Origin: an uncultured Candidatus Babeliaceae bacterium
GTDB taxonomy: Bacteria > Babelota > Babeliae > Babelales > Babelaceae
Assembly (NCBI GenBank): GCA_963704655.1
Contig: OY969927.1
Coordinates: forward strand, 992,001 to 1,056,000
Length of the DNA stretch: 64,000 bases
Reading direction: 5' to 3'
A program made the position numbers and the translations under genes. Shown piece by piece: positions 1 through 64,000 of this stretch; within the stretch, counting starts at the first letter, position 1; each line of letters starts with the position of its first letter. The notes under the pieces are model-generated. The model was given only the letters and a program-made list of their open reading frames with translations. It did not search any database and had not been told where the DNA came from.

Positions 1-16
1 TTATCTTAGATCAACT

Positions 17-421
17 TTAAATACTGAAAAGTTGCTTAAGTTCACGACGTGCCGTTTCAGGCGCATCAGAACCATGAGTTGCATTATACGAAATGTTTTT
101 ACCAAACATTCTGCGTAATGACCCTACAGCAGCCTTTTCTGGGTTTGTTGCACCCATAAAATCACGCCATTCTTGAATAGCATTCTCTTTAGAGAGCGCC
201 ATAACAATAGCTGGACCAGCGATCATATTATCAACCAATTCACCAAAAAATGGGCGCTCTTTATGAACTTCATAAAAATCTTGCGCATCTTTTTCGGTAA
301 ATTGCATTTTTCTCATATGCTCAATTTTAAAACCATTAAGCTCGATAAGATTAATAATTTGACCAGCAAATCCCTCTTGGACTGCATGAGGCTTAATAAT
401 AGCACATGTTTTTTCTACCAT
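17..421 (-). CDS. ndk: Nucleoside-diphosphate kinase
   Basis: IIKPHAV, HKERPFF, GATNP, NATHGSD motifs; start reset to MVEKT (ATG at 421), just after the rpsA stop. Confidence 0.97.
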   Translation of the reverse strand: MVEKTCAIIKPHAVQEGFAGQIINLIELNGFKIEHMRKMQFTEKDAQDFYEVHKERPFFGELVDNMIAGPAIVMALSKENAIQEWRDFMGATNPEKAAVGSLRRMFGKNISYNATHGSDAPETARRELKQLFSI

Positions 422-431
422 GTCGCTTTCC

Positions 432-2237
432 TTATTCTTCATCGTGTGAGCTTTTACGTGCAGCATGTTTTTCAAGTTCTAATTGGAACTGTGATTTGCC
501 TTTAGGGGCTTCTTGCTGCTTACGTTGCTGTTGTGCAGGTTTTTCTGACGCTTGGTTAGGCTGTTGTCTTCTGCCGCCACGTTTTTCAACATGTTCTTCT
601 GAAGTGTTCAACGTTAAACCAAGTTTATGATCTTCTTGGCTCACTTTGATAACCTTAAATTCAGCCGCTTGGCCTACTTTAAGAGCATCAGCTTGAGCTT
701 GTGGGAATTCAGAAATATGAACGAGCCCTTCAATTCCAGAAGGAAGCTTAACAAATGCACCAAAGTCAGTAATTTTTGTAACTTCACCAGAAACAACGGT
801 ACCAACTGGGTATTTTTGTTCAATATTTTCCCATGGATTTTCAGTCAATTGCTTAATACCAAGGGAGATTTTTTTCTTCTGTTTATTGATATCGGTAATA
901 ATTGCTTCAACTTCATCACCCTTTTTGAAGATGTCAGCTGGATGTTTCACATGTTCGGTCCATGAAAGGTCAGAAATGTGCACAAGGCCATCAACACCGG
1001 GCATAAGTTGAACAAAGATACCAAAGTCAGTAATATTACTTACTTTACCGGTAATACGTTGACCAATGGTAAATTGATCAGCAATTGCTTCCCATGGATT
1101 TTTTTCAAGCTGTTTAATGCTTAAAGACATACGTCTGTTTTCTTTATCTAAAGAAACAACAAGCGCTTCGATTTCTTGGCCTACTTTGTAGTGCTTATGT
1201 AAATCTGTTATGCGGTCTGTCCATGAAATTTCAGAAATATGGACCAACCCTTCTACGCCTTTTGCAACTTCAATAAATAGACCGTAGTCTGTAATGCTTG
1301 CAATAATGCCTTTAACTTTTTCACCAACTTTGACAGATTCAGGAAGTTGTTCCCATGGATTACCAGCAAGTTGCTTAATACCCAATGAGATTTTTTCGTT
1401 ATCTTTATCAAGAGTAAGTACTTTAACCGTTACGGTATCGCCAATTTTGACCATCTCACTTGGATGAGCAATGCGACCCCAGGTCATGTCAGTAATATGC
1501 AGCAAGCCGTCTACGCCACCGATATCAATAAAGACACCGTAATTTGTGATGTTTTTAACGGTTCCCTGAATAACTTGACCAACTGATAAGTCATCAAGAA
1601 CTTTCTTGCGAGACTCAGCGCGTTGTTCACCAAGGTATTTACGACGGGAAATAATAACATTGCCACGTTTTTGGTTAACTTTGATAATGTAAGCAGTAAT
1701 GGTTTGACCAACAAAGGTATCAAAATCTGCAACGCGTTGCACATCAACCTGTGAACCAGGTAAGAATGCAGGCATACCGATATCGACGCTTAAGCCACCT
1801 TTAACTTTATGAAGAACGGTACCTTCAACAGGTTTACCTTCTTCAAACATTTTCATAATAACCGCCCATGCTTTTTGTGCTTTTGCTTTTTCATAAGACA
1901 AAATCACATTGCCATCGGCATTTTCTAGTTCGTCGATGATTACTTCAATCGGCGCGCCAGTTGTTAATTTTTTAAATTCATGCTCGCTGAATTCATATAA
2001 TGGAATAAGACCATCAGATTTGAATCCAATATCCACAAGCACTCCATCGCTGCTTGTACGCAATACAACACCTTGAATAATTGAACCCTGTTTATAGGTA
2101 TCAAGGGTACCGGTATACAATGAAGCAAGTTCTTTGATTTGATCTTCATTGAGTACGAAGTCTGCAGGCATAGAAACTGCTTGCACATGCGCAAATTGGC
2201 GGGGATTTATACGTTCTTTTGACATCAACTGCTCCAT
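432..2237 (-). CDS. rpsA: 30S ribosomal protein S1
   Basis: Six S1 repeats (GLLHITDM, GLVHISEISW, GLVHISDLSW), 601 aa. Confidence 0.98.
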   Translation of the reverse strand: MEQLMSKERINPRQFAHVQAVSMPADFVLNEDQIKELASLYTGTLDTYKQGSIIQGVVLRTSSDGVLVDIGFKSDGLIPLYEFSEHEFKKLTTGAPIEVIIDELENADGNVILSYEKAKAQKAWAVIMKMFEEGKPVEGTVLHKVKGGLSVDIGMPAFLPGSQVDVQRVADFDTFVGQTITAYIIKVNQKRGNVIISRRKYLGEQRAESRKKVLDDLSVGQVIQGTVKNITNYGVFIDIGGVDGLLHITDMTWGRIAHPSEMVKIGDTVTVKVLTLDKDNEKISLGIKQLAGNPWEQLPESVKVGEKVKGIIASITDYGLFIEVAKGVEGLVHISEISWTDRITDLHKHYKVGQEIEALVVSLDKENRRMSLSIKQLEKNPWEAIADQFTIGQRITGKVSNITDFGIFVQLMPGVDGLVHISDLSWTEHVKHPADIFKKGDEVEAIITDINKQKKKISLGIKQLTENPWENIEQKYPVGTVVSGEVTKITDFGAFVKLPSGIEGLVHISEFPQAQADALKVGQAAEFKVIKVSQEDHKLGLTLNTSEEHVEKRGGRRQQPNQASEKPAQQQRKQQEAPKGKSQFQLELEKHAARKSSHDEE

Positions 2238-2377
2238 AATCGTCCATTTTCGCGGCAGTTAGTGCAAAAATGGGTTTAAAATGTTAAAAATAGAGAATAA
2301 TACTTATTTTAGTATAGACGGGATAATTTTTTTTTCAATTATTATAAAAATAGTACGTTCGATGTCCACAAAAGCTA

Positions 2378-2686
2378 TTATCTTCTAAGGTTAAACCAGC
2401 TTGGATGCGCTCTCACAAACCCTACAATACAGTCTGGATGTGCCCTCACAAAACCTTTACCAAGAATAATGCCAACTTCATAGGCACAATACATAAGTAA
2501 ACCAACTTTTATAATTTCTTTTACTAGATCTCTGGCATCAACTTCCACAGAGACGTTTTCGCTCGATACTTCTATTATTTTCTCTGAAGAATTCATTTTT
2601 TCTTCTTGACTCAAAGCGGCGACAGGAGAATTGACTACAGACAACAGGACTATAAACAAGAATATAGGCGATTTAAAAAAAGACAT
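2378..2686 (-). CDS. Hypothetical secreted protein
   Basis: Signal peptide, internal hydrophobic segment, duplicated GFVRAHP. Confidence 0.7.
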   Translation of the reverse strand: MSFFKSPIFLFIVLLSVVNSPVAALSQEEKMNSSEKIIEVSSENVSVEVDARDLVKEIIKVGLLMYCAYEVGIILGKGFVRAHPDCIVGFVRAHPSWFNLRR

Positions 2687-2747
2687 ACTTAACCTTAACT
2701 TTTTTAGACTTATTTAGATTTAAATTAAACTATAATATTATATTTTA

Positions 2748-2776
2748 ATATTAATTAAGATCTAAACACAAGTCAA
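2748..2776 (-). promoter_or_regulatory. Sigma70-type promoter inside a long imperfect palindrome
   Basis: TTGACT-N17-TAATAT on minus strand upstream of ORF 2686. Confidence 0.5.
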
Positions 2777-2793
2777 AAAAACGTCCGAAAAAT

Positions 2794-3252
2794 TCAAGAT
2801 TTAATAAACTCTTGTAGAGTGGGACTCGCTTCAATGATCAATCTATCCCAGCCAGCAGGATCTGCATAGGCATGCAATTTAACATAAAGGCCTTTTAAGA
2901 GAGCAAGTGCTTTATTAACATCGCCAGCCTGTGCGAAATGTATAGCTGAAGACCTCGCTATGGTGTACATAGTAGTAACCCTTGCCTGAATCAATTGCTC
3001 TTTAAGGCTCAAATCTTCAGGGAAAAACCCTTTTATAAGGTTAAATTCCTGTTCGCAACGGTCAAATTCTTGAAGACATAGGACTTCAACGGGTGTTTTT
3101 GCCTCAAAAAAGAACTCCGCCTCCTGCTTATTTGCCAAATTTAGGCTGTTTGGAGTATCTTGGGCTACCAAACTAGGACAAACCGATAAAACGAGCGTTA
3201 AAATCGATTTTTGAAGGATATTTGTGCATTTTGACGCATTACTATTGTTCAT
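2794..3252 (-). CDS. Hypothetical secreted protein
   Basis: 152-aa ORF with N-terminal hydrophobic signal ending SLVA-Q. Confidence 0.7.
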   Translation of the reverse strand: MNNSNASKCTNILQKSILTLVLSVCPSLVAQDTPNSLNLANKQEAEFFFEAKTPVEVLCLQEFDRCEQEFNLIKGFFPEDLSLKEQLIQARVTTMYTIARSSAIHFAQAGDVNKALALLKGLYVKLHAYADPAGWDRLIIEASPTLQEFIKS

Positions 3253-3346
3253 TTTTCACTCTTTCTATTATTTTTATATCAAATTATATAGTACTTACCC
3301 AGAGTATAGCATACCAAAAGTGCTTTATTCAAGAGATTTTTACAAG

Positions 3347-3374
3347 AAAGGCCCGGGTTTTAAACCGGGCCTTT
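3347..3374. terminator. Intrinsic terminator
   Basis: AAAGGCCCGG-loop-CCGGGCCTTT hairpin downstream of ORF 3398..4210. Confidence 0.8.
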
Positions 3375-3397
3375 TGTATCTTAAAAAGATATTTATA

Positions 3398-4210
3398 TTA
3401 TTTCTTGCTTAAGATGCCTTGTGCTGCATAAAGATTAAGTCTTTTGGTTAACATATATTGAACCAATAACGCTGCATCTTTTACTTGTTTAGCCTGAGAC
3501 GCTATAACACTGTGATTAATATTTGCATTAACAGAAGTTTTTAAGGTCTCTACTTGCTTAAGAAAGTTATCGATTGCCTGAGCTTCACCTTGGTAGTACC
3601 AAGAACCGATACCACATGTATAGTTAACCGGGATATATATGTCGCATGCAGATAAAAGAATGCGTCTTTCATTACGAATATTATTCACTGAAGTATCAAA
3701 CGCGGTAACTGCCGCCAATGGATTATCGATAAAATTCTGTAATTTAATATATTCTTTTTCAACAACACCAGATGAAGAACGGTTAAGGATATATATAGTA
3801 ACAAGGGCACCAGCAACTAATGTAACCTGAGGGTGATCATAAATAAATTTACCAGCACCATGCAAGGTATTTTTTGCCAAGCCACCAAAGTCAACAGCTG
3901 CTGAGCAGGTTTCACTTGTTGCCGCATAGGTATTATTCCAAGCTGGAGTAGCATACTCTTTGTTTATATAAGAAACGTTTTCAGCAGTTGCATGAGCAGT
4001 TTCAGATGTCCATGTAACAGCAGAAGTTATTCCGCCCCATACAGCTCTTCGAGCATCACCAAGAGTAATCGCATCAGCCGTGTTACAAATTGATTGCCAT
4101 AAAGTTACAGGTTGAGTAACAGTTGCAGTAACTACGTTATCAAATTCACCAGGAACCGTAGCTTGTAAACCGAAAGCGACTGTTAATAAAAGGGTTAATA
4201 ATTTTTTCAT
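3398..4210 (-). CDS. Secreted/membrane-anchored hypothetical protein (MKK/RxLLTL family)
   Basis: GGAGG RBS, signal peptide MKKLLTLLLTVAFGLQA, central TM segment. Confidence 0.8.
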   Translation of the reverse strand: MKKLLTLLLTVAFGLQATVPGEFDNVVTATVTQPVTLWQSICNTADAITLGDARRAVWGGITSAVTWTSETAHATAENVSYINKEYATPAWNNTYAATSETCSAAVDFGGLAKNTLHGAGKFIYDHPQVTLVAGALVTIYILNRSSSGVVEKEYIKLQNFIDNPLAAVTAFDTSVNNIRNERRILLSACDIYIPVNYTCGIGSWYYQGEAQAIDNFLKQVETLKTSVNANINHSVIASQAKQVKDAALLVQYMLTKRLNLYAAQGILSKK

Positions 4211-4275
4211 GATACCTCCATATCAATTTTATACAAGAGCATATTTTCATATGCCTATATATTTTTATTTAAAAT

Positions 4276-4539
4276 TTAGATGCAGCTTGAATGAAAAAGT
4301 CTAAATTCCGCATTTTTATCAAAATGTTTTTTGATTTTATAAGCTAAGTAAGAAACTGTAAGAACCACAGTAACTTCAGTTATTGCGTATTTATTGACTT
4401 CAACAAAAGTGAGAACCGAGTCTTGTGCTGATTCTATATAGTGTGAATAATTACGACCAGGAGCAACTGGCTCATTTTCAGAAGCCTGTGCAGTTGTTAC
4501 GCCTACCAAAAGAACTAAAGTTAGTAATATGCGTTTCAT
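4276..4539 (-). CDS. Small secreted membrane-anchored protein (MKRILLTL family)
   Basis: RBS GGAGGTCATTATTATG places start at 4539; signal peptide; NKY-TM-YK motif. Confidence 0.8.
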   Translation of the reverse strand: MKRILLTLVLLVGVTTAQASENEPVAPGRNYSHYIESAQDSVLTFVEVNKYAITEVTVVLTVSYLAYKIKKHFDKNAEFRLFHSSCI

Positions 4540-4565
4540 AATAATGACCTCCATGGACTTTATTT

Positions 4566-4593
4566 AAAGGGGATGATTTTTCACATCCCCTTT
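4566..4593. terminator. Intrinsic terminator
   Basis: AAAGGGGATG...CATCCCCTTT hairpin. Confidence 0.75.
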
Positions 4594-4612
4594 AGTTTTT
4601 TTCTTTAAGCAA

Positions 4613-5059
4613 CTAAAAAGAAGCGTTTTTATTTTTAGAAGGCTTCATAGTACAAAGTTTATAAACACCGAAAGAACCTGCTGCAATAGCAACAATTGCT
4701 AATGTGTATTTATTGTTTTTAGCTACTTCAAGCGTTGCGCCAGGAAGCTGAGGAGCAAAATCTTTAGCAGATTTCAACATCTCTGCTGAATTGCCAACAA
4801 TTTCAGAGCCTGTTGCATAAACCATGTTTGAAGCATCAATAACAGCTTTAATTACCGGCTCGTTTGCAGCAACTTTTGCTTCACGGCTAACGACGTTAGA
4901 AGCCGCTTCAAACCATAAACTTACTTGACGTAAAACAAAATTGTAGGTGCTTTCAGGGAAAGCGGCGAGCATCAATGTCTCTTCTTCAGGTGTAAATCTA
5001 GTAGCTTGAGTTTGTGCAACTGCGCCTAAAAGCGCTAAAGTTAATAATATTCGTTTCAT
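4613..5059 (-). CDS. Secreted membrane-anchored protein (MKRILLTL family)
   Basis: Same RBS/start context; signal peptide; NKY-TM-VYK C-terminal anchor. Confidence 0.8.
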   Translation of the reverse strand: MKRILLTLALLGAVAQTQATRFTPEEETLMLAAFPESTYNFVLRQVSLWFEAASNVVSREAKVAANEPVIKAVIDASNMVYATGSEIVGNSAEMLKSAKDFAPQLPGATLEVAKNNKYTLAIVAIAAGSFGVYKLCTMKPSKNKNASF

Positions 5060-5252
5060 AATAATGACCTCTCATTTGACTATATAATTGATTAGTTTTT
5101 TATTTCTATTATTAATTATATAATTATTATACATTTTGTCAATTAGCGTCCAAAATACAGCATTTTTATCGCTTAGTTAAAGCATAACATAAGCTTTAAG
5201 GCGCGTCTTTTTGGCGGGCATAACTTGATCAGATCGAAATATCAATTAAATA

Positions 5253-5288
5253 AAAAAAAGGCATGGCTTTAAGACCATGCCCTTTTTT
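5253..5288 (-). terminator. Intrinsic terminator
   Basis: GGCATGG...CCATGCC stem flanked by A and T runs. Confidence 0.8.
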
Positions 5289-5299
5289 AGAAATTCTAA

Positions 5300-5887
5300 T
5301 TACTTAGATATCAATAATAGATTTTTAGAGTTGTATAATAAATCTAAAGCTTTGATTTCTGCTTCAACTATTTCATCAAAGAGTTCTTCAAAAGCTTCTC
5401 TTTTCTCTTTTTCACCAACAGTAGATTCATTGAAGTAAGGAAAAATACTTAAAAAATAGTCTGTATAAGATCTATCTTCAAGCGCGCTTCGTTTTTTTGC
5501 ATTAAGGCGTGCAACGGTATCTTTATCGGTTGAGACCGTCTTAGGCAAGTATTTGACGGTATCGTCAATTATTGTCTTCTTAGAAGCCTTAATATCATGA
5601 TATGCCGTAAGGCTTGCGCCTTTAACAAATAAGCCCTTGATATAAGCCTTAAAACTTTCTCTATAATTATGTTTAAAACGAGCTTTGAAAGTTTCGCTCA
5701 TACGCTTTGATGCATCAGAAGGTGAATTAACATAGTTATAAAGTCTATAGCCAGCATAAAGTGCCACACCTGCTGCTAATGGATATTTAACAGTATCAAA
5801 AATTTGCTCCGTATCGATATCCATTAAACCTGCGCGCGCCTGTGAAGTTGCGCCTAAAAGCGCCAAAGTTAGTAATATTCGTTTCAT
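5300..5887 (-). CDS. Secreted membrane-anchored protein (MKRILLTL family)
   Basis: RBS GGAGGTCATTATTATG gives start 5887; KY-TM-YRLY motif near N-terminus. Confidence 0.8.
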   Translation of the reverse strand: MKRILLTLALLGATSQARAGLMDIDTEQIFDTVKYPLAAGVALYAGYRLYNYVNSPSDASKRMSETFKARFKHNYRESFKAYIKGLFVKGASLTAYHDIKASKKTIIDDTVKYLPKTVSTDKDTVARLNAKKRSALEDRSYTDYFLSIFPYFNESTVGEKEKREAFEELFDEIVEAEIKALDLLYNSKNLLLISK

Positions 5888-6007
5888 AATAATGACCTCC
5901 ATAATAAATGAGACAAAACATTTTTAATCTCATAATTGTCATTATAGCACAAGCTTTTTAAGCCGTCTTTTTAAAGGCAATAGCACTATCTGAACGATAT
6001 ATTAATA

Positions 6008-6041
6008 AAAAAAGAGGTATAGCTTTAGGCCATACCCCTTT
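6008..6041 (-). terminator. Intrinsic terminator (paralog of 5253-5288)
   Basis: GAGGTAT...ATACCCC imperfect stem with A-run. Confidence 0.6.
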
Positions 6042-6070
6042 AAAATCTGTAACTAAATAATAATAATTAA

Positions 6071-6856
6071 TTAGTTTTTTGCAGTTTTGTTAGCTGTAGC
6101 ATATTTATATACGCTATAACCAGCAACTGCAACAATAACCGCAGCTGTTAATGAGTATTTGTTATCAACAACAAAAGCTGCTGTTGCTGCCGGAGCTGCT
6201 ATAATAGCTGCGCCTGTTGAACTAACACCGTTTACAACTGCATTTTTAGCTGTTGTAAGGCCATAAGAAACAGATGAAACTGTTGAGCTTACTGCGCCAG
6301 AAAAGTTTTGTACGATAGGTTCTTTTTTGAAATCAGCATAAACAACGCCAGGAGCTGCAATAACCGCTGAACCCATTCCTTGGATTCTTGATAAAATCGT
6401 AGGAGCTGCTGCTTGAGCTGTTGCTGCCGCTTCATTTGCTGTTAAAGCCGCGTCTGCTGCTTTTTGTGCTACTTGAGCTGCTGCATCTGTACCAACAACT
6501 TGAGCTGCTGCTTGAGCCGTTGTTGCTGCTTCTGTTGCTACTACAGCTGCTGTTGTTGCTGCTTGTGCTGCTTGAGTTGCAACTTCTGTACCAGCATTTT
6601 GAACTGCTACTAAAGCTGCTTCTGTTGCAACTTGCGTTGCTACAACTGCATCTTGAGCTGTTGCTACTACAACTGCCGCTGCGTCTTGAACATTAGCGAC
6701 AACAGTTTCTGCTGTTGTTTGAGCTGTTTCAACGATTGAAGCCGCAATTTCAGCTACAGGAGCAATTTCAGCTATAGGAGCTTCAGATGCACGAACTTGG
6801 AAAGTAGCAACAATAGCAAACAATAATGCGATTGCTAAGAATGTACGTTTATTCAT
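6071..6856 (-). CDS. Ala/Thr-rich secreted protein with C-terminal membrane anchor
   Basis: Signal peptide, low-complexity Ala/Thr/Val/Gln body, DNKYSLT-TM-YSVYK tail. Confidence 0.85.
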   Translation of the reverse strand: MNKRTFLAIALLFAIVATFQVRASEAPIAEIAPVAEIAASIVETAQTTAETVVANVQDAAAVVVATAQDAVVATQVATEAALVAVQNAGTEVATQAAQAATTAAVVATEAATTAQAAAQVVGTDAAAQVAQKAADAALTANEAAATAQAAAPTILSRIQGMGSAVIAAPGVVYADFKKEPIVQNFSGAVSSTVSSVSYGLTTAKNAVVNGVSSTGAAIIAAPAATAAFVVDNKYSLTAAVIVAVAGYSVYKYATANKTAKN

Positions 6857-7050
6857 AAAATTACCTTACTTAGGGTTAATATAGTTTTGACAACATAAAA
6901 AATGTAACCCTTCCCTTTATTTTGTCAAGACTTTCTTAATATCAGTCATATTCAGAAATTATCTTTTAACTCGATTTGATGGCACTTTATAGGTTAAAAA
7001 ACATTTTTTACGGAAAAATTAACTCCTTTTTTGAAAAACCCCTTTTTTAA

Positions 7051-7138
7051 CCTTTCGACTCGCTTCCGACTTCGCCTTAAGGGTTTTACTCCTAAGCGAT
7101 TAGCCGGAAGGACTTCGACGGACAGGCAGGGTGAGCAG
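7051..7138. repeat. Nested palindromic mini-element (TTCGAC..CAGGGTGAGC family)
   Basis: Ends match the 21188-21212 element but are split by a GC-rich insert. Confidence 0.6.
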
Positions 7139-7165
7139 AAACTTAAGCAAAATACATAATATAAA

Positions 7166-7198
7166 TTGACAAAAAATAATATATATTTATGCTAAAAT
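7166..7198 (+). promoter_or_regulatory. Sigma70-type promoter of the DEAD-box helicase
   Basis: TTGACA at 7166 and extended -10 TGcTAAAAT at 7190. Confidence 0.55.
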
Positions 7199-7261
7199 TA
7201 TTACACATAGAATAAAATCAAATTTTATATCCAACTTTTTTACTATAAAGAACCTGTATTC

Positions 7262-9007
7262 ATGATAAGTTTCAAAGATCTTAATCTCTCTCCAGAGAAC
7301 CTACAAACGCTTGAAAAGCTCAATTTTACTGAGCCAACCGATATTCAAGCAAAAGCTATCCCCCTTTTACTTTCTAAATCTATGGATTTCCATGGTCAAG
7401 CACAAACAGGAACGGGTAAAACCCTCGCTTTTGGCCTTCCATTACTTCAACGCATTGATAAAACAAATCGTTTCGCTCAGGCCCTTGTAGTTGCCCCTAC
7501 GCGCGAATTAGCATTACAAATTTGCGACAGTTTAAAACCTTTCGCTCAAGCTGCCCAGATCTCAATTACCACTATTTACGGTGGCAGCTCTATGGAAGAA
7601 CAAATTAGAAACCTTAAACGTGGTGTTCAAATAGTTATCGGTACTCCCGGCAGACTTAATGACCATTTACGCAGAAAAACCCTTGATATTGGTACTATTA
7701 AAACATTAGTGCTTGATGAAGCAGATATCATGCTTGATATGGGTTTTAAAGACGAAGTTGAAGACATTTTACGCCATGCGCCTAAAAACCGCGAAATTTG
7801 GCTCTTTTCTGCAACGGTTAAATCTGGCATTAGTGATTTAATGGCAGAATATATGCACGATACCCAAACAGTAAAAGTTGCAAGAAAAACAGCCGAAGCT
7901 GCAATGACTCAACAATTTTATTGCATTGTACCTATGCGTCAGCGTCTTGCTGCATTACAACGCTTTATTGAAAGCGCGACTGATTTTTATGGTTTTGTCT
8001 TTTGTCAAACCAAAATCTTAACCAGCGAAATTGCTGAGCAACTTATTCGCGCAGGGTATAATGTTGGTGCTTTACATGGTGATTTAAGCCAAGCACAACG
8101 TAACCTTGTTATTAAACGCTTTAAATCTAAAGAGATATCAATTGTTATTGCAACCGACGTTGCAGCTCGTGGTATCGATATTGCAAATCTTACCTATGTA
8201 GTTAACTACTCATTACCGGAAGACTTAGAAAGCTATGTTCACCGTATCGGCAGAACTGGCCGTGCTGGTAAAACAGGTACAGCAATAACGTTTATCAATA
8301 GATCTGAAACTCGTGCAGTATCTTTAATTCAAAAGAAATTTAACTTTACTATTAACCCAATCGATGTTCCTGCAAAAGCACAAATTGTTGCTTCTCGCTT
8401 GAAAATTGCACAAGAATACTTAGCTCAGGTTTCTGAATCACATATTCAGCACCATGAAGAACTCAAATCTTTAGTTACACAACTTTCAGCTGAAGAGTTA
8501 CGTGATATTATCGAAAAAATGGTCTACGATAAATTTATTAAATCTATCGATCAGGAAGAGAATATCAACTTTACTTCTACACCAAAAGAGGGTGGTTTTG
8601 AAAGTGGTCATCGCGGCACAGCAAGCGGACTTCAAGAGTTCTGCCTTGGTGTAGGTGTTGATGATGGCGTTACTCAGGAAGATGTTGTTGAATATTTAAC
8701 CGCTACAAAACTGATAACTGCTGACCAAATTGCTAAAATTCGTGTTATTAAACGCAAAACATTCGTTGAGGTTCCAAGCGCAACAGCTCAACCGCTGGTT
8801 AATGCACTTGCAAATACTTCACTTGCTGGTCGTAAGACACGCATTACTATCGTTGAACCACAAGAAGGTGGAGATCGTGGTGGTTTTGGTGGCGGACGCC
8901 GTGAAGGTGGAGACCGTGGTGGTTATCGTGGAAATCGTGGTGGCGGCTTTGGCGGCGACCGTGGTGGACGTGGTGGCGATCGTGGTGGATATCGCGGACG
9001 CAGATAA
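7262..9007 (+). CDS. deaD: DEAD-box RNA helicase (DeaD/CshA type) with DbpA-like RNA-binding domain and RGG tail
   Basis: AQTGTGKT, PTRELA, LDEAD, SAT, HRIGRTGRAG motifs; Gly/Arg-rich C-terminus. Confidence 0.93.
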   Translation: MISFKDLNLSPENLQTLEKLNFTEPTDIQAKAIPLLLSKSMDFHGQAQTGTGKTLAFGLPLLQRIDKTNRFAQALVVAPTRELALQICDSLKPFAQAAQISITTIYGGSSMEEQIRNLKRGVQIVIGTPGRLNDHLRRKTLDIGTIKTLVLDEADIMLDMGFKDEVEDILRHAPKNREIWLFSATVKSGISDLMAEYMHDTQTVKVARKTAEAAMTQQFYCIVPMRQRLAALQRFIESATDFYGFVFCQTKILTSEIAEQLIRAGYNVGALHGDLSQAQRNLVIKRFKSKEISIVIATDVAARGIDIANLTYVVNYSLPEDLESYVHRIGRTGRAGKTGTAITFINRSETRAVSLIQKKFNFTINPIDVPAKAQIVASRLKIAQEYLAQVSESHIQHHEELKSLVTQLSAEELRDIIEKMVYDKFIKSIDQEENINFTSTPKEGGFESGHRGTASGLQEFCLGVGVDDGVTQEDVVEYLTATKLITADQIAKIRVIKRKTFVEVPSATAQPLVNALANTSLAGRKTRITIVEPQEGGDRGGFGGGRREGGDRGGYRGNRGGGFGGDRGGRGGDRGGYRGRR

Positions 9008-9027
9008 TATACGCGTTATACAAATTT

Positions 9028-9054
9028 AAGGGGGCGATTAAGCCCCCTTTTTTT
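9028..9054 (+). terminator. Intrinsic terminator
   Basis: AAGGGGGC...GCCCCCTT followed by T-run. Confidence 0.85.
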
Positions 9055-9161
9055 ATAATTTTTTAAATCAATTCGATATATAAAGGCTATTGCTTGCCCA
9101 TTTGAAAGAAACTGCTACAAATGCTACTATTTATAATAGTATTATTTTTATGGAGGAAACT

Positions 9162-9590
9162 ATGAAATTATTTAAATTATTTTTGCTTGGACTGATATCA
9201 GCAACTATAGCTCTGCATGCAGATGAAACTCATGCTCAACAAGAAAATAAGAGGCATACTGTCATTTTTCCTGGACAAACGGTATGCATTAAAGGGCATT
9301 CTCGTTATGCAATCAAAAGGGGCAATTTAACCCCAGAAGATTGGCAAAGACGCGATAAAGATCTTGCTGGGGCTCTAGGCTTAACGTATATTCAAAGTTT
9401 TGGTTATGATAAACTGTTTAAGAAACTAGGTTCATTTGGCTGCGGCCCGGTATACTTTGAAGCTAAAAACACAAGTATAGATCCAGTTCTAATTGAAGTC
9501 ATTTTAAATGAATTGAATCAATGCATTGGATATAAACTTAATTATAGCTGTTGGGATTCAACTATTACCGATATCATTATTAATAAATAA
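9162..9590 (+). CDS. Hypothetical secreted protein
   Basis: GGAGG RBS before ATG 9162; signal peptide MKLFKLFLLGLISATIALHA. Confidence 0.75.
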   Translation: MKLFKLFLLGLISATIALHADETHAQQENKRHTVIFPGQTVCIKGHSRYAIKRGNLTPEDWQRRDKDLAGALGLTYIQSFGYDKLFKKLGSFGCGPVYFEAKNTSIDPVLIEVILNELNQCIGYKLNYSCWDSTITDIIINK

Positions 9591-9599
9591 GAATTAATA

Positions 9600-9640
9600 A
9601 ATAAGAAAAAGAGGGGCGAATATCGCCCCTTTTTCTTATT
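9600..9640. terminator. Bidirectional intrinsic terminator
   Basis: AATAAGAAAAAGAGGGGCGA...TCGCCCCTTTTTCTTATT between convergent genes. Confidence 0.9.
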
Positions 9641-9648
9641 AAGCGTAA

Positions 9649-10791
9649 TTAAACTTTAATGTTATACTTACTTCTTAATTGAATTTTTTGTGGTTCCGTA
9701 GCCTCACCTTTTTTAGATACAGCCGCATTCTTTAGTTCTTCCTGGATTTCTGCGTCAAGCGCCTCAAATGCTTCCTCTTCAGTGGCAATATCGATCAACT
9801 GTTTAAGGGAAAATTGATTAATATCATCTTTATATTTCATCACCGTCTTAACAATTACCTGATCAGACATTTCTTTAAAATTTAGAGAAGCTATTTCAGG
9901 TTTTACTGTTGCTGTCTTTAATCCAGTTTTTCCAGCAGCAATTTGACCAAATAAACCGCCCTCTGCTCCAGAACCAATCGTTGTAAATGTCTTTTTAGGA
10001 AGGCCAAGAGTAGTCGCAGTAGTTCCAGGTATTATAGGTTTTACTGGTTTTTTAGTTTCTACTGGCGTTTCTTTTGGAGCTGGTGGAGTATAAGGTAACA
10101 AATTCAATGTTCTGTATTCTTTTTCACGCCATCCTTGAATTTTACTATGAAATGCTGCCTTTCTATCGAATGAATATTTATCACTTGAAATAGTATCAAC
10201 ACTTTCTTCATCATCTTTGATATTTTTTAGACTATCAGGGGATATTTTTCTATCTTTTTCTTCTTTCTTATTCTTATAATCAAGATAAGAACGCAAGTCT
10301 GATACATAATTATCTATAGCCTTTGAAATCTCTTCTTTAGTGCCATCTTTATTAAATACTAACCTAGGCAATTGGCTGCCTAACCCAAAAATGCCAGTTT
10401 TTGGCTTTGGTGAAACATCTGGCTTAGCTTCTCCGACTTTAGGTTTTTGCGGAACGACAGGCGGAGTCTTAGAAGCTGGCTTAATTTCTTTTTCTGCCCA
10501 TTCTTCTTCAGCAACACCTTCAGGTTGCTTTACTTCTTTACCAAGCTCTCTAAGCTTTTTAAGCACGTCACTTTTTCCAAGCGCGGCCTCTAAGCCTTTT
10601 TTAGGCGTTTCTTCAGGTTTAGAAGTTGGTTCACGTTTTTTTAATCTATTTATTGGATTTCTAAGATCTTCTAAAAATTTTTCTGCAGCTGATTCAAGCT
10701 GTGCCAATAAAATCTGTAATTTTAAACTTGTCTTATCTCCGGCACAAAAACTATTACCTAAAAAAAAGATCACTAATAAATATTTTTTCAA
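9649..10791 (-). CDS. Secreted protein with putative WH2/WCA actin-regulating motifs and Pro-rich segments
   Basis: TTG start with GAGGTG RBS; signal peptide; FLEDLRNPINRLKKR, GLEAALGKSDVLKKLR, AEEEW, PPVVPQKP, LFGQIAAGKTGLKTA. CDS is solid; function is inferred. Confidence 0.75.
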   Translation of the reverse strand: MKKYLLVIFFLGNSFCAGDKTSLKLQILLAQLESAAEKFLEDLRNPINRLKKREPTSKPEETPKKGLEAALGKSDVLKKLRELGKEVKQPEGVAEEEWAEKEIKPASKTPPVVPQKPKVGEAKPDVSPKPKTGIFGLGSQLPRLVFNKDGTKEEISKAIDNYVSDLRSYLDYKNKKEEKDRKISPDSLKNIKDDEESVDTISSDKYSFDRKAAFHSKIQGWREKEYRTLNLLPYTPPAPKETPVETKKPVKPIIPGTTATTLGLPKKTFTTIGSGAEGGLFGQIAAGKTGLKTATVKPEIASLNFKEMSDQVIVKTVMKYKDDINQFSLKQLIDIATEEEAFEALDAEIQEELKNAAVSKKGEATEPQKIQLRSKYNIKV

Positions 10792-10800
10792 AAGAGCACC

Positions 10801-13503
10801 TCATTTACTTGCCTCAGCCCAGCTATATCCTTCTGCTAGTGTAACTACAAGTGGTACATTCCAGTCAACAACTTGCTGCATGACTTCGCGCATGACTTTT
10901 TGTGCACGCTTTTTTTGATCTTCGCAAACGGTCACCAGCAACTCGTCATGAATCTGTAATACAATATGCGCATCAAGCTTTTCTTGCTTAAAGGCTTTAT
11001 CCAGCTTAATCATGGCAATCTTCATAAGCTCAGATTGTGTCCCTTGTGCAGGGGTATTGATAGCAATGCGGCGAGCAGCATCATAGAGTGATTTATTACG
11101 TTCATAAATTCCCGGAACATAACGACGTCTGCCCCACAGCGTTTGAACATATCCAAGCTCTTTTGTTTTTTCAACAACTGCGTCCATCCACGTTACAATA
11201 CCCGGATGCTCTTCAAAATATTTATCGATATATTTTTTTGCATCTGCAAAAGGGATATTTAAATCTTTTGAGAGTCCATATGGCGTAAGTCCATACAAGA
11301 TACTAAAGTTTATCCGTTTACCAAGTTGACGCTGTTCACGAGTTACCTGGTTTTCTGGAACATCAAAGATGCGTGCTGCTGTGTGCGTATGAATATCAAT
11401 ATTATGTTTAAATGCGTGCAAAAGCGCCGGATCTTGTGATAAATAAGCCACAACGCGAAGTTCTATCTGCGAATAGTCAGCAGAGATAAAAATATGCCCC
11501 GGGTCAGCTTTAAAAGCGCTCCGGATATGCAGCTGTTTATCGCCTTCAACCATCGTAGGAATATTTTGTAAATTCGGGTCTGAACTTGAAAGTCTACCGG
11601 TGGCAACCAATGTTTGATTAAATGTCGTATGAATTTTGCCCGTTTTTGGATTAATCCACTGGCGCAAACCTTCGATATACGTGCTTTTAAGCTTTGCAAG
11701 TTCACGGTATTTAATAATAAGTGCCGGAACCGGATGAATAAGCGCAAGCTCTTCAAGAACCTCTTGGTCTGTTGAATAACTTGCACGTGAAGTTGTTTTT
11801 TTTGACGTTGGTAACTTTAAATGCTCAAAAAGAAGCTCTTTAAGCTGCTGGGGCGAATTGAGATTAATAGCAAAAAATTGTTGTCCAATTAAGGCAATAA
11901 TTTCATCATGAATTTTTTCTAAATCACGCGTAACACGGGTATTAAGCTCATCAAGCACTTTTGTATCACAAATAATGCCATATTGTTCCATTTCAAATAA
12001 AATAGAAACTATCGGCAATTCTATATCGTTATACAGCGATAATAATTTTTCTGATTCAAGCTCTTTTTTTAATACCGTAACAAGCTTTAACGTTTGATGC
12101 GCATCGGCGGCTGCATATTCAGTTGCAAGCTCTAATGGCACATGCGAAAAGTCTTTAAACTTATTTTTTTTAACAATATCATCGAAACTCAACATGGGCT
12201 CATTAAAATAGGTTTCTGAAAGCACCTTAAGACCAATTCGCTCATTGTCTTTACGCAACAGGCTCGCGGCAACAAGTGTGTCAAAATCAAGTCCATTAAT
12301 GCCAATGCCTGCATTGGCCAAAATATGCATATCAAACTTTGCATGATGAAAATATTTTTTTATCTTCGCGTCTGCAAAAACAGGCTTAAAGGCATCTAAA
12401 ACTTCTTGTTGAGAAAGTTCACCTTTATGCACATGATCAAATGGGATATAGTATGCTTTTCCAGGCTTAGTCGCAACAGAAAGTCCCACTAAACGTGCTT
12501 GGCTCACGGTTATGCCATCTGTTTCGGTATCGATTGACACGGCACCTTCTTGTTTAATCTCTTGTATTACTTGATGCAACGTTGTTGAATCAGTAACGGT
12601 AAGATATTCTGCATGTGGTTTATATTCTCGTTTTTCAGTAACAACAGTTTGTCCGCCTGGCAGCTCTTTAAGTAATGATTTAAAATCATATTTATCAAAA
12701 AATCCGCGCGCTAATTGCCAATCTGCAGGAGAAAAACTGAGATCTTTTTCAGACAAGTGTAAATCTATATAAAGTAATGAGAAAAGCTGTTCACTTAAAA
12801 AAGCTTCTTGCTGTGACGCTTTAAGCAGATCACGCGTGCGTTCTTTTGGTACCTCTTGAATTCGCTCATACAAGTCTTTAAGGGAATCAAATTGCTGCAC
12901 TAAATCTGTTGCGCCTTTTGGGCCAATACCCCGAACGCCGGGTATATTATCTGAGCTATCGCCACATAATGCAAAATAAAAGGGTAATTTTTCTATAGGA
13001 AAACCATAGCGAGTTTCTATTGCAGCTTTATCGAAAGTTTCTTGCTTAAAAGCGTCATATAAAACGATATTACCATCAACAGCTTGGCCGAGATCTTTAT
13101 CTGTTGTTATAAGAACTACTTTGTAGCCTTTTTTTGCAAAATCACGTGCGATACTATAGAGCAAATCATCAGCCTCATAACCACTTTTTTCAACTTGCGG
13201 TAAATGAATCTGGCCCGCAAAATCTTGAATTATAAACTTCTGATCAAAAAGATGCATCGGCGCAGCTTGACGTGTCTCTTTATACTCTTTATACATTTCA
13301 TGGCGCTGTGTTGGCCCTTTACTGTCCCACACCAAAGCCAGATGCTCGGGATTAAAGGTGTCGATAATTTTTTTAACCATGCGACAAAAGCCGTATACGG
13401 CACCAACATGAGTTCCTGATGGCGTTAACATGGGCTTAAGTGCATAAAAAGCTCTATATAAAAATGAAGAACCGTCAATAAGATAAATTGTTTTTTTATT
13501 CAT
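10801..13503 (-). CDS. polA: DNA polymerase I
   Basis: LIDGSSFLYRAF 5'-nuclease, DTETD 3'-5' exo, DYSQIELR and LQIHDEL polymerase motifs; start reset to MNKKTIY. Confidence 0.98.
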   Translation of the reverse strand: MNKKTIYLIDGSSFLYRAFYALKPMLTPSGTHVGAVYGFCRMVKKIIDTFNPEHLALVWDSKGPTQRHEMYKEYKETRQAAPMHLFDQKFIIQDFAGQIHLPQVEKSGYEADDLLYSIARDFAKKGYKVVLITTDKDLGQAVDGNIVLYDAFKQETFDKAAIETRYGFPIEKLPFYFALCGDSSDNIPGVRGIGPKGATDLVQQFDSLKDLYERIQEVPKERTRDLLKASQQEAFLSEQLFSLLYIDLHLSEKDLSFSPADWQLARGFFDKYDFKSLLKELPGGQTVVTEKREYKPHAEYLTVTDSTTLHQVIQEIKQEGAVSIDTETDGITVSQARLVGLSVATKPGKAYYIPFDHVHKGELSQQEVLDAFKPVFADAKIKKYFHHAKFDMHILANAGIGINGLDFDTLVAASLLRKDNERIGLKVLSETYFNEPMLSFDDIVKKNKFKDFSHVPLELATEYAAADAHQTLKLVTVLKKELESEKLLSLYNDIELPIVSILFEMEQYGIICDTKVLDELNTRVTRDLEKIHDEIIALIGQQFFAINLNSPQQLKELLFEHLKLPTSKKTTSRASYSTDQEVLEELALIHPVPALIIKYRELAKLKSTYIEGLRQWINPKTGKIHTTFNQTLVATGRLSSSDPNLQNIPTMVEGDKQLHIRSAFKADPGHIFISADYSQIELRVVAYLSQDPALLHAFKHNIDIHTHTAARIFDVPENQVTREQRQLGKRINFSILYGLTPYGLSKDLNIPFADAKKYIDKYFEEHPGIVTWMDAVVEKTKELGYVQTLWGRRRYVPGIYERNKSLYDAARRIAINTPAQGTQSELMKIAMIKLDKAFKQEKLDAHIVLQIHDELLVTVCEDQKKRAQKVMREVMQQVVDWNVPLVVTLAEGYSWAEASK

Positions 13504-13642
13504 AATATTCCTGCTTAGTATAGTATCTATTACCATAGGCAAATATCGAGAAACAATCAACAACTATTGCAAAATAATGAAAAATAGTAGATTTTTATCT
13601 TAATGAGAGATTTAACTTTTAAAAATTAAGTGGGTAGCTTTT

Positions 13643-14353
13643 ATGAAAAACAAAAAATTTCTTATAACACTTTTTGTAGTACTTTTTGTATCAATCAATC
13701 ATACCTATGCTATGGCCCCAGAAAGCCACACTGGTTCAGATGAGTCAATAATGGAGTTAACTAAAAATAGTCATGGGGGCTCTGATGATTCAATACAAGA
13801 ATTGAGAGATATTCTTAGAACGAGTATACCATTTGACGATGACGATGACGATACTAAGCTCAATAAACGACTTCCAAGAAATTCCATGGAAGACATCATG
13901 GATGAAATCAATAAAGAAACCATAACTTTTAAAAAAAACTTTAAAAAAACAACCTTGAGCCCTGATGCAACTATTGCATTGCGAACTGCCCCCGACCCAC
14001 GCTTTACACAGATAACGTTACATCATTACCGCCTTGAAATAGATGACAAACAAAAACTGCAACTCATCATAGATGAAGAGGCTCAAAAAGATGCTAACAT
14101 TAAAAAATTAAATGAAAATTTCGAACTCCTTCGCACCGCATGCATAGCAACACTATTCCTACAAACAAATGATGGAACGAAAAATCCATTCTTAGAAAGC
14201 CTTATAAGACAATGCAAATTTTTGTTCCAAGATATAAATAAGCTGCCGAAAGATCCAAAAAAAAGGCGTACGGCAAAGGATGATATTCATAAAAAGCATA
14301 TTTTCCCCGCAGTTGAAATACTCGAAGCGGCCTTAAAAAAAGGTTCAGAGTAA
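13643..14353 (+). CDS. Hypothetical secreted protein
   Basis: Signal peptide ending HTYA-M; tandem 15-aa repeat; acidic run; PKKRR basic cluster. Confidence 0.75.
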   Translation: MKNKKFLITLFVVLFVSINHTYAMAPESHTGSDESIMELTKNSHGGSDDSIQELRDILRTSIPFDDDDDDTKLNKRLPRNSMEDIMDEINKETITFKKNFKKTTLSPDATIALRTAPDPRFTQITLHHYRLEIDDKQKLQLIIDEEAQKDANIKKLNENFELLRTACIATLFLQTNDGTKNPFLESLIRQCKFLFQDINKLPKDPKKRRTAKDDIHKKHIFPAVEILEAALKKGSE

Positions 14354-14495
14354 AATACCAACCCCGCAATATTAATTTCTCTTACAAAATTAAACCATTG
14401 CTTTTCACCCCATAATTATTGTTAACTATATAGTGCATAAACGTACTGCTTTAGTAAGCATTATATTTAAAATATTGTTCTCGGGGGGGAAATTC

Positions 14496-15260
14496 GTGGA
14501 ACATTTAAAAACATTACTCTTTATTTTTTATTGCATATCATGCATTAATATCACTCATGCGCTTAATAACGAAGATAAATCACCCAGATCTCTAATAAGA
14601 TCATTTTTTGGTAGATCATCATCCTCAACTTTTAGCCCACTTGCTTCACCGAGCCCAGTTACCTCACCACGGTCTCCACTTGTAGCACCGCTTAAAGATT
14701 GCACGCTTGATATTACAGAAATTCCTGAACCGGTTAATAATCAAGACCTGGTTGAATATTTGGAATTATTTGGGGTCTTTGCTCAAGTTTTTCATATATC
14801 TAAAAATGTCATTATTCTACCAAAAGCTACAATAACAGATCTAAATTTAATTACTCCTGAGTTATTAAAAACTGATCTTGGTGATATTAGCGGAAGCGAT
14901 ATCTACGATGCCATGAAAAGAAACATTTCGGAAGTAAAACAAAAAGCACCATTAGTTTATAAAGCCTACCTGGCTCAATCTATCAGAAAAAAACTTTTAG
15001 TATTCGAAGCTGATCCTATTAATCCAAAGCCTGAACTAAAAGAACAAAGTGCGAAATTATTACAATTTCTTGCAGATCAGCAAGAGTTACAAACTCTTCG
15101 TCCTAAACTTGAAACGATATCAAATTGGATATCGAAAAAGGCTGTTTTTGATGAACAAACAGCGCACGATCTAGAAATAGAGCTTCTCGAAGGAGATATA
15201 CATGATCTACTAGATTTTTATCGAGGACTCTGCATCGTCAAACCATGCAAAGAGAAATAA
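14496..15260 (+). CDS. Hypothetical secreted protein with Ser/Pro-rich N-terminus
   Basis: G-rich RBS before GTG 14496; signal peptide ending ITHA. Confidence 0.7.
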   Translation: MEHLKTLLFIFYCISCINITHALNNEDKSPRSLIRSFFGRSSSSTFSPLASPSPVTSPRSPLVAPLKDCTLDITEIPEPVNNQDLVEYLELFGVFAQVFHISKNVIILPKATITDLNLITPELLKTDLGDISGSDIYDAMKRNISEVKQKAPLVYKAYLAQSIRKKLLVFEADPINPKPELKEQSAKLLQFLADQQELQTLRPKLETISNWISKKAVFDEQTAHDLEIELLEGDIHDLLDFYRGLCIVKPCKEK

Positions 15261-15360
15261 TTCAGCCTATATGCTTATATAATAGCCTTTTTAAATCAAA
15301 CAGTTTTCTCTTTAAGATTCTTGTGCTATACTAAAAAAACATTAATCTAAAGGGCTTTTT

Positions 15361-16089
15361 ATGAAAAAAATACTAATTGCAATACTTGCAACATTTACAC
15401 TCACAACACTTCAAGCGGCTGAAACCTCAACCAAAGCGCCCAAGGGCCCGCTTAGGGACCGCAGGATCCAAGCGCTCACTGGTGGAGAACTTACGCCCTT
15501 AAATACGGCAGCACGTGCAACGAAAGTACGTCAGCCTGAATTTTGTGAATGGGCAATGAGATACCTCGAACAAGATGCTAATACTTCAACTGACTATATT
15601 GCTTTGGATTTTTTTCCAGGAGTACATACTTATTTGGACCAAGATAACATTACAATAACCCCTCCGACCATAGAAAAAACCCCCGAGGGATCAACGCCTC
15701 CAGCCACAGATTTTATTTCCAAAGGCTATTCTGATGCCAGATTATTGGGTAAGCTTACGCCGGAAGACAATGAAAAGTTATATGCATTTGCTGCACTTAT
15801 CTGCCTAAAAAATGCTCTTGCACAGCCTTATAAACCTTTTAATTATTCTAGAATAGCTTCAGTGATAACAACAAAGAAAGGCTCTGGCAGCAAAAAAGCT
15901 TTTTCTCCAGCTATTTGTGATATAGCAGTGCTATGCAAATCAATGGCTCTTTATTCAAGCGAGACAAATACCAAGCGCACACAGGGTAAATTAAAAGAAA
16001 TATATAACCAGTACGTTCCAGAGGTTCGTGCAATATTATCTAAAGTGGGATATACGCAGTCTCCAATTGATCTTACGCCAATAAAGTGA
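15361..16089 (+). CDS. Hypothetical secreted protein
   Basis: Signal peptide MKKILIAILATFTLTTLQA; stop overlaps next start. Confidence 0.75.
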   Translation: MKKILIAILATFTLTTLQAAETSTKAPKGPLRDRRIQALTGGELTPLNTAARATKVRQPEFCEWAMRYLEQDANTSTDYIALDFFPGVHTYLDQDNITITPPTIEKTPEGSTPPATDFISKGYSDARLLGKLTPEDNEKLYAFAALICLKNALAQPYKPFNYSRIASVITTKKGSGSKKAFSPAICDIAVLCKSMALYSSETNTKRTQGKLKEIYNQYVPEVRAILSKVGYTQSPIDLTPIK

Positions 16090-17105
16090 TCCACAAAGTA
16101 TCTATTCAGGATTTTCTCAAGCAAAAAGAGAATTTCCCCATCATAGATGTGCGGGCACCACAAGAATATCTTCATGCACATATTCCAGGGGCACATAGCG
16201 TGCCCCTATTTTCTGACCAGGCACGCGCACAAATTGGCACACTTTATAAACACCAAGGTAAAGAGGCTGCAATAAAACTCGGGCTCACCCTTGTCGGCCC
16301 CAGGCTGCACGAACTGGTTGAAGCAGTTGACTCTATTGCGCCTAATAAAATAGTGCGCCTACACTGTTGGCGCGGGGGCATGCGCAGCGCAAGCTTTGCC
16401 TGGCTTTTAAGCCTGAGCGGTTACACCGTATATCTTCTTGAAGGTGGCTATAAAGAGTATCGCGCCTTCATCCGGCAACAATTTCAAAAAAACTATAACA
16501 TTATCACCATCAGTGGCAAAACCGGGTCAGGCAAAACAGACTTTTTAAAAACATTGGCCACACTCGGATACCACGTTATTGATCTTGAAAATTTAGCAAA
16601 CCATAAAGGCTCTGTCTTTGGTCATCTTGGACTTGATAACCAGCCGACACAAGAAGCGTTTGAAAATAAACTCAGCCTAGCGCTTTATGGACATGATGCA
16701 AATGAGCCACTTTTTGTAGAAAAAGAGAGCCGCCGCATCGGGCAACTGTTAGTGCCCGATGCTTTTTTCGAACAATTAAAAACGGCGCCACCACTAACCA
16801 TACAAATTCCTACCGAACAACGCATTGAACGTATTATGCGTGATTATGGCGCTGCCGATAAACAGGCACTTATTGCTGCAATAAAAAAAATAGAAAAACA
16901 TCTTGGTGGAGCACTCTGCAAAACTATTATTACCCAGATTGAAGAAAATAATTATCAAGAAGCTATTATCCATCTTTTAGAGTATTATGATAAGTACTAT
17001 GGGGAAAATCCCCATGAGCTATCACCCGTACTGGACCCATCGGTAAAAGATAGCCAAGAAATAAAAAATTTTATAACAAAATTCTTAGCAGATAACTCTA
17101 TATAG
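16086..17105 (+). CDS. mnmH: tRNA 2-selenouridine/geranyl-2-thiouridine synthase
   Basis: Rhodanese domain (IDVRAP, HIPGA, CWRGGMRS) plus P-loop GKTGSGKT and DLENLANHKGSVFG. Confidence 0.93.
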   Translation: MIHKVSIQDFLKQKENFPIIDVRAPQEYLHAHIPGAHSVPLFSDQARAQIGTLYKHQGKEAAIKLGLTLVGPRLHELVEAVDSIAPNKIVRLHCWRGGMRSASFAWLLSLSGYTVYLLEGGYKEYRAFIRQQFQKNYNIITISGKTGSGKTDFLKTLATLGYHVIDLENLANHKGSVFGHLGLDNQPTQEAFENKLSLALYGHDANEPLFVEKESRRIGQLLVPDAFFEQLKTAPPLTIQIPTEQRIERIMRDYGAADKQALIAAIKKIEKHLGGALCKTIITQIEENNYQEAIIHLLEYYDKYYGENPHELSPVLDPSVKDSQEIKNFITKFLADNSI

Positions 17106-19079
17106 ATGTATATTACCGTTAAACTCTTAAATGGTTTTCAACAACAACTTACCTATAAAGTTCCAAACGCATGGGACAATAAACCACATGTTTCGGATAT
17201 TATTAGCGTGCCGCTGCAAAAGCGTAAAGAGCTTGCCTATATAACCAACATTCTTGAAGATTTTGATCCATCGCAAGAAAATTTTAAAATTAAAGACGCG
17301 CTTGAACAGCAGCCTTTACCTAACGACCCAACATACAAAACTTTTATTCAACAACTTGCCCGCTATTATTGCGTAAGCGAGTTAAGCTTTTATAAGCGTT
17401 TTGCGCAGTACCTTGAAGAACCACACGATTCAGATGATATCTTTCAGCTGGGTGAAATGGCGCGGCAAAATAACCTCACATTAACACCTGCACAGCAGCA
17501 CGTTGCGCAAGAAATAGACGCTGTTTTTGAAAAAAAAGAGTTTCAGCCAATTTTATTGCACGGTGTTACCGGCTCAGGAAAGACTGAAATTTATAAACAT
17601 GCTGCAGAAAAAATTATTGCCCAGGGAAATAACGTATTATTGTTACTCCCAGAAGTTTCTTTAGCCGTGCGCTTTACGCAGATATTTAAAGAGTATTTTA
17701 AAGATACTGCGCCGGTTTTTAGCTTTCATAGTGCAACCAGTAAGTCAGAAAAAAAGGCGCTCTGGCAACATATGTACACCAACAAGCCCGCAATTATTAT
17801 CGGCGTGCATTTGCCACTTTTGCTACCCATCCCGCGTTTAGGATGCATAATAATTGACGAAGAGCACGATGTTGGCTACCAAGAAAAAAAGATTCCCCGA
17901 ATACACACAAAAGAAGCTGCGCTCATGCGCGCAAGTTTTATGAAAATTCCGGTAATTTTAGGTTCTGCGACGCCTTCTATCAGTTCGCTCTATAACGTTG
18001 AGCATAAAGGCTGGAAGCTGTTACAGCTGACCGAACGGTTTCGTGGCGCCTTTCCCAAGGTACAAATTGTTCAACTTGATAAAAAAAATAAACAGAATTT
18101 TTGGATCAGCCCAGAATTGCAGCAGGCAATTCAAGATCGATTAGCGCGCAAAGAACAGGCGATTATATTTTTAAATCGCCGCGGTTACAGCTTTTTTGTG
18201 CAATGTTTTGGTTGTGATTTTATCTTTAACTGCACCACCTGCTCGGTAAGTTTAACGTTTCATGAGCCGAATATTCTCGCGTGCCACTATTGCGGCATCA
18301 AAAAAAATTTACCGTCTGCGTGCCCAAGCTGCAAAGAACCAGAAAAACAGTTTTTAAAAAAAGGTATTGGCACACAACAGGTTGTCACCATTTTGCAAAA
18401 GCTTTTCCCACAAGCAGCTATTGCGCGAGCAGATTTAGATAGCACCGTTAATAAAAAAAAGTGGCAACAGATTGTTGACGATATGCATAATAAAAAAATC
18501 GATATCTTGGTCGGCACCCAAACAATTACCAAAGGATACCATTTTCCGAGTGTGACGCTGGTAGGCATTTTATGGGCAGACAGTAATATCCATTTTCCCT
18601 TTTATGCAGCTGCTGAAACAACACTGTGCCAACTTATTCAAGTTGCAGGACGCGCGGGGCGCGAAACTCAAAACGGGTTAGTAATTATGCAGACAATTAC
18701 CCAGCACCCGATATTTTCGTACATCAATGAAGAAAATTATTGCAAATTTTATGAATACGAACGCGCCTATCGCCAGGAACTACGTTATCCACCCTATGTC
18801 CGTTTTGCAGAAATCGAGTTCAGGCACGAAAACGAACAAACTGTTGCTCGTGATGCACTTACTTGTGCTGAGTTTCTTGAAAAACTTAGTCTTGAACAGA
18901 AAAAAGATCTTATCATCCTGGGCCCAGCACAACCTATGGTGCACAAGATCCAAAATATCTTTATTCAGAAAATATATATAAAAAGTGAATCGATAAAAGA
19001 TATTATCTTTGCATACCACCAGATTACCCGCCTACCCATTGCGAGCAAACACTATTTCACACCTAATCCATTAAATTAA
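17106..19079 (+). CDS. priA: Primosomal protein N' (replication restart helicase)
   Basis: GVTGSGKT, DEEH, SATPS, two Zn-binding Cys clusters, QVAGRAGR. Confidence 0.97.
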   Translation: MYITVKLLNGFQQQLTYKVPNAWDNKPHVSDIISVPLQKRKELAYITNILEDFDPSQENFKIKDALEQQPLPNDPTYKTFIQQLARYYCVSELSFYKRFAQYLEEPHDSDDIFQLGEMARQNNLTLTPAQQHVAQEIDAVFEKKEFQPILLHGVTGSGKTEIYKHAAEKIIAQGNNVLLLLPEVSLAVRFTQIFKEYFKDTAPVFSFHSATSKSEKKALWQHMYTNKPAIIIGVHLPLLLPIPRLGCIIIDEEHDVGYQEKKIPRIHTKEAALMRASFMKIPVILGSATPSISSLYNVEHKGWKLLQLTERFRGAFPKVQIVQLDKKNKQNFWISPELQQAIQDRLARKEQAIIFLNRRGYSFFVQCFGCDFIFNCTTCSVSLTFHEPNILACHYCGIKKNLPSACPSCKEPEKQFLKKGIGTQQVVTILQKLFPQAAIARADLDSTVNKKKWQQIVDDMHNKKIDILVGTQTITKGYHFPSVTLVGILWADSNIHFPFYAAAETTLCQLIQVAGRAGRETQNGLVIMQTITQHPIFSYINEENYCKFYEYERAYRQELRYPPYVRFAEIEFRHENEQTVARDALTCAEFLEKLSLEQKKDLIILGPAQPMVHKIQNIFIQKIYIKSESIKDIIFAYHQITRLPIASKHYFTPNPLN

Positions 19080-28846: not shown

Positions 28847-29452
28847 TCATTTTTTTGCTAAAACTTGAAGCGCTTTACGCAATAATTGATCAAAAGACAT
28901 CTTAGAAACACCTTCTGCCCCGCGCAATTGGTCAACTGCAAGCAATATTTCCTGGCGGGAATATCCCAAAGAGGTTAATGCATCGGTTAAATCGCGTATA
29001 TGGGTGCTCAAAGAACCTACAGACTGGCCATCTGAAGAGCCTGTATAAAGATCGATTTTTTGAACTTTGTCCTTTAGGCTCAGAATAAGCAATTCTGCCT
29101 TTTTGCGACCAATACCACTAACAGAGCTTAATAAGGCGATATTGCCAGAAACAAGAGCCTCAGCCAAAGCAGTAACCGAAAAAGCAGAAAGTAATGCTAG
29201 TGCCATTCGTGGACCAATGCCAGAAACACTAATAAGTTGAACAAAAAGATCCCGCTGGTTAACTTCAAGAAAACCGAATAATGACGGCCCATTCTCCTGA
29301 CTCCAGTGAAAATAGGTATATAATTGCAGCTCAGAGCCAGCAATAGCCACAATATTTTCTGGAACATATACCTGAAAGCCAAAACCTGCGATTTGAAGCA
29401 CTAGAATGTCATTTTTTTGTGACTGGACCATCCCCTTAAGATAACTAATCAT
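28847..29452 (-). CDS. ruvA: Holliday junction branch migration protein RuvA
   Basis: MISYLKG start, LFGF, HhH motifs VSGIGPR and VSGIGRKKAE, ALTSLGY. Confidence 0.96.
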   Translation of the reverse strand: MISYLKGMVQSQKNDILVLQIAGFGFQVYVPENIVAIAGSELQLYTYFHWSQENGPSLFGFLEVNQRDLFVQLISVSGIGPRMALALLSAFSVTALAEALVSGNIALLSSVSGIGRKKAELLILSLKDKVQKIDLYTGSSDGQSVGSLSTHIRDLTDALTSLGYSRQEILLAVDQLRGAEGVSKMSFDQLLRKALQVLAKK

Positions 29453-29490
29453 AAATAACCCTCTGTTTCTTTACTAAAATAAAATCTTTA

Positions 29491-29518
29491 TTGACAAATA
29501 TAGAGCATATGATACCTT
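29491..29518 (+). promoter_or_regulatory. Promoter of tRNA-Gly
   Basis: TTGACA at 29491, TGa-TACCTT extended -10. Confidence 0.6.
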
Positions 29519-29554
29519 TCTAACTATGCAAGTAGCTGCAAAAAACAGCAACAT

Positions 29555-29630
29555 GCGGGAATAGCTCAGCTGGTAGAGCGTTGCCTTGCCAAGGCAAAGG
29601 TCGCGGGTTCGAATCCCGTTTCCCGCTCCA
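29555..29630 (+). tRNA. tRNA-Gly(GCC)
   Basis: 76-nt cloverleaf GCGGGAA...TTCCCGCTCCA; anticodon GCC at 29588-29590; TTCGAAT T-loop; encoded CCA. Confidence 0.98.
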
Positions 29631-29720
29631 TATAATTCTTTATATTTGTATATCACAGTGTTAACCTTCTACTATCTCTCTATTATTACCTATCGGTAAC
29701 TATTTTTAAAAGGCACAAGT

Positions 29721-30395
29721 ATGAAATCAATAATTCAAGAAGCATCGTCCATAGCAAAAGCAGTCGAAGAAGGCTGGATAAAAGCTCAAAAACCACAGCA
29801 ATTTTCAGTAAAAATACTTGAAGAAGCTGAAAAGAATTTTCTTGGTCTTACAAGAAAATCTGCTAAAGTAGCTATCTTTTTTGACGAACCACAAGTCGCT
29901 AAACCATCTGAGCACAGAGGCGGTCAACAAACATATAAACAGCCGCAAAACACTCAACAACGCCAACAGCAACAGGCTCAGCAACCTCGCCCTGCTTATG
30001 AAAAACAGCAAGCTGCGCAACAGCGTCCTGCTCAACAGCAAGCACCAAGACCGCAATCACAACAGCAATATTCTCAGGCAGCAGAAAGTACTGTTCAAGC
30101 GCCTACGCAGCCTAAAAAGCAATTTGAACCACTTTGGAACCAGGGAATGGTTGACCGCACACAACAGTGGATGCAAGAAGCTTTTAAAAATTCAAATAAC
30201 GAGCATATTCAATTCACCGTTGAACCTCAAAAGTTTCATTTACGCATTACTCTTTCAGCACCGATTTTACCTGACCCAGACAAAGAAAAACAACTTCTTG
30301 CTAGTTTTTCTGCACTTATTTTAGAAACGCTGAAACGCAGCTTTAAAATGTCGCTTCGTGGGCACAAAATTGTACTTACTCATAAAAAGCAATAA
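29721..30395 (+). CDS. jag: Jag/KhpB(EloR) N-terminal domain protein with Gln-rich linker
   Basis: Jag_N-like start (SIAKAVEEG...ILEEAEKNFLGL..KSAKV); position upstream of mnmE is the usual jag-mnmE synteny. Confidence 0.75.
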   Translation: MKSIIQEASSIAKAVEEGWIKAQKPQQFSVKILEEAEKNFLGLTRKSAKVAIFFDEPQVAKPSEHRGGQQTYKQPQNTQQRQQQQAQQPRPAYEKQQAAQQRPAQQQAPRPQSQQQYSQAAESTVQAPTQPKKQFEPLWNQGMVDRTQQWMQEAFKNSNNEHIQFTVEPQKFHLRITLSAPILPDPDKEKQLLASFSALILETLKRSFKMSLRGHKIVLTHKKQ

Positions 30396-30399
30396 TGCT

Positions 30400-30474
30400 G
30401 GTTCGATACACCGTGCACCTGAGTGTTCACCCCTAGGTGAATATATCGAAGGGCACGGCACTCACCATGCACGG
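30400..30474. repeat. Nested palindromic mini-element
   Basis: GGTTCGATACA-[CCGTGC...TTCACC CCTA GGTGAA...GCACGG]-CACTCACCATGCACGG. Confidence 0.7.
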
Positions 30475-30502
30475 GATTATTACTGTATAAATCAATTATT
30501 CT

Positions 30503-31972
30503 ATGGCAGAAACCTTCTTACGTACATTTTCTGATACTATTGTTGCGCTCTGCACACCGCAGGGAAATGGCGCTCTAGCGCTTATTCGCATCAGCGGCCC
30601 AGCATCATGGCAAATAGGTAATAAGCTTATTAGATTAAAATCACACAAAGAGTTACTCTCAGTACCTTCACATACCGTGCATGCAGCAGATATTTATGAC
30701 GGCTCAACTCATATTGATGCTGTTATGGTGCTCGCATTACGCGGACCAAAAACTTTTACGGGTTATGATACGCTGGAAATTACCTGCCACAATAACCCAT
30801 TTATTATTCAATCGATTATCGAACTATGTATTAAACATGGTGCTCGCCCAGCACAACAAGGTGAATTTACACGCCAGGCTTATGAAAATAAAAAGATAGA
30901 TCTTTTACAAGCAGAAGCAATCAACGAACTTATAACTGCGCAAACGCAGGCTGCTTTAAAAAAATCACTCTCGCAACTTGAAGGCAGCTTAAGCGGCCAT
31001 GTTGCTACCATTGAAGATATGTTATGCAAATCAATCGCCTGGTGCGAATCAAGCTTTGAATTTCTGGATGACACAGGCGATTTTTTTAAAGAAATTGCTC
31101 AATTCCTACATACAATTATTGAAACTATACAACCGATTATTTCTGGCTATGCTGCACAAAAACAGATTCGCCAGGGATATCGAGTAGCTTTAATCGGTTC
31201 TGTTAACGCGGGTAAATCATCACTTTTCAATCTTTTAATTGGCCAAAAACGCGCTATTGTTACCCCTATTGCTGGAACTACGCGGGACAGCATTGAAAGC
31301 ACTTGTATTTTGGGCGATATAACAATCACGTTTATCGATACGGCAGGTTTACGGACAACTGCTGATGTTATTGAGCAAGAGGGTATTGAGCGCTCTTATA
31401 GCGAAGCCCATGCAGCAGACGTGATACTTTTGGTTATTGATGGCAGCAGGCAGGTTACTGAACAAGAAGATATTATTTATGCAGATCTACTTGAAAAATA
31501 CCCTCAAAAAAATATTTTTATTCAAAATAAATCAGATTTGCCAATTTCGACATGCTTCGATACATCAGCCTCTTCGAGACTGCCACTCAGCACGCACGGT
31601 AGTGGGCCGCTCGTGGTGAGCAAAGTCGAATCCATAGCGGCTAAACTGCAAGCAATACTCAAAGTTTCGTCATTTTCTGAAGAATCTAAAAAATTACTAG
31701 AAACAGAGATCGTAAAGAAAATCTCTGCGCTTTCCCAGCACCATGAGCTGCCATTTTTAATAAATAAGCGCCATTATGAACTTTTACAGGCTGTTTACCA
31801 AGATGCAAGAGCCATAATCGCCATGCTTGAAAATACAGGGACCACACCGCATTACGAGCTTATTTCACATCATTTAAAACAAGCACTGGAACACATGAGC
31901 GAATTGACCGGTAAAACGGTTAGCGAACAAGCTCTTGATCGTGTCTTTAAAGAATTCTGCGTCGGCAAGTAA
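30503..31972 (+). CDS. mnmE: tRNA modification GTPase MnmE (TrmE), with in-frame repeat insertion
   Basis: DTIVALCTP, GSVNAGKSS, GTTRD, DTAG, NKSD, C-terminal FCVGK. Confidence 0.97.
   Translation: MAETFLRTFSDTIVALCTPQGNGALALIRISGPASWQIGNKLIRLKSHKELLSVPSHTVHAADIYDGSTHIDAVMVLALRGPKTFTGYDTLEITCHNNPFIIQSIIELCIKHGARPAQQGEFTRQAYENKKIDLLQAEAINELITAQTQAALKKSLSQLEGSLSGHVATIEDMLCKSIAWCESSFEFLDDTGDFFKEIAQFLHTIIETIQPIISGYAAQKQIRQGYRVALIGSVNAGKSSLFNLLIGQKRAIVTPIAGTTRDSIESTCILGDITITFIDTAGLRTTADVIEQEGIERSYSEAHAADVILLVIDGSRQVTEQEDIIYADLLEKYPQKNIFIQNKSDLPISTCFDTSASSRLPLSTHGSGPLVVSKVESIAAKLQAILKVSSFSEESKKLLETEIVKKISALSQHHELPFLINKRHYELLQAVYQDARAIIAMLENTGTTPHYELISHHLKQALEHMSELTGKTVSEQALDRVFKEFCVGK
31554..31632. 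repeat. Palindromic mini-element pair inside the mnmE coding sequence
   Basis: GCTTCGATACA...CACTCAGCACGCACGG followed by inverted CCGCTCGTGGTGAGCAAAGTCGAA. Confidence 0.75.
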
Positions 31973-31983
31973 TTCGGTGACAC

Positions 31984-32535
31984 CTAAATAGGTGAGGTTA
32001 TCAGCAAATAGCCTACACCCACTAATATCATAGAAAATTGAAATAAGAATGTATCATCAATCTCTTGTGTAGAAGTTTTTGTTATTTTTGTACATTTATG
32101 AAAAACAAATTTTCTATTTTCTTTATTTAACTTAAACCACAAAACTTCTTCAATTGGTTTACTTGATAATGGATTTTTAAAAGGTGTATCTGATTCGATA
32201 ACATCTTCAAAAATTGAAGGGTTCCAGCCCCCAATAAGCCAACTGTTAAGAAGTTCGCCATCAAAGACATAGCAAAATTGATTATCACCCATTTTTGTTT
32301 GTGTAACACCTATAGTGTACTTATCAGCATTATTTAATCTATCTTTGAATGGTTCAAGCGATAAACTTTCCTTTACACAGGTATCTAAATACATTTTTTC
32401 ACTTTTCCACTGACACTGCGGGGCACAAGTAGCTTTCTCATATTCCTTAAACTGTACAGGAAATTCAATCTTAATAAGCTCATTATCAAATGAATAGAGA
32501 CTTGTAATAAATAAAAGCGATAAAAAACAAAACAC
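31984..32535 (-). CDS. Hypothetical protein with signal peptide and C-terminal TM
   Basis: GGGGA RBS; hydrophobic N- and C-termini. Confidence 0.65.
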   Translation of the reverse strand: MFCFLSLLFITSLYSFDNELIKIEFPVQFKEYEKATCAPQCQWKSEKMYLDTCVKESLSLEPFKDRLNNADKYTIGVTQTKMGDNQFCYVFDGELLNSWLIGGWNPSIFEDVIESDTPFKNPLSSKPIEEVLWFKLNKENRKFVFHKCTKITKTSTQEIDDTFLFQFSMILVGVGYLLITSPI

Positions 32536-32566
32536 ATTATCCCCTAATGTTTAACGCATACGCAAA

Positions 32567-32611
32567 AAGAAGCCTTTAATCAACACTAGTTAGTGTAACT
32601 AAAGGCTTCTT
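32567..32611. terminator. Intrinsic terminator (long hairpin)
   Basis: AAGAAGCCTTTA...TAAAGGCTTCTT. Confidence 0.75.
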
Positions 32612-32650
32612 GGTTATCAATACGACGCGTTAATATATATAACGCATAAT

Positions 32651-33262
32651 TTATGCAGCCGGAGCTATATCTATAGCAATAAACTCGACGCGGCGGTTTG
32701 GTGCCTGTTGTTCTTTATTGCCACTCGGCACAACACACATTTCATTTCCACGGCCAACCAAAGTAATCTTTTCTTTTGGGATACCATTTTTTACAAAGTA
32801 TTTATACACACACTGGGCACGTTGCTCAGAAAGATGCATATTATACTCAGCAGAACCTGCGAACTTACAAGCATGTCCTTCAATGACTATCTTCTTACCC
32901 TGAGCTATCAACTTTTTAGCTCGAGCCAAATTATTCTCCATAGCGCCGGCTTGAGCTGGTTTCATACAATCAGCATCAAATTCAAAGTAAATAGGCATAA
33001 ACCCGTGGCGGGACTGTTCAATCACTATATCGCCTTCAGATTCATCAATGAGAGCAAAACCCTCTTGAGGCCCAAAAGCAGACTCATCTTCATCAATAAC
33101 AAAAGCCTCAAGGTCGCCATCAAAGACAGAAACGGTCTTTTGTGACGTTGTTTGCGCCCCAGAAGCTTTAGCTGGCATAGTAGAAGTTTTCTTTTTACAA
33201 GCAGGAGCAATAATAACCCCTAATAAAAGACATACTATAAATTTTAATCTTAATTTGTGCAT
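32651..33262 (-). CDS. pal: OmpA/Pal-family peptidoglycan-associated lipoprotein
   Basis: Lipobox IAPAC; IYFEFD, IEGHAC, YNMHLSEQRA, NRRVE. Confidence 0.85.
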   Translation of the reverse strand: MHKLRLKFIVCLLLGVIIAPACKKKTSTMPAKASGAQTTSQKTVSVFDGDLEAFVIDEDESAFGPQEGFALIDESEGDIVIEQSRHGFMPIYFEFDADCMKPAQAGAMENNLARAKKLIAQGKKIVIEGHACKFAGSAEYNMHLSEQRAQCVYKYFVKNGIPKEKITLVGRGNEMCVVPSGNKEQQAPNRRVEFIAIDIAPAA

Positions 33263-33416
33263 AAAAAGGCTCCTTAATTTAAAAAAATGCTACGTTGTGA
33301 GACTTTATCATATTTTTTTTTGCTTTTCTACTTATTCTTTTATGCATAGGATAGTATACTGAAAGTAAAAGAATTTATTGACTGTCCTTTTGACGGTTAT
33401 TTATGGATATATACTT

Positions 33417-34949
33417 ATGAAAAAAATCTTAATAAATGATTCGCTATGGCAAAAACGTATTGCCATAACACGCGAAGAACTTCTCCAGAACGTCTATTTT
33501 GACACTCTTACGAGCAATAACCTCGAGCGTTGTTACTTTAAAGGTACCATAACTCGTGTATTGCCCGGCATACAGACTGCTTTCGTTGATATAGGCCAAG
33601 AACGTGCCGGCTTTCTGCATATCTCTGAGATCGACCGCGAATTAGCCATAAAAAGGCTTGGTAGTCCAGAAACGGACCAGGGCCAAGAAAATCTTGACGA
33701 AATAGACGAAACAACTTCTGCTTATTCAGCCGAGTCACTTTCACAACCTATTAGCATCGATAAGATATTTCATGAGGGTGAAACAGTTCTTGTTCAGGTT
33801 ATCAAGGAACCAATCAATGAAAAAGGGGCAAAACTATCTACCTGCTTTACGCTGCCAGGACGCTTTATTGTTTTAATGCCAAACATCCCACGCATCGGCA
33901 TTTCAAAAAAAATCGAAGAGCGAGAAGAGCGCCAGCGCCTTAAAGAACTTCTTTTAAGTAACCTTCCTCAAGGCATGGGCGCTATTATTCGAACAACTTC
34001 CGAGGGCCAAGCATCTACTGATATCATACAAGATCTCAATTATTTAGTTCAGACCTGGCATCAATTGTATGACCGTTATCAAAAAGCGCAGCCGGGACAA
34101 AAGGTATACGAAGATATCGAAATGGGCCTACAGATTGTTCGCGATCATCTTGATAAAGATGTTGAAGCGATTATTTGTGACAATAAGCAAACCCAAGCCG
34201 CTGTTTATAAATTCGTACGTAACAGTGCACCCGAGTTTGCTAATATCGTAAAACTTTATGAAGGGGAGATGCCTCTTTTTAAATATTTTAATATCGAAGC
34301 TCAAATTGAAGCGGCTCTAGAGACAAAGGTTTCACTTGATTCTGGTGGTTCTATCATTATAGAAAGCACTGAGGCAATGACGGTTATCGACGTTAATAGT
34401 GGTCGCTATACTGGTAAAACGAGCCTTGAAGAGACGATTTTAAAGATCAACCTTGAAGCTGCTGCAGAAGTCGTGCGCCAATTACGCTTGCGTAATATTG
34501 GTGGTCTTATTGTTATCGATTTTATCGATATGGCAGCGCACCAGAACCGCCAGCGCTTATTTAAGTTCTTAGAAAAGACTCTTAAAGAACGTGATAAGTT
34601 CCAGTCTGTTGTCTTACGCGTGTCTGAGTTTGGTTTGGTTCAAATGACCAGAAAACGCTCGGGGAAAACCCTTGCGCAACAGCTCATGCGGACATGTAGC
34701 GAATGTCATGGTCTTGGCATGGTTAAATCACTTGAGACAGAAAGTTATGCGATATTGCGCCATATTAAAGAAGAGCTGCAATTCAAGCGCCTTTCTGGAT
34801 TAATCACCCTTTCTGTGCATACACAGGTGTTTAACTACTTAGTGAGCCACCAGTATAATGCACTATTAGCACTCGAAAAAGAATTTAATTGCAAAATCAC
34901 TTTAGCTACGGCAGAACATGCTGAACATAAAACATTTACAGTTTCATAA
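33417..34949 (+). CDS. rng: Ribonuclease G/E family endoribonuclease
   Basis: AFVDIG, GFLH, DVNSG, LRNIGGLIVIDFIDM, CxxC; no long C-terminal scaffold; start reset to MKKILIN. Confidence 0.93.
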   Translation: MKKILINDSLWQKRIAITREELLQNVYFDTLTSNNLERCYFKGTITRVLPGIQTAFVDIGQERAGFLHISEIDRELAIKRLGSPETDQGQENLDEIDETTSAYSAESLSQPISIDKIFHEGETVLVQVIKEPINEKGAKLSTCFTLPGRFIVLMPNIPRIGISKKIEEREERQRLKELLLSNLPQGMGAIIRTTSEGQASTDIIQDLNYLVQTWHQLYDRYQKAQPGQKVYEDIEMGLQIVRDHLDKDVEAIICDNKQTQAAVYKFVRNSAPEFANIVKLYEGEMPLFKYFNIEAQIEAALETKVSLDSGGSIIIESTEAMTVIDVNSGRYTGKTSLEETILKINLEAAAEVVRQLRLRNIGGLIVIDFIDMAAHQNRQRLFKFLEKTLKERDKFQSVVLRVSEFGLVQMTRKRSGKTLAQQLMRTCSECHGLGMVKSLETESYAILRHIKEELQFKRLSGLITLSVHTQVFNYLVSHQYNALLALEKEFNCKITLATAEHAEHKTFTVS

Positions 34950-34967
34950 GTAAAAAAATAAACAACA

Positions 34968-34998
34968 AAAAAAGGGTGTCTTTTCGACACCCTTTTTT
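34968..34998. terminator. Bidirectional terminator
   Basis: AAAAAAGGGTGTC-TTTTC-GACACCCTTTTTT. Confidence 0.9.
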
Positions 34999-35014
34999 TA
35001 TCTAAATTTAAATA

Positions 35015-36316
35015 TTAAGCGTGGGATATTTTGTATGCCTGCGCGTCGACAAGAAGCTCAACAACAAGCCTTTGCAGATTTTCTGCAAATCGTGGTTTTT
35101 CAAAGTCTTTTAGATTTTGTTTGCACTTTTCGTAAAAATCACGATCAAAAAGATATTTTTCTAAAAGTTTATCCAAGCCACGAAGACTTGTAACGCCCTG
35201 TCCAAAACCATGCTGAGTAATAAAATCTATATTAAGCGCTTCCCAACTCAACACACGTGATGTGCTGTCTAAAAGCAACGGAACCTGTGCATGTACTGCT
35301 TCCATAACGCTAACCGTGCCACATTTTGTTATTAGAATATCTGACATAGCCATAATGTCTGGCATTTTATCAGTAAAACCAATAATGGACATAGTAATAT
35401 GATACGGTAATTTAATTCTTTCTATCTTTTTGCGTAACGCCTCATTGCGGCCCAGACAGACAATAATATGCAATGCGTGCTTGCTATGAGAAAGCGTTTT
35501 AACATAATCATACGTCGAAGATGAACCGGCGGCGCCCATTAATACTGTAACCACAGGTTTGGTAAGCGGCACACCAAAGTCATTTTTAAGTTTTTTCACA
35601 TTTTTCTTGCTAAAAAATTCCTGTCTTATCGGAAAACCACCAACAACAATTCTTTCTTCAGGAATTCCTGCGGGCTTTAAAGTCTTGATAAGATCGTTGT
35701 CATTAAAAGGTACTATATATCGATACAACTCATATTCCGTAGGACTATTATTAAGACCCGTTATAAACATAGTATGATCTAAATCTGTGGGGATTATAAT
35801 AAGAGGTATCCCTCTTTTTTTTGCAACAGCTAAAAGTGAGTTATTTACGGTTGGCATTACTGAAATCATAAGATCTGGTGGATTAAGATCAAGAAAATCA
35901 GAAATGAGCTTCTGCATTTTTTTGTCTTGAAGGGGCATATTATGCCTACCATAGGCACAAAGGGTATTAGTAAACCAAACATATTTATTGGTAATAAGAT
36001 AATTATAAAGATCTTCTGCTGACGAATACTCAAAGGTAGCTTGTTTAACAAAATCTAAAGGGGCAAGAACATCTCGAAGCATGTATACATCAGCAATTTC
36101 ATAACTATCTTGCAAGATAGTACGCACAGCACGAGCTGCAGATACATGGCCTCCGCCACCACAGCTAGTAAAAGTTATAATTCTTTTTTTAGCTATCTTC
36201 ACCTGCTTTTCCTCAGGAAAAACACGTTTAGCATAAGGTTTTGGGCGCTTACATCCAGTGAATAGACCCAACACAAGAATAATTGACAGGTAGAGTTTTT
36301 TATTAAAGATATCCAT
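35015..36316 (-). CDS. GT28-family glycosyltransferase (MGDG synthase/UgtP-like)
   Basis: GGGGHVSAARA, PTD, GFPIR, GFTDKMPDIMAMSDILITKCG; start reset to MDIFNKK. Confidence 0.85.
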   Translation of the reverse strand: MDIFNKKLYLSIILVLGLFTGCKRPKPYAKRVFPEEKQVKIAKKRIITFTSCGGGGHVSAARAVRTILQDSYEIADVYMLRDVLAPLDFVKQATFEYSSAEDLYNYLITNKYVWFTNTLCAYGRHNMPLQDKKMQKLISDFLDLNPPDLMISVMPTVNNSLLAVAKKRGIPLIIIPTDLDHTMFITGLNNSPTEYELYRYIVPFNDNDLIKTLKPAGIPEERIVVGGFPIRQEFFSKKNVKKLKNDFGVPLTKPVVTVLMGAAGSSSTYDYVKTLSHSKHALHIIVCLGRNEALRKKIERIKLPYHITMSIIGFTDKMPDIMAMSDILITKCGTVSVMEAVHAQVPLLLDSTSRVLSWEALNIDFITQHGFGQGVTSLRGLDKLLEKYLFDRDFYEKCKQNLKDFEKPRFAENLQRLVVELLVDAQAYKISHA

Positions 36317-36451
36317 ATAAAATAGAGTATACCGCGGCAACTTAGTTTTGACAAATCCCCCCATTTTTTAAAAAAAGCTAGCTGATTGTCAAATACGCCA
36401 GATGTGAGATAATTATCTACAAAGTAACTTATTATCCCGCAAAGGCATTAC

Positions 36452-37900
36452 ATGGCAGAAAAAGAAAATCTTTTAAAGTCGGGCTACGAAACCGTAATTG
36501 GTATCGAGGTCCATGTTCAATTAACCACTCAAAGCAAGATCTTCTGCCAATGCCCGAATATTGTAAGTCACGAACAAAATTCAACAATATGCCAAATTTG
36601 CGCTGGTCACCCTGGCGTTCTTCCAGTACTTAATAAAGAAGTACCCCACAGGGCGATTATGGTTGGCCTTGCAACAAACTGTGCGATCACTCAAGACAAC
36701 TTTTTCGCACGTAAGCATTACTTTTATCCGGATTTGCCAAAAGCGTACCAAATAACCCAAAGCACTGAACCAATTTGCAAAAATGGTTATTTAGAAATTC
36801 CCTTAGAAGATGGCACGTTTAAAAAAATTAGAATTAATCGTATTCATATGGAAGAGGATGCCGGCAAAAACCTGCATAGCACATTAACCAACGAAAGTTA
36901 TGTTGATTTAAATCGTGCAGGAACACCTCTTTTAGAAATTGTTACCGAACCAGACATATCAAGTCCCTATGAAGCACGCATGTACCTAAAAATGCTGCGC
37001 AATATTGTTATGTACCTCAATGTGGGTACTGCCAATATGGAAGAAGGGGCATTCAGAGCCGATACTAATATCTCAGTACGTAAACCTGGTGCGCCACTTG
37101 GCACTAAATGTGAGCTAAAAAATATTAACTCTTTCAAGTTTATTAGCGATGCTATTGAATATGAAGTTGAACGCCAAATTACAATCATAGAAGATGGCGG
37201 CAAAATCATTCAAGAAACGCGCCTCTGGGACACCAAAGAACAAAAAACTGTTCCTATGCGTGGCAAAGAAGAAGCGGCAGATTATCGCTATTTCCCGGAC
37301 CCAGATATCCCAGCATTACATATTGATAATGGCTGGATAACAAAAGTAAAAGCAGAATTGCCTGAATTGCCAAATCAACGATATCAACGCTATCTTGATC
37401 TTGGTTTAACACCTTATGAAGCAGACGTTTTAATTAACGATATTGAGGTTGCTGATTATTACGACAAAACTATCACATTCACTAAAAGTCCGTTACTTAT
37501 AAATTGGATATTACGTGAATTGATGGCGTTTATAAAAGAAGAAAAAGTCTCGCTTGCTGAATGCAAGATGACACCACAGCTACTTGCTGAGCTTATTACT
37601 CTACTTGATAACAAAGTAATTAATACGCGTGCCGCACAAGAAGTCTTTGAAGTGGTTGCAAAGACTGGCAATTCGCCGCAAGCTATTGTTAAAGAACGTG
37701 GTCTTGAACAAATGGGCTCATCTGAAGAACTTGAAAAGATTATCAAAGAAATTATCGACGCAAATCCGCATAATGTTGCCGAATACAAATCTGGCAAAAC
37801 AAAATTATGGGGATTCTTCGTTGGTCAGGCGATGCAGAAAACCAAAGGTAACGGCAACCCGCAAATTATTAACGACCTTCTTAAAAAATATCTTTCGTAA
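36452..37900 (+). CDS. gatB: Asp/Glu-tRNA amidotransferase subunit B
   Basis: IGIEVHVQL, YFYPDLPK, HMEEDAGK, DLNRAGTPLLEIV, DYRYFPDPD. Confidence 0.98.
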   Translation: MAEKENLLKSGYETVIGIEVHVQLTTQSKIFCQCPNIVSHEQNSTICQICAGHPGVLPVLNKEVPHRAIMVGLATNCAITQDNFFARKHYFYPDLPKAYQITQSTEPICKNGYLEIPLEDGTFKKIRINRIHMEEDAGKNLHSTLTNESYVDLNRAGTPLLEIVTEPDISSPYEARMYLKMLRNIVMYLNVGTANMEEGAFRADTNISVRKPGAPLGTKCELKNINSFKFISDAIEYEVERQITIIEDGGKIIQETRLWDTKEQKTVPMRGKEEAADYRYFPDPDIPALHIDNGWITKVKAELPELPNQRYQRYLDLGLTPYEADVLINDIEVADYYDKTITFTKSPLLINWILRELMAFIKEEKVSLAECKMTPQLLAELITLLDNKVINTRAAQEVFEVVAKTGNSPQAIVKERGLEQMGSSEELEKIIKEIIDANPHNVAEYKSGKTKLWGFFVGQAMQKTKGNGNPQIINDLLKKYLS

Positions 37901-37918
37901 TACACATACTTATAAAAT

Positions 37919-37970
37919 TAATAAAAAAAATAGAGAGCAAAAAAATTGCTCTCTATTTTTTTTATTATTA
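37919..37970. terminator. Bidirectional terminator
   Basis: TAATAAAAAAAATAGAGAGCAA...TTGCTCTCTATTTTTTTATTA between gatB and aspS. Confidence 0.88.
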
Positions 37971-37988
37971 ACGTTGCTTAAAAAATAA

Positions 37989-39767
37989 TTACGCCGTTTT
38001 TTTAGGTACAGGTATTTTTTTCAAACCATAATCTGCAAGTTTAGTGTCTTCTACCGGAGTAGGCGCATGCATCATAGGATCAGTAGCACTTTGTGTTTTT
38101 GGAAATGCTATTACTTCACGAATCGATTCTAAGTTTAATAAAAGCATAACTAAACGATCGATACCGAGCGCAATGCCACCATGTGGCGGGAAGCCAAGCT
38201 CTTGTGCTTCAAGCAAGAAACCAAAATGTTGCTTCATAGACCCTTCATGAAAACCTAGATAATTAAATATCTTTTGTTGCAATTCTGGAGTATGAATTCG
38301 AATAGATCCGCCACCAAGTTCGACACCATTAAGAACAATGTCATAAGCGCGTGCACGCATGTGCGCAGGCTCTTGTGATTCCCAACCCGCTTGCGGACTA
38401 GTAAATGGATGATGAACCGATGTCCATGATTTTGAATCTTTGTCATAATCAAGCAATGGAAAATTAACAACCCAATGTAAATTGAGCTTGCCTTCTGGAA
38501 TAAGTTTCAAAGCCGCACCAAGTTGTAAGCGTAATCTGCCCAACTGTGTCCATGCATCTTTATAAGGTCCGGCAACTAAAAAGACCGTACTGCCTGGTTT
38601 AAGATCAGGAATAATAGTTTTTAACTGTTTCATAAAATCGGCGGGTAAAAATTTAGCAATAGGTGCTTCAATGGTACCTTCGTGCGTAAAGCGTATCCAA
38701 ACGAGACCTTTTGCACCATTTTTAAGCGCACGGTTTACCCATGATTCAAGTTCCGATCGAGTGAAAGCGTAATCTTGAATATGTAAGGCACCAACTTTTC
38801 CATCTGCTTGAATAATAGATTTAATAAATGAAAGCTGTGTTTCTTTAAAAAGTTCAGTAACCTCATGAATCTTCATGCCAAAGCGAAGATCAGGCTTATC
38901 TGAACCATAATCACGCATAGCTTCGTCATAATCCATGCGCATTAACGGCAACTGAACATTAACATTAAACTGTGTTTTTAAAATATGGGCAAGTAAACCT
39001 TCTATAAGAGTTTGGATATCTGCTTCATTAATAAATGACATTTCAATATCAAGCTGTGTAAACTCTGGTTGACGGTCCGCACGCAAGTCTTCATCTCTAA
39101 AACAACGAGCGATTTGAAAATAACGTTCCATGCCACCGGCCATTAAAAGCTGTTTGTAAACTTGTGGCGACTGCGGTAACGCATAAAAACTACCCGTATG
39201 AATTCTAGATGGCACCAAGAACTCGCGGGCACCTTCTGCAGTATTTTTTGTTAAAATAGGGGTTTCAATTTCATAAAAGCCCTGCTTATCAAGAAAATCA
39301 CGCATAGCCAAAATAATCTTATGACGTATCTTAAGACGCTCATGTACTTCCGGTCTTCTTAGATCTAAGTAACGATATTCTAAACGTAGCTCTTCATCAA
39401 CGTTTTTTGCGTCTTCAAGATTAAAAGGTAATGTTTTAGATTTATTTAAAATCAGTAATTCAGTACCCTGCAGTTCAAATTCACCCGTAGAAAGCTCTTT
39501 ATTAACCGTTTCTTGCGAGCGATGAACTACCCTTCCCGTTACCTGTAAGACATATTCAGAGCGAACGTCATGGGCTATTTTGCGCGCATCTGCTGAAAAT
39601 TCTTGGCTAAAAACGATTTGCATAAGCCCGGTACGGTCACGAAGATCAATAAAGATCACGTTTCCATGATCGCGTCGACGATTAACCCAACCGCATAGTG
39701 TAATTGTTTTATCTAAAAATGAGCCTTCAACCTGCCCACAACCTGTAGATCTTTTAAAAAATTCCAT
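37989..39767 (-). CDS. aspS: Aspartate--tRNA ligase
   Basis: RRRDHG, LPQSPQ, FRDEDLRADRQPEFTQ, HHPFT, PPHGGIALGIDR. Confidence 0.98.
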   Translation of the reverse strand: MEFFKRSTGCGQVEGSFLDKTITLCGWVNRRRDHGNVIFIDLRDRTGLMQIVFSQEFSADARKIAHDVRSEYVLQVTGRVVHRSQETVNKELSTGEFELQGTELLILNKSKTLPFNLEDAKNVDEELRLEYRYLDLRRPEVHERLKIRHKIILAMRDFLDKQGFYEIETPILTKNTAEGAREFLVPSRIHTGSFYALPQSPQVYKQLLMAGGMERYFQIARCFRDEDLRADRQPEFTQLDIEMSFINEADIQTLIEGLLAHILKTQFNVNVQLPLMRMDYDEAMRDYGSDKPDLRFGMKIHEVTELFKETQLSFIKSIIQADGKVGALHIQDYAFTRSELESWVNRALKNGAKGLVWIRFTHEGTIEAPIAKFLPADFMKQLKTIIPDLKPGSTVFLVAGPYKDAWTQLGRLRLQLGAALKLIPEGKLNLHWVVNFPLLDYDKDSKSWTSVHHPFTSPQAGWESQEPAHMRARAYDIVLNGVELGGGSIRIHTPELQQKIFNYLGFHEGSMKQHFGFLLEAQELGFPPHGGIALGIDRLVMLLLNLESIREVIAFPKTQSATDPMMHAPTPVEDTKLADYGLKKIPVPKKTA

Positions 39768-39841
39768 AATTTACAACCATTTTATAAATAAAAAGTATCT
39801 TTTTTATTGTATCATAGCTATAAAATTACGCACGCAAAGAT

Positions 39842-39870
39842 AAAAAAGAGGCAAACTTTGCCTCTTTTTT
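39842..39870. terminator. Intrinsic terminator
   Basis: AAAAAAGAGGCAAA-C-TTTGCCTCTTTTTT. Confidence 0.8.
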
Positions 39871-39889
39871 TAGAAAATTAGAAAATTTA

Positions 39890-40081
39890 TTAAAATATTA
39901 CAATTGGCCCAAAAATGCCTGGGAAAAAGACCCCTGTCAGAATAGCTAAAAGAAAGAGGGCCACAAAGATAAAAAATAGGGTTTTGGAGATTTCAACAGC
40001 ACCATTTTTAATGCCAGAAAATCCAAATAAGCCTGCAACAACAGCGATAATTAAAAAAGCCGCAGCCCAATATAACAACAT
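39890..40081 (-). CDS. DUF1328 (YtjA-like) small membrane protein
   Basis: [20 protein letters not shown]...[12 protein letters not shown] pattern; GGAG RBS. Confidence 0.85.
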
Positions 40082-40090
40082 AATATCTCC

Positions 40091-40852
40091 TTAGTTTTGT
40101 TGTTTAGCTTCAATATACAATTTATTAATACCGATAATCACAATCATAGAACCCATGACGCAAAAAAGAAATAGTCCAAAAAATATCGTAATAGCAAGTG
40201 CTGAAAAAACCAATGATGCCCCAGGAAATGGTATTAAAAATGCAGCCAAGGCTAATGACAGCAATGCTGCAAACAACAAACCAATCACCATAAGAAAAAT
40301 TAAAATAAAAAAACGCATCATAACCCAAAATGTTTTTTTTAAATAATTCCAGGACAATGAAAAAACTTCAGTTAATGAGGTATATCCATCGGCCAAAAGT
40401 TGGGGGACATAACAAAATGCAATAAATGTGACAAGCCATAAAGGCGAATTACTCACAAAGGCGCATAGCAAATAAACAGGAACTACCCACAAAATAGAAC
40501 TACATATCGTTAATGCGCGTTTTAGTGAATCGCCTACAGTAGCTTGAGAACCTTTTAGAAGATCCTGAATATAAACAGTAAGCCCAAGCGACACCACAAC
40601 AACTGCAAATGAAAAAAGAACCATTAAACAGATGGCAAAAAATGAACCGAAGACTACCCCAAAAACGGTACTTACTATCGTTGGTAAGCTAAAGGTAACA
40701 AGCGATAACGTTCCAACACTAATAGCCAAAAGAAGAACACCTATTATAGCGACTATTACCGGCAAAAAATAAATAAATCCATAAAAAAACAAAAGAGGAT
40801 TATTTATTAAAAAATTAAAACTGTCACTTAAAAGCTTACGTGCACCAATCAT
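40091..40852 (-). CDS. Multi-pass membrane protein
   Basis: About six hydrophobic helices. Confidence 0.75.
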   Translation of the reverse strand: MIGARKLLSDSFNFLINNPLLFFYGFIYFLPVIVAIIGVLLLAISVGTLSLVTFSLPTIVSTVFGVVFGSFFAICLMVLFSFAVVVVSLGLTVYIQDLLKGSQATVGDSLKRALTICSSILWVVPVYLLCAFVSNSPLWLVTFIAFCYVPQLLADGYTSLTEVFSLSWNYLKKTFWVMMRFFILIFLMVIGLLFAALLSLALAAFLIPFPGASLVFSALAITIFFGLFLFCVMGSMIVIIGINKLYIEAKQQN

Positions 40853-40934
40853 AACCTACCCCTCTTTTAACTTGTTTTCTTTAAGACTAGTATAATATAC
40901 TATTTGTAACAAAGAAAGAGTTTGTGAGGAAATT

Positions 40935-42428
40935 ATGAAATACAAGAAAATTTATTTAACAGCACTACTATTTTTTAGTGTAGTAATTATTTCTCAAGAA
41001 CAAGATTTCAATTCAAAAAAGATCGGTTTGTCACTATTAAACCTGCCAGCCGTTACCTCTGAAAATATTATTCAAACAACACAGTTTCGAAAATCCCGTC
41101 CAGATAATGAATCATTTGATACTGAATCGCCAGATGCTGGATCTGTAGAATCTTGGCATAATTCAACACAAACACGTAAGCCATTAGACATAGATACACC
41201 ACGTACATCATATAAAAATTTCTCTTTATATCTGGATGAATTTATACATAAACAAAAAGGGTTTCTTAATGCAACAGCTTGGATTAATACAAAAGTAGAT
41301 ACAGAAGACCCTCGCCTAAAAAATAGCTTCATACCTGATTATATACGTCCTTGTATTTTAAAATTCGAAACGCGGCCAGATTCACATATTTTTCTATGGG
41401 GAGATTTACATGGCGATGTTAAAACACTCAGCTCTTGCCTGTATAAATTGTATCAAGACAAGATTATTGATAATAATTTTACTATTCTTAAATCAAACTG
41501 CTATTTCTTCTTTTTAGGAGATATGGTAGATCGCGGGCAACATGGAATCGATACACTTGCGTTGCTTTTTATCTTTGCAACTAAAAATCCAGGCAAAGTA
41601 TTTCTTATTCGTGGCAATCATGAAGATTTAACACTTAATAAACAAGAATATTATGAAAATAATCAAGTCTTAACCCATTTTTACAAGCAGCTCAAAATAT
41701 TTTCTACTTTCAATCTTAAAGGTGAACAAGAATTTAATACATTAATTAACAATTTAGTACTTTTTTATAACTTATTACCTGTAGCAGCTTTTGTTGGTTG
41801 CAATAACAATTATGTTCAATGTTGCCATGGTGGTCTTGAATATCGATATAACCCAGAAAAATTATTAAATAATTCACATTATACAGCACTTGAAGCTATT
41901 ACCTCGTTACCCTTACCTGCAGAGTTAAAAAAACAAGAATACTGGGATTCACTTAAGGTAGACTCTGTTTCATGTTTTGGTCAGATTAGAGACATTAAAC
42001 CTAATAATATTAAAACATTTGACCTGGGTTTTTTATGGAACGATTTTAATGCTAAAAACACCTATGATACCTATTGTCGACCAGAACGTGGCATCATGAT
42101 GGGCAAATTATTTGCAGAAAAAATATTTGAATCCTATAGCAAAAAAAATGCGCAAATCAAAGGAATTATCCGCGCACATCAACACAACCCTTCTATGCCT
42201 GGTATTCTTAACCCTCAAAATACGGGCATATTTAGTTTATGGAACAACCAGGTATTTACGACTATTGCAACAAGTATGTTTATCGGCTCTATGACATTTA
42301 TTGAACTTATTACTCAAAATGATTTTAGTAAATGGATGATGAAAAATTATAATCTCGGTTCAGAAGATAGCGATTGGATAGAAAGAGAGAATACTTTAAG
42401 TAATTGGCAAAATATCGTGATAGAATAA
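40935..42428 (+). CDS. Secreted PPP-family Ser/Thr protein phosphatase
   Basis: Signal peptide; GDLHG, GDMVDRG, RGNHE, HGG, LWND, RAHQ. Confidence 0.88.
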   Translation: MKYKKIYLTALLFFSVVIISQEQDFNSKKIGLSLLNLPAVTSENIIQTTQFRKSRPDNESFDTESPDAGSVESWHNSTQTRKPLDIDTPRTSYKNFSLYLDEFIHKQKGFLNATAWINTKVDTEDPRLKNSFIPDYIRPCILKFETRPDSHIFLWGDLHGDVKTLSSCLYKLYQDKIIDNNFTILKSNCYFFFLGDMVDRGQHGIDTLALLFIFATKNPGKVFLIRGNHEDLTLNKQEYYENNQVLTHFYKQLKIFSTFNLKGEQEFNTLINNLVLFYNLLPVAAFVGCNNNYVQCCHGGLEYRYNPEKLLNNSHYTALEAITSLPLPAELKKQEYWDSLKVDSVSCFGQIRDIKPNNIKTFDLGFLWNDFNAKNTYDTYCRPERGIMMGKLFAEKIFESYSKKNAQIKGIIRAHQHNPSMPGILNPQNTGIFSLWNNQVFTTIATSMFIGSMTFIELITQNDFSKWMMKNYNLGSEDSDWIERENTLSNWQNIVIE

Positions 42429-42435
42429 TAATCGT

Positions 42436-43788
42436 ATGACGAGCAATTTTTTATCACTCACTTTTATTTTCAGCACACTATGTGCAGATTATATACCAAC
42501 TGATCCACAAACGGTTACAGACTGGTATGCATGCACAAAAAATATCACAGCATTAACAAATTCCCAACCGCTTATTAGTTATGCGCAATTCATAACAACA
42601 ATTAATCAATTTATTGAACATCAAATTAACATCATAAACAAAACAAGATGGTTTGGTAAAAAAGTTGAAGCATACAACCCTACTTTTAACACCTTGTATA
42701 ACCCTTCTGCTATAAAACCATACGTAGGGAAGTTAAAACTTGCGCAAGCTACAGAAGTTTTTTATTGGGGTGATTTGCATGGCGATATACAAGCATTAAC
42801 GTATTCACTCTATAAACTTTACCAAGATGGCGTTATCGACAATAACTTAAAGATAAGGTCTACGTATGTTTATTTTTTATTTTTAGGCGATTTAGTTGAC
42901 CGCGGTTTGCACGGCGCAGAAGTTATGACGCTACTTTTTAGTTTAGCACTTAAAAACCCTGAACAAGTTATAATTATTCGTGGAAATCACGAGGATCTTT
43001 ACCAAAATATGAATATGGGCGGCCCACACTTTCTGGAAGATCTTTTAAGAATTTCAGGTTTTGAATATGGATCAACCGAATGTGTGGATCTTCTCAACAA
43101 CATCAACCAACTTTATAACATCTTGCCTGTTGCATGTTTTGTCGGCTGTAATAACGACTATCTTCAATGTTGCCACGGTGGTCTTGAATGCCGATACAAC
43201 CCACGAGACTTTTTAAATTCTTTGGCGGACCGATCATTTCATGCTATCACCGAACTTATCAAACCAGAAAGTTTTAATCTAAATAATCCGTATTTTTGGC
43301 ACGAGCTAGCAGTGGATATATCTTGTAACGCGCTTTTTAAAAATATTTCTAGCGGACACATTAAGACGTATCATTTGGGCTTTTTGTGGAACGATTTCAA
43401 TGCGCACCCAGACGAATTTCAAGCATTATTTTCAATTCAAAACAAAGGCAATAGATTTTCTATTGGCCTAACACTTTTCCAAGAAACATTAAAACTATAC
43501 AATACAGGCAATGCTCGTGTTCGTGGATTTATCCGTGCCCATCAGCACAATGACACAATGCCTGGACTTCTAGACCCACGCAATAAGGGATTGTTCGCGA
43601 TCTGGGATAATCAAATACTTACCACCGTTTCAACATCACAATTCGGAACACCTATATCTTTTTTAAAACTTACCCTTGATAATAATTATGATAATTGGCT
43701 CATAACACACTATAATTTCAATCACAAAAAACAATCTTGGCTTATAAGAAAGTCTCGCAAGCAAGATTGGCAAAATGCTATAAGATAG
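42436..43788 (+). CDS. Secreted PPP-family Ser/Thr protein phosphatase (paralog)
   Basis: Signal-like N-terminus; GDLHG, GDLVDRG, RGNHE, HGG, LWND, RAHQ. Confidence 0.88.
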   Translation: MTSNFLSLTFIFSTLCADYIPTDPQTVTDWYACTKNITALTNSQPLISYAQFITTINQFIEHQINIINKTRWFGKKVEAYNPTFNTLYNPSAIKPYVGKLKLAQATEVFYWGDLHGDIQALTYSLYKLYQDGVIDNNLKIRSTYVYFLFLGDLVDRGLHGAEVMTLLFSLALKNPEQVIIIRGNHEDLYQNMNMGGPHFLEDLLRISGFEYGSTECVDLLNNINQLYNILPVACFVGCNNDYLQCCHGGLECRYNPRDFLNSLADRSFHAITELIKPESFNLNNPYFWHELAVDISCNALFKNISSGHIKTYHLGFLWNDFNAHPDEFQALFSIQNKGNRFSIGLTLFQETLKLYNTGNARVRGFIRAHQHNDTMPGLLDPRNKGLFAIWDNQILTTVSTSQFGTPISFLKLTLDNNYDNWLITHYNFNHKKQSWLIRKSRKQDWQNAIR

Positions 43789-43795
43789 CGAAGGG

Positions 43796-44014
43796 CTACT
43801 TCTTCGTTTTCTTGCCAGCCTTTTGCGTATTATTATTCAAAAGCTGTGATCTTAAAACCTTTGCATAACACTTCTTAAAGAGTTCAGCGTCTCGAGGTGT
43901 CTTGAACTTCAATACTTCTGGTTCTTTATCATCTTGATTCACATTTGGCGCCATGCACTGGCTAGAGCATACCCCAAGAAAGGCCATCAAAAGTATTATT
44001 ATAACCTTTTTCAT
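43796..44014 (-). CDS. Small secreted hypothetical protein
   Basis: Signal peptide MKKVIIILLMAFLGVC; basic C-terminus. Confidence 0.6.
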   Translation of the reverse strand: MKKVIIILLMAFLGVCSSQCMAPNVNQDDKEPEVLKFKTPRDAELFKKCYAKVLRSQLLNNNTQKAGKKTKK

Positions 44015-44027
44015 ATAATTCTTTCAT

Positions 44028-44062
44028 AAAAAAAGCCATTTAATTTCTTAAATGGCTTTTTT
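44028..44062. terminator. Intrinsic terminator
   Basis: AAAAAAGCCATTTAA...TTAAATGGCTTTTTT. Confidence 0.8.
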
Positions 44063-44086
44063 GTTAATAAATATTTTTTAAATTAA

Positions 44087-44323
44087 TTACTTATTGTTTT
44101 TATGATCGTCGTTGTTATCGCCATGTGGGCAATTATCTTTGTCGCAACATGCAATTTCTTCATCAAACTGGCATCCGCAAGGATCACATTCACATGGGCT
44201 ACACGTGCATGAATTATTCTTACATGTTCTTTCTTCTGCGCGAGCAGGTGTTGCTGTATCTTCAGCAAAAATCGGTAATGCAAAAACTGAAAATAACAAA
44301 ACTAATACAACCAATTTCTTCAT
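44087..44323 (-). CDS. Small secreted Cys-rich (metallothionein-like) protein
   Basis: AAGGGA RBS; signal peptide; 10 Cys in the mature part; terminator downstream. Confidence 0.7.
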   Translation of the reverse strand: MKKLVVLVLLFSVFALPIFAEDTATPARAEERTCKNNSCTCSPCECDPCGCQFDEEIACCDKDNCPHGDNNDDHKNNK

Positions 44324-44378
44324 AAAACTATCCCTTAAGTTTGAACATAACTACTTAACGATATCAAGTATATATACG

Positions 44379-46373
44379 TTAGAACCTATATTCAAGGCCA
44401 AGGTTCATGAAAAACGCAACATGATTATTTGAGAATAAAACACGTTCGCCTATAAAACCAGTTTTTTCATACCTATCAATTGCACTTTTTTGATCTTTAG
44501 TAATCGGCCTGCCTTTAATGTCATCATAATAACTTCCAGGAAAGAACAATGCGCCAACAAAGAATAGTTTAAAATCCTGTGCAAGCATGATGTCACCAAA
44601 GAAGTTTCCTTCAAGCCCAAGCCATTGGCGTGCATTTTTACTGGTGGTTACACCATTTACACGATCAAATATTTTTAGAGGAAACTCTTGCCAATAACTA
44701 ATAATATTTGGCATTACCGTCCATGGCATCTCAAAGAATTTACCCTTGATTTCAAAACTAGGGCCAACATAAATAATATTATTAAAACGAGTAATTAAAT
44801 TTGCTGTAGGGTCAGTTAGATTCAAAGATGCAAAGTTGCTAATTCTTGGCACTTTAGCAGAACCATTTAATAAGAAAGCACTTTTAACTAAAGAACCTTG
44901 GTATACTTCCTGCAAACTGATAAAACCGCGATAATCACCGTCTTTATTACTTTCGCCCAAACCTTCGATATCACGATTTGGATTTACATCGCCAGTTGCA
45001 TAACCAAGCTCAACAGCAAAACGCCAGTTTGGCGCAAAACGATACCCTAAATCTGTAACAAACATAAAACCTGAATATGAATTAGTGTACGGATTAGTGA
45101 AACGGTTATTGGTATTCTGCAAATTTGTTTCATCAATTTGCTGACCATTATATTGTTCACCACGCGGCGCGCTATTAATAATAGTTTGATTTGCAGGTAT
45201 AGAGACTGCTTTTTTACCAGCAATATCACTACCCTGTGTTGCTACCGCAGTAACCTCACTATTTACAATAGTAATAACACCACTTCTATTCTCAATAGTA
45301 ACAATATTACGGTCCCAGCCTTTAACTACCTGACGACCTAAGTTTCTTGCACATTCAAAATCAAATATAAAACCATTATACTCAGAGTTTAATGCAAAAC
45401 CTATAGTACCCAATTTTGATTCAGCATCTCCTACAAATTCAATGCGCTGCTCTGCTTGCCTGTCATACAAAAAGTATGGTTCAAGATGGAATTTTTTATT
45501 ACGATCATCAACCGGCTTCCAAGTAATTCGGCCAGCTAGTAAATAATCGATTTTACCAAAACCACGCGCTGGGTCACAAACTCTGCTTTCACCAACAGAG
45601 TCAAACTCTTGACCTTGTGTTGCAAGATTAACATTGGTAAAGGTATCTGAACGATTTCTTAAAATCGCAGCATATACATCATAAGAAAGATAATTTGGTA
45701 AAACCAGATTGCCAGAAAGCTTAAAACCTGGGGCAAATTGATCGATACCCACCATAGGTGTATACCCAAGAATATCAGGATCTGTCGCATAAGCACTTCC
45801 TAATGAAATACCACGACCTAATTCAAAAGGGAAGAAACCCATAGTGAACTTATGATTATACGTATTTGGTTGATTAAATATCCCCTCAAGAGAAACATCC
45901 ATCCATAATTCACGCATCCATAAAATATACCGATTGACTGGATGAGTGTGAACGCCAAATACCGCGTCACTTAATTTAAGTGGTGCAGGACCTGTTGATG
46001 CTATACTTTCTGGAGCACCCCATGTTCCACGGGTACGAATAGTCGTTTTTAACCTAACTACCTCATATCCACGACTTGGCTTTCCAAGGCCGTAACCCAT
46101 ACTAAAATCTATAGTATGTTTTGCGGGTATTAAAACTTGATCCAAAGGGTCTGGAGAAAACTGCTGAATACCTTTACCATAAAATGCTTCAACACGAAAT
46201 CGAGTTGCAAATTCTAATACGCTATCACCAAATTCCCATCTAAAAGGGGACTTTTTTAATGGCTGAATAATCATTTCTTCTTTGAGATTTTCACAAATCG
46301 GCGCATCTGCGGTTATATTTTTAGTTATAAACAAGAAAGTGAAAATAAGAAAAAACGGCACGTACCGTTTCAT
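44379..46373 (-). CDS. Putative outer-membrane beta-barrel protein
   Basis: Signal peptide, amphipathic aromatic beta-strands, C-terminal LGLEYRF beta-signal. Confidence 0.75.
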   Translation of the reverse strand: MKRYVPFFLIFTFLFITKNITADAPICENLKEEMIIQPLKKSPFRWEFGDSVLEFATRFRVEAFYGKGIQQFSPDPLDQVLIPAKHTIDFSMGYGLGKPSRGYEVVRLKTTIRTRGTWGAPESIASTGPAPLKLSDAVFGVHTHPVNRYILWMRELWMDVSLEGIFNQPNTYNHKFTMGFFPFELGRGISLGSAYATDPDILGYTPMVGIDQFAPGFKLSGNLVLPNYLSYDVYAAILRNRSDTFTNVNLATQGQEFDSVGESRVCDPARGFGKIDYLLAGRITWKPVDDRNKKFHLEPYFLYDRQAEQRIEFVGDAESKLGTIGFALNSEYNGFIFDFECARNLGRQVVKGWDRNIVTIENRSGVITIVNSEVTAVATQGSDIAGKKAVSIPANQTIINSAPRGEQYNGQQIDETNLQNTNNRFTNPYTNSYSGFMFVTDLGYRFAPNWRFAVELGYATGDVNPNRDIEGLGESNKDGDYRGFISLQEVYQGSLVKSAFLLNGSAKVPRISNFASLNLTDPTANLITRFNNIIYVGPSFEIKGKFFEMPWTVMPNIISYWQEFPLKIFDRVNGVTTSKNARQWLGLEGNFFGDIMLAQDFKLFFVGALFFPGSYYDDIKGRPITKDQKSAIDRYEKTGFIGERVLFSNNHVAFFMNLGLEYRF

Positions 46374-46551
46374 AAAAACTCCTGGGATCTTAGAAATTGT
46401 AAGAATTTATCAATTTCACCAAACTTTTTAATGTACAGTGAAGGTAAATGCTATGAAATTATGTAATATTTATACTATTTGTAATCTAATAGATTTGCTT
46501 AATTTGTCAACTCATTTATACTCAATTTTCTTTATAAATAAAGGGATTTTC

Positions 46552-47412
46552 ATGAATAAATTATCAAAGCCATTACTGGGAGTGCATATTTCTGTTGCAG
46601 GGGGACTTTACCATGCAATAAACACCGCGCAAGAGCTTGATTGCACAGCGGTTCAGATATTTACTCATTCCAATAGACAGTGGGAATTCAAATTGCCTAC
46701 ACAAGAGGCTGTAAAAGAGTTTATTGATGCCCAAAAAAATTCATCCGTTGAAACGGTCGTGGTACACGCCAGCTATTTAATGAACCCAGCATCACCCGAG
46801 CAACCAAGTAGAAAAAAAGCTCTTCATATGCTCAAGATGGAACTGCAAGTATGTTCACTATTAAAAGTTCCTTATCTTGTCTTACACCCCGGTTCTCGAC
46901 TCGATTCAGAACTAAAAACCGCCTTAAAGAATTGTGCGGATACGATAAACCAAGCATTAGAAATCACAGGTAACGCAAAGATTTTACTTGAAAATATGGC
47001 AGGCCAAGGATCAGTTATTGGTTCAACCCTTGAAGAACTTCAAGAAATATATCACCATATAGAACAAAAAGGACGCGTAGGGTTTTGTTTTGACACGTGC
47101 CATGGCTTTGCCGCAGGCTACGATTTTACCACGCAAGAAGCCTACACGACGTTTTGGAAAAAATTTGATAACCTTCTTGATATAAAAAAATTACACGTTA
47201 TTCATGTAAACGATTCTCTTAAACCCTTTGAATCACGCGTAGATAGACATACAGATATTGGCAAAGGCAAAATTACACTAGAAGCATTTAAACTTATTAT
47301 GAATGATGAAAAATTCAAAAAAGTTGCAAAGATTTTAGAAACACCCAAAGGATTAGGCCTGGAAGAGGATAAAGAAAATTTATCTTTATTGCGATCATTA
47401 ATAAGAAAATAG
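46552..47412 (+). CDS. nfo: Endonuclease IV
   Basis: GVHISVAGG, HASYLMN, HPG, ENMAG, DTCH, HVNDS, DRH, LETP; start reset to MNKLSK. Confidence 0.96.
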   Translation: MNKLSKPLLGVHISVAGGLYHAINTAQELDCTAVQIFTHSNRQWEFKLPTQEAVKEFIDAQKNSSVETVVVHASYLMNPASPEQPSRKKALHMLKMELQVCSLLKVPYLVLHPGSRLDSELKTALKNCADTINQALEITGNAKILLENMAGQGSVIGSTLEELQEIYHHIEQKGRVGFCFDTCHGFAAGYDFTTQEAYTTFWKKFDNLLDIKKLHVIHVNDSLKPFESRVDRHTDIGKGKITLEAFKLIMNDEKFKKVAKILETPKGLGLEEDKENLSLLRSLIRK

Positions 47413-47425
47413 AATAAAAATAGTA

Positions 47426-47449
47426 TGCGCCTTTACAAACATAAGGCGC
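47426..47449. terminator. Hairpin after nfo (possible terminator)
   Basis: TGCGCCTT...AAGGCGCA. Confidence 0.45.
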
Positions 47450-47482
47450 ACACCTTATAAAAAGCAGTGCTTACGGAAACTT

Positions 47483-47523
47483 TGTTGATTATTACCCAGA
47501 AGGAGCAAGGGTAATAATCAACA
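47483..47523. other. Perfect 15-bp hairpin with AGAAGGAGCAA loop (candidate sRNA element)
   Basis: TGTTGATTATTACCC / GGGTAATAATCAACA. Confidence 0.5.
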
Positions 47524-47606
47524 GATGTTACTTCAAAAGCTTCTCTAAGTTTTTCATGATTTTAATAAAAAACAACAAAAAATATCTGTGCATGGAAAAT
47601 AGCAAC

Positions 47607-47635
47607 AAAAAAACCCCGTAATTACGGGGTTTTTT
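47607..47635. terminator. Bidirectional terminator
   Basis: AAAAAAACCCCGTAATTACGGGGTTTTTT. Confidence 0.88.
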
Positions 47636-47663
47636 AAATTAATCTGTTGCAATAAAGTAAAAA

Positions 47664-48707
47664 CTACTTTTTCTTGATGAAAAACAGCATATACTTGCCA
47701 TATAATGTTGCGCACCATGCAACGAGCAACAGAAGTAAGACGGCTATTGTTGCAAATAAAGATAGTTGTCCGAAATTAAAAAGCAAAGAAATCATGATAA
47801 GTACAACATTAAATAAAGATACAAAGAACAACACCCCGTTTTTTTTCCAACCTTGAGCCAAAAGGTAGTGAGCAAAATGATCTGGTGAACCTAAATAAAA
47901 TGGTATCTTTTTATACGTTCTTATAATTATCAAACTTGCAACTTCTACAAGTGGCACACCAAGAATAATAACTGGAGTTAAAAAGCCAAAGATGGTGTAG
48001 GTGCCCCAGGGAACCATAAATGGGATAGTAGCCAATAGCCCCCCAATAAATAAGGAACCTGCATCACCAAGATAAATTTTTGCAGGGGTCTTATTAAAAT
48101 AAAGAAAACCTGCGAGGGCTCCAATGCATATAACAATAAGAAGAGAGACTGAATAGAGCCCATACAAGCAAGAAAAAATAAAAAAACCAATGAGTGAGCC
48201 TAAAGCTACGGTACTTGCAAGGCCATCCATAATATCCACCAAATTAAGTGCATTAATAACGGTAAGTATCCAAAAGAAAGAGACCCACATTAAAAAATAT
48301 GGAAGGAAGGAATAAGAAAAGGAGTCAAGAAATTCTTGCTTAAGTGAAAAACCGCCCTTTAAAAAGCAAAGAGCAGCTATAACCTGCCCCAAAAATTTAT
48401 AAAAAACACTTAATGGCATCAAGTCATCCACAAGCCCAACAAGCAATAAAAGTGTTGAACCAATAAGAAAGAGACTTAAATTCCAATCAACAGGAAAAAA
48501 AAGTGCAAGGACAATAATAAAAGAAGAATATACAGCAAGACCACCAAGATACGGTGTTGGCAATTTATGATTTTTTAATGAAGTGGGTTGATCAAGTATA
48601 CCCCGAGCAAAAGCAATTTGAATAAAAAGAGGAGTAGTAAAAAGGCTTACTAAAACTGCGCATACACATGCTATGATAAGCGTTATACAATGGAGCAAAC
48701 CTATCAT
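47664..48707 (-). CDS. wecA: MraY/WecA-family undecaprenyl-phosphate GlcNAc-1-phosphate transferase
   Basis: H..PTPYLGG, GLVDD, NALNLVDIMDGLA, IYLGDAGS, DHFAH; multi-TM. Confidence 0.85.
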   Translation of the reverse strand: MIGLLHCITLIIACVCAVLVSLFTTPLFIQIAFARGILDQPTSLKNHKLPTPYLGGLAVYSSFIIVLALFFPVDWNLSLFLIGSTLLLLVGLVDDLMPLSVFYKFLGQVIAALCFLKGGFSLKQEFLDSFSYSFLPYFLMWVSFFWILTVINALNLVDIMDGLASTVALGSLIGFFIFSCLYGLYSVSLLIVICIGALAGFLYFNKTPAKIYLGDAGSLFIGGLLATIPFMVPWGTYTIFGFLTPVIILGVPLVEVASLIIIRTYKKIPFYLGSPDHFAHYLLAQGWKKNGVLFFVSLFNVVLIMISLLFNFGQLSLFATIAVLLLLLVAWCATLYGKYMLFFIKKK

Positions 48708-48733
48708 ATACTACTTCCTCTTTTTTTATAATT

Positions 48734-50680
48734 TTATTCAGGAACCTCAACAAAACACTCAACGCGATCGTCAACAATCCAATCAGAAAAATTATCAACC
48801 ATAAAAGCACATTCAAAACCAGTTTGAACTTCTTTTACCGTCTTTTTATCCCGTTGTAAACTCTTCAAAGCGCCTTCGCCTACTTTATATTTACCACGAT
48901 ATACGACAACTTTTCCACCTTCTTTAATAAAACGACCAGATTTAACTTGAGCACCTGCAACAATGCCGATCCCTTTAATATCAAATACCTTAAGAACAAC
49001 CGCTTCACCAACTTTCTTGAGCACTTTTTTAACTGGCTTACCTTGTTCTGCAAGCAATTCTAAATCTTCTAACAATTTATAAATAATATCGTGCGTCTTG
49101 ATAATAACGCCCAATTTTTGTGCTTCAAGGGCTGCTACTCTATCTACTTTTACACTAAAAGCGTAAATAATTGCATGCGTTTCATGCGCAAGCTCTACAT
49201 CGTTCTCTGTAACCATTCCGATTCCAGCAGATACAACATGTAAAGGCTTAAAGCTTTTTTTAGATAATTTTGCAATCTCTCCCATAACCGCTTCTTTTGA
49301 AGACATGTTATCTGAGCGAATAATAATAGCAACACCTTCAGATGAAACGTGCATAGTAGCCAATGACGCCTCGCGTTCAACGGGCTTATTTTTTTCTGTT
49401 TTATACTGTTCAGCTGTTACCACTTCTAAAAGCGAACCTACTTCAGGAAGTTCGTCAAAGCCTGCAACTAAAACAGGCCTCGCTGGCAAAACTTCTTTTA
49501 CTTGAACGCCCTGAGCATTGGTCAATGAAGTTACCTTGCCCTGAATTGAACCACAAGTAAAATAATCACCAACTTTAAGAGTTCCCTGATGGGTAATTAC
49601 GGTAGCAACAACTCCGCGACCCTTTTCCATTTTTGATTCAAGGACGAATCCTTTTGAGGGAGCTTTTTTATCGGTAAGAAGATCCATAAGTTGCGATTGA
49701 AGATGAATTACTTCAAGAAGATTTGAAACCCCAGTACCAAGTTTAGCTGAAACCGGAACACAAACAATCTGCCCACCCCAATCCTCTGGTAATAAATCAT
49801 GCTGAGCAAGACCACGCTTTGTAGCTTCTATCTGTGCTGGAGTCGCTTTATCAATCTTATTAAGAGCAACAATAACGGTAATGCCGGCTGCCTTTATTCT
49901 TTTAATAGATTCAACTGTTTGAGGCATAACTCCGTCATCAGCTGCTACAACAAGAATAGCGATATCTGCAACTTTAAGCCCGCGCACACGAATAAGAGAA
50001 AAAGCTTCGTGTCCAGGAGTATCCAAAAACACAATAGGATCATTATCAACGATTACTTCGTAAGCACCAAGATGCTGGGTGATACCACCCTTTTCTTTTT
50101 CTGCTACACGCGTCTTACGAATATAATCCAATAGGGTTGTTTTGCCATGATCTACATGCCCAACAATTACCACAATAGGAGCCCGCTTTTCAGTACCCTT
50201 TGCTGCTGCAATAGAGCGTTCAGCGTCAGATGGTTGTGTCGCGATAGGCTCACTAAAAGGAAAATTAAAATGTGTCGCTAAGTCTTCAACAAGTTTTTCA
50301 GACAAAACATAATTTTTTGGTGCCGCAACACCTTTCTTAAGAAGATAAACGATAACATCATTAACAGACGCATCGGTTATATCGCAAAACTGAGCAACGG
50401 TCATTGAAGTACGAAAAAGTTCTTTTTTAACAGGAGTTTCGACTTCTTTTTTTGTAATATTTTTTTTAAAGTCAAAAGAACGTTGAGTGGATCTTTGATT
50501 GCTAGGATTTTTAATAGCAGCTTCCTTTGGAATATTTTGTTTATTTAAAAAGTTTATCATCTCATCTGTCAATACCGTCATATGGTTTGATACGTTAAAG
50601 CCATTTTCTTGGAGCAAAGCAATAATGTCTTTACTCGAAATACCGCTTTTTTTTGAAAACTCATATACACGAATTGCCAT
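48734..50680 (-). CDS. infB: Translation initiation factor IF-2
   Basis: GHVDHGKTTLLD, GGITQHLGAY, DTPGHEAF, NKID. Confidence 0.98.
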   Translation of the reverse strand: MAIRVYEFSKKSGISSKDIIALLQENGFNVSNHMTVLTDEMINFLNKQNIPKEAAIKNPSNQRSTQRSFDFKKNITKKEVETPVKKELFRTSMTVAQFCDITDASVNDVIVYLLKKGVAAPKNYVLSEKLVEDLATHFNFPFSEPIATQPSDAERSIAAAKGTEKRAPIVVIVGHVDHGKTTLLDYIRKTRVAEKEKGGITQHLGAYEVIVDNDPIVFLDTPGHEAFSLIRVRGLKVADIAILVVAADDGVMPQTVESIKRIKAAGITVIVALNKIDKATPAQIEATKRGLAQHDLLPEDWGGQIVCVPVSAKLGTGVSNLLEVIHLQSQLMDLLTDKKAPSKGFVLESKMEKGRGVVATVITHQGTLKVGDYFTCGSIQGKVTSLTNAQGVQVKEVLPARPVLVAGFDELPEVGSLLEVVTAEQYKTEKNKPVEREASLATMHVSSEGVAIIIRSDNMSSKEAVMGEIAKLSKKSFKPLHVVSAGIGMVTENDVELAHETHAIIYAFSVKVDRVAALEAQKLGVIIKTHDIIYKLLEDLELLAEQGKPVKKVLKKVGEAVVLKVFDIKGIGIVAGAQVKSGRFIKEGGKVVVYRGKYKVGEGALKSLQRDKKTVKEVQTGFECAFMVDNFSDWIVDDRVECFVEVPE

Positions 50681-50696
50681 CAGAGACCGCCCACTC

Positions 50697-51758
50697 TTAT
50701 TCTATATTTTCTTCTGTAGATTCTTCTATTCTTGGAAGCTCAATTGGTTCATTTTTAACCAAATGAATATTTACACCAGTGAGTTGTGCCGCAAGGGATA
50801 TGTTTTGACCCATTTTACCAATAGCAAAAGATCGCTGATCTTCGTCAACCCATACATTTGCATTAGTATCATCTATCATCTGCACCCTGTTAATCTCGGC
50901 AGGCTTAAGAGCATCGCGGATAAAGGTCTCAATTTCAGATGAATATTCAATAATATCTATCTTTTCATTACCCAATTCACGCAATATAGGCTTAATACGA
51001 GCGCCACCAACGCCTACACAAGTACCAACTGGATCGATATTTTTATCATGCGATACAACTGCAACTTTAGACTTGTACCCAGGGGCACGAACTGCTTTTT
51101 TAATCTCAACAAGCTTTTCAAAAACTTCAGGGATCTCAAGCTCAAAAAGTTTAGATAGAAATTGGACAGAACCTCTGTCTAAGATCAATTGGTTTTCGTG
51201 ACGCGGTTCAGCCAAAACTTCTTTCAATAAAGCACGGATGGAATAACCGATTGATAATTTTTCATCGGGAATCATAAGTGATTTTGGCAGAAAAGCAAAG
51301 GTGTCGCCTAGCTTAACAATAGAGCCACTATGTTCATTTTTATACACAACTCCGTATACAATAGCACCTTCTTTGGGCTTAAATTCATTGTAAATCGTAA
51401 GGGCCTCAATAGAGCGTATTTTCTGGGCAATGATTTGCTTAGCCTTTAAAATCTCAATACGACCAATTTTTTCCGTGAAAGGAACACTAATGGTTTCATC
51501 AATGGCAATATCATCTTTAAGGGCTCGAGCCTTACGAATGCTAATTTGAGTATCTTCATCCTGAACAGTTGAAACAACTGTTTTTTTAATGAATGCTTCG
51601 ATCTCATCAGTTTTTTTATTATATTCTACCGAGATATCTAAGTCCGGATATTTTTTTTTATAAGCAGCTAAGATCCCTTCACACATAATTCCACTAAGAA
51701 CTGTGCGGTCAAGACCTTTTTCTGATACGAGTTCATCTATTACAAGCGAGAGTTTCAC
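50697..51758 (-). CDS. nusA: Transcription termination/antitermination factor NusA
   Basis: LFELEIPEV, RAPGYKSKVAV, DPVGTCVG, AIGKMGQN; directly upstream of infB. Confidence 0.97.
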   Translation of the reverse strand: MKLSLVIDELVSEKGLDRTVLSGIMCEGILAAYKKKYPDLDISVEYNKKTDEIEAFIKKTVVSTVQDEDTQISIRKARALKDDIAIDETISVPFTEKIGRIEILKAKQIIAQKIRSIEALTIYNEFKPKEGAIVYGVVYKNEHSGSIVKLGDTFAFLPKSLMIPDEKLSIGYSIRALLKEVLAEPRHENQLILDRGSVQFLSKLFELEIPEVFEKLVEIKKAVRAPGYKSKVAVVSHDKNIDPVGTCVGVGGARIKPILRELGNEKIDIIEYSSEIETFIRDALKPAEINRVQMIDDTNANVWVDEDQRSFAIGKMGQNISLAAQLTGVNIHLVKNEPIELPRIEESTEENIE

Positions 51759-51889
51759 GAGTTCCCTTAAATCCCAAAATTGTGAATTGAGCGAAAATTG
51801 TATTCAAAGAGTACCATAATTTTTTTGTTCTGAAAAGGTATGGCTCTAAATTTCTCTATTCCCCATAAAACATTTCTATTTGTGTATGT

Positions 51890-52190
51890 GCCTATTATTA
51901 TATATATAAATATATTATTAAATATAATAGTAACTGAGCGAGTTTTTGTGGATAACTTTCTGGGCTGATTGATCTGATCAGCATTTTAAAGGGTTTTGGT
52001 ATGTGGATAACTTGTGGATAACTTGTGGATAACCTTGAGAGTAATCACTGGATCGGCATTTCCAATGCATAAGTGCACCAATATGTTTTATGGATCGATA
52101 TATTAAAGAAACCTATTCTTGCCTCTAGGAAAAGTTATCCACATGTAAAAGTGAGTTATCCACAAGTTATCCACAAGTTATCCACATTTT
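51890..52190. promoter_or_regulatory. Probable chromosomal replication origin (oriC)
   Basis: TGTGGATAA at 51947, 52002, 52013, 52024; TTATCCACA at 52135, 52156, 52167, 52178; adjacent AT-rich tract 51893-51933; about 760-bp gene-free gap. Confidence 0.9.
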
Positions 52191-52467
52191 GAGTTTTATA
52201 AAAAAAATATTTGTTGCAATTAGAAATAAGGGCTTGTAATTATTTAATAGAAATTTTTATATTTAGTTTTTTGAGTAATTATTAAGCTTGGTAATATCCT
52301 CTGGTAGATCATTTTGATAACTTTTCGACCTCAACGTAAATGATGCATGATGCGTAGGCTGCAGTATGGTGTTGCGCATGTGTTGCTTTGTTGCATTTTG
52401 TGTACTATTTTTTTGAATTTTTAATACAAAAGCTTGTTTTTATAGGTGTTTGTTTGTTGCATAAAGT

Positions 52468-52496
52468 AAAAGGGCCATAGATATCTCTATGGCCCT
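52468..52496 (-). terminator. Intrinsic terminator
   Basis: AAAAGGGCCATAGA...TCTATGGCCCT. Confidence 0.8.
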
Positions 52497-52519
52497 AAGT
52501 TTAGATCAATAAATTCTTT

Positions 52520-53905
52520 TTAAGAAGCTAGGTATAAACTAATCATGGCAAACCAGAGGTTGTTTTTGGCAAATGTTGTGTGTTGAAACGATGAATGGAC
52601 GCGTATTTCGGGAACATAGATAGATATTCCGCCTGATTGTGAAAGGTTTTTGCCTGCGCAGTGACCGACTACACATTCAGAAAGCTGTAAGAGTGCAAGG
52701 TTTATTTTGTTGCGCAAATGGTTTTTTATTTTATTTTCCTGATCTGTATTGGTTAGTTGTATTGAGGTTATATTTTTTAAGAAATTTGTTAATAAGTGTT
52801 TGAGGTCCTTGTAGGTTATTTCATCGAAGCTTGTGCAGTTGTTTCGCCAACTTGATTGTCTTATGAATTCCTTAACAGAACTATTTTTTTGGTTTTTTAA
52901 AGCGTCTATCAGGAGTTGAGCTATATCATTGATTGATTGATAAAGAGGGTCGAGGTTTTGAAGATCTATGCCAGATAGTGTGTAGTCCGGAGTTAGTTTT
53001 TGATAGGTGTTTTCAAACACTTTTACGGTATGTTTAATAAAGTCTTTAAGATCAGGTTCTTCTTGATTAAAGAAATTAAGCACTTGGTCATATCTAAATC
53101 CTGTTGCAAGAACAACTTCTTCAGAGGCGATTAAGTAATTTGCCCATTGCTTAATCTCGCGTATAAAGCCAATACCTGCCATAAGACATGCATCGCAAAA
53201 AATTAGATCTATTTTTTTGCCATTCCGCATAGTGTTACAAATTTTCTCTAAGGCGCTGCCTATATTTTGATTTTTTAGGTAGTTGCGGGTTGAGTCATCA
53301 AAGCAAATGCCTCGATCATCACCGGTGCAAAAGTTTTCAAGATAATCAAGAAAGCTTATTGATCTATTAAGAACAATTTTTTGTTCATCTGGATCAAACT
53401 CAAAGAGATTTGTAGGGTTGAATATCTTGCTTGTTGTGGGATTAAGGTCGCCTGTCCCATGGTTCCAAAGTCCCAATACGACTTTTTTTGCTGGGCAAAA
53501 TCGCATAGCTTCGGCATAGGTATATATAAGCGTCTCTTCTTTACCACTATCCATTTCACCCTGCCACGCTATACATAGTTCTTTTTGATAGGCAATAAGA
53601 TGGAAGGTCATTTTCTTTTGTCCTGGATTATGTACATCTAGATGTATAAAGAGATTAAAGTTTTCTGTTGCATTGGTTGCGCGTAGTAGATATTTAATTT
53701 CTTCAAGATTTCTGTACACAAATGTTCGCAGATCATTATCTGCTGCCATGTATAAAATTATGGTGATAGGCTTTTCTTGGGGGGTATAATCTGCTGGCAA
53801 GAGACTAAAATTATTATTGTAAGCTATCTTAGAGAGGCTTGTGGTGTGAGTTGCTATTGAAAAAAAGGCGATTATGAGTAAGTTTACTCTTAAAAAAAAA
53901 TTCAT
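52520..53905 (-). CDS. Clostripain-family (C11) cysteine peptidase, secreted
   Basis: YMAADNDL, WNHGTG (catalytic His), DACLM (catalytic Cys), ASEE, GISIYVP. Confidence 0.9.
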   Translation of the reverse strand: MNFFLRVNLLIIAFFSIATHTTSLSKIAYNNNFSLLPADYTPQEKPITIILYMAADNDLRTFVYRNLEEIKYLLRATNATENFNLFIHLDVHNPGQKKMTFHLIAYQKELCIAWQGEMDSGKEETLIYTYAEAMRFCPAKKVVLGLWNHGTGDLNPTTSKIFNPTNLFEFDPDEQKIVLNRSISFLDYLENFCTGDDRGICFDDSTRNYLKNQNIGSALEKICNTMRNGKKIDLIFCDACLMAGIGFIREIKQWANYLIASEEVVLATGFRYDQVLNFFNQEEPDLKDFIKHTVKVFENTYQKLTPDYTLSGIDLQNLDPLYQSINDIAQLLIDALKNQKNSSVKEFIRQSSWRNNCTSFDEITYKDLKHLLTNFLKNITSIQLTNTDQENKIKNHLRNKINLALLQLSECVVGHCAGKNLSQSGGISIYVPEIRVHSSFQHTTFAKNNLWFAMISLYLAS

Positions 53906-53977
53906 ACTGTCCCCTTGCTAAGTAGAAACTTAGTTTTTTAGAAAAATTCCCTGCTTTTACGTTAACAAGAAAAGGCT

Positions 53978-55078
53978 TTAAAAATCAAGCGATGAGAGTA
54001 TGCAAAGTCCCCATGTGAGTAAAAAAGTGAGTTGGAAATCTAAAAATAGTGCAAGAAATGGGTTGTATATAATGGTTATTAAAAAAGTTAATGTTAGTAG
54101 GTGTAAGGCGTTTAAGGGGACACGGGTTATAAGGCACCAAAGAGCTAATAGCGCAGTTATAAAAGCCCTTAAAAATGAAGTACTTGTATAGGAAAATAAA
54201 CTATAAATAAGTAAAAATAAAAATGTTAATGCGTTTAAGTAACCAAATGGCACGAGGCACAATCGACCAATAAGAACTATTAAAAAGAGTATAAGTGTTA
54301 CATGCAGTCCTGATCGCGCAAGAAAGTGATTAATACCCCATCTGTTAAAATTATCTTTTATTGTTGCATCTTCGGACTCAGAATATTTTTTTGACCCAAG
54401 AAACAGTGAGCTAAAAAGAGTAGCGGATATTTTTGATAATTTATCTGATACTTTTTTCTCAAGCTGTGAAATTCTTTTTTTAATGCGACCAGCTATTGTT
54501 TCTTTGTGGTCTTTAATGGTTGTTGCCAACCTGGTACAGTATGTTGTTCCGTGTATATTTTCTTTAAGTAAGTACTTTTTGTATGTCGGGTTGTTAGGAT
54601 CTTTAAATATTAAACTTTTAAATTCAACTACATCTCCTGTATCTGCAGGAGGTAACTCTTTTGAGAATATTTGAATACGGGCGTTTTTGTTAGATTCTTT
54701 TAACGTTACTGATCCAGTAATTTTGTAATTATTTTTATGTTCATTGTGCTGTATATCTTCAATGGAGACTAAGAGTGTTGTGTGATGCCCAAAAAGTTCA
54801 TTTTGTATGTTTTTATAAGTATGTTCAAGGACAATGCAATAAATAGCCATAGAAAAAAATATAACAGGGCTCATAAAGCGGGTAACTTTATCAAGGGCGG
54901 TTATAATAGGGACAAGCAAAAAAATAGAGCTTTGTGTGTGCCACCAATATATTGCTGCAAGCATATTGAGCGCTATTATTGTTATAATATATGTTGGAAA
55001 ATAACGGTTATTACGGTTGGGTAACGTTAAGAAGGTTGAGAATATCTTGTGCGTGGGTAGTGACGTTAACATTATCAA
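53978..55078 (-). CDS. comEC: ComEC/Rec2-family competence protein (short form)
   Basis: FLG...F...GINHFLARSGLH, SFLRA, NP...DFQLTF; true start uncertain (overlaps bcp; alternative ATG 54964). Confidence 0.8.
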   Translation of the reverse strand: MIMLTSLPTHKIFSTFLTLPNRNNRYFPTYIITIIALNMLAAIYWWHTQSSIFLLVPIITALDKVTRFMSPVIFFSMAIYCIVLEHTYKNIQNELFGHHTTLLVSIEDIQHNEHKNNYKITGSVTLKESNKNARIQIFSKELPPADTGDVVEFKSLIFKDPNNPTYKKYLLKENIHGTTYCTRLATTIKDHKETIAGRIKKRISQLEKKVSDKLSKISATLFSSLFLGSKKYSESEDATIKDNFNRWGINHFLARSGLHVTLILFLIVLIGRLCLVPFGYLNALTFLFLLIYSLFSYTSTSFLRAFITALLALWCLITRVPLNALHLLTLTFLITIIYNPFLALFLDFQLTFLLTWGLCILSSLDF

Positions 55079-55469
55079 GTAGGTGAGTTAAAATTCCTTG
55101 TTCATTTATCAAAAACGTCATTCGTTCTGGATAAAGAATATTTAAAATCGATTTATAGGCTCCATACTCATGCGCTACTTTTTTTTCACTATCGCTTAAT
55201 AGTATAAATGGTAACTTATACTTTTCTTTAAACGCCTTAAGTGTTTGTGGCGAGTCATAACTTATGCCAATTACGGCAATATTATTGTCACCATAGAGAG
55301 AATTTGAATCCCTGAATGAGCAGGCCTCTTTGGTGCAACCAGGTGTATCAGATTTGGGGAAGAAGTATAAAACAACCTTCTTGCCTTTAAAGTCGGACAA
55401 TGTTCTGACCAAACCTTCTGAATCTTGCAAAGAAAACTCAGGCGCCGGCATATTAATTTTTGCTACCAT
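55011..55469 (-). CDS. bcp: Peroxiredoxin Bcp/PrxQ
   Basis: APEFSL, YFFPKSDTPGCTKEACSFRD. Confidence 0.93.
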   Translation of the reverse strand: MVAKINMPAPEFSLQDSEGLVRTLSDFKGKKVVLYFFPKSDTPGCTKEACSFRDSNSLYGDNNIAVIGISYDSPQTLKAFKEKYKLPFILLSDSEKKVAHEYGAYKSILNILYPERMTFLINEQGILTHLLDNVNVTTHAQDILNLLNVTQP

Positions 55470-55471
55470 AA

Positions 55472-55930
55472 TTATAAGTATACACCAATTGGGTGCTTTT
55501 CAAAAGTTTTGTCATCTATACCATACTCTTTAAGTAAGATTTTTAACTCATGGATTTGTTCATTAAGCTTTTGTATCTGCTCTAAATCTGAAGGATCTAT
55601 AAGTTTCATAAGGGCTTGAACATTAAATGAAATTTGATGAACCAACCGCATAATTTGGCATTTGGCGGTGGTACACTCATTTGGGTTGAGTGTTTTTGGC
55701 ATCGTTTGAGCGCCATGAGTTTCAATTGCTCTGATTTTTGCATGACAGTCCATAATTTTATTAAAATGTCCCTTTGTATCTGCTGACTGAATAATACAAA
55801 GCTTTTCATGATGAGCATCATGAAGTTTTCTTTGTAAATCATGTGCTGACGGCACATCTCGGGCCTCAGCAAAAAAAGTAGCACTACCGCCTAAAACTAT
55901 GTAAATATAAAGATTTTTTTTCATTGTCAT
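55472..55930 (-). CDS. Hypothetical secreted protein
   Basis: AGGTG RBS; signal-like N-terminus. Confidence 0.65.
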   Translation of the reverse strand: MTMKKNLYIYIVLGGSATFFAEARDVPSAHDLQRKLHDAHHEKLCIIQSADTKGHFNKIMDCHAKIRAIETHGAQTMPKTLNPNECTTAKCQIMRLVHQISFNVQALMKLIDPSDLEQIQKLNEQIHELKILLKEYGIDDKTFEKHPIGVYL

Positions 55931-56112
55931 TGTAACACCTACTTATATTAATTATCTTTACTTACAGTATATTTAATTCATAATAGAAAATACAAGATTT
56001 TTTTATTATATCTTTTATTTTCTTATTTTCTTGCGCTTTTTCGTGCAATTAACTAAGCTGACAAGATCAAAAAAATCTTAAAAAATAGCTGCTTTACCTA
56101 AGGGTAATTTTT

Positions 56113-58740
56113 ATGAGTAATTTTAAAGTTCAGAAAAAAGTTTTAAAAAATGGCTTAACGGTTCTAGTTTTAGAAAATCATACTATCCCTAAAGTTTCAT
56201 CACAGTTGTGGTATGGTGTTGGCTCAAAAGATGAAAAATCGAGTCAAAAAGGGATAGCCCATTTTATCGAGCATATGATCTTTAAAGGTACTGAAAAGCT
56301 TTCTGAATCTGATATTAATCTTATTACTCATAAACTTTCTGGCACCTGTAACGCCTTTACATCTTATGATTATACGGGTTACTTGTTTGATTTTCCGGCT
56401 TCCGTTTGGCAAGAAGCTTTGCCTATTATGGCTGACTGCATGAGAAATTGTACTTTTAAACAGCAATTTCTAAATTCAGAAGTAAAAGCCGTTATCCAAG
56501 AATTAAAGATGTATAATGACGATTATGGTTCAACGCTTATAGAAAAGATGATCAGTACCATATTTTTAGATCATCCTTACCATCACCCCATTATTGGATA
56601 TAAATATGACCTTTGGAGTCTTAATAGAGATTCTTTAGTAGGGTTTTATCAAAAACATTATATTCCAAATAACGCCATGTTAGTTGTTGTTGGTGATGTT
56701 ACGCCTCAAGAAGTATTTACTCAAGCAGAAAAGGCTTTTGGAGCTATTCCTGCTGATACTGGGTATAAACATGAAACTTTTTATCATACGCCGGATCTTA
56801 ATAGTGGCGCTGTTACATTATATCGTGAAGTCCAAAAACCCATTTTTATATATGCTTACGTTGTCCCGGGGCTCAAAGCACGCGTAGATTATGTACTTGA
56901 CTGTCTCACCTGGATTATTGGTGCCGGTAAAGGTTCACGGTTATATAAAAAGCTAGTCGAGCAAGAAAATATAGCAAGTGATGTTAATTGCTTTGTTTAC
57001 GATCTTTTTGATCATAGTGTCTTTTTTATCCAAGTTGACCCGTATGATACTCAAAGCCAAGAGCATATAAAATCTATAATTATTGAAGAAATAGCAGGTT
57101 TAATGCAAGGGGATATTACCCAGGAAGAGTTAACTCGTGCAACCAAAAAAACAGAGATGGACTTTATATCACTCCAAGAAAGTAACCAAAAATTAGCTTA
57201 TATTATTGGTAAATATTATACCGCCCTGCAAGATGAAACCTATCTTGAAAATTACACAGATATTGACCCGAAAGTTGTAAAAGAGCAGATTCAAGCTATT
57301 GCCCAGCGTTATTTAAGCTCAGCGCTTATGTTTACTGGCGCTGTCTTGCCAATAGCCCAACAAGATAAAGACCTTTGGAAGTCTTACCAAGATGTTTCTG
57401 ATGCTCAAGATGCTAAAGTTTTATCAGCAATTACACGCGAAACATCTGTTGAAGATGGCTCACAGGTGCATTCGATCCCTGCTGAGTATATTCAGGCAAA
57501 CTTTAATTATCCTCAAGCAGAAAAAACATTATTAAGTAATGGCCTTAAAGTGTTATATCATCATGACTCCGCAGTTTCAAAAATAGAGGTCATTCTCGAC
57601 TTTCAGGGCAAGTATTTTTATGATCCAGAAGATAAGCAGGGTTTAACGATGATGCTTTTTGATATGTTACAAGAAGGTACAGTATCATATTCTTCTATAG
57701 AACTTGCTCATGTTATAGAATCACGCGGCATGTCGTTAGGTACTTTCCCAGGGTTAGTTACTTTAAGTATGCTTGCATCTGATTTACGCGATGGTCTTGA
57801 ACTTATAAAAGAAATTATTTGTAGCCCGCGCTTACCAAAAGAGTCTTTTGAGCATGTTAAAAACAGATTATTAGCAGATGTTGAAGATTTTTGGGATGAC
57901 CCGCAACAGTTTATTGGGCAACTGGTTCGTGAAAATATTTATGATCATCACCCATATCACAAAAATATCTTTGGTACCCGTGAAACGCTTTCATTAATAA
58001 CGCATGAAGATGTAAAGAGATGGTTTAATCGCATGATTACACCATTAGGTTCCCGCATTATTGTTGTTGGTGACTTAACTAACTATAATGTTGTTCAAGA
58101 AATAGAAAAGGTTTTTTCATCGTGGTCAGGTTCAGCGCTTACTCCTATGGAATTTCCTCAACTGCCATCAATTACGGCCCATGAAATTCAGTATCCTATA
58201 GTTCGTGACCAGATAACTCTTGCCTTTGCAGGAATATCTGTTTCGCGCAAAGACCCTGATTTTGATAAGTTACTTCTTTTTGATCAAGTTTTTAGCGGCG
58301 GGGTGTTGGGTTCTATGAGTTCACGTCTTTTTGAGCTACGCGAACGTTCTGGATTATTTTATACTATTGGCGGTTCATTAATTGCCAACTCGGACCAGCA
58401 ACCGGGCATCGTCTATATTAAAACCATCGTTTCACCAGACAGACTTGTTGAAGCGGAAAAAAGTATTCGCGAAGTTATCGCCCAAGGCGCACAAGGTTTG
58501 ACGCAGGCGGAACTTAATGAGGCCGTCCAAGCCGTTAGCAGCTCACTCGTGGACAACTTTGCCTCTATGAAAAAGATGGCATCTACTTTCCTTTTTATGG
58601 ACACTTTTGACATTTCGCCTGAATTTTTTAAAAATAGATATGAGCAACTTTCTAAAATCACTATTGAGGAAGTTCAGTCTGCGGTTAAAAGACATCTTGA
58701 TCTTTCTAAGATGGTTACCATTAGGGTTGGCAGGGTTTAA
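56113..58740 (+). CDS. M16 (pitrilysin/insulinase) family zinc peptidase, fused active and inactive halves
   Basis: HFIEHMIFKGT, NAFTSYD, HPYHHPIIG; second half with SRLFELRERSGLFY. Confidence 0.93.
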   Translation: MSNFKVQKKVLKNGLTVLVLENHTIPKVSSQLWYGVGSKDEKSSQKGIAHFIEHMIFKGTEKLSESDINLITHKLSGTCNAFTSYDYTGYLFDFPASVWQEALPIMADCMRNCTFKQQFLNSEVKAVIQELKMYNDDYGSTLIEKMISTIFLDHPYHHPIIGYKYDLWSLNRDSLVGFYQKHYIPNNAMLVVVGDVTPQEVFTQAEKAFGAIPADTGYKHETFYHTPDLNSGAVTLYREVQKPIFIYAYVVPGLKARVDYVLDCLTWIIGAGKGSRLYKKLVEQENIASDVNCFVYDLFDHSVFFIQVDPYDTQSQEHIKSIIIEEIAGLMQGDITQEELTRATKKTEMDFISLQESNQKLAYIIGKYYTALQDETYLENYTDIDPKVVKEQIQAIAQRYLSSALMFTGAVLPIAQQDKDLWKSYQDVSDAQDAKVLSAITRETSVEDGSQVHSIPAEYIQANFNYPQAEKTLLSNGLKVLYHHDSAVSKIEVILDFQGKYFYDPEDKQGLTMMLFDMLQEGTVSYSSIELAHVIESRGMSLGTFPGLVTLSMLASDLRDGLELIKEIICSPRLPKESFEHVKNRLLADVEDFWDDPQQFIGQLVRENIYDHHPYHKNIFGTRETLSLITHEDVKRWFNRMITPLGSRIIVVGDLTNYNVVQEIEKVFSSWSGSALTPMEFPQLPSITAHEIQYPIVRDQITLAFAGISVSRKDPDFDKLLLFDQVFSGGVLGSMSSRLFELRERSGLFYTIGGSLIANSDQQPGIVYIKTIVSPDRLVEAEKSIREVIAQGAQGLTQAELNEAVQAVSSSLVDNFASMKKMASTFLFMDTFDISPEFFKNRYEQLSKITIEEVQSAVKRHLDLSKMVTIRVGRV

Positions 58741-58752
58741 ATAGGGCTTATC

Positions 58753-59649
58753 GTGAAAAAATTGTTTTTTATTACGTTAATAATTTTTAACGCATGTTTT
58801 GCTAGCGAACCAGAATCATCAAAAAATTCTTGGGTTGAAGCACAAAGAATAATTGGCCTTGCTAAGCGACAAAGTGTTGCCTTTGATACAGATGGGTCGC
58901 GCTATTCTTTGCTAGAAAAATTTGGGGCAAATAGTGTTGTTAAAATTTTTAGCATCATTGATAACCCAATCGAGTTCGGTCAACCGGAAGCAAATAGTAT
59001 GGCATTTCATCCAACTGATCGGAACAAGGTTGCATTTTCTCAGCAGAAAAGTGTAAAAGTTTGGGATTTGGAAGCAGATAAAGAAATTTTGCACATGCCT
59101 ATTGAATCTGAGATGACACAGTTCTTTACTGTAACCTTTAGTAACGATGGCATCAACCTTGACCCTTTGACTTTCAGAGAAGGTGGTAATCAGCTTGCTG
59201 CAGCAAATAATGATACACGTTGGGGATTATCTTTGTTTGATATAAAATCAGGCAAGCCATTAAAAAAATATATTTCGGCGCCCTGCCAGGTTTTGACTAT
59301 GAAATTTGATGGTGATAATCTATACGCTTTGGGGGCTTATAGCTGTAAAAATTTAATAACTTTAAATTGCAATTCATATCAGCTTAAAGAAGAGCAACTA
59401 GCTTTTCGTTTTGGAGGCGCGTCATATGCTAAAAATGGAACAGCTTTAATAAACAGCAATAATGTGTTGCGCATTGTTGATCATATTGGAGAATCAGGAC
59501 AAATAGTTACAAATGTAATGGTAGATGGCGATCCGGTTAGAGCAGATAGCGGAGCTGTTGCTTTGAGCCCAGATGCAAATATGCTTATGTATCAAGTATT
59601 TAAAAATCCTAATTACGAAGTCGTTTTGTTACAAAAAAAATCGGAATAA
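58753..59649 (+). CDS. Secreted WD40-like beta-propeller protein
   Basis: GTG start, signal peptide, MAFHP, VKVWD, ALSPDA repeats. Confidence 0.75.
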   Translation: MKKLFFITLIIFNACFASEPESSKNSWVEAQRIIGLAKRQSVAFDTDGSRYSLLEKFGANSVVKIFSIIDNPIEFGQPEANSMAFHPTDRNKVAFSQQKSVKVWDLEADKEILHMPIESEMTQFFTVTFSNDGINLDPLTFREGGNQLAAANNDTRWGLSLFDIKSGKPLKKYISAPCQVLTMKFDGDNLYALGAYSCKNLITLNCNSYQLKEEQLAFRFGGASYAKNGTALINSNNVLRIVDHIGESGQIVTNVMVDGDPVRADSGAVALSPDANMLMYQVFKNPNYEVVLLQKKSE

Positions 59650-59680
59650 ATTTATAGTTAAATTCAATTTAGGGACACAT

Positions 59681-60121
59681 ATGAAACGTTTTACTTTTAT
59701 AACACTTTTTTTGTTGTTCGGTGCAACAAATCTTGTTGCCATGGAACAGCTTACTGAAAAGCAAATGGCATTAAAAAATAAAGTTATGAGCGCTCAAAGA
59801 CATAATAATGCTGAAGAGTATCTTTTAGAAGATCTTGTTTTTGTTAAAATAGCCGCTGGTGGTTTATTAAATGACATTGTAGCAAGGGCCAATCGCCAAA
59901 GTATGGGCGGCATCGCACGAACAATAGAAGCAAAAAAATGTGTATATGGTTATTTTAAGCAAGCCGTCAAAACTCATACTACTCTAAAATATCAAATTTT
60001 AATTCAAAATTTAGAGCCTGATATTTTCATGGCTAAACCTTCTGAAATCATGCAAGAAGTCACTCCACAAGAACATGATAATTATTTTAAAAGCCTTGAG
60101 CACAAAATAGTACTTTGCTAA
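59681..60121 (+). CDS. Hypothetical secreted protein
   Basis: AGGGA RBS; signal peptide ending LVA-ME. Confidence 0.72.
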   Translation: MKRFTFITLFLLFGATNLVAMEQLTEKQMALKNKVMSAQRHNNAEEYLLEDLVFVKIAAGGLLNDIVARANRQSMGGIARTIEAKKCVYGYFKQAVKTHTTLKYQILIQNLEPDIFMAKPSEIMQEVTPQEHDNYFKSLEHKIVLC

Positions 60122-60159
60122 TAAATCCGAATAAATTTATAACTCAAGAGGTTAATACA

Positions 60160-60534
60160 ATGAGACACGTTTTTTTTATCATTTTTTTATTAAGCATATT
60201 CGGTGTTCTTGAAGCAAGCGAAGTAACGCCGCCAGTTGAGGTACAGTATGCGTTTGTTCGGCCGAATCCACTTCCAGGCTTACAGCAATTTATTGGCACA
60301 GTCGTTTATGCGAAATATGAAAATAATCATCCTTCGTCTGATCATTTAAAGTGTCATTCAGCTTTATATGGAGATAGTATTATCGTTCCTCGTAAATATC
60401 TGTCAGATGCAACTTTTGATGATTATCTATACTGCGCATCCATGAGGAATAAAAAAAGCGATGTTATTAAAGCATATCTAACTAGAGTAGGGGCGCAACC
60501 GACAAAAATTAACTATAAAAGCGCATCAGCTTAA
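60160..60534 (+). CDS. Hypothetical secreted protein
   Basis: GAGG RBS; signal peptide ending LEA-SE. Confidence 0.72.
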   Translation: MRHVFFIIFLLSIFGVLEASEVTPPVEVQYAFVRPNPLPGLQQFIGTVVYAKYENNHPSSDHLKCHSALYGDSIIVPRKYLSDATFDDYLYCASMRNKKSDVIKAYLTRVGAQPTKINYKSASA

Positions 60535-60600
60535 AATCTGTGGGCAAAGAGTAAAGCAACGAATACAGATTTATTCTGATAAATAAAATTAATTAGTCAC

Positions 60601-60631
60601 GCGCCGGGGTCATAAACCCCGGCGCTTTTTT
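60601..60631 (+). terminator. Intrinsic terminator
   Basis: GCGCCGGGGT...ACCCCGGCGC followed by T-run. Confidence 0.88.
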
Positions 60632-60719
60632 ATTGTGTTTAGTTTGATATATATGAGAACATTATCTAAGGGTACGCTGTAATTTTTATAACTTTTAAGA
60701 TATATAAAAAGGGGTATAT

Positions 60720-61631
60720 ATGAAAAAAATATTATTCAGCACGTTACTATTTTTTAATGTTTGCAGAGCTTCAGAATCAGAAACATCAGATTTATGGAGG
60801 GTAAAAATGGTTTTTGCAAATAATCCAGACATGGCTCAAACCTTTGCTTTTGATAGAAAGGGCGCAAGACTTTCTATATCAGAGGCGCCAACTGATGAAC
60901 AGAGAATTTCTAAGATTGTTCAAATTTTTGACACCAATACCGGCGCTCTGCTGTATGACTTTAAGCAAGAAGGGGTTTTTGCTGTTGCATTTCATCCGCA
61001 TGACGACAATAAAATTGCTTTAACCTTAAGAGATACCGTGCTCATTTGGGATATTAATCAGGGATCTTCTGTTTTAGAAATGTGTGTTGATGATAGCTAT
61101 GATGAAGTTGCACTTGGATCATTGGCATTTAATGGATGTGGGAATCAAATTGCTGCTGGATGCTGTAATTTAAATAACAATCTTTTTCTATTCGATCTTA
61201 ATGTTGGAAATCTTGTTAAAACAAAGCCACATTACAAACCAGTGCATGCGGTAACTTTTACTAGGGATCAAAAAATACAGGCTATCGGCAGTGATTTTAA
61301 TGATGAAGTATTTTTTACCATATGGGATCCTGGCACAACTATGGCAACATATAGAGATATTGAAGATGAATTTTGCAATGTCACTTTTGCGCAAGGCAGC
61401 CCAACCACCATGGTCTTAATGGATGATTTTGATGGTGGCGAATTAAGAGTTATAGATAACTTTAAAACCCCAGAACAAGTTACTCGAAAAGTAGAACTGA
61501 ACGATGATACTATTAGTTCTACTTGCGAAGAGATCGCATTAAGCACAGATGGTAATATGATTATGTGTGTTGCGAAAAATACAACAACTAACCAGGAAGA
61601 CCTTTACTTATTAGAAAGAATATCAAAGTAA
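60720..61631 (+). CDS. Secreted WD40-like beta-propeller protein (paralog of 58753..59649)
   Basis: Signal peptide; VAFHPHDDNK, VLIWD, GNQIAA, ALSTDG. Confidence 0.78.
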   Translation: MKKILFSTLLFFNVCRASESETSDLWRVKMVFANNPDMAQTFAFDRKGARLSISEAPTDEQRISKIVQIFDTNTGALLYDFKQEGVFAVAFHPHDDNKIALTLRDTVLIWDINQGSSVLEMCVDDSYDEVALGSLAFNGCGNQIAAGCCNLNNNLFLFDLNVGNLVKTKPHYKPVHAVTFTRDQKIQAIGSDFNDEVFFTIWDPGTTMATYRDIEDEFCNVTFAQGSPTTMVLMDDFDGGELRVIDNFKTPEQVTRKVELNDDTISSTCEEIALSTDGNMIMCVAKNTTTNQEDLYLLERISK

Positions 61632-61644
61632 AATCTTGTGATAA

Positions 61645-62409
61645 CTATTTTACAAACCAGGGAATAAAGACGCTGGTCTCACGCATGTATTGTTGAAAAT
61701 CTGGATTGTCTTTAAGTTTGCTTTCAAGCAAGGGCACCCCAGAGACATAGAGCAAAAGATAGGTAATGGTAAGTGGGCTTATAATGGTTAAAAATCCATA
61801 GGGGCGCGAAAGGGTGATAACAAATATTCCCCACCACATAAGCGTTTCGCCAAAATAGTTTGGGTGGCGCGAATATCGCCATAAACCAGACCTCATAATC
61901 TTGCCGCGATTTGCTGGGTCAGATAAAAATTGTTTAAGTTGATAATCTGCAACAGACTCAAAGATAAAACCTGTGATCCAAATAAGTGTTCCTAAAATTG
62001 TGTAAAAAGAGATAGCGCCAGAATCTGCTGTGTTAATAAAAATTATAGGCGCAGCTATAAGTAGCAAAATAAAGCCCTGTAGCATAAAAACTTGCAAATA
62101 AGATCGCACAACAACATACTGCCCCCATTCTTTTCGCCATTGGGCATAGCGCTGATCTTCAGGCTTGTTGTGATTCCGTAAGTAAATGTGCCAGCTTAAT
62201 CGCGTGCCCCAAATAATCACCAGTGTTGTTGCAAGAATTTGTTGTGGTAAATATAAACCAGTTATTATCAGCGATTCAATCGCAACAAGAATAAACCCAA
62301 GTCCCCAGGCGATATCGGCAACGCTGTTATTTTTTATGCGTAATGCGTATACAAACCATGCTGACATGTACAAAAATACAGTAATAATAAGAAAAATAAT
62401 GTTTATCAT
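61645..62409 (-). CDS. DUF1295 (steroid 5-alpha reductase-like) membrane protein
   Basis: ADIAWGLGF, EDQRY, ESVADYQL, GLWRYSRHPNYFGE; start reset to MINIIF. Confidence 0.9.
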   Translation of the reverse strand: MINIIFLIITVFLYMSAWFVYALRIKNNSVADIAWGLGFILVAIESLIITGLYLPQQILATTLVIIWGTRLSWHIYLRNHNKPEDQRYAQWRKEWGQYVVVRSYLQVFMLQGFILLLIAAPIIFINTADSGAISFYTILGTLIWITGFIFESVADYQLKQFLSDPANRGKIMRSGLWRYSRHPNYFGETLMWWGIFVITLSRPYGFLTIISPLTITYLLLYVSGVPLLESKLKDNPDFQQYMRETSVFIPWFVK

Positions 62410-62439
62410 GATATAATAGTAGTAACATGAGAAAAATAT

Positions 62440-63246
62440 ATGCAAGAAAATTACCAAAATTTTATAGACACTATTTACGATTATTATAAAAATAACAGAC
62501 GCTCTTTTGAATGGCGGGAAGATATTTCGCCCTATAGAGTTTTAGTTTCAGAGATTATGTTGCAGCAGACTCAAACAGATCGTGTTGCACAAAAATTTCC
62601 TTTATGGTTAAATTACTTTCCAGATTTTGAAACGCTTGCGCGCGCAAGCACGCGTGATGTCATTGCTGCGTGGGCGGGGCTTGGATACAACAGAAGGGCG
62701 TTGGCGTTGCATGCAGCTGCGCAACGCGTTGCACAAGAATTTAATGGTAGTTTGCCAAATGATCCAGAAATGTTGCAAACGTTTAAAGGTATTGGGCCAA
62801 ATACCGCCGGCTCTATTTGTGCGTTTGCTTTTAATAAACCAACTATATTTATAGAGACAAATATTCGTGCAGTATATATTCACCATTTTTTTCCAGGTGA
62901 AGAAAAAGTTCATGACAAACAGCTATTGCCCATTATAGAAGCAACATTGGATTACCAAAATCCACGCGATTGGTATTATGCGCTTATGGATTATGGGGTA
63001 AAATTAAAAAAAGAACATAAAAACCCAAGCCGCAAAAGTAAACACCATACCGTACAATCCCGGTTTGAAGGTTCTGAGCGCCAAATACGCGGCATGATTT
63101 TACGTGCACTTACAGAGTTTGGAAAATTATCTTTTGATGATCTTGTTGCTGTTATCCCGCGCCCACAGCAACGTATTGAAAAAAATCTTTCAGATTTAAT
63201 TTCAGAAGGGTTTATTAAAGTTAAAGACCAGGATTATTACTTATAA
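62440..63246 (+). CDS. mutY: Short A/G-specific adenine glycosylase (MutY-like)
   Basis: WRE...PYRVLVSEIMLQQT, WAGLGYNRRA, HhH KGIGPNTA, ALMDYG. Confidence 0.85.
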   Translation: MQENYQNFIDTIYDYYKNNRRSFEWREDISPYRVLVSEIMLQQTQTDRVAQKFPLWLNYFPDFETLARASTRDVIAAWAGLGYNRRALALHAAAQRVAQEFNGSLPNDPEMLQTFKGIGPNTAGSICAFAFNKPTIFIETNIRAVYIHHFFPGEEKVHDKQLLPIIEATLDYQNPRDWYYALMDYGVKLKKEHKNPSRKSKHHTVQSRFEGSERQIRGMILRALTEFGKLSFDDLVAVIPRPQQRIEKNLSDLISEGFIKVKDQDYYL

Positions 63247-63278
63247 CTTTTTAATTACATATATCTAAGCGCAAGGCA

Positions 63279-63642
63279 TTAATTTGGTGTTAATTTTTTT
63301 GTTATGATATTCATAAGTTGAAAATAATCATCGATATTTTTTGCTATTCTTTCAGAGAAGTCTTCACCATAGTTATGTGATGTTGCATTTCTATCATCAA
63401 CAGCTTTTAATAGAGTATCAAATTCTTTATCTGATATAATTTTGTTCATGAAACAAGCACGGAAGACATCTTTGGGATTGACTTGTCTTAAAATAATACC
63501 GTTTTCAGTAAGATAATCTGCTAAATATTTCCAAGAATTCATCTTTAATTGTTGGATCATTAGATCTTTTAACAGAGGAGGCAAGAGTTGTTAATGATTT
63601 TAAGAGTAAATCATATCGCAGGTTTAGCGATTTTTTTTCCAT
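63279..63642 (-). pseudogene. HEPN toxin (HI0074/nucleotidyltransferase substrate-binding family), frameshifted
   Basis: ATG 63642 frame stops at 63505 after 45 aa; a second frame carries WKYL, PKDVFR and RNATSHNY (R-X4-H-X-Y). Confidence 0.75.
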
Positions 63643-63956
63643 AATACTAACTCTGGCGTAATGATTTTTTTAAATTCTTTTGAGATATTATTTAAATCCA
63701 CTATATCGATGTCATAGGGTTGGTTTAATGCCAGTAAAACATCTTTAAGTTCCGAAACAGCATAGCGGTCTAATTTTTTTCCCGAATCAAGAGCTAGATC
63801 TATGTCTGAGGTTTCACTATTTGTTCCTCTTGCGCGTGAGCCATATATATAAATATCGGCATCAGGAAATAGTGCGCTGGTAACATTGATAATTTTTTCA
63901 CGAAGTTCAGGTTTTAAGCTGCTCGATTGTTTTTCAATTTCTAGTGTTTTATTCAT
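63624..63956 (-). CDS. Minimal nucleotidyltransferase (MNT) antitoxin
   Basis: YIYGSRARG....SDIDLA and DIDIVD motifs; 110 aa; overlaps HEPN start. Confidence 0.9.
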   Translation of the reverse strand: MNKTLEIEKQSSSLKPELREKIINVTSALFPDADIYIYGSRARGTNSETSDIDLALDSGKKLDRYAVSELKDVLLALNQPYDIDIVDLNNISKEFKKIITPELVLWKKNR

Positions 63957-64000
63957 TTTTCCCCTTGATTATCTCACTTTATTTTACAATTTGAACAATC

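Follow-up and report, generated by a model that had tools for sequence, protein, structure and literature searches.

The window, as we call the whole 64,000-nucleotide stretch of contig OY969927.1 (uncultured Candidatus Babeliaceae bacterium) analyzed here, carries on its minus strand an open reading frame for a predicted secreted protein (P0001, the window protein) with polA directly upstream (Table 1). The TTG start codon lies 9 nt past the polA stop, and an SD-like GAGGTG is placed 6 nt 5' of the TTG. An initial annotation of this DNA had described the product as a candidate secreted WASP mimic with an N-terminal WH2-central-acidic (WCA) module, proline-rich SH3-binding strings and a second WH2 motif; the minus-strand reading frame and every motif that it quoted proved to be where it had placed them, to the residue and nucleotide. 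Adjacency to polA is common to the copies in genomes G004, G001 and G002, and a DEAD-box helicase gene adjoins the family gene in G004, G003 and G002. The homologues of the window protein begin MKKY and, by eye, have no conserved lipobox Cys. The mature window protein is rich in Lys (15%) and Glu (10.5%).

Table 1. Features of the window protein gene and its borders (all on the minus strand; aa, residues of the window protein)
Feature	Positions	Strand	Residues	Basis or remark
Complete ORF from the TTG start (380 aa and stop)	9649..10791	-	1-380	WH2-family protein, predicted secreted
polA stop codon and 9-nt spacer with SD-like GAGGTG	10792..10803	-		Immediately before the TTG
Terminator-like GC hairpin with T-run	9612..9630	-		Directly 3' of the stop codon
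Sec-type signal peptide KKYLLVIFFLGNSFCA	10741..10791	-	1-17	Predicted by eye
WH2-like motif 1 FLEDLRNPINRLKKR	10633..10677	-	39-53	Aligns with canonical WH2 of homologues
C-like amphipathic helix with basic end KGLEAALGKSDVLKKLRE	10546..10599	-	65-82	Pattern conserved in homologues
Acidic stretch with Trp98 EGVAEEEWAEKE, A-like	10486..10521	-	91-102	Trp conservation
Pro/Lys-rich linker 1	10396..10479	-	105-132	One strict PxxPxK (PPVVPQK); pLDDT <50
Central helical bundle domain	10063..10374	-	about 140-243	AF2 pLDDT >90
Proline-rich linker 2 PYTPPAPKETPVETKKPVKPIIPG	10024..10095	-	233-256	Sequence and alignment
WH2-like motif 2 GGLFGQIAAGKTGLKTAT	9907..9960	-	278-295	Directly N-terminal to the C-terminal domain
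Helical C-terminal domain	9652..9903	-	297-380	AF2 pLDDT about 90

Among the 261 genomes of the order, homologues were confined to genus g1, to which the window itself belongs. A metagenome scan for related loci returned only the contig of P0004, and a locus search with P0001 in genome contigs found nothing. When the family profile was run against 1.84 billion representatives, ten matches were obtained at E<=1e-3; nine were family members, counting the window's own protein and a fragment from G004, where the orthologue is divided into two ORFs, and the tenth (P0012) was a signal-peptide, polyPro-3xWH2-C-A protein. One further candidate, G001:C64 (E=6.9e-4), was dropped as a different protein, an ORF with a signal peptide, a coiled coil and a phosphatase-like part. 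The family is small, fast-evolving and kept beside polA in the genus.

The WH2 signal is clearest in the homologues, whose motifs (LLDSIKKGVNLRK, LLESIKQGAKLKKV, ILDEIKKGKDLRKT and LLGDIQQGVKLKK) are better than those of the window copy. Pfam WH2 (PF02205, gathering cut-off 23.1 bits) was the top match in six of ten alignment rows at sub-threshold scores of 14-21 bits (E 2e-4 to 0.04), and the G002 orthologue, which contains two tandem WH2 motifs, passes the cut-off at 35.3 bits. A profile of the N-terminal region gave eight matches at E<=10 among 177635 PDB sequences, six of them to WH2 proteins: N-WASP (4.7e-7), Spire (5e-4), N-WASP twice more (1.4e-3 and 0.037), WASP and WAVE1. The HMMER alignment to N-WASP runs on into the N-WASP C helix. 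The whole-family profile A5 matched no WH2 protein in the PDB. On these comparisons the gene and its family are established, as is WH2 homology at the level of the family.

In the window copy the actin motifs are worn relative to those of its homologues, as their alignment indicates. WH2-like motif 1 keeps F39-L40-x-x-L43 and L50-K51-K52 but is degenerate, with Gly replaced by Pro, and in motif 2 as in motif 1 the linker exceeds the standard length by one residue. The window protein had no match in Pfam or NCBIfam, was unmatched even at E<=10 when PF02205 was run against the whole genome, found no WH2 protein in the PDB by phmmer, and was matched neither by an HMM of canonical Babeliales WCA modules at E<=10 nor by profile A7; an ESM Atlas search with the protein or the family gave no usable match. 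The Pfam check proposed in the initial annotation separates the window copy, which it misses, from the G002 orthologue and the six rows in which WH2 is the top match. Conservation of LKK and EEEW among homologues, whose failure that annotation had named as refuting its reading, was borne out: the homologues carry better WH2 motifs and retain the acidic Trp.

From WH2-like motif 1 onward, the order of a WCA module is present (aa 39-53, 65-82 and 91-98, within about 60-70 residues). The C-like helix is conserved in the family as GLxxxLGxSxxIKK, and the AF2 model places short helices at residues 68-72 and 75-84 at low pLDDT over this segment; the module as a whole is predicted to be disordered with short helices, like WCA regions. 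EGVAEEEW (aa 91-98), which extends to nt 10498, forms a short acidic patch interspersed with Lys. Its Trp is invariant across the four closest homologues and aligned in seven of ten family members, with Phe in G001 and G002 and an unaligned EQDEWE in P0009; overall identity among the homologues that keep it is 26-40%. A profile of the family's CA part (A6) matched no WASP-family chain in the PDB, its one match being unrelated, and a CA-only HMM built from canonical modules found G002 alone (E=0.16). The C and A parts are, as aligned, collinear with a WASP-type WCA, yet without independent significance. For the C helix, the support lies in its pattern, its position and the run-on of the N-WASP alignment. 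Of the WCA reading first put forward, family-level WH2 homology and the collinear order stand, while neither C nor A reaches significance alone.

A loose pattern written post hoc (WH2-like, then 15-70 aa, then [DE]3W) was found in one of the 4633 six-frame ORFs of the genome, namely this ORF, and in one of 20000 shuffles of it; the loose WH2 pattern alone fits 280 of the 4633. Two other readings of the acidic Trp were considered by eye. An Atg8-type [WFY]xx[LIV] motif fits P0010 (WAEL) only and was rejected as not conserved. The residue may also be read as part of a kinesin-light-chain W-acidic motif.

WCA proteins of textbook form, with a signal peptide followed by polyPro-WH2-C-A, are present in 29 of the 261 Babeliales genomes; WH2 or WCA proteins of any kind occur in 29-32 of the 261 versus none of 14 control genomes. 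The window protein's own genome yielded no further WH2 or WCA gene. With an HMM of eight canonical Babeliales modules, six of ten family members outrank all 4633 ORFs of that genome, and four homologues align with it end to end, Trp on Trp. Comparison of the family N-terminus with the canonical module by hhalign gave 93% probability (P=2.6e-7), with WH2-like motif 1 aligned to canonical WH2 through the family profile. In both the greedy and the global alignment, 65 columns were collinear, GLEAAL pairing with GLMESL and W with W. The canonical proteins (for example L021/G169, L022/G215, L033/G093, L036/G165 and L023/G154), which databases leave unnamed, share with the window family an N-terminal signal-like sequence and a WH2-C-A module in the same, collinear order. 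They differ in passing Pfam WH2, which the window protein fails, in having textbook motifs (for example ERRxxI followed by a run of E/D and, at the extreme C-terminus, W), and in being without the family's central and C-terminal domains; the family profile misses them. One of them, L023, has its canonical WCA near the N-terminus, as in the window protein. Placement at the N-terminus, which had been called unusual, does set the window protein apart from eukaryotic WASP, but L023, and the similar layout of Listeria ActA, make it less odd. The statement that no such effector had been described for this kind of organism agrees with our literature searches, which found no paper on the textbook Babeliales proteins; WH2 domains may be listed in supplementary tables of Dependentiae genome papers.

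The remainder of the protein alternates linkers and folded domains. Among the strings proposed as SH3 ligands, PPVVPQKP (aa 110-117) contains a strict PxxPxK, whereas KPDVSPKP (aa 123-130) and TPPAPK (aa 235-240) do not fit by eye. The central helical bundle is confined to the long forms of the family and is missing from P0003 and P0004. WH2-like motif 2, about 225 residues from the first with a folded domain between them, aligns with NLLSDIKKGVGLRK (P0010; Pfam WH2 E=0.011), GLMGQIAGGQSGLRT (P0006) and DIFGAIKKNVELKP (P0011), and AF2 predicts a helix at residues 280-285 inside it. The window copy of the motif itself has no Pfam match. The C-terminal part, modeled by AF2 as an amphipathic helical domain, is the best conserved portion of the family. 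Fold searches returned only generic helical bundles or repeats, uninformative as to function, for both the full AF2 model (best Z 7.1) and the C-terminal model (best Z 6.9), with no Foldseek match at E<=0.001 in either case. The translation contains no FPPPP repeats and no hydrophobic C-terminal segment.

With WASP/N-WASP and SCAR/WAVE, the class I nucleation-promoting factors, the window protein shares the order of WH2, basic-ended helix and acidic Trp at similar spacing, together with a disordered region and nearby proline-rich sequence. Unlike the C-terminal eukaryotic module, that of the window protein is N-terminal, right behind the signal peptide; its WH2 is degenerate, its acidic patch is short, and its C and A parts go undetected by profile. 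It has no GBD, WH1 or SHD domain (no Pfam match) and adds two helical domains without an informative fold match. In other bacterial phyla, Rickettsia RickA and Burkholderia thailandensis BimA are WCA-type Arp2/3 activators that drive host actin assembly with a WH2-C-A copy. RickA, whose WCA is C-terminal, is not known to carry a Sec signal, and BimA belongs to the trimeric autotransporters. The layout of Listeria ActA is similar: behind its signal peptide lie an Arp2/3-activating N-terminal region with acidic, actin-binding and C-like elements, proline-rich tracts and a C-terminal portion that positions the protein. The window protein differs in lacking FPPPP repeats and in that its C-terminus, instead of being a membrane anchor, is a helical domain of soluble appearance. 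Tandem-WH2 nucleators, a class that includes Spire, Vibrio VopL/VopF and Chlamydia TARP, likewise use WH2 as the actin-handling unit. The Spire WH2 is the second-best PDB match of the family N-terminal profile, and the two adjacent WH2 motifs of the G002 orthologue resemble this class. The Spire/VopL type has three or more closely spaced WH2 motifs, whereas the window copy has two weak and widely separated ones.

We regard the window protein as a likely host-actin effector and a new form of bacterial WASP mimicry, and the full WASP-type reading set out below as about as likely as not. It probably tampers with host actin, since other members of its family carry recognizable WH2 motifs in a WASP-tail layout. 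We infer that the worn window copy may bind actin and activate Arp2/3, and that it may have a route to the host cytosol. On this reading a bacterium of the Babeliaceae that infects protists would export through Sec a largely disordered effector, in which the WH2 motif would hold an actin monomer while the basic-ended amphipathic helix and the acidic Trp patch dock jointly on host Arp2/3. The proline-rich linkers are possible profilin or SH3 sites, the C-terminal helical domain probably places or tethers the protein, and actin assembly would be promoted at the parasite or its vacuole. Delivery might proceed via Sec and a secretin/type II-like pathway, or by vesicles. We know of no periplasm-to-host-cytosol route for the phylum, and this counts against an actin effector. 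The genome encodes two secretins, and no FHIPEP or VirB4 gene was found in it. For Babela, signal-peptide proteins and type II as the sole secretion system have been described (PMC4378268).

An alternative that we consider unlikely but credible is a WH2-based actin regulator working without Arp2/3, whose two WH2-like motifs and proline-rich tracts could serve to nucleate actin, sequester monomers or help elongation. Such a protein would be comparable to Chlamydia TARP or Vibrio VopL/VopF, perhaps self-associating via its C-terminal domain and leaving the acidic Trp to another partner. Statistical support for the WH2 part, and not for C or A, is what such a protein would give, as are the persistence of the WH2-like motif before the C-terminal domain as far out as P0010 and P0011, the most distant family members, the tandem WH2 of G002 and the substitution of Phe for Trp in two members. 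The separation of the window motifs around a folded domain is nevertheless unlike that of tandem-WH2 nucleators, and a single Trp within an acidic, disordered patch, conserved in strongly diverged homologues at a WCA-like distance from WH2, argues against this alternative, as does the end-to-end match of four homologues to canonical WCA modules. That the actin module has instead decayed in the window copy, leaving motifs as relics beside two well-folded helical domains whose target would be something else in the host or the envelope, seems improbable to us. The window copy is the sole close family member without a WH2 signal, the model is confident in the folded domains, of which the C-terminal one is the most conserved stretch of the family, and the locus tolerates damage, as the split G004 orthologue indicates. 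Against decay, the window copy keeps the hydrophobic residues F39, L40 and L43, LKK, Trp98 and the C-helix pattern in alignment with its homologues, the ORF is intact between an SD-like site and a terminator-like hairpin, and the genome has yielded no second WH2 or WCA gene to replace the role.

Chance resemblance within a Lys/Glu/Pro-rich disordered protein, belonging to a periplasmic or surface structural family with no link to actin, is very improbable in our judgment. The composition of the mature protein, the frequency of LKK-like strings among the genome's ORFs and the failure to find a known fold are all compatible with it; it fits poorly with the independent profile matches to WH2 proteins, with a composite pattern unique in the genome and nearly absent from shuffles, and with canonical WCA proteins that are widespread in the same order.

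Returning to the WASP-type reading, Dependentiae (TM6), the phylum of the Babeliales, are widespread, barely cultured protist parasites whose host-manipulation genes are mostly unnamed ORFans, and a family-level WH2 signal, together with textbook WCA proteins in about one in ten of the Babeliales genomes searched, offers a testable handle on host manipulation. We tentatively suggest, as a possibility that leans toward doubtful, that Babeliales, limited to Sec and a type II-like secretin route, widely use secreted WASP-type Arp2/3 activators on protist hosts, and that this genus rebuilt them with the WH2-C-A module at the N-terminus, a second WH2 and novel helical domains. If so, the protein would act as an actin-nucleation machine, placed or tethered, for uptake, vacuole remodeling or movement, and the phylum would have its first actin-assembly effector family, one deployed without type III, IV or VI injection. 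A new phylum and Sec-signal-dependent delivery would then be added to the few WASP mimics known from bacteria. In a term search, the words actin and cytoskeleton were absent from the main text of the Chromulinavorax paper (PMC6561590). The range of natural variants described here, from canonical to degenerate, may be used for asking which features of a WCA module matter.

The window protein, a candidate WASP mimic, is the 380-residue product of an intact ORF that begins at a TTG codon separated by 9 nt from the polA stop (see table). Every motif string cited in the initial annotation is found at its residues and coordinates in this ORF, and residues 1-17 resemble a Sec signal peptide; homologues start MKKY. 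Taken by itself, the protein had no match in Pfam or NCBIfam, a phmmer search of the PDB matched it to no WH2 protein, Pfam WH2 found nothing anywhere in the window genome at E<=10, and a WCA HMM (WH2, then C, an amphipathic helix with a basic end, then A, an acidic patch with Trp) built from other Babeliales did not match it. By score the window protein lies outside Pfam WH2, and because it matches no WH2 or WCA model, the case from the single sequence is one of motif resemblance only. A loose composite pattern devised after the motifs were seen (WH2-like motif, 15-70 aa, [DE]3W) matched one of the 4633 six-frame ORFs of the window genome, the window ORF itself, and one of 20000 shuffled versions of that ORF.

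Homologues, sought in 41 related genomes and then by profile across 261 Babeliales genomes, are confined to genus g1, apart from one marginal match in another Babeliales genome (G031, E=8e-4). The family gene is present in five of the six g1 genomes (the window genome G000, G001, G002, G003 and G004), and none was found in G005, which is 88% complete. Database searches added P0004, P0006, P0007, P0009, P0010 and P0011 (that of G001), all unnamed or "hypothetical". Members are 26-41% identical to the window protein, indicating a fast-evolving family. The short forms P0003 and P0004 have neither central domain nor second WH2-like motif, and the G002 orthologue, which has a different, longer helical body, is without the family C-terminal domain. 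The end of this orthologue, ...ALLQKALKQRRRAMED, was weakly aligned to the C helix by the canonical WCA HMM described below. In G004 the gene is broken into two overlapping ORFs, of 291 aa and 104 aa, and a 62-aa ORF just downstream again resembles the C-terminal domain (E=5e-15); gene decay, local duplication or assembly error could account for this arrangement.

Positions of features in the window and in retrieved loci (L numbers), with WH2 motifs of homologues; the WCA modules are among L018-L049
Feature	Source	Position	Strand	Sequence or placement
Window gene	window	9649-10791	-	
SD-like motif	window		-	GAGGTG, 6 nt upstream of TTG start
GC hairpin and T-run	window	9612-9630		3' of the window gene's stop
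Small ORF	window	9090-9590	+	
ORF upstream of polA	window	13643-14353	+	
DEAD-box RNA helicase	window	7262-9007	+	
Split orthologue	G004	L002:1200-2367	-	
62-aa ORF	G004	L007 (G004:C20:18283-18453)		
Small-ORF counterpart	G004	L002:387-836		
Orthologue	G002	L014:649-1698	-	
WH2 motif	G004			GGILDEIKKGKDLRKT
WH2 motif	G003			SLLDSIKKGVNLRKA
WH2 motif	P0004			SLLESIKQGAKLKKV
WH2 motif	P0006			SLLGDIQQGVKLKK
WH2 motif	P0007			SLLNEIQQGGPRLKPV
Tandem WH2 motifs	G002			DLLGQIQQGTQLRP and DLLQQIQKGKQLKK
WCA module		L021:1354-1566	-	
WCA module		L022:1378-1569	-	
WCA module		L033:1366-1563	-	
WCA module		L036:1495-1659	+	
WCA module		L023:1507-1719	+	

At the same aligned position, homologues carry much better WH2 motifs than the window copy. 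Both MAFFT and hhalign place the window motif FLEDLRNPINRLKKR on these, with hydrophobic positions and LKK retained, Gly replaced by Pro and the linker one residue longer. WH2 was the top Pfam match for six of the ten rows of the whole-family alignment (best E 2e-4; all six under the 23.1-bit cut-off), and the G002 orthologue scored 35.3 bits against Pfam WH2, above that cut-off. When an N-terminal profile of four close members was searched against all 177635 PDB sequences (E<=10), six of eight matches were WH2 proteins (N-WASP, E=4.7e-7, 1.4e-3 and 0.037; Spire, 5.2e-4; WASP, 0.92; WAVE1, 2.6) and two were chemoreceptor coiled coils. Searched against 1.84 billion representatives, the profile of the whole family returned ten matches at E<=1e-3, nine of them family members, including the window protein and the G004 C-terminal fragment, with P0012 the sole non-family protein. 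Sequence comparison establishes WH2 homology at the level of the family, and it is at this level that the WH2 reading of the initial annotation stands, the window protein itself being missed by Pfam WH2.

P0012 is a 389-aa protein from a 1762-bp metagenome contig, laid out as signal peptide, helical N-terminal part, polyPro, three WH2 motifs (53 bits), C helix and a C-terminal DDDDNDDW. Its WH2 and linker are 42% identical to those of G004 across 65 residues, and no close orthologue was found among the 261 Babeliales genomes.

WCA proteins occur elsewhere in the order. Pfam WH2 at E<=0.01 matched 32 of 261 genomes (21 above cut-off) in 24 of 145 genera, and none of 14 control genomes. Many of these ORFs have a signal-like start and a textbook polyPro-WH2-C-A(Trp) end, as in L021 (...RAALLESIRAGQKLKPV...GLMESLAAAMEKRRGSISEEEEEIQEEEDEEEWQD-stop) and similarly L022, L033 and L036; in L023 the module lies near the N-terminus, like that of the window protein. 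A profile of seven such modules matched 29 of 261 genomes, seven of them training genomes, in 22 of 145 genera, and the window genome was absent from the matches. NCBI names a relative of one such protein "hypothetical protein [Candidatus Dependentiae bacterium]".

Downstream of WH2, all close family members share GLxxxLGxSxxIKK, with its basic end. Their acidic Trp patches read AEEEW, SQEEW, SEQEW (three members) and DDDTDW; the patch of P0010 is EEDNDDW, EQDEWE of P0009 is unaligned, and G001 and G002 have Phe in place of Trp (SEFDEED, SNFEDPE). The initial annotation took a lack of LKK and EEEW conservation among homologues as grounds for refutation; their better WH2 motifs, and an acidic Trp in most of them, speak for it instead. 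A canonical WCA HMM built from eight Babeliales modules scored six of ten members above every ORF of the window genome (E: G002 5e-12, P0005 2e-5, P0006 3e-5, P0004 0.07, P0007 0.14, P0003 0.28), spanning WH2 through Trp in four of the six; the window protein, P0009, P0010 and P0011 were unmatched. With hhalign, the family N-terminus matched the canonical modules at 93% (P=2.6e-7), the confident part being the 21 columns of WH2, and greedy and global alignments were collinear across 65 columns, pairing GLEAAL with GLMESL and W with W. Family CA-only profiles found no WASP-family chain in the PDB, and a canonical CA-only HMM matched G002 alone (E=0.16). Since these profiles are not significant, the C and A assignments proposed initially rest on order, spacing and aromatic conservation and not on independent statistics.

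Our best reading, to which we give about an even chance, is that the window protein is a Sec-exported host-actin effector with a diverged N-terminal WASP-type WH2-C-A module. After Sec export it would pass into the host cytosol, where its worn WH2 may bind actin and the module would activate host Arp2/3; if active, it would resemble WASP, WAVE and RickA, by analogy, in mode of action. The main rival, a WH2-based actin regulator working without Arp2/3, shares the WH2 homology; it is favoured by the non-significant profiles of the C and A segments and opposed by their conserved order, and we consider it rather unlikely. Ranked below it are a decayed relic, which we find improbable, with the window WH2 worn and the ORF intact, and chance resemblance, more improbable still, the composite pattern matching no other ORF of the window genome and WH2 homology being shown at family level. 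An effector of the WH2-C-A kind would on our best reading be bacterial WASP mimicry in a new form, in a phylum with no described case in the literature searched. The initial annotation knew of none for such organisms, and our search for Dependentiae or Babeliales with actin, effectors or WH2, in one limited library of papers, likewise found no relevant paper.

In the AlphaFold2 model, built from the family alignment, the N-terminal third is disordered apart from short helices (68-72 and 75-84), two confident helical domains (pLDDT above 90) are predicted at about aa 140-243 and 297-378, and a short helix (280-285) falls within the second WH2-like motif. Fold searches of the full-length and C-terminal models gave generic helical matches only (best Z 7.1 and 6.9), and Foldseek with window-protein models found no match at E<=0.001. 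The second WH2-like motif directly precedes the C-terminal domain. Even the most divergent long forms have it, P0010 in a canonical version (NLLSDIKKGVGLRK, Pfam E=0.011).

The window genome, one contig of 1,298,077 bases, encodes two secretins, and neither FHIPEP (type III) nor VirB4 (type IV) had a match in it. Cultured members of the phylum to which it belongs, Dependentiae/TM6, are described as parasites of amoebae and flagellates (PMC4378268, PMC6561590). For Babela, type II is given as the only secretion system its authors detected, and signal-peptide proteins were taken by them as secreted into the amoeba (PMC4378268); for Chromulinavorax, signal peptides are reported on 44% of CDS (PMC6561590).

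The family gene is adjoined by polA in G004, G001 and G002 and by a DEAD-box helicase gene in G004, G003 and G002. A small ORF convergent with the window gene (166 aa from TTG, 145 aa from an internal ATG) has a signal-like N-terminus and matched no Pfam family; its counterpart adjoins the G004 orthologue too. Upstream of polA, on the opposite strand, a 236-aa ORF combines a signal-like N-terminus with an acidic stretch, its sole match being a weak one to DUF7636 (E=0.003, below cut-off). The window's DEAD-box RNA helicase has a DbpA RNA-binding domain and, at its C-terminus, a long Gly/Arg-rich (RGG-like) tail that is kept across genus g1.
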